31,030 bases of DNA, taken from the NCBI GenBank assembly GCA_010024215.1, contig RGHK01000001.1, forward strand, positions 1-31,030, given 5' to 3'. This stretch comes from Pseudomonadota bacterium (GTDB taxonomy: Bacteria; Pseudomonadota; Gammaproteobacteria; Magnimaribacterales; D2472). Both the position numbers and the translations under genes were made by a program. Under the pieces are notes generated by a model that saw only the letters and a program-made list of their open reading frames with translations, was not told where the DNA came from and made no database searches. Shown piece by piece: positions 1-31,030 of the stretch (positions are counted from its first letter, which is position 1; the number at the start of each line of letters is the position of its first letter).

Positions 1-25
1 TTAATTCATAAGGTATTACTGATAA

Positions 26-2134
26 ATGATTATGGTAAAAATATACAAAAAAATCCTAGAAGAGATCTTTCCGTTACTTTCTATAAGTTTATTTCTAATT
101 TTATCTTTTGCGTTAACGTTAAATGGTCAAGAAGATAAAAATCTTGAAGAAATAATAGTCAAAGGTAATGTTTTGTATTCAGATCAAGTTATTGCATTAA
201 AGACACCTGTACCAATATTAGATGTCCCACAAACAGTTTCCATTATTACAGACGATGATATTCGTAAACAGGGGTTTAGAGGAGTTGGTGATATTGTTAG
301 ATATACTCCAGGCGTTAATACCTCTCAAGGCGAAGGCCATAGAGATTCTGTTGTATTTAGGGGAAATAGATCTACAGCTGATTTTTTTCAGGATGGCATA
401 AGAGATGATGTCCAATATTTCCGGTCTTTATATAATGTAGAACAAGTAGAAATTCTTCGAGGTCCTAATGCTTTGCTTTTTGGAAGAGGTGGAACAGGAG
501 GCGTGATAAATAGAGTTTCCAAGAAAGCAGTCTTTACAAAAAATTTTGGATCTTTTGATTTTGGTATAGATACCTTCGGAGCCAATGATATTGTTCTTGA
601 TTATAATTTTGGCAGTTCAGACGTTTCAGCTTTTAGATTTATGATGCACAGTGATGGATTAAAAAATCATAGAGATCACTACAATGGAAATAGATTAGGA
701 ATTAATCCAATCATTAAATTAAAGTTAAATGAAAAATCTACTTTAGATCTTTCCTATGAATATGCAGATCATGAAAGATTTATTGATAGAGGTATTCCTA
801 CTGAAAATGGATTACCTGTCAGAAGGTTTAAAAACATTGTTTTTGGCGATAAAGACAATAATGTTGCAAGCCTTGAAGCGAGCATTGTGAAAGCAACTGT
901 TATCACAGAATATTCTGATACAACAAAAGGCAACATAACAATTGTTTCAAGTAACTTCGAAAAAATATATAGCAATTATTACGTATCTAGTTATACAACA
1001 GGGTCTTCTGTAGTAACCATTGATGGTTACCTTGATCCAACAGAGAGAAAAAATACAATCATCTCAGGCAGTCTTGTTAATGAGATTAACATTGGTCCAA
1101 GCGTACATACAATTCTTTTTGGTGGTGAAAGGATAGATACAGACAATGATAATTTTAGATTTAATACATTTTGGTCAACCACAAATGATGATAATGAGTT
1201 ATTTAAAATAACAAGACCTATGAACTTTTCAATAAATTCATCAGGTAATGCTACAAATAATAATTTTAATATTGATCTAAATTCTAAAACAAATTCAGAT
1301 ATTCAAGTTTCATCAATTTATCTGCAAGATCAAGTTGATTTTACAGACAGTTTTAAGTTTATGATTGGTGGTCGTTATGATTCATTTGATATAACTGTAA
1401 ATGATATTAAAACAGGAATTTCTCAATCCAAGATAGACACCAAATTTTCACCCCGCGCTGGACTTATATTTAAACCTAAAGAAAATATTTCATTTTATTA
1501 CAGTTATAGCGAAAGTTTTTTGCCAAGATCTGGCGAACAATATAAATCATTATCAGCTACCGCAGCTAGATTAAATCCAGATGTATTTGAAAGCTCCGAA
1601 ATTGGTATTAAGTGGGAAATATATAATGAATTGAGCTTAGCTGCAGCATATTTTGATAGTAAGCAAACAATAGCTACAAAAGATAGTAATACTGGAGAGG
1701 AGGGAGAAATTATTGGCCTTCAAGTTGATGGTTTTGAAATCGAGCTCAAAGGAAAAATTACTGATAAGGTTAATATTATGTTCGGTTACAGTAATATGGA
1801 AGGAAAAACTAACTCAGGCGGGGAGCCTCGTGAAATTCCTGATCACACTCTTGCTCTTTATACTATTTATAAAGTTTCAGATAAATTCAACTGGTCATTT
1901 GGAATAACACATCAAGGAGAATCAAACATTGGTAATAACAATCCTGATAGAACGCTTCCAGAATATACTAGAGTTGATTTAGGGGCATATTATCAGTTTG
2001 AACAAAATTTAAGCATACAGATGAATATTGAAAATGTTACGAATGAATTATATTTTCCTCACTCACACAGCTCTCATCAAGTTTCTGTAGGTGAACCATT
2101 TAATATCAGGTTTTCAATTAGAAAAAACTTTTAA
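26..2134 (+). CDS. TonB-dependent outer membrane receptor (siderophore-receptor-like family)
   Basis: 702 aa ORF with an N-terminal hydrophobic signal, TonB-box-like LEEIIVKG, plug motifs (DVPQTVSII, RYTPGV, VEQVEILRGPNALLFGRGGTGGVINRVSK) and a C-terminal barrel ending in Phe (RKNF). Start could be ATG 26 or ATG 32. Confidence 0.93.
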   Translation: MIMVKIYKKILEEIFPLLSISLFLILSFALTLNGQEDKNLEEIIVKGNVLYSDQVIALKTPVPILDVPQTVSIITDDDIRKQGFRGVGDIVRYTPGVNTSQGEGHRDSVVFRGNRSTADFFQDGIRDDVQYFRSLYNVEQVEILRGPNALLFGRGGTGGVINRVSKKAVFTKNFGSFDFGIDTFGANDIVLDYNFGSSDVSAFRFMMHSDGLKNHRDHYNGNRLGINPIIKLKLNEKSTLDLSYEYADHERFIDRGIPTENGLPVRRFKNIVFGDKDNNVASLEASIVKATVITEYSDTTKGNITIVSSNFEKIYSNYYVSSYTTGSSVVTIDGYLDPTERKNTIISGSLVNEINIGPSVHTILFGGERIDTDNDNFRFNTFWSTTNDDNELFKITRPMNFSINSSGNATNNNFNIDLNSKTNSDIQVSSIYLQDQVDFTDSFKFMIGGRYDSFDITVNDIKTGISQSKIDTKFSPRAGLIFKPKENISFYYSYSESFLPRSGEQYKSLSATAARLNPDVFESSEIGIKWEIYNELSLAAAYFDSKQTIATKDSNTGEEGEIIGLQVDGFEIELKGKITDKVNIMFGYSNMEGKTNSGGEPREIPDHTLALYTIYKVSDKFNWSFGITHQGESNIGNNNPDRTLPEYTRVDLGAYYQFEQNLSIQMNIENVTNELYFPHSHSSHQVSVGEPFNIRFSIRKNF

Positions 2135-2160
2135 ACTATACAAAATTAAAATTTTTAAAG

Positions 2161-2166
2161 TACAAT
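2161..2166 (+). promoter_or_regulatory. Candidate sigma70 -10 element (TACAAT) for tRNA-Ala
   Basis: TACAAT ends 15 bp before the mature tRNA 5' end. No convincing -35. Confidence 0.4.
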
Positions 2167-2181
2167 ACACTTTTTTTAAAT

Positions 2182-2257
2182 GGGGCTATAGCTCAGCTGG
2201 GAGAGCACCTGCTTTGCAAGCAGGGGGTCCGCGGTTCGATCCCGCGTAGCTCCACCA
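2182..2257 (+). tRNA. tRNA-Ala (anticodon UGC)
   Basis: 76 nt cloverleaf: acceptor stem GGGGCTA/TAGCTCC with the G3:U70 alanine determinant, D arm GCTC/GAGC, anticodon stem CCTGC/GCAGG with TGC at 2215-2217, T arm CGCGG-TTCGATC-CCGCG, encoded CCA. Confidence 0.99.
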
Positions 2258-2266
2258 TTTTTTAAG

Positions 2267-3163
2267 TTACTGTTTAGAATATTTCTCTAATTCTGATCTA
2301 AATAACTCCTTTAAAAGAAGAACATTCTCAGTATTTGAGTATGTTGGTCTTACTATTATTGCTAGTTCTCTGTGTGGGCCCGGTTCATTTAAAGTCAATG
2401 TATTTATTAATGGGTTAGTACTCGTTAAATGTTTGATTGACATATGTGGAACAAGAGTTGAGCCCATATTGTTTGCAACTAATTGTACAAGTGTAGTTAA
2501 ACTTGAAGCCTCCATTGAAAATGGTTGTTTGTCATTAATCTTGCATGCAGCCAAAACATGATTTTTAAGACAGTGACCATCATCAAGTAACATCAATTCG
2601 GATCGATTTATCTCTTTAGCCTTTATTGAAATTTTGTGTTTATTATTCTTGTGAGTAACGTAATAAAAATTTTCTTCCCAAAACCTAAAAGCCAACAAAC
2701 CATCAAGATCATAAGGTAATGCAAGTACAGCTAAATCTAAGTCTCCATTAAGAACCTTTTTTACAAGCGCACTTGATTGCCCCTCAATAACTCTTAAATG
2801 TAATTTTGGGTAATCATGTTTTAACTTTGGAAGTACTAGCGGTAACAAATATGGTCCTATTGTTGGAATTATTCCTATTTTTAAAGAAGTGCTCAAAGGT
2901 ATTTTTTGAGTCTCACCTAGCTTATTAATATCTTCAATTTGAAATTGAATTTGTTTAGCTTTCTCAAGAAGTTCTTCTCCAAGTTTTGTTACTAATACTT
3001 TTTTGTTGGTTCTTTCAAAAATCTGAAAACCTATCTGATTTTCAAGCTCTGTTATCGCATTGCTTAAGGTGGAAGGAGATACAAAACAATCATCTGCTGC
3101 TTTTTTAAAATGTAATCTTCTTGCAACTGCAAGTGCATAATGAAGTTGTTTGATGCTAATCAT
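2267..3163 (-). CDS. oxyR: Hydrogen peroxide-inducible LysR regulator OxyR
   Basis: LysR HTH (LHFKKAADDCFVSPSTLSNAITELENQIG) and redox motif LLDDGHCLKNHVLAAC with both OxyR cysteines nine residues apart. Divergent from katG. Confidence 0.93.
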   Translation of the reverse strand: MISIKQLHYALAVARRLHFKKAADDCFVSPSTLSNAITELENQIGFQIFERTNKKVLVTKLGEELLEKAKQIQFQIEDINKLGETQKIPLSTSLKIGIIPTIGPYLLPLVLPKLKHDYPKLHLRVIEGQSSALVKKVLNGDLDLAVLALPYDLDGLLAFRFWEENFYYVTHKNNKHKISIKAKEINRSELMLLDDGHCLKNHVLAACKINDKQPFSMEASSLTTLVQLVANNMGSTLVPHMSIKHLTSTNPLINTLTLNEPGPHRELAIIVRPTYSNTENVLLLKELFRSELEKYSKQ

Positions 3164-3171
3164 TTATGTTC

Positions 3172-3177
3172 ATTTTA
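3172..3177 (-). promoter_or_regulatory. Candidate -10 (TAAAAT) for a near-leaderless oxyR transcript
   Basis: TAAAAT lies 8 nt before the ATG on the minus strand and there is no Shine-Dalgarno. Confidence 0.4.
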
Positions 3178-3220
3178 ATCGAACATAAAATATATTAATA
3201 GTATATTTATCAATATATAA

Positions 3221-5431
<2,211 letters not shown>

Positions 5432-5438
5432 ATAATTT

Positions 5439-5475
5439 CTCAGGTGCTTATAAAGCACCTGAGCTTTTATATTCT
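5439..5475 (+). terminator. Intrinsic terminator after katG
   Basis: Perfect 11 bp stem CTCAGGTGCTT (5439-5449) / AAGCACCTGAG (5453-5463), 3 nt loop, followed by T-rich CTTTTATATTCTTTT. Confidence 0.88.
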
Positions 5476-5486
5476 TTTAATAAGCT

Positions 5487-5492
5487 TATAAT
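5487..5492 (+). promoter_or_regulatory. Consensus -10 (TATAAT) for near-leaderless cysE
   Basis: Perfect TATAAT ending 9 nt before ATG 5502, just after the katG terminator. No SD. Confidence 0.55.
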
Positions 5493-5501
5493 CCTTTTCA
5501 T

Positions 5502-6227
5502 ATGGATAAAGATTTATGGAATAAAATTCAAGATGAGATTAAGCTGAGAGTAGATGCAGAACCCACTCTCGGATCCTTCTTATATTCATTAGTTTTATCT
5601 CAAAAAGATTTAGTTGGTGCAGTTGCTTCAATTCTAGCCTCAAAGCTACATAGTGATGCTTTATCTGCAATGGATATAAAAAAATTTATATTAGATGTTT
5701 ATAGAGATTGTAAAGACATAGAAAAAAACCTTGAAGAAGATATTAAATTTTTTAAGGATCATGATCCTGCATGTAACTATTTTTCAACACCCTTACTTTT
5801 TTATAAGGGGTTTTTAGGATTAGCAACATATAGAGCAGCGCATTGTTTATGGAATAATGAACGTCATACAATGGCATTATTTTTCCAAAATAGAGCATCA
5901 GAAGTATTTGGCGTAGATATTCATCCAGCTGCAAAGATTGCTGGTGCAGTTATGATTGATCATGCTACAGGAGTTGTGATTGGTGAAACCGCTGAAATTG
6001 AATCTGAAGTCTGTATTTTTCAGGGTGTTACTTTAGGTGGTAAAGGTTTCGAATCAGGTAAAAGACATCCAAATATAAAAAGGGGTGCAGCTATTTTTGC
6101 TGCTAGCACTGTTTTAGGAAATATTACTGTTGGAGAGGGTGCAGTTGTTGCTGCTGGCAGTTTAGTGCTAAAAGACGTACCTGATAATACAACTGTTGCT
6201 GGCGTTCCAGCTAAGATTAGATCTTAA
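5502..6227 (+). CDS. cysE: Serine O-acetyltransferase
   Basis: N-terminal helical SATase domain (EPTLGSFL, DPAC, PLLFYKGFLGL) followed by left-handed beta-helix motifs VDIHPAA, IDHATGVVIGET, QGVTLGG, RHP, VAGVPAK. Confidence 0.97.
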   Translation: MDKDLWNKIQDEIKLRVDAEPTLGSFLYSLVLSQKDLVGAVASILASKLHSDALSAMDIKKFILDVYRDCKDIEKNLEEDIKFFKDHDPACNYFSTPLLFYKGFLGLATYRAAHCLWNNERHTMALFFQNRASEVFGVDIHPAAKIAGAVMIDHATGVVIGETAEIESEVCIFQGVTLGGKGFESGKRHPNIKRGAAIFAASTVLGNITVGEGAVVAAGSLVLKDVPDNTTVAGVPAKIRS

Positions 6228-6233
6228 GAATAA

Positions 6234-7481
6234 CTAATTTTTTGCTAATGAAATATTTTGATAACTCTGATAAATATATATCAAACATACCATCAAGATA
6301 TTGACATAAAGCTGACTTGTTAAAAGATTTGTAGGCATTACTGCAGTATTGAGAATTCCCATAAAATCTATTGCCACAATACCTAATATGGAAGCTATTA
6401 GTATTACAGAATACATATATCGTTTACCCTCAAGCAATAATCCAGTCATAGAGCTTAGTCCAGTAATAGCAATTGCATATATAAATATTTCGTTATAAGT
6501 AATTTGAGATAAGAAAAATAAAACGGAAGTTGAAACTATTCCTGTAAACATTAATTGAAGGAAGCTGAATACTTTAATATCACTAGTAATTACAGGATCA
6601 AATTTAACATAAAACTCTTTTGGATCTTTTTCTTCTATACAATCTTCAGGCCTCCAATATGTTTTAGAGAACCATACCCTTACTTTGTCACTAAGCTTTT
6701 TAGTTTTAATTGAATCCTTGAACATTGTTGTAAAGATTTGTAAATTTGCCCATATTGGATTCCAGCTTTTTAGAGCACTAACAGTACCATAAACCGGTTT
6801 GATTTCAGGGTCTCTGGCTATATAAGTACCAAACATTCGATCCCATATAATAAAAACTCCACCATAATTTGCATCTATATATTCTTTGTTTTTAGCATGA
6901 TGAATCCCATGATTCATAGGAGTAATAAAGATTTTTTCTAAAAACCCAAGATGGCCTATATGCTCAGTATGTACCCAAAATTGATATACTAAATTAATAC
7001 CAGCAACGGTTACAAAAACCTCACCAGGAACACCAAGAAAGACCATTGGTAAATAGAAAACCCATTTCCATAACCAACCAGTGCTAGTCTGCCTAAGAGC
7101 AGTTGAAAGATTAAATTCTTCTCCATGATGGTGAACGCTATGAGTGGCCCATAAAATTTTAATTTCATGATGCATTCTATGCATCCAATAATAAGAAAGA
7201 TCATAAAGAAGGAAAGCAATAATCCATGTAAATGGGTTCTTAACCGATAATAGACCAACGTTAAAATACTTACTGATATATACAAATATTAAGCTTTGCA
7301 AACCCAAGTTAAGCATTGTTGGATATCTACTAATCATACCAATTGAAAGGCTTGTAAAGGTATCATTAAGCCTATAATTACTTTTTCCCTTATAAACACC
7401 ATAACAATATTCAATAAGAATCAGTAACATGAAGACTGGTATAGCGAAGGTAATAATTGATGATTTATCAGTAACTATCAT
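6234..7481 (-). CDS. Fatty acid hydroxylase/sterol desaturase superfamily membrane diiron enzyme, alkylglycerol monooxygenase (AGMO)-like
   Basis: His boxes YYWMHRMHHE, WATHSVHHH, QFWVHTE, HGIHH plus NLSTALRQ and NYGGVFIIWDRMFGT. Extra C-terminal transmembrane region as in AGMO. Confidence 0.85.
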   Translation of the reverse strand: MIVTDKSSIITFAIPVFMLLILIEYCYGVYKGKSNYRLNDTFTSLSIGMISRYPTMLNLGLQSLIFVYISKYFNVGLLSVKNPFTWIIAFLLYDLSYYWMHRMHHEIKILWATHSVHHHGEEFNLSTALRQTSTGWLWKWVFYLPMVFLGVPGEVFVTVAGINLVYQFWVHTEHIGHLGFLEKIFITPMNHGIHHAKNKEYIDANYGGVFIIWDRMFGTYIARDPEIKPVYGTVSALKSWNPIWANLQIFTTMFKDSIKTKKLSDKVRVWFSKTYWRPEDCIEEKDPKEFYVKFDPVITSDIKVFSFLQLMFTGIVSTSVLFFLSQITYNEIFIYAIAITGLSSMTGLLLEGKRYMYSVILIASILGIVAIDFMGILNTAVMPTNLLTSQLYVNILMVCLIYIYQSYQNISLAKN

Positions 7482-7508
7482 TGTAATTTATTGTTAATAA
7501 TTTACATT

Positions 7509-8324
7509 TTAGGTATTGGCATTTAAATATGCAATAGCGCCAATTGCATTTCCAAATCTTTGGCGATCATTATATTGTCCAACTATATTTGCTAGTTTTA
7601 ATCTCGCATCAAGTCCTTTTTTGACTCCCTCTAATTGAGAAACTCTACCAACATAATAAGCTTTATTAACGCCAATCAACATTGCATTAAGATATGAAAT
7701 AGTACCAATAACCTCTCCAACCATATTCGCTAGCGAGGATGCTAAATCTTCATCAGAAAAATTATTACTAATTCTAGCTTTAGCAAAATTAGAAGCTGTA
7801 ACATTAGGATGCAGTGATCCAATATTATTAACAACTTCACCAATTAAAGCATCCAATTCACTTCTGTTTCCCTCTGTTGCTAGTTTGTTTATTATTTCTG
7901 AATCAACTTCATTAAAAAGAAGGTTAGATAACCCTTGAAGAGTTCCTCCTCCAACAGATATTCCACCAAGATGTTTAAATTCATTATTAATTAATCCAAT
8001 GCACGCAGTTCCTGTGCCAGTGCTTACAGCAAGAAATTCTGAATCAGTAATTTTATAAAGCTCTTTAGCGCCATAGCCAATAGCATCTACTTCGTTTACT
8101 TTTATCACTGGAATATTTAACAAGCTGTCACTCAAGTCACTTGATTTACCTCCAGTTACAGCAATTTTATTGATTTTACTTATATCTAATTTGAGAGAAT
8201 TTAAAAATTTTTTTAAGGATTCATCAGTAACACTTTCGGATGGAAACGAAAAATAATCCATTGTTCCATCATCAGAAGAAACAATATCTGTGTTTGTTAT
8301 ACCAAAATCAAAAGCAAGATTCAT
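7509..8324 (-). CDS. coaW: Type II (Fumble/CoaW-like) pantothenate kinase
   Basis: ASKHA-fold motifs matching staphylococcal type II PanK from memory: NEVDA, VSTGTGT, GGISVGGGTLQGL, GNR, TASNFAK, MVGEVI, AIGAI. Confidence 0.8.
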   Translation of the reverse strand: MNLAFDFGITNTDIVSSDDGTMDYFSFPSESVTDESLKKFLNSLKLDISKINKIAVTGGKSSDLSDSLLNIPVIKVNEVDAIGYGAKELYKITDSEFLAVSTGTGTACIGLINNEFKHLGGISVGGGTLQGLSNLLFNEVDSEIINKLATEGNRSELDALIGEVVNNIGSLHPNVTASNFAKARISNNFSDEDLASSLANMVGEVIGTISYLNAMLIGVNKAYYVGRVSQLEGVKKGLDARLKLANIVGQYNDRQRFGNAIGAIAYLNANT

Positions 8325-8332
8325 TTGAATGG

Positions 8333-10510
8333 CTATTTACTTGATGCTGCATTGGGCCAAGACATAGGAATTTGTTGTTGAGGATTAAAGACCATTGGGC
8401 CCTCTACAGGAAATGCTTTTGAAGCTTGCTCAATTTCTTTCTTGCTTAGATGCTTGCTTGGAATTAGTTTGAAAACATCAAGACCTCTTGTGATCTCAGT
8501 GCCATACACATAACCATCGTAGTAATACGCAGACCAATATCCACCAGTTGTTAAAATATCATCGTTGATAGGCCCTCTATCAAAATAAGCTATTTCTATA
8601 GGGTTAGATGAATCGGTAAAATCCATTATTGAAATACCACCCTGGTACCATGCTTGAACAAAAATATCACGATTAGGTATTGGTATTATTGAGCCGTTAT
8701 GAGCAACACAATTCTCTGTTTCAACCTGTGGAGCAGGCATTTTGTAATGACTTCTAAATTCAAGTTTATTATCAACAATATCGTAAATTGCATCAGCACC
8801 CCAATCTAAAGGATCCCATGCTCTGCATCTTGCACGACCGCCACCGCCCCATTCATCAGTAAAGATTACTTTTGTACCATCATTATTGAATGTTGCTGAA
8901 TGCCAATAAGCAAAACCAGTGTCTGTTACAACATCCAGCCTCTTTGGGTTATATGGGTCGGTAATATCAAAAAGTATTCCATTGCCTGAGCACGCACCAG
9001 CAGCAATATTAGAAGATGGAAATACTGTAATATCATGACATTGATCGGTTCTATTTGTATCTTGCGTGTCATCTCCATGATCGCCTCCAACCCATAATCC
9101 TCCTAATGCTCCAGTTTCAGGGTCAGCAAAGACAGTAGGGCTGCTAACAATTTTTGATTTTGATGGATCAGATATAGGTATTTCTATTACATCAATTCTA
9201 AATAAAGCTGTTCTGTTATCTCCAGGAATATTTCCAATACATTCTTCCATTTCTTCATCATCTCTGACTCCTGCAGTGCCAGAGTTATAAATAATAATGT
9301 TATTATCTTTAGTTGGACCAGCTACCACAGAATGAGTGTGTGAGCCTCTACATGTTTGAACAGCACCAACTTGTCTAGGATTTTTAAGGTCAGAAATATC
9401 AAAAATTCTAATTCCTCTAAATCTTTCTGGACTTGCATCACTTCCTACACCCATTGAGCCGCAATCTATACGACTTCTATTTTGCTCAACAGACATAATT
9501 AATAAATCACCAACAATCGATACATCACCTTGTCCGCCAGGGCATACTACAGAGGATATTAGTTTTGGAACACCATCGTTTTTAATTTTATACATATTAA
9601 AACCATGGTAATTACCAGCAACTAAAAGATCATCTTTAAAAGCCATATCTGTATTAGCAAAACTCATAATAGGAGACTTTCTGGCTCTTGATTTCTCTAA
9701 CGTTGTTAATTCTCTGTCTTCATCAAGATCTTTTGTTGGATCTTCAACACCTTTTGCTTCTGGGTCGTCTGGATCATAGAATCCTACAGGTTTTCTTAAC
9801 GAAGCAATTAATTCAAGATTTAAAATTGCTTCATCTGCAATAAAGAGACCAGGACTTAAGCCCGCTCTTGGGTCATCAGAAAGACCTACAGCAATTTTAT
9901 TCATTCTTTCAATTTCAACACTTTGATCATTAACAAGATCGGAAACAAATTCATTTAAAAGAGGGTCATTGGCAGAACCAGGAAATTTCTTTAATTCATC
10001 AACCATCTCCAAGGCACCGTCATGATGAGCTATCATTAATTGAAGAAATAATCTGTCAAAATCTGTGCTTTTTGAGTTTTCAAGATCTTTGAGTTGTTTT
10101 GGTGTTGCCATGCCTGACATTTTCATATGTATATCATGATCATGTCCCATATTTGACATCATTTCTTCTCGTGATTTAAGCCAACTTTCCATAAAATTAA
10201 TCTCATCTTCTTGAGAAACATCAATTCTATCTGCCAAATCAATAATGGTTTTGTTATTTGTTCTTTTGTCGGCTAATTTAGACATGAATATAGCTTGGTT
10301 ATGGTGGACAATCATGCCATTTAAGAAATCTATATCTGCTTGTACATAACTTGATCCTGCAATATTAGATGCGATTTCTGGATCAAGAATTTTTGATTTT
10401 TCACCTGGAGCTCCAGGTTGAATAATTGGAGCATCCTCAGCAAAAGAAGAAGATGTTACAAAACTTAAAAATGAAAATATAAATATATAGTTATGAATTT
10501 TTTTCATCAT
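8333..10510 (-). CDS. Exported DUF305 (CopM-like) plus LVIVD-type beta-propeller fusion protein
   Basis: Signal peptide, DUF305 signatures MIVHHNQAIFMS and FLQLMIAHHDGALEM, then propeller repeats (CPGGQGDVS, RIFDISD, CRGSHTH, CHDI, YWHSA, DEWGGG, CVAHN, WYQGG). AAGGAG SD upstream. Confidence 0.8.
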   Translation of the reverse strand: MMKKIHNYIFIFSFLSFVTSSSFAEDAPIIQPGAPGEKSKILDPEIASNIAGSSYVQADIDFLNGMIVHHNQAIFMSKLADKRTNNKTIIDLADRIDVSQEDEINFMESWLKSREEMMSNMGHDHDIHMKMSGMATPKQLKDLENSKSTDFDRLFLQLMIAHHDGALEMVDELKKFPGSANDPLLNEFVSDLVNDQSVEIERMNKIAVGLSDDPRAGLSPGLFIADEAILNLELIASLRKPVGFYDPDDPEAKGVEDPTKDLDEDRELTTLEKSRARKSPIMSFANTDMAFKDDLLVAGNYHGFNMYKIKNDGVPKLISSVVCPGGQGDVSIVGDLLIMSVEQNRSRIDCGSMGVGSDASPERFRGIRIFDISDLKNPRQVGAVQTCRGSHTHSVVAGPTKDNNIIIYNSGTAGVRDDEEMEECIGNIPGDNRTALFRIDVIEIPISDPSKSKIVSSPTVFADPETGALGGLWVGGDHGDDTQDTNRTDQCHDITVFPSSNIAAGACSGNGILFDITDPYNPKRLDVVTDTGFAYWHSATFNNDGTKVIFTDEWGGGGRARCRAWDPLDWGADAIYDIVDNKLEFRSHYKMPAPQVETENCVAHNGSIIPIPNRDIFVQAWYQGGISIMDFTDSSNPIEIAYFDRGPINDDILTTGGYWSAYYYDGYVYGTEITRGLDVFKLIPSKHLSKKEIEQASKAFPVEGPMVFNPQQQIPMSWPNAASSK

Positions 10511-10682
10511 CTTCTATTATCTCCTTGGATTCACCATCAATAATGTTGTTTGTAGAATGTTTTTGAAATCTATTAATCCTATTTGGCCTATCTAATTGTT
10601 TTGATGATGCTTTCACTTTAGCTAAGTTAAAAAAAACAAAAAGTGAAATTATTGCTAAACCGCCAAAAATTATAGTATTCAA
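10491..10682 (-). CDS. Small single-pass membrane protein, hypothetical
   Basis: 63 aa, TTG start 4 nt after the upstream stop, N-terminal hydrophobic helix (IIFGGLAIISLFVFFNLA), charged tail. Fills the gap in a co-directional run. Confidence 0.6.
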   Translation of the reverse strand: MNTIIFGGLAIISLFVFFNLAKVKASSKQLDRPNRINRFQKHSTNNIIDGESKEIIEDDEKNS

Positions 10683-10686
10683 AGTA

Positions 10687-11433
10687 TTACCTGCTTCTCA
10701 TTTTAGCAAGCAGCCTTAGTATTTCTAAATAGAGCCAAATGAGTGTAACCATTAAAGAAAAAGCTCCATACCATTCCATATATTTAGGCATTCCTTTATC
10801 TGCACCATCTTCAATAAAGTCAAAATCAAGAACTAGATTCAAAGCAGCAATAGATACAACAAATATGGAAAATCCGATGCCAAAAAGACCATTAGAATGA
10901 ATTAATGGTATACCAGCTCCACCAAATAAACTCATCAAGATGCTTACAAGATAAAGCAAAGCTATACCCATAGTTGCTGAAAATATCATTAATCTAAAGT
11001 TTTCGGTTGGCTTAATTAATCCACTTTTATAACAAAATAATAATGAGGCTAGAATCCCAAATGTTAAACCAATGGCTTGAATGCCTATACCAGGAAATTG
11101 AGCCTCAAAAAATAGAGTAATACCACCCAAGAAAATACCTTGCGAGAGTGCATATAGAGGTGCAGTAGAACCAGCTTTTTCAGGCCTCCTAAAAATAGTA
11201 ACGAACCCTAGTATCATTCCGATGATCCATGAAGGAATCAGAAGTGCTGGTATATTCCATCCAATAAATGCTCCAGCAAAACATAAGCTAAGTAAAATGC
11301 CTGTTTTGTTAACAGCTCCATCAAGGGTCATTCTTTCTTCTAAGGGGATATCATAAGTTGATCCACCAAAGTTTTTTGTAAATGCTGGGTTACCAGATCT
11401 ACCGAATGTATTTAATGCAGAGTGTTTTGACAT
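10687..11433 (-). CDS. Bax inhibitor-1/YccA family membrane protein
   Basis: SGNPAF, MTLDGAVNKT, PLYALSQGIFLG, LNLVLDFDFIE, YMEWYGAFSLMVTLIWLYLEILRLL. AAGGAGG SD upstream. Confidence 0.92.
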   Translation of the reverse strand: MSKHSALNTFGRSGNPAFTKNFGGSTYDIPLEERMTLDGAVNKTGILLSLCFAGAFIGWNIPALLIPSWIIGMILGFVTIFRRPEKAGSTAPLYALSQGIFLGGITLFFEAQFPGIGIQAIGLTFGILASLLFCYKSGLIKPTENFRLMIFSATMGIALLYLVSILMSLFGGAGIPLIHSNGLFGIGFSIFVVSIAALNLVLDFDFIEDGADKGMPKYMEWYGAFSLMVTLIWLYLEILRLLAKMRSR

Positions 11434-11503
11434 ACAAGAATCCTCCTTATGTATGATATGTATATTAAATAGTTATGGCCTTAAAAACTTATTTAAAGTT
11501 ATT

Positions 11504-12538
11504 TTATAAGTTTTTTATCCATTTACCTATCAGTTCAATAGCTTCAGTATGCTCAAGAGCTCTTCCTGATTCTGGCATCATAACTCCTGGATCAAGCGAC
11601 TTCATTCTGTAAAGTAAGATAGATTCCTCAGGATTACCAGGCACAATAGAGTATTTAAGATTATTGCTTCCTCGTCCTGTTGCGATAGGTTTTTTGTAAA
11701 TACCTAAGTTAATTTCTCTTTTTTCGATGTAGTCAAGATAGAGACCGCTGGTATCTGCCGAACCGCCTTCAATATGACAATGAGCACAATTTATATCCAA
11801 GTATGATCTTGCTCTTTGATCAACAGTCTTAGACTCATCTGCCCAATTTATCATTTTTACTTCATTAAATTTATTATCAATCCATCCTTGGTCATGCCAT
11901 TTAGCGAGCTGATTAAAAACTCCATCATCATAAACATACTCTTTATCTAGGTTTCTTAATTTAGGTCCAATAGGAGTTATAGTCTTATCTATTTGATGAC
12001 ATTCTTTGCATTGATTAATATTTGGAACCCTATATCTGACATCAACATAATCTCCATTATTATTGATAAATTTAGTAGAGATGGTCTTGCCAGCAACTGT
12101 CAAATAAGCTTCATCTTGATTACTATCCCATACATAACTAACATTTATCCATTCTCCATTTCTTTTAAGCAACAGCCTAGTCTCCAACAATTGTGCAGGA
12201 ATTTCAGAATTTTCATGCTCATTAAGATATGCAAATGTTTTAATAAGTGCCGTTCCTTCAGGAAAATCAAACACTTTATTTGATCTATATTTAGCAGCTT
12301 TACTCTTTGGAATATATATGAACCTTAACTTATCTGTATAGTCTGAAAAAAGTGGACTTATTAAATCATATGGCAAAACTCCCTCAGCAGGTATTTGAGC
12401 GCTCATATTTTTAAAAAAACCAAATTCAGATAGTTTTTTTGGTGCTTTTTCTATAAAAATGAGCTCATCTTGCACCTTAGATTCAACAAACTGGATAGAG
12501 ATACAGGAAATAATTAAAATTTTTTTAAATAGACTCAT
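11504..12538 (-). CDS. Exported diheme c-type cytochrome, SO2930/HNE_0200 (TIGR03806-like) family
   Basis: Two CXXCH motifs (CKECH 11996-12010, CAHCH 11774-11788) and family motifs LSEFGFF, YDLISPLFSDY, FPEGT, ETRLL, RARSYLDINCAHCH, MMPESGR. Start reassigned to ATG 12538, which gives a signal peptide and overlaps the upstream stop. Confidence 0.85.
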   Translation of the reverse strand: MSLFKKILIISCISIQFVESKVQDELIFIEKAPKKLSEFGFFKNMSAQIPAEGVLPYDLISPLFSDYTDKLRFIYIPKSKAAKYRSNKVFDFPEGTALIKTFAYLNEHENSEIPAQLLETRLLLKRNGEWINVSYVWDSNQDEAYLTVAGKTISTKFINNNGDYVDVRYRVPNINQCKECHQIDKTITPIGPKLRNLDKEYVYDDGVFNQLAKWHDQGWIDNKFNEVKMINWADESKTVDQRARSYLDINCAHCHIEGGSADTSGLYLDYIEKREINLGIYKKPIATGRGSNNLKYSIVPGNPEESILLYRMKSLDPGVMMPESGRALEHTEAIELIGKWIKNL

Positions 12539-13760
12539 CGAATACAACAGGAGATAGCGGGGTAATTTTTGCTTTATATTTTTCATAGTCTCTTTCAACA
12601 GGATCTATAAAAGGAAGCATATATTTAATTGGATTAATTGTTAAAAATGAAGCAGAGCCATTATCTCCAAGTATTATTTTTTCTGATTCAGGCTGACCAA
12701 AAACCATTTGTTTAAATGGAACAATGCCATCCCAAAAAATATCTGGCATATTTTGATTCGATATTTCATATAAAAATTTTGCTAAGTCTCCTGTTTCAAT
12801 GTCAGGATTATTACCAGATTTTGCAAATCTATTATTATGAATCTGTATGGCTCTAGGATGCGGGTTATAATTTTCATCCTCAGTTTCATAAGGATAAGTT
12901 ACTATTGCTATATTAATAGTATCGTTGCCCCCAATATCATTATCAAAAATTTCAACATTTGAGCTTGCTTGTATAACTATTCCGGTTCCTCTTGGAACTT
13001 CTCCAACAATGTTACCCTCAGGAGCAAAATTATCTGTATTGTTATTTATTGATTTGTTTCTGAATACTCTTACATGATGACCGCCTTGTTGAGGGATATC
13101 AGGTAAATCAAATACTAAAATACCTCCGGTATTATTTTCAGCATGATTATCAAAAACATCGGCATAGTATGAATTTTCAATTTCAATGCCTGCAACATTA
13201 AATTCAGCTCTGCTATTTTTTACAATGATGTTTTCAGATTGACCTACATAAATACCAGCATCAGAAGCGCCAATGGCAACACATGAATCTATAAGAACAT
13301 TTTTTGATTCCACTGGATATAGGCCATAAGCTCCATTTGATTCATCTGGTCCATTGGTCCATTCTGTTCTAATTCTAATAAAACTTATTCCATTAACTCC
13401 TTTGACTTTAATTGCATCTCCTTTAGCATCCTCAACTGCAAAATCAATGAGCCTAACATTATCTGATGTCACAGAAAGACCTTGTGCTCCAGATTGTTGT
13501 TCTTTAAAAGATAGAATGGTTTTTTTCATACCATCTCCTTGAAGAGTTACACCATCAACATCAATAGAAAGGCTATCTTCGAATTCATATAATCCTTCTG
13601 ATAGATGAATAATATCTCCAGAATTTGCAAAAATTAGAGCTTCCTGAATTTCAGTATATGAGTCTTCAGAGGGTTTAATGACTATAGTTTCACTGAAACT
13701 AAAAGAGCTTATGAGTATTAAACAAAGAAAAAATCTATATTGCTTCAGGTATTTTATCAA
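12525..13760 (-). CDS. Exported right-handed parallel beta-helix protein (TIGR03805-like)
   Basis: TTG start and signal peptide, then repeats GDAIKV, NGAYGLYPV, GASDAGIYVGQS, NVAGIEIENS, NTGGILVFDLP, NNTDNFAPEGNIV. Adjacent to its usual TIGR03806-type partner. Confidence 0.88.
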   Translation of the reverse strand: MIKYLKQYRFFLCLILISSFSFSETIVIKPSEDSYTEIQEALIFANSGDIIHLSEGLYEFEDSLSIDVDGVTLQGDGMKKTILSFKEQQSGAQGLSVTSDNVRLIDFAVEDAKGDAIKVKGVNGISFIRIRTEWTNGPDESNGAYGLYPVESKNVLIDSCVAIGASDAGIYVGQSENIIVKNSRAEFNVAGIEIENSYYADVFDNHAENNTGGILVFDLPDIPQQGGHHVRVFRNKSINNNTDNFAPEGNIVGEVPRGTGIVIQASSNVEIFDNDIGGNDTINIAIVTYPYETEDENYNPHPRAIQIHNNRFAKSGNNPDIETGDLAKFLYEISNQNMPDIFWDGIVPFKQMVFGQPESEKIILGDNGSASFLTINPIKYMLPFIDPVERDYEKYKAKITPLSPVVFDESI

Positions 13761-14841
13761 AGCTTTCTAGAGGTTTTTTTAACTCTGTCCAATCACATTC
13801 AAAGTCATCAGGTGCATGCTCATATTCAAGCAGACCGAGAGCTTCAAACTTTGGCCTCACATTATCTGTTAGTAGTCCTATTCTTGATAGATTTGGTATT
13901 ACTCTTGAAAATAAAAAGTTTCTAAACATATCGAATGTAGCAGTATTAAGCTGAAATTCTCTTGCTTCTTCTGCACTCATTCCTAAAAATTTTTGTTCAG
14001 ATTTAGTATTTATTAGTCTTTCTCTTGAAATTACACAAGCTTCATAAGCAAATTCTGCTCTGTCTTCAATTTCTTCTGGTGATAAAGTTTTAATATAGTC
14101 TTCAAGATAATTAATTCCAAAAGTCACATGCCTAGCTTCGTCTCTTACAACATAATGTAATAGTTGTTTTAATAGGGGGTCTTTTGTTATTGTTTTAAGC
14201 ATTTGGAATGCAGCTAAAGCTAAACCTTCAATGATAATTTGCATCCCAATGAATTTTAGATCCCAGCGCTCATCCGTTAAAATTTTATCTAGTAACTGTT
14301 TTAGGGCTGGATTGATTGGATAATGAATTCCAATTTTTTCTTGGAGGTACCGATTGAAAACTTCAACATGCCTAGCTTCATCAAAAGTTTGAGAAGCAGC
14401 ATAAAGTTTTGCATTATATGTTGGTGCACATGATGCTAATTGTGATGCGACCAGTAGGGCACCTTGTTCACCATGTAAGAATTGACTCATTAATTCAGCA
14501 GTAGAATGCCTATCAAAAAGGATTTTTTCTTCTTCAGTAAGATTTTGGTAAGCCTCAAGTGCCTCATGTGGTAATTGTTCATCCGGGTCAATTAATTTTT
14601 CATCAGCTGGATGCGTATAATCCCACTTTAAGTCAATGGATCCATTCCAATTAAGCTCTTTTCCAAGTTCATAGAGTTTTTTGATTCTGTTATCAGCAAC
14701 GGTGTAGTCCCAATTGTAGGAGCCTGTTAGTGGAGTATTAAAGATTTCAACAACATCCTCAACTTGTAATGGTGTTAAATTTACTTCGTCATCAAAATAT
14801 AATAAATCTTCTGGTGGACCTGCTTGTTTTGTAATTTTCAT
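13735..14841 (-). CDS. Cytoplasmic ferritin-like diiron-carboxylate protein (AurF/desaturase/decarbonylase-like fold), function unknown
   Basis: Diiron ligand pattern HGEQGAL ... DEARH ... IEGLAL ... DEARH. AGGAG SD upstream, no signal peptide. Confidence 0.85.
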   Translation of the reverse strand: MKITKQAGPPEDLLYFDDEVNLTPLQVEDVVEIFNTPLTGSYNWDYTVADNRIKKLYELGKELNWNGSIDLKWDYTHPADEKLIDPDEQLPHEALEAYQNLTEEEKILFDRHSTAELMSQFLHGEQGALLVASQLASCAPTYNAKLYAASQTFDEARHVEVFNRYLQEKIGIHYPINPALKQLLDKILTDERWDLKFIGMQIIIEGLALAAFQMLKTITKDPLLKQLLHYVVRDEARHVTFGINYLEDYIKTLSPEEIEDRAEFAYEACVISRERLINTKSEQKFLGMSAEEAREFQLNTATFDMFRNFLFSRVIPNLSRIGLLTDNVRPKFEALGLLEYEHAPDDFECDWTELKKPLESFDKIPEAI

Positions 14842-14861
14842 TCGCTTTTGTTCTCCTACAA

Positions 14862-14884
14862 TAATGTTTACAGTGTAAACATTA
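14862..14884. promoter_or_regulatory. Perfect 23 bp palindrome, probable transcription factor operator
   Basis: TAATGTTTACA-G-TGTAAACATTA: 11 bp arms, 1 bp centre, 21-43 bp upstream of the diiron gene start. No U tract follows on the minus strand. Confidence 0.75.
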
Positions 14885-14903
14885 ACTAATTGTAATATAC
14901 AAA

Positions 14904-16667
14904 TTAATTCTTGAAAAGTTTTGTTAACTCTTCTAAGAGAACCTCACCAAGCTCTTCAGCTCTATTTATAGTTATTGCATTTTTGTAATATTTAGTTACA
15001 TCATGACCTATCCCAATTGCATGTAATTCTATTGGACTGTCATTTTCGATATAAGAGATAATTCTTTTTAGGTGATTATCTAGATATTCCTCACCATTAG
15101 TTGATAGAGTACTATCATCTACAGGAGCACCGTCAGATATAACTATAATTATTTTTCTATCTTCATTTCTTTTAAAAAGTCTTTCGTGTGACCAGGAAAG
15201 TGCCTCACCATCAATATTTTCTTTTAAAAGACCTTCTCGCAACATAGCTCCAAAGTATTTTCTTGCTCGTCGCCAGCTATTATCTGCACTTTTATAAATA
15301 ATGTGTCTTATGTCATTTAACCTACCTGGATTAATAGAGCTGCCGCTATTTATCCATTTTTGTTTTGAGTCACCACCTTTCCAATTTTTTGTAGTAAATC
15401 CCAAAACTTCTGTTTTTATTTGACATCTTTCAAGTGTGCTTCCAATAATATCTGTACAAATTGCTGCTAAACTTATTGATCTACCTCTCATAGAACCAGA
15501 ATTATCAATAAGCAGCGTGACAACAGTATCTTTAAAATTATTTTCAGTTTCTTGTTTATAACTAAGCGGATGGCCTGGTTCAGCAATTACTCTGTGCAGT
15601 CTTGCAGTATCGAGTAGTCCCTCATCCGAGTTAAAATTCCAACTAGTATTTTGTTTTGCCAAAAGGAGTCTTTGAAGTCTATTAGCAAGCTTTCCTATTG
15701 TTGTTTGGTGTGGTTTTATCAAATTATCTAACTGTGTCCTTAGACGAACTGCTTCATCAGCAGTAGTTAAATCTTTCGCTTCAATTACTTCATCAAACTC
15801 GGTCGTAAAAATAGAATAATTATTATTTTCTATAAAGTTATATTCATTATTTGGATATGACAAAGCATCTATTTCTTCATCGATAGATATTCCATCAGAA
15901 ACCTCGGATGTTTGGTCGACAACATCATCAAAATTAATGTCTATATCTTCAAGAGAGTTTTCAGATTCACTTTGATCACTATCATTTGTATCCTCATCTT
16001 CACTTTCAATAGAGTCTGAACTTCCAGGAGGTTCAAAAGATGCATCTTCCTCTTCTATACTATTATCTTTATCTGACTTAAGAAGTTTTATGGCTTTAAG
16101 AAATTCTATAGAAGCTTCCTCAAATTTATTTTGATCATTAATAGCATTGATTAATTGATCTTTAATTTTTTTAAGACTCTTTCCATCATAATTTTCAGAA
16201 AATTCCTTAAGAATTTTTTTTGAGGAAGGTGCCAAATCAAATTCAAATAAATCTTTTAACCAAAGATTTGAGCAAAAGGCCAAATATTGAGGTGATTTTT
16301 TATCTTCAATCTCAATACCTTCAAGGTATCTGATAATATTTGTTTTTGATCCCTTGTATATATTTGATCCCAAAATTTCTACCCTAGACATTTCTAGCTC
16401 ATTAAAGACAAGTCTTGCTGGCAGAGTAAGAGAAATCTCTGGCCTAGTTTTATGAAATAAATACCAAAAGGCTTGAAAATCTGATTCACCTCGCCATTTT
16501 GCTAACTCTTTTGTTGAGCGAGGAATCGATGAAATTGTTGCTTGATTTGGAGAGGGTGGTCGAGAAGCAATACCATTTTTTGAAGAGATATTTTTGTTTT
16601 TAGATATAGATTTGATAGAAGAAAGAGCTGCTTCGTGAAGCTTATCGCGATTTTTGACCCAGCTCAT
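14904..16667 (-). CDS. cobT: CobT-like vWA protein (cobaltochelatase subunit family)
   Basis: CobT N-terminal motifs (RGESD, SRVEILG), acidic linker, [74 protein letters not shown]. Confidence 0.9.
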
Positions 16668-16673
16668 AATTAA

Positions 16674-17642
16674 TTACTTAGGATCAATATCAATATCAAA
16701 GCACCTTTGAAAATATTCATTGATAATTGGTTTTTCTAGATCATCACACTTATTTAAGAATGTAAGTTTAAATGATCCCATTACGTCTTTAAAAATCTTA
16801 TAGTTTTGAGCCCAAGAGATTACAGTCCTTGGTGACATTAGAATTGATATATCACCATTTGCAAATCCATTTCTTGTAAGGTTGGCAAGTTTTATCATAT
16901 TTTTAACAACTTCTTGATTTTTAGATGACTTAAACTCACTCACTTTTGATAAAACTACTTTTAATTCTTGGTTCACATCAAGATAATTTAATGTTGATAA
17001 AATATGCCATCTGTCCATTTGACCCTGATTAATTTGTTGTGTTCCATGATATAAACCTGTCATATCTCCAAGGCCAACAGTATTTGTCGTTGCAAATAAT
17101 CGGAATGAAGCATGAGGTTTGATAACTTTATTTTGATCTAAAAGTGTTAACTTTCCCTCAACCTCAAGAATTCTTTGTATAACAAACATCACATCTGGTC
17201 TTCCAGCATCATACTCATCAAATACCAATGCAACTGGATTTTGAATAGACCATGGCAACAAGCCTTCTTGAAACTCAGTTATCTGTTTACCATCTTTCAG
17301 TTTAATTGCGTCTTTGCCAAGCAAATCAATTCTACTGATATGGCTGTCTAAATTAATCCTAACGCATGGCCAATTCAATCTTGCTGCAACCTGTTCTATA
17401 TGTGTTGATTTACCTGTTCCATGAAAACCTTGAATCATTACTCTTCTATTATGATTAAAGCCAGCAAGGATAGACAATGTTGTATCTTTATCAAAAATAT
17501 ATCCCTCATCTATTTCAGGGACCCAAGCAGTCTTTTCTTTAAAACCCTTTACAGATAATTTTGAATCAATTCCAAAAGTTTCTGAAACCTCAAATTTATG
17601 ATCTGGTTTATTAGGTAATTCAATGTTTTTATTAATAGTCAT
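16674..17642 (-). CDS. cobS: CobS-like AAA+ ATPase (MoxR-related)
   Basis: Walker A GFHGTGKST, RLNWPCVRINLDSHISRIDLLGKD, Walker B FDEYDAGRPD, GLYHGTQQINQGQMDRW, MSPRTVI. Confidence 0.95.
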   Translation of the reverse strand: MTINKNIELPNKPDHKFEVSETFGIDSKLSVKGFKEKTAWVPEIDEGYIFDKDTTLSILAGFNHNRRVMIQGFHGTGKSTHIEQVAARLNWPCVRINLDSHISRIDLLGKDAIKLKDGKQITEFQEGLLPWSIQNPVALVFDEYDAGRPDVMFVIQRILEVEGKLTLLDQNKVIKPHASFRLFATTNTVGLGDMTGLYHGTQQINQGQMDRWHILSTLNYLDVNQELKVVLSKVSEFKSSKNQEVVKNMIKLANLTRNGFANGDISILMSPRTVISWAQNYKIFKDVMGSFKLTFLNKCDDLEKPIINEYFQRCFDIDIDPK

Positions 17643-17780
17643 ATGTAATCTTTATAAACTTAGATGGCCATGATACTTTTTGAAATATGAAAGTTCTAGT
17701 TTTTTTCTAAACCATGTAAGATGAGCATTAATAATTAAATCATTAATTTGCATAATTTTGAACCTTAGGCGGTATTAAGA

Positions 17781-18671
17781 ATGAATGAAAAAAGAAACCT
17801 ATTTGAAAAATCATTAAACCTTTTTACATTGAATAGAGTTGATAGAGACATTTATAGCTGGAATGGAAAAAATGTTGGCTGGGGAAGGGTCTTTGGAGGT
17901 CAAGTAATGGCTCAGACTCTTATTGCTGCATATAAAACTATTGATGTAGATCATTATGCACACTCTTTTCATTCATATTTTTTAAGACCAGGCGATATGG
18001 ATAAGCCGATTATTTTTACTGTTGATAGAATTAGAAATGGTAAAAGTTTTACCACCAGGAACGTTAAAGCATTACAAGATGGTGAAGCAATATTTAGTTG
18101 CTCAATTTCTTTTCAAAAAGATGAAGAGGGTCTTGAACATGAAATATCTATTCCGGATGTTCCTGCTCCAGAAGAACTTAAAGATGAACTTGAAATAAGA
18201 GAGATTCTTCTAAAAAAACTTAATATTGATAGTAAAGATATGCCAATGTTTTTAAGACAAAGGGAAATTGAAATGCGACCTGTAGAAATTCAAGATTATT
18301 TTGAACCAAAACGCATGCCTCCATATAAAAATACGTGGATTAAGCCCAAAGGAACAATTCCAGACGATCAAGTAATTCAGCAAGCTTTTTTATTGTATAT
18401 ATCTGATATGGGTTTATTAGCAGCTGCAAATAATTCTGTAGGAGTAAATTTTTTAACCAAGAATCTTCAAAATGCTAGTCTTGATCATGCAATCTGGTTT
18501 CATAAAAAACTTGATTTAAATGATTGGTTTTTATATTCAATTGACAGCCCAATCACACGCAATGCTAGGGGTTTCTCAAGAGGATCAATATTTTCAAAAT
18601 CAGGTGAATTGGTTGCATCATGTGCTCAAGAGGGCCTAATTAGACTCTGGCCAGAGTCAAAAAAGAAATAG
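17781..18671 (+). CDS. tesB: Acyl-CoA thioesterase II
   Basis: GRVFGGQVMAQ, HSFHSYFLRPGD, RNGKSFTTR, ISDMG, ASLDHAIWFH, AQEGLIR. Confidence 0.96.
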   Translation: MNEKRNLFEKSLNLFTLNRVDRDIYSWNGKNVGWGRVFGGQVMAQTLIAAYKTIDVDHYAHSFHSYFLRPGDMDKPIIFTVDRIRNGKSFTTRNVKALQDGEAIFSCSISFQKDEEGLEHEISIPDVPAPEELKDELEIREILLKKLNIDSKDMPMFLRQREIEMRPVEIQDYFEPKRMPPYKNTWIKPKGTIPDDQVIQQAFLLYISDMGLLAAANNSVGVNFLTKNLQNASLDHAIWFHKKLDLNDWFLYSIDSPITRNARGFSRGSIFSKSGELVASCAQEGLIRLWPESKKK

Positions 18672-21367
<2,696 letters not shown>

Positions 21368-21378
21368 TTAAGTGAGTT

Positions 21379-21395
21379 GTATGACGAAGTATGAC
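21379..21395. repeat. Tandem direct repeat GTATGAC-N3-GTATGAC (10 bp period)
   Basis: GTATGAC at 21379-21385 and 21389-21395 in the 95 bp gltD/gltB divergent spacer. Confidence 0.8.
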
Positions 21396-21424
21396 ACTTT
21401 TAATAATTAATTGAAATAACTTTG

Positions 21425-21433
21425 TGATATAAT
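21425..21433 (+). promoter_or_regulatory. Extended -10 promoter (TGnTATAAT) for gltB
   Basis: TGATATAAT ending 23 nt before ATG 21457. Confidence 0.65.
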
Positions 21434-21456
21434 TTACTTAAATTACATTCATTTAT

Positions 21457-24400
21457 ATGCCAGCACTTTTTAATAGAGAAGAATTTCGAGATAACTGTGG
21501 TTTTGGTCTTGTTGCCAATATTAATGGTGTAAAGTCTCATAAAATAATTACTAGCTCTATCGATGCTTTAATAAGCATGACCCACAGAGGAGGGGTTAGC
21601 TCTGATGGTAAAACAGGTGATGGGTGTGGACTTTTATTTGATATAGATCATAAATTTTATGCAGATACTATATTAAATGAACAAAATATTAATCTAGGAG
21701 ATCATTTTGCTATTGGTCAAGTTTTCTTTAATGATGATTTAGAAAACATCTTACCTAAGATTAAAAAAATCCTTAAAAGAGAAAAATTGGAACTACAAAC
21801 TTACAGAGTTGTTCCTACAAACGAAAAGATTTTAGGCCCTATCGCGTTTAATTGTATGCCGAAAATCTATCAACTCTTTATCAAGCCTCTAAATAAAGAC
21901 TTCAACCAAGATATTTTTGAAACTGGTTTATTGCAAGCCAGGAAATTTATTGAAGAATTATATTCAAATGATGAGGTTTTATATGTCTGTAGTATGTCTT
22001 CTAAAACAATTGTTTATAAGGGGTTAATGCTTCCTGATGCAATAAAAGAATTTTATATCGACCTAAACAAAGAAAACTTTAGAGCATCGACCTGTGTTTT
22101 TCACCAAAGATTTTCAACCAATACAAGTCCTAGATGGCACCTTGCACAACCATTTAGATTATTAGCTCATAATGGTGAAATTAATGCTATCAGAGGTAAT
22201 AGAAATTGGGTAAAAGCAAGGTCATCTAAATTTACCACCCCCTATATTCCTAAAATTCAAAAATTTAAAGAGCTTGTTAATGAAAAAGGCTCTGATTCAT
22301 CGTCATTAGATAATATGATCGAGCTTTTAGTTAAGGGTGGAATAGATATATTTAGATCAATTAGGATGGTTTTACCACCTGCTTGGCAAAATATCCAAAC
22401 TCTTGATCCTGATGTAAGAGGTTTCCATGAATATAACTCTATGCACATGGAGCCATGGGACGGTCCTGCTGGGATAGTAATGGCAGATGGAAAATGGGCT
22501 TTATGTGTACTTGATAGAAATGGTTTGAGACCGGCAAGATTCCAGCTAGATAAAGACAACATAATAACAATTGCATCAGAAACAGGCGTTAATCCTGTTA
22601 AAGAGGATGATATTGTTGTTTTAAGCAAAATGCATAGACAGATATATGATTTTTTTAGACAACAATTCGCCCAAGTAACCAATCCACCTATAGACTCTCT
22701 CAGAGAAGCAGCAGTCATGACACTTGAAACATGTTATGGACCAGAATTAAATATTTATGAAGAAACACCCGAGCATGCTAAGAGATTGGTAACAACCTCA
22801 CCAGTATTATCATTCAGAAAACTAAATTCAATATTACATAATCCATACTTTAAATCTTCAGAGATAAATCTCTCTTTCAAAGAGAGTTCTGACCTTAAAT
22901 CAGCTATTAAAAAATTACAAAAGGATGTTGAAGTAAAAGTAAGATCTGGTTCTTCTATTATCCATCTTGTTGAAGATTTGCCTAAGCCAGGAAGCTTGCC
23001 AATTAATGCATTATTAGCTGTAGGATCTGTTCATCAACATCTTGTAAAGCTAGGTTTAAGATCTGATGCAAATATCATAATAACAACCTCATCAGCTAGA
23101 GATACACATCAAATAGCTTGCTTAATAGGTTTTGGAGCAACTGCAGTTTATCCAACATTGGCTTATCAAACTATTCTTGATTTAACGGATAGAAATGAAC
23201 TTAAGGGAGATGCTCATGAAAATTGTTCAAGATACAGGAAGGGTATTAACAAAGGATTACTAAAGATTATTTCTAAAATGGGCATATCAACTATTTCTAG
23301 TTATAGAGGTTCTCAGCTTTTCGAAATAGTTGGTCTAAATAAAGATGTTGTAGATTTATGTTTTACAAACACTGAAAGCAGAATAAAAGGTAAAACATTA
23401 AATGATATTGAGAAAGAACTTCGCTCTTTGAATGATTATGCTAGATCTAATTTAACTGATATGAACGTTGGTGGATTATTAAAGTATATTCATGGTGGAG
23501 AATATCATACTTATAATCCAGAAATCGTTAAAAAGCTTCAAGAGGCTGTTGCATCTGGCTCATACGAGACCTATTTAGAATATGCAAAGCTTGTTGATAA
23601 GAGACCACCTGCAATGCTTAGAGATCTTCTAGATATTAATACTGACAAAAATTCGATAGAGATAAAAAAAGTTGAATCACAAAAGCAAATTTTGAATAGA
23701 TTTGATTCTGCTGGAATGAGTTTGGGAGCATTATCTCCAAAAGCACATGAAACTTTAGCTGAAGCCATGAACTCATTGGGAGGGCGTTCAAATTCTGGAG
23801 AAGGTGGAGAAGCTGTTGAAAGATATGGAACACTTAAGATGTCTAAGATAAAACAGATAGCATCTGGTAGATTTGGAGTTACCCCCCATTATTTGGTTAA
23901 TGCAGAAGTTTTACAAATCAAAATAGCTCAAGGAGCAAAACCTGGAGAGGGTGGTCAGCTTCCTGGAGGCAAGGTCAATAAATTAATTGCAAAACTAAGA
24001 TATTCAACACCAGGAGTTACCTTAATTTCCCCTCCACCTCATCATGATATTTATTCAATCGAAGATTTAGCGCAACTAATTTATGATTTAAAAGAGGTTA
24101 ATCCAAAAGCTCTTGTATCTGTAAAGCTTGTATCTGAACCTGGTGTGGGAACTATTGCATCTGGTGTTGCTAAGGCATATGCCGATTTAATTACAATATC
24201 TGGACATGATGGTGGAACAGGGGCAAGTCCACTAACTTCCATAAGATATGCTGGATCACCATGGGAGCTTGGTTTAGCTGAAGCTCATCAAAGTTTAAGA
24301 GACAGTGGATTAAGGCATAAAGTTAGACTTCAAGCAGACGGTGGCATGAAAACTGGACTTGATGTAATAAAAGCAGCAATTCTTGGTGCTGAGTCATTTG

Positions 24401-25572
24401 GTTTTGGAACGGGGCCTATGATAGCAATGGGGTGTAAATATCTCAGAATATGTCACTTAAATAATTGTGCAACTGGAGTTGCGACTCAAAGAGATGATTT
24501 AATAAACCACCATTTTATTGGTGAAAAAGAAAGAGTAATGAATTACTTTAAGTTTATTGCTGATGATGTTAGATATCATTTAAGCGAAATGGGTATTTCT
24601 AAATTAGAAGATATTATTGGACAAACACAATATCTTAAAACAATTCAAGAACTTGATCAGCATTACAAGTCTGTTGATCTTTCAGACCTCTTATACAAGG
24701 ATGACACAATAAATGAATCGTTTTATTGCACATCAAGGAAAAATCAACCTTGGGATAAAGGATTGCTAGCAAGGAAAGTTTTAAGAAAAGCAAAACCTTT
24801 TATAGATAATAATGAATCTGGATTAATAGAATCAAAAATATCAAATACTGATAGGTCGTTTGGAGCTTTAATATCAGGTTATATAGCAGAAAACTATGGA
24901 GAAGCTGGGCTTAAAAAACCATTAACAATCAATCTATCTGGCTCAGCAGGCCAGAGTTTTGGATGTTGGAATGCAAACGGATTAGTACTAAATATCGAAG
25001 GTGATGCTAATGATTATGTTGGCAAGGGTATGAATGGAGGAAGAATAGTTGTTAAAAATCATAATAAATATGCTTCTTCTGAGATGAACCCGTCTTTGGT
25101 AGGAAATACGTGTTTATATGGCGCAACTGGTGGAGAGCTTTATGTTTCAGGTAGGGCTGGAGAAAGATTTGCTGTAAGAAACTCAGGTGCAAAAGCAGTT
25201 ATAGAAGGTGCGGGTGATCATTGTTGTGAGTATATGACTGGAGGACATGTTACTGTTTTAGGTTCTGTTGGTGCAAATTTTGGTGCAGGTATGACAGGTG
25301 GATTCGCATATGTTTTAGATGAAGATAGAACTTTTTTTGATAATTGCAATCGTGGACTAGTTAACCTTGAAAGAATTACAACAGAGGATATGCAGTCACA
25401 CAGAAAACATCTTAAAGAAATAATTTCTAAGCACTATAAATATACAAAAAGCCAAAAGGCAAAAGAACTGGTTGATGATTTTGATAGATTTGAGCCTTAT
25501 TTTTGGTTAGTGCTTCCAGCGGCATCAAATATTCATGATTTGCTTAAAGCAACAACTGCCAATGCTGCCTAA
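21457..25572 (+). CDS. gltB: Glutamate synthase large (alpha) subunit, with an apparent internal in-frame deletion
   Basis: Propeptide then CGFG (catalytic Cys at residue 14), HQRFSTNT, HNGEIN, EPWDGPA, FAQVTNPPID, MSLGALS, QGAKPGEGGQLPG, 3Fe-4S motif GCKYLRICHLNNC, C-terminal GXGXG repeats. At 1371 aa it is about 110 aa shorter than typical. Confidence 0.96.
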   Translation: MPALFNREEFRDNCGFGLVANINGVKSHKIITSSIDALISMTHRGGVSSDGKTGDGCGLLFDIDHKFYADTILNEQNINLGDHFAIGQVFFNDDLENILPKIKKILKREKLELQTYRVVPTNEKILGPIAFNCMPKIYQLFIKPLNKDFNQDIFETGLLQARKFIEELYSNDEVLYVCSMSSKTIVYKGLMLPDAIKEFYIDLNKENFRASTCVFHQRFSTNTSPRWHLAQPFRLLAHNGEINAIRGNRNWVKARSSKFTTPYIPKIQKFKELVNEKGSDSSSLDNMIELLVKGGIDIFRSIRMVLPPAWQNIQTLDPDVRGFHEYNSMHMEPWDGPAGIVMADGKWALCVLDRNGLRPARFQLDKDNIITIASETGVNPVKEDDIVVLSKMHRQIYDFFRQQFAQVTNPPIDSLREAAVMTLETCYGPELNIYEETPEHAKRLVTTSPVLSFRKLNSILHNPYFKSSEINLSFKESSDLKSAIKKLQKDVEVKVRSGSSIIHLVEDLPKPGSLPINALLAVGSVHQHLVKLGLRSDANIIITTSSARDTHQIACLIGFGATAVYPTLAYQTILDLTDRNELKGDAHENCSRYRKGINKGLLKIISKMGISTISSYRGSQLFEIVGLNKDVVDLCFTNTESRIKGKTLNDIEKELRSLNDYARSNLTDMNVGGLLKYIHGGEYHTYNPEIVKKLQEAVASGSYETYLEYAKLVDKRPPAMLRDLLDINTDKNSIEIKKVESQKQILNRFDSAGMSLGALSPKAHETLAEAMNSLGGRSNSGEGGEAVERYGTLKMSKIKQIASGRFGVTPHYLVNAEVLQIKIAQGAKPGEGGQLPGGKVNKLIAKLRYSTPGVTLISPPPHHDIYSIEDLAQLIYDLKEVNPKALVSVKLVSEPGVGTIASGVAKAYADLITISGHDGGTGASPLTSIRYAGSPWELGLAEAHQSLRDSGLRHKVRLQADGGMKTGLDVIKAAILGAESFGFGTGPMIAMGCKYLRICHLNNCATGVATQRDDLINHHFIGEKERVMNYFKFIADDVRYHLSEMGISKLEDIIGQTQYLKTIQELDQHYKSVDLSDLLYKDDTINESFYCTSRKNQPWDKGLLARKVLRKAKPFIDNNESGLIESKISNTDRSFGALISGYIAENYGEAGLKKPLTINLSGSAGQSFGCWNANGLVLNIEGDANDYVGKGMNGGRIVVKNHNKYASSEMNPSLVGNTCLYGATGGELYVSGRAGERFAVRNSGAKAVIEGAGDHCCEYMTGGHVTVLGSVGANFGAGMTGGFAYVLDEDRTFFDNCNRGLVNLERITTEDMQSHRKHLKEIISKHYKYTKSQKAKELVDDFDRFEPYFWLVLPAASNIHDLLKATTANAA

Positions 25573-26639
25573 TCAAAAGCTTTTTTTAAGTTTCTAGAAT
25601 TATACTTATTGGTTATAAATGCTGATCCACTCTGATTAATTAAAATTAAATTTAATTTACCCTCAGAGACTTTTTTATCGTTAAGGATATATTTTTTTAG
25701 ATCATTAAATTTATATTTTGAATAATTTGTATTAAGACCTAATGATTCAATAAGGTTAATCATATTATCTAATTGATGAGATCGAATATGACCTTCATAA
25801 AAGGATATTTTCCCAGCTATTATCATACCAAGAGTCACTGCAGCTCCATGTGTAATTCCTTTATATCTTTCAAAGGCTTCAATAGCATGTCCAAAAGTGT
25901 GCCCAAAATTAAGAATAGCTCTTATTCCTTTTTCTTTTTCATCACTTGTTACAATTTTTGCTTTTGATTTAATTGATTCTTCAATAATGTGCTCAAGCGC
26001 ATTCAACCTTTTCTTCTTAATAGCATCTGAATTTAGTTGCATATAATTATTAAGTTTCTTGTTACCAATAAGAGCGTATTTTACAACCTCACCCATACCA
26101 GATTTGTATTCATGATCGGGCAGGCTTTCAAGATATTTTGTACTTATCAATACTTGGATAGGATTATAAAAAGAACCAACTAAATTCTTGCCTTGTTTGA
26201 TATTTATGGCTGTCTTACCACCTACAGATGAATCAACTTGAGCTAAAAGAGTAGTTGGTATCTGAATGAAATCAATACCTCTTAAATATGTTGCAGCACA
26301 AAATCCAGTAATATCGCCAATCATTCCACCTCCAAAAGCAATCATGGCATCAGATCTATCAAATTTTAGATCAGCTAATTTCTCTAAAATTTTTGAATAT
26401 GTAGAAAAAGATTTGGATTTTTCACCTTTTTCAATTGTGTATATATAGACTTTCTTGGAGCCTTTAAGGATATCTTTAAGATCTTTTATATATCTTTTAG
26501 GTATACCAGAATCTGTGACAACTAAAATTTTATTTTTATTTTTTAAAGAGGGTATAAGGTTCTTTTTTGTTAACGCATTTTTTGCAATTATGACGTTATA
26601 TTTAGAATGACCTTTACCAACAGAAATAATCTTAGCCAT
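25569..26639 (-). CDS. aroB: 3-dehydroquinate synthase
   Basis: GEKSKS, FGGGMIGDITGF, RGIDFIQIPTTLLAQVDSSVGGKT, GMGEVVKY, LNFGHTFGHAIE, HGAAV, DKK. Confidence 0.98.
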   Translation of the reverse strand: MAKIISVGKGHSKYNVIIAKNALTKKNLIPSLKNKNKILVVTDSGIPKRYIKDLKDILKGSKKVYIYTIEKGEKSKSFSTYSKILEKLADLKFDRSDAMIAFGGGMIGDITGFCAATYLRGIDFIQIPTTLLAQVDSSVGGKTAINIKQGKNLVGSFYNPIQVLISTKYLESLPDHEYKSGMGEVVKYALIGNKKLNNYMQLNSDAIKKKRLNALEHIIEESIKSKAKIVTSDEKEKGIRAILNFGHTFGHAIEAFERYKGITHGAAVTLGMIIAGKISFYEGHIRSHQLDNMINLIESLGLNTNYSKYKFNDLKKYILNDKKVSEGKLNLILINQSGSAFITNKYNSRNLKKAFD

Positions 26640-27141
26640 AGTTTTTAACTAATTTAATAATTTCAGTAGATACTTCTTGGCTAGTTTTTCCTTCCGTATT
26701 AACAATATAGTCTGAAACTTCTTCATATAAGCTTTCTCTTTCAATATGAAGTTCTTTTAAAATTTGACCAGGATCACCATTTTTTAAAAGTGGCCTATCC
26801 TTGTCTTTTGAAGTTCTTTCAAGTTGGACTTCTATAGGTGTCGCTAAATAGAAAACTGTTCCTCTAGAAGATAAGAGTTCTCTATTAGATTCAGATAAAA
26901 TTATTCCTCCGCCGGTAGATAATACAACCGAATTCTGTTGAACCATTTCTTCAAGAATCTTACTTTCTCTTTTTCTAAAGCCTTCTTCTCCCTCAAGATC
27001 AAAAATCCAGTCGATGGATGCTCCAGTTCTAGTTTCAATTTCTTCATCAGTATCAAAGAAATTAAGAAATAATTCATTAGAGATTATCTTCCCAACAGTT
27101 GATTTTCCTGATCCCATTGGACCTACTATAAAAATATTCAT
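26632..27141 (-). CDS. aroK: Shikimate kinase
   Basis: NIFIVGPMGSGKSTVG, WIFDLEGEEGFRKRE, STGGG, RPLL. Start reassigned to ATG 27141. Confidence 0.97.
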   Translation of the reverse strand: MNIFIVGPMGSGKSTVGKIISNELFLNFFDTDEEIETRTGASIDWIFDLEGEEGFRKRESKILEEMVQQNSVVLSTGGGIILSESNRELLSSRGTVFYLATPIEVQLERTSKDKDRPLLKNGDPGQILKELHIERESLYEEVSDYIVNTEGKTSQEVSTEIIKLVKNYG

Positions 27142-27225
27142 AATTGATTTATCTTTCGATTGGAAGGATTTTAACACCTAACTGAATAAAATAGTTTTTT
27201 TGGCATAAAAAGCTACACTTTAAAG

Positions 27226-27234
27226 TGATAAAAT
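27226..27234 (+). promoter_or_regulatory. Extended -10 promoter (TGnTAAAAT) for mrcA
   Basis: TGATAAAAT ending 12 nt before ATG 27247. No SD. Confidence 0.5.
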
Positions 27235-27246
27235 TGTGAAATATTT

Positions 27247-29688
27247 ATGTTAAAGGCGATAAAAGTTCTATTTTGGTTCAGCATAACAGCTTGTGTGTTA
27301 GCTATTTTTTTAATTATTGGGTCGTATCTTACATTAAGACCAACTTTGCCAGAAATATCTCTTGTTGATGAGTCTCAATTACAGATGCCATTAAAGATAT
27401 ATACAGAAGATGGAGTTTTAATTGGTGAGTTTGGTGAAATTAAAAGGCGTCCTTTAGATTTTGAAGAAATACCAACTAATATGAAAAATGCATTTTTGGC
27501 AGCTGAAGATGATCAATTTTTTAAACATCAAGGAATTAGTTATTCTGGTTTAACAAGATCAGTCATTAGATGTTTGGGGCCAAGAGGTTGTTTTGGTGGC
27601 GGAGGTACCATCTCTATGCAGGTAGTTAGGGGATATCTTCTTACAAGAGAACAAACTGTTGTTAGGAAAATAAAAGAAATATTTTTAGCTCTTGAGTTAG
27701 AGGGAAAGGTAAGCAAAGAAGAAATTTTTGAACTATATGTTAATAGGAATTTTTTTGGCAACAGATCATATGGCATTGAAGCTGCTGCTAACACTTATTT
27801 TAATAATACTATCTCAGATCTGAATTTAGCTGAAATGGCAACAATCGCAGCAATGGCTCAATCTCCATCAGTTGTTAATGCAATAAAAGCTCCTGAAAGA
27901 ACAAAGCAAAGAAGAAATTGGATTTTATCAAGGATGCTTTTGTTAAGAATGATTACAAAAGAAGATTATATGCTAGCAATTGAAGAACCACTTGCAGTTT
28001 CAAGAGATATTGACTTGTATGAGATTGATGGAAGACATCTTGCTGAAAGAGCAAGACAGGACATTATTCAGAGGTATGGTCTAGCTGCCTATAAAAATGG
28101 TTGGTCAGTATACACGACACTAAACTCAAAATTTCAACAAAGCGCAAGAAAGAATGTGCTTAATCAGCTTGCAGAGTATGACAAAAGGCATGGTTGGAAA
28201 AAGGCAGACAACTATATAGGTTTGTTTAATGAGGAGCAAATATCTTATCTTGAAGATTTAAATATTGATTTTATTTCAGATGAAACAACCTATTTCTCAT
28301 ATTATGAAGACGATGCAAGTCTCCCCAGTAGAATAAGTAAAGTATTTGAAAGTTATCCCTATTTAAATACTCACATAAAGGCTCTTGTGATAAGTATTGA
28401 TAATGAGAAGTTATATTTTATAAATGAAAACCTAAAGATAGATAATTTAAGTTGGTCATCTGAATATGAATGGGCAAGAGAGAGGATATCAATAAATGAG
28501 AGGGGGCCGAGGCCAAAATCTTTTAAAGATTTTATCAGTGTTGGTGATTTTATTTATTTAAGAAAAGAAGAAGAATATTATTCATTGGATCAGATACCAG
28601 AGGCTGAGTCTTCGCTTATCTCAATTGACCCCAAAAGTGGGGCAGTAAAAGCTTATGTGGGTGGCTCAAATTTTAATAAAAGTAATTTTGATAGGGTGAG
28701 TCTCTCATATCCTCAATCTGGATCAAGCTTTAAACCTTTCATATACGCTTCTGCATTGGCTAATGAATATAATTTATCTTCTCTAATAAATGATGCTCCA
28801 ATTGTGTTTGAGGATAAAAACTTAGAGAGTGTTTGGCGTCCAGAAAACTATACTGGTAAATTTTATGGGCCAACTTCTCTGCGTGACGCATTAATAAGAT
28901 CACTAAATATAGTTTCCATAAAATTGCTAAGAGAAATTGGTATTTCTAATGCTAAAAATTATATTAAAAACTTTGGTTTTGAAGAATCAAGATTGCCCTC
29001 AGATTTATCTTTAGCGCTTGGATCAGGCAACTTCTCTCCAATAGAAATGGTAAGGGGCTTTAGTGTCATTGCCAATGGAGGCTACTTAACCGATCCATAT
29101 TATATTGAGAAGATAGTTGATAGAGATGGAAATATTATTTATTCACATAATGATTATTTAGATCAAAAATATCAAAAAGATATTACTGCATTTCCATGGC
29201 TTGATACCTTAGAGATGAATATCAAAAAACCTTATTTTTTAATTGAGCCTCAATTAATTGGCGAAAGAGTTATTGATGAAAGAATTGCTTATTTAGTAAA
29301 AGATGCTCTTCAAGAATTTATGACAAGAGGAACGGCTGGAAGAAAATCATCATTTTTAAATAGAAAAGATATTGGAGGTAAAACAGGAACAACAAATGAT
29401 GCAATAAGCACATGGTTTTCAGGCTTTCATGATGATTTAGCGACAACTGTTTGGGTTGGTACAGATGATTTTACTTCGCTCGGAGATGATGAGTATGGTT
29501 CTACCATAGCTCTACCAATATGGTTAGATTTTATGAGTGATGTTCTTGTAGACCTAGATATTAAAGAAAGTAAGATCCCAGAGGGATTATCTTTTGCAAG
29601 AGTTAATAAAAAGACAGGAAAAATAGATGACTCAGTAAATGCTGATATCTATTTTGAATTGTTTCTCAATGAAAATATAAAAGATTAA
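27247..29688 (+). CDS. mrcA: Penicillin-binding protein 1A (class A PBP)
   Basis: N-terminal TM anchor, transglycosylase motifs AAEDDQFFKHQG, GTISMQV, RKIKE, KEEIFELYVN, YGIEAAA, and transpeptidase motifs SSFK, SLN, KTGT. Confidence 0.97.
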   Translation: MLKAIKVLFWFSITACVLAIFLIIGSYLTLRPTLPEISLVDESQLQMPLKIYTEDGVLIGEFGEIKRRPLDFEEIPTNMKNAFLAAEDDQFFKHQGISYSGLTRSVIRCLGPRGCFGGGGTISMQVVRGYLLTREQTVVRKIKEIFLALELEGKVSKEEIFELYVNRNFFGNRSYGIEAAANTYFNNTISDLNLAEMATIAAMAQSPSVVNAIKAPERTKQRRNWILSRMLLLRMITKEDYMLAIEEPLAVSRDIDLYEIDGRHLAERARQDIIQRYGLAAYKNGWSVYTTLNSKFQQSARKNVLNQLAEYDKRHGWKKADNYIGLFNEEQISYLEDLNIDFISDETTYFSYYEDDASLPSRISKVFESYPYLNTHIKALVISIDNEKLYFINENLKIDNLSWSSEYEWARERISINERGPRPKSFKDFISVGDFIYLRKEEEYYSLDQIPEAESSLISIDPKSGAVKAYVGGSNFNKSNFDRVSLSYPQSGSSFKPFIYASALANEYNLSSLINDAPIVFEDKNLESVWRPENYTGKFYGPTSLRDALIRSLNIVSIKLLREIGISNAKNYIKNFGFEESRLPSDLSLALGSGNFSPIEMVRGFSVIANGGYLTDPYYIEKIVDRDGNIIYSHNDYLDQKYQKDITAFPWLDTLEMNIKKPYFLIEPQLIGERVIDERIAYLVKDALQEFMTRGTAGRKSSFLNRKDIGGKTGTTNDAISTWFSGFHDDLATTVWVGTDDFTSLGDDEYGSTIALPIWLDFMSDVLVDLDIKESKIPEGLSFARVNKKTGKIDDSVNADIYFELFLNENIKD

Positions 29689-30254
29689 TTTTTAAATATA
29701 TTTACTGAAAGAAGCTCCCATACATTTTCAATATAATTGCTTGGAGAATCCTTAAATTTAGATCTTATGTACCTACCAACATTTCCTTCAAGACAAGTAA
29801 CAATTAGCTGAGCAGATATTCCTGGTTGAGCAATTAAATTATCAGATTCTTCTGCAAGCATTTGCTTTATAGATAACTCAAGCCTTTCAAAGAATTGATT
29901 TACAGCATCAGATACGTTTTGTTCGCTAGCAGAAAGTGCTTCTCTTGATATCAATCTGGCAAATCCTTTATTTTTTTCAATAAAGATCATAAAAAACAAA
30001 AAGGTGTTTTTAACTTTTTCTTTTGCACTTAAATCAGCTTTTTTTAACTCTGCACATTTACTAAAAATAGCACCATCACAAAAAGAGAAAAGCTCAGCAT
30101 AAATTGCTCTCTTGCTTGGAAAATGCCTATATAGAGCAGCTTCAGTAATATTTGATTTTTCAGCTAAAAGAGCTGTTGTAACTTTAGATAAGTTTCTTTC
30201 CTCAAGAAGACTTGCCAATGATTCCAAAATTATATTTTTTCTATCATTTTTCAT
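29685..30254 (-). CDS. slmA: Nucleoid occlusion factor SlmA (TetR family)
   Basis: RKNIILESLASLLE, VTTALLA, EAALYRHFPSK, FFERLE match SlmA. Confidence 0.9.
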   Translation of the reverse strand: MKNDRKNIILESLASLLEERNLSKVTTALLAEKSNITEAALYRHFPSKRAIYAELFSFCDGAIFSKCAELKKADLSAKEKVKNTFLFFMIFIEKNKGFARLISREALSASEQNVSDAVNQFFERLELSIKQMLAEESDNLIAQPGISAQLIVTCLEGNVGRYIRSKFKDSPSNYIENVWELLSVNIFKN

Positions 30255-31030
30255 TAATCTAAATTTATATCAATCTCAGGACAAATGCGAGATAGTTCTG
30301 ACATAAATTTCTCTTGAATATTGTTCATATTATCAATCGAATCGCCCTCAAATCTTAAGACAAGCTTTGGTGTTGTATTTGATGCTCTTAATAATCCCCA
30401 GCCATTTTTATAATTAACCCTAAGACCATCAATGGTTATTTTTTCACCATCAAGCTCACATTCAGATATAAATTTCTCGATAATTTCAAATTTATTTTCG
30501 TCTGTAACAGAAATATTTAACTCTGGAGTTGAAAAAGAATCAGGATATTTATTAAAAATATCTGAGATGCTTCTATCTGATTTTGCCAATATTTCAGCAG
30601 CTCTTACAGCTGCATACGGTCCATCATCAAAACCATACCACTTATCATTAAAAAAAATATGGCCACTCATCTCTCCACCCAATAACGCATTATTTTTTTT
30701 GATAGCTTTTTTAATGTGAAAATGACCAGTTGGTGACATGATTGGGGTTCCACCGTTTTCCACTATTAAATTCTCCAGATGATTTGAGCACTTAACATCA
30801 AAAACAATACCACCTTTTTTAGTATTTAATATATCTTCTGAAAACAACATCATTTGCTTATCAGGAAAAATCATTTCTCCCTTATTCGTAATCAAACCAA
30901 CTCTGTCGCCATCACCATCAAAAGCAAATCCAATATCTGCACTATTTTCCTTTACTGCTAATATGATATCTTTCAAGTTTTCAAGTTTACCTGGATCAGG
31001 ATGGTGGTTAGGGAAATTTCCATCAACTTC
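30254..31030 (-). CDS. algC: Phosphomannomutase/phosphoglucomutase (AlgC-like), 5' truncated by window edge
   Basis: The frame stays open to 31030 (EVDGNFPNHHPDP) and contains metal loop FDGDGDRVG, GGEMSGH, DGLRV, WGLLRASNT. Confidence 0.93.
   Translation of the reverse strand, partial: EVDGNFPNHHPDPGKLENLKDIILAVKENSADIGFAFDGDGDRVGLITNKGEMIFPDKQMMLFSEDILNTKKGGIVFDVKCSNHLENLIVENGGTPIMSPTGHFHIKKAIKKNNALLGGEMSGHIFFNDKWYGFDDGPYAAVRAAEILAKSDRSISDIFNKYPDSFSTPELNISVTDENKFEIIEKFISECELDGEKITIDGLRVNYKNGWGLLRASNTTPKLVLRFEGDSIDNMNNIQEKFMSELSRICPEIDINLD

Follow-up and report, generated by a model that had tools for sequence, protein, structure and literature searches.

A diiron protein gene and a beta-helix/dihaem cytochrome pair brought together in one putatively TetR-regulated transcription unit in a single SAR86 lineage

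In this study we analysed a window of 31,030 nucleotides from a SAR86 genome (contig RGHK01000001.1 of assembly GCA_010024215.1) in which three minus-strand genes, encoding a diiron protein, a TIGR03805 beta-helix protein and a TIGR03806 dihaem cytochrome, each overlap the next, head to tail. We think it probable that, in a single lineage of SAR86, two independent modules have been combined into one operon under TetR repression. The first module would be a cytoplasmic diiron oxygenase of R2-like fold, an old resident of a cobS-cobT-diiron locus, and the second a periplasmic TIGR03805/TIGR03806 pair that behaves as a self-contained unit moving around genomes. Since the diiron gene and the pair lie apart elsewhere, what we describe is an arrangement local to this lineage rather than a novel machine of three parts. 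SAR86, which ranks among the most abundant heterotrophs in surface seawater, is regarded as a specialist in lipids and hydrophobic compounds, and the diiron family and the families of the pair are both widespread and without a characterised member.

The open reading frame of the diiron protein occupies 13735-14841 of the minus strand (368 aa, ATG at 14841). That of the beta-helix protein, 12525-13760 on the same strand, begins with a TTG at 13760, the only canonical start that retains the signal peptide. The cytochrome frame is open on the minus strand over 11504-12598 but the gene is likely to cover 11504-12538, with the ATG at 12538 as the likely start; translation from there yields a signal peptide that includes a lipobox-like IISC. 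The diiron and beta-helix genes share 26 nt (13735-13760) and the beta-helix and cytochrome genes 14 nt (12525-12538). Overlaps of -26/-23 nt and -14/-11/-8 nt are shared by nearly all 42 SAR86 species with the same gene order. The pair is without a promoter region of its own here, its first start codon lying inside the diiron gene. Upstream, the cobT stop at 14904 leaves a spacer of 62 nt before the diiron ATG. A consensus scan located a promoter-like element at 14889-14917 on the minus strand, with a -35 sequence, TTTTCA, within the last cobT codons and a -10 sequence, TACAAT. The -10-like element is kept across SAR86 species, immediately upstream of a perfect 23-bp palindrome (14862-14884, unstranded; 11-bp arms and a 1-bp centre) that begins 5 nt past the -10 box and is a candidate TetR operator. 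A Shine-Dalgarno sequence, AGGAG (14853-14857, minus strand), lies 11 nt ahead of the diiron ATG. Both overlaps, the shared start with its Shine-Dalgarno sequence and the palindrome had been reported in a first-pass annotation of this DNA, and all were found where it had placed them.

Seawater RNA bears directly on the extent of the transcript. A single metatranscriptome contig, covering 12177-14392, bridges both gene overlaps. Judged at contig level, where depth is a crude measure, coverage in run X5 was 2-4 for cobT, rose to 80-95 in the 5' part of the diiron gene, was 42 across its 3' part and the beta-helix gene, and fell to 15-28 across the cytochrome gene, so that depth steps up at the cobT/diiron spacer, to more than 20 times that of cobT over the diiron gene, and drops from 5' to 3'. 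In two of the four RNA runs there are also contigs that join cobT to the diiron gene. Expression of the operon in seawater is clear, and on this contig-level evidence the three genes are co-transcribed in this lineage, with a promoter ahead of the diiron gene. The idea of one compact, regulated transcription unit was thereby borne out within the SAR86 clade, in which both the overlaps and the operator are conserved.

The palindrome is not peculiar to this locus. Its core occurs at four other places in the source genome, against none for a reversed-pattern control: two copies lie in the intergenic region that separates a tetR gene from a divergent RND pump operon, and the other two precede a second RND operon and tolC. 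In sister genomes the operator precedes the gene for a small PAN-domain protein, which is followed by a gene for a patatin-like phospholipase. Most species of the clade retain it ahead of the diiron gene, whether the pair is present or absent, and no copy was found ahead of the pair in other lineages. The same palindromic operator is therefore present both at a tetR/pump spacer and at remote target promoters, as in a TetR efflux regulon, and we infer that it serves a TetR repressor as operator here and that two RND pumps and tolC are under the same repressor. According to this model, a TetR-family repressor would bind the 23-bp palindrome, over the transcription start, and block the diiron promoter, while the same operator would govern the repressor's own RND pump, the second pump, tolC and, in sister genomes, the PAN-domain and patatin-like genes. 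A hydrophobic ligand would presumably release the repressor and turn the operon on; with the operator shared, the diiron operon would be switched on together with efflux. The tandem operators in a divergent tetR/pump spacer, with remote copies at a second pump and at tolC, recall local TetR-family efflux repressors with palindromic operators, such as AcrR-acrAB-tolC and Tn10 TetR with its tandem tetO. Unlike those of AcrR and Tn10 TetR, however, the SAR86 regulon appears to take in genes outside efflux, namely the operon of the diiron gene and the pair and the PAN-domain and patatin-like genes of sister genomes.

Could the palindrome instead be an RNA or DNA hairpin, serving as a weak terminator of cobT or as a stabiliser of the mRNA 5' end, with no protein bound to it? 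In some species both arms have changed with the symmetry kept (for example TTAGCA...TGCTAA), a few have a different palindrome in the same position, and RNA contigs tend to stop near it. We nevertheless hold this to be highly improbable, as it is one and the same 17-19-nt sequence, rather than any hairpin, that recurs at the tetR/RND, second RND and tolC promoters of the source and sister genomes. Moreover the stem is A/T-rich throughout with a loop of 1 nt, a terminator scan found none, and the palindrome sits past the -10 box rather than ahead of it.

Among 41 genomes of the SAR86 order, 38 carry the diiron gene and 26 the pair. The diiron gene directly follows cobS-cobT in all genomes examined from three of the four families sampled (f1, f2 and f3), in some loci with a tandem duplicate of itself, and in f2 and f3 the pair is located away from it. 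In the fourth family, f4, the diiron gene adjoins tesB. This constancy could mean that the true unit is cobS-cobT-diiron, the diiron protein being a client of an orphan CobS/CobT AAA+/vWA pair that loads or repairs its metal site, with the beta-helix and cytochrome genes incidental to it. The three genes are co-directional as well as adjacent in every f1, f2 and f3 genome examined, and the window contains no cobN gene. Such a role is very unlikely, however, given the promoter and operator that the diiron gene has to itself in the 62-nt spacer, the excess of its RNA over that of cobT in run X5, the tesB context in f4, where cobS and cobT gave no match in the fetched flanks, and the lack of cobS/cobT in the fetched flanks of all 59 loci of diiron homologues from outside SAR86.

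Of 80 SAR86 species that have the pair, 42 show the order cobS-cobT-diiron-pair-BaxI; in the other 38 its neighbours are MacB-type ABC efflux genes or, upstream of the pair, genes for a fatty-acid hydroxylase and a DUF4399 protein. In a beta-helix tree the diiron-adjacent genes fall into a single clade (support 96/88), and one change of context is enough to explain the adjacency. A single relocation brought the pair to a position immediately downstream of the diiron gene, where the beta-helix start codon came to lie within the diiron 3' end, and from then on the pair has been transcribed from the diiron promoter. Six genomes of the adjacency clade have cobT-diiron-BaxI with the pair absent, and in one genome a decayed beta-helix gene adjoins an intact diiron gene. 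Beyond SAR86, the pair was found in the fetched flanks of none of 59 diiron loci, and the diiron gene near none of 20 pair loci. In a sample of 400 genomes from across the phylum, 32 carried the pair (about 8% of the sampled Pseudomonadota genomes), 12 the diiron family and five both, in which the two were never adjacent.

The first-pass annotation had proposed that the diiron gene leads a functional three-part system, and the comparison of co-occurrence and neighbourhoods, set beforehand as the refutation test, speaks against this: adjacency is confined to one SAR86 clade and to one event, co-occurrence elsewhere is rare, and other SAR86 families have the pair in unrelated contexts. Some observations do favour that view, taken as a pathway that evolved in and is specific to this clade, in which the diiron protein would modify a lipid-like substrate and the pair would bind or oxidise the same or a related molecule. 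The overlapping starts are conserved across 42 species, promoter and operator are held in common, and in other SAR86 lineages the pair is again found near efflux genes or a membrane fatty-acid hydroxylase; in the phylum sample, the pair occurs in 5/12 diiron-positive genomes as against 27/388 of the others. We still judge this pathway unlikely. Those 42 species represent one relocation, the diiron gene persists with no adjoining pair in the six clade members and throughout f3 and f4, 27 of the 32 pair-carrying genomes in the phylum sample are without the diiron family, and adjacency is seen nowhere outside the clade. Direct contact is also impossible, as the proteins would reside in different compartments. 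The enrichment at genome level could be functional or could come from shared ancestry and habitat. Identical overlaps that go back to one evolutionary event are a warning that tight operon packing in streamlined genomes is no proof of a shared pathway. On the two-module explanation that we prefer, there is neither need for, nor indication of, an obligate biochemical hand-over linking the diiron enzyme with the pair. The beta-helix proteins within the adjacency clade have, though, diverged to about 64% identity with the overlaps retained, and therefore selection may favour co-expression; there may be a functional link between the diiron gene and the pair that is specific to the clade.

That the pair forms a unit by itself is suggested by several lines of evidence. 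It is the catalogued TIGR03805/TIGR03806 pair, as the first-pass annotation had recognised, with both HMM cut-offs exceeded (beta-helix protein 410 bits against 141.5, over model positions 1-314; cytochrome 371.7 bits against 313.3). The two genes are adjacent and co-directional in the window and at all 24 diverse loci examined, with N-terminal signal-like segments present, no other neighbour recurs in more than four of those 24, and at two loci the pair is fused into one protein (881 aa at L223 and 1019 aa at L241). The cytochrome gene encodes two haem motifs, CKECH (11996-12010, minus strand) and CAHCH (11774-11788, minus strand). Across 25 diverse homologues neither CxxCH motif varies, nor does one Met-Pro, and the protein is probably an exported, SO2930-family dihaem c-type lipoprotein. 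The beta-helix protein has a signal-peptide-like N-terminus and belongs to a parallel beta-helix family that conserves acidic and aromatic residues, and no Cys, His or Met. A model of the complex between the two scored 0.81 against 0.00 for the best of three controls, a value that 51 of 78 solved complexes attained, as did two of 108 mismatched pairs, and the region of the haem-1 motif and conserved residues of the beta-helix protein form part of the predicted interface. The two proteins are accordingly predicted to bind each other as a heterodimer. In the mechanism we envisage, electrons would pass between a substrate bound on the conserved acidic and aromatic face of the beta-helix, haem 1 at the interface, a His/Met haem 2 and the respiratory chain. 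The order of beta-helix before cytochrome, the export signals and the two CxxCH motifs are as in other TIGR03805/TIGR03806 pairs; what sets this one apart is its position behind a diiron gene and a TetR operator, a context confined to one SAR86 clade.

The diiron protein exceeds the gathering cut-off of the Pfam AurF model (PF11583; 46.3 bits against 29.6) and contains the motifs HGEQG, DEARH (twice) and IIEGL. Its putative ligands, E125, E155, H158, E205, E235 and H238, are invariant across 40 diverse homologues and make up the E/ExxH/E/ExxH set that ferritin-like diiron-carboxylate oxygenases carry on a four-helix core, and no signal peptide was found in it. By sequence it is a cytoplasmic ferritin-like (R2-like) diiron-carboxylate protein of a widespread, uncharacterised branch of Pfam AurF that comprises some 2,000 sequence clusters at 50% identity; its earlier description as a cytoplasmic diiron protein with a complete ligand set holds, with four Glu and two His invariant family-wide. 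The structure model is helical (pLDDT 85.4) and matches R2lox (Z 22.4), R2 (22.1), AurF (21.3), ADO (21.0) and CmlI (20.1); with the first four all between 21 and 22.4, none stands out. A profile search of PDB sequences gave R2lox as the best natural hit (2e-11), with an ADO-type protein at 8e-10. R2lox (PDB 4hr0, 7qbk), the top structural match, likewise has four Glu and two His at its site and shares an N-terminal LYxxxKxxxW motif with the SAR86 protein, which is about 50-80 residues longer and about 20% identical to it; Mn/Fe use and a Tyr-Val cross-link are features known from R2lox. R2lox binds a long-chain fatty acid, and we know of no physiological role for it.

Taken at its word, the Pfam name would make this an AurF/CmlI-type arylamine N-oxygenase, and AurF (2jcd) does align with the model over 290 residues. 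We find that assignment scarcely credible. Neither AurF nor CmlI was retrieved from PDB sequences by sequence or profile search at E <= 0.01, whereas R2lox, ADO and R2 were, and the AurF Z-score is not distinct from those of R2lox, R2 and ADO. AurF has a third His ligand, which lies one turn ahead of the last ExxH in a site of three His and four carboxylates. Only the two ligand His are conserved in the diiron family: position 231, four residues before E235, is Val, and the family alignment shows no conservation of H229. The SAR86 locus also lacks an aromatic-amine or secondary-metabolite context, and domain fusions of the homologues point to acyl chemistry.

These fusions join diiron homologues to an AMP-ligase, carrier domain and thioester reductase (A-T-R), to an ABC1/UbiB kinase or to FNR-type reductase domains. 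Together with the structural neighbours and the regulon, they make a lipid-type substrate a fair guess, and to that extent the earlier suggestion of a fatty acyl or hydrocarbon substrate stands; its support does not come from the tesB, PanK and hydroxylase neighbours that had been cited in its favour. The enzyme would oxidise a lipid-like molecule, for instance a fatty aldehyde or a fatty acyl thioester, with the help of O2 and an external reductase. ADO and BioE, which act on fatty aldehydes or acyl thioesters, are likewise ferritin-like diiron proteins with four Glu and two His, and the A-T-R acid-to-aldehyde module would supply exactly a substrate of that type. BioE is a diiron oxygenase that cleaves fatty acyl-CoA/ACP, and bioE is under a ligand-dependent repressor, of GntR/MocR type as against the TetR type in SAR86 (PMC12704756). 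ADO and BioE are, however, compact proteins of about 25 kDa from another sequence family, and the SAR86 locus has no biotin or alkane gene context.

Functional experiments are narrowed by the place of the diiron gene in an efflux regulon, by the acyl-activating and acyl-reducing fusions of its relatives and by the predicted autonomy of the pair as a heterodimer. The regulon might even be a coordinated response to toxic lipophiles of phytoplankton, such as free fatty acids or fatty aldehydes. The diiron protein would oxidise or deformylate these within the cytoplasm, export of the compounds or their products would fall to the RND pumps and TolC, and the recruited pair would carry out an oxidation of the compounds in the periplasm. 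We rate this as quite unlikely; if true, it would be the first physiological role for both the TIGR03805/TIGR03806 pair and the diiron family. A TetR regulator is the commonest neighbour of diiron homologues (10 of 42 loci), which is only a modest enrichment because TetR genes are common. Two of the diiron fusion genes also adjoin TetR genes, one of them followed by a gene for an enoyl-CoA hydratase.

The diiron gene and the beta-helix/dihaem cytochrome pair that follows it are best regarded as two autonomous modules that a single event in one SAR86 clade brought together under a putatively TetR-controlled diiron promoter. Every element that the first-pass annotation had listed for this three-gene stretch was present when the window sequence was checked. 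The window has a G+C content of ~32% and comes from an assembly of 1.12 Mb that is 82% complete. Its minus strand carries, in order, cobS (16674-17642), cobT (14904-16667), the gene for a diiron protein of 368 aa (13735-14841), that for a beta-helix protein of 411 aa (12525-13760), the dihaem cytochrome gene (11504-12538) and a BaxI-like gene (10687-11433), followed by a DUF305 fusion gene and then type II PanK; tesB lies upstream on the opposite (plus) strand. A -35/-10 pair, a perfect 23-bp palindrome (14862-14884) and an AGGAG motif precede the diiron gene in that order. The diiron and beta-helix genes overlap by 26 nt and the beta-helix and cytochrome genes by 14 nt, and overlaps of -26/-23 nt and -14/-11/-8 nt recur, with few exceptions, across the 42 SAR86 species sharing the gene order. 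The TTG at 13760 is the sole canonical start that provides the beta-helix protein with a signal peptide, and translation of the cytochrome from the ATG at 12538 yields a signal peptide in which IISC resembles a lipobox. The beta-helix protein matches TIGR03805 at 410 bits and the cytochrome TIGR03806 at 371.7 bits, both above the HMM cut-offs; these family assignments are firm, and the earlier identification of the pair as a catalogued unit holds. The diiron protein formally belongs to Pfam AurF (46.3 bits).

Gene neighbourhoods were analysed at three depths, namely the SAR86 order (41 genomes), SAR86 species, and beyond SAR86. Across the order the diiron gene was found in 38 of the 41 genomes and the pair in 26. 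In three of the four sampled families (f1, f2 and f3) the diiron gene lies directly behind cobS-cobT, and the pair adjoins it in f1 only, being found in f2 and f3 on other contigs or ~100 kb or more away. Among 80 species loci bearing the beta-helix gene, 42 have the arrangement cobS-cobT-diiron-pair-BaxI and 38 do not. In the context typified by the cultured strain HIMB1674, HlyD and MacB-type ABC efflux genes come after the pair. In that of the SAR86A type the pair is preceded by a fatty-acid-hydroxylase gene and a DUF4399 gene, the latter (L101:9452-9913) lying directly upstream of the pair and behind the membrane hydroxylase gene. In a maximum-likelihood tree of beta-helix proteins the diiron-adjacent copies form a single clade (support 96/88), for which one change of context would suffice, and the 42 species therefore count as one observation rather than 42. 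Six genomes of this clade have cobT-diiron-BaxI without the pair (loci L008, L009, L113, L114, L116 and L119), and in one sister genome the beta-helix gene is broken by four in-frame stop codons (G003:C1:62601-63527) with the diiron and cytochrome genes intact. In another sister genome, 64% complete, the diiron gene contains three stops (G017:C1:58528-59589) and no pair was found.

Beyond SAR86, a diiron profile built on 40 diverse homologues retrieved 59 loci spanning Halieaceae, Cellvibrionales, Hyphomonadaceae, Caulobacter, Myxococcota, Binatia, Streptomyces and others, and their flanks of up to 10 kb contained no match to the beta-helix protein, the cytochrome, cobS or cobT. An evenly drawn phylum sample of 400 genomes contained TIGR03805 in 32, the diiron family in 12 and both in five, in none of which the two were adjacent; nor was a diiron gene found near the pair at 20 pair loci taken from this sample. 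A recurrent partner of the pair was also sought across the phylum, at these 20 loci together with four from SAR86, and no neighbour occurred at more than four of the 24, the candidates being TonB-dependent receptors, PntB and AraC. The diiron gene thus rarely accompanies the pair elsewhere, the outcome that the first-pass annotation itself had taken as refuting its proposal. A new three-component redox system, as proposed there, is not supported; the neighbourhood analysis reveals no linkage outside the SAR86 clade and a single event within it.

The pair itself has a constant layout, the beta-helix gene always preceding the cytochrome gene and the two sometimes forming one polypeptide. Its proteins and the diiron protein belong to different cellular compartments. 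Across 25 diverse homologues the residues conserved in the beta-helix protein include Asp, Glu, Tyr and Trp; none of them is Cys, His or Met, and the protein is therefore unlikely to bind copper or iron by itself. The cytochrome, over a set of the same size, conserves both CxxCH motifs and a single Met-Pro, a pattern that would fit His/Met coordination of one haem, the other lacking an obvious sixth ligand. When the two mature proteins were modelled as a complex, the score was 0.81, against 0.00 for the best of three controls; 51 of 78 solved complexes and two of 108 mismatched pairs reach this mark. Binding of the beta-helix protein to the cytochrome is thereby supported, not shown, with a predicted interface that combines the region of the first haem motif with conserved beta-helix residues. 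Searching solved structures by sequence with either protein gave no match, and a literature search found no publication on the function of the TIGR03805/TIGR03806 pair.

The 17-nt core of the palindrome has four further sites in the same genome, at up to two mismatches, and a reversed control pattern has none. Two copies (L111:1471-1519) lie between a TetR-family gene (L111:846-1460) and an RND operon of adaptor and permease genes transcribed divergently from it. Two 19-bp copies (L109:1221-1239 and L110:1500-1518) account for a second RND adaptor and permease operon, with one copy upstream, and for a TolC-family gene, with one copy ~25 nt from its start. Together with the diiron promoter, these sites would define a small TetR regulon. 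Sister genomes carry the same set and, in addition, have the palindrome ahead of a gene for a 96-aa PAN-domain protein, followed by a patatin-like phospholipase gene, whose best NCBIfam match is a CBASS-type lipase, below the cut-off. In sister genomes G018 and G023 one or two copies lie ahead of the PAN-domain and patatin-like genes, behind which comes a TonB-dependent receptor gene (L245:3429-4895 and L247:3438-4828). In the clade with the diiron-pair arrangement, a DUF4399 gene adjoins the tetR gene of this regulon (L111:422-859, L244:2478-3020).

We read the palindrome as the probable operator of the TetR repressor encoded beside the first RND operon, overlapping the transcription start. 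A role as a hairpin is less likely, since the palindrome sequence itself repeats at unrelated promoters. Upstream of the diiron gene most species of the clade retain the putative operator, whether the pair is present or absent, always just 3' of a conserved -10-like box; no copy was found ahead of the pair in lineages that carry it apart from the diiron gene, or ahead of the diiron orthologues of f2-f4. Some species have variants at this position in which both arms are changed and the symmetry kept, and a few have a different palindrome there (L041, L043, L038, L089, L034, L036 and L046). Such variation suggests co-evolution of repressor and site, or else a structural role.

Fourteen metatranscriptome runs contain 72-79% of the window's sampled words, and contigs from four of them were placed on 10500-17800. 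In the seawater run X5 the depth climbs from 2-4 over cobT to 80-95 at the 5' part of the diiron gene; a jump of more than 20-fold from one gene to the next rules out contaminating DNA as its cause. At the level of contigs, this locates an active promoter to the spacer between cobT and the diiron gene. A single contig of depth 42 covers the 3' end of the diiron gene, the bulk of the beta-helix gene and the two overlaps, and the depth over the cytochrome gene is 15-28. Depth falls from 5' to 3' and nowhere rises again, a profile consistent with a single transcript that extends through the pair. Two of the four runs additionally have contigs reaching from cobT into the diiron gene. The diiron operon (12177-14852) is among the more highly represented parts of the locus in X5, and the putatively TetR-controlled promoter accordingly appears to be de-repressed in situ.

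The diiron family comprises 2,167 clusters at 50% identity (E <= 1e-3); the ligands E125, E155, H158, E205, E235 and H238 are invariant across 40 diverse homologues. The AlphaFold model (pLDDT 85.4) is confident except for a disordered acidic N-terminus. Its structural matches are R2lox (Z 22.4), RNR R2 (Z 22.1), AurF (Z 21.3), ADO-type proteins (Z 21.0) and CmlI (Z 20.1), with no clear front-runner. In a profile search of solved structures R2lox and ADO were the top matches and AurF did not appear among the hits at E <= 0.01. The best fold match in Swiss-Prot is the M. tuberculosis protein Rv0885 (TM 0.65-0.70), itself uncharacterised. A word-indexed homologue search was filled with near-identical SAR86 sequences, and the only name given was 'ferritin-like'.

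Fusion proteins are more informative than these structural matches. In several homologues of ~1,400 aa the diiron domain is joined to an AMP-dependent ligase, a carrier domain and a thioester reductase. One metagenomic gene of this kind (1,415 aa, L248:3347-8780) is followed by a sulfotransferase gene and has a TetR gene two genes upstream on the opposite strand; the locus looks like an uncharacterised lipid-modifying pathway. Other homologues are fused to an ABC1/UbiB kinase, in one case followed by an enoyl-CoA hydratase gene, or to FNR-type reductase domains. TetR genes adjoin both located fusion genes, and a TetR regulator is the commonest neighbour of stand-alone homologues (10 of 42 loci). 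A literature search for the combination of AurF-like protein, acyl ligase and reductase gave nothing functional. Because of the domain fusions, the TetR association and the efflux regulon, the diiron protein may use O2 to oxidise a lipophile such as a fatty acyl or a fatty aldehyde; the lipid substrate guessed at in the first-pass annotation survives, on better grounds than were originally offered. A functional analogue is the recently described BioE, a repressor-controlled ferritin-like oxygenase that cleaves acyl-CoA/ACP, although it belongs to a different, ADO-sized family (PMC12704756).

Patatin genes adjoin diiron homologues in Halieaceae. That these and the neighbouring TetR genes are orthologues of the SAR86 regulon members was considered and rejected, the TetR similarity detected being at HTH level only and none being detected for the patatins; the parallel is no more than thematic.

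An orphan cobS-cobT (14904-17642; L011-L017) immediately precedes the diiron gene in every f1-f3 SAR86 genome examined; no cobN was found within the window, and cobS-cobT was not seen beside the diiron gene at the f4 loci examined. Some f2 genomes have two tandem copies of the diiron gene behind cobT (L016:7305-9507, L017:7959-10159), with a third, more distant paralogue elsewhere in the genome, and f3 genomes have two copies.
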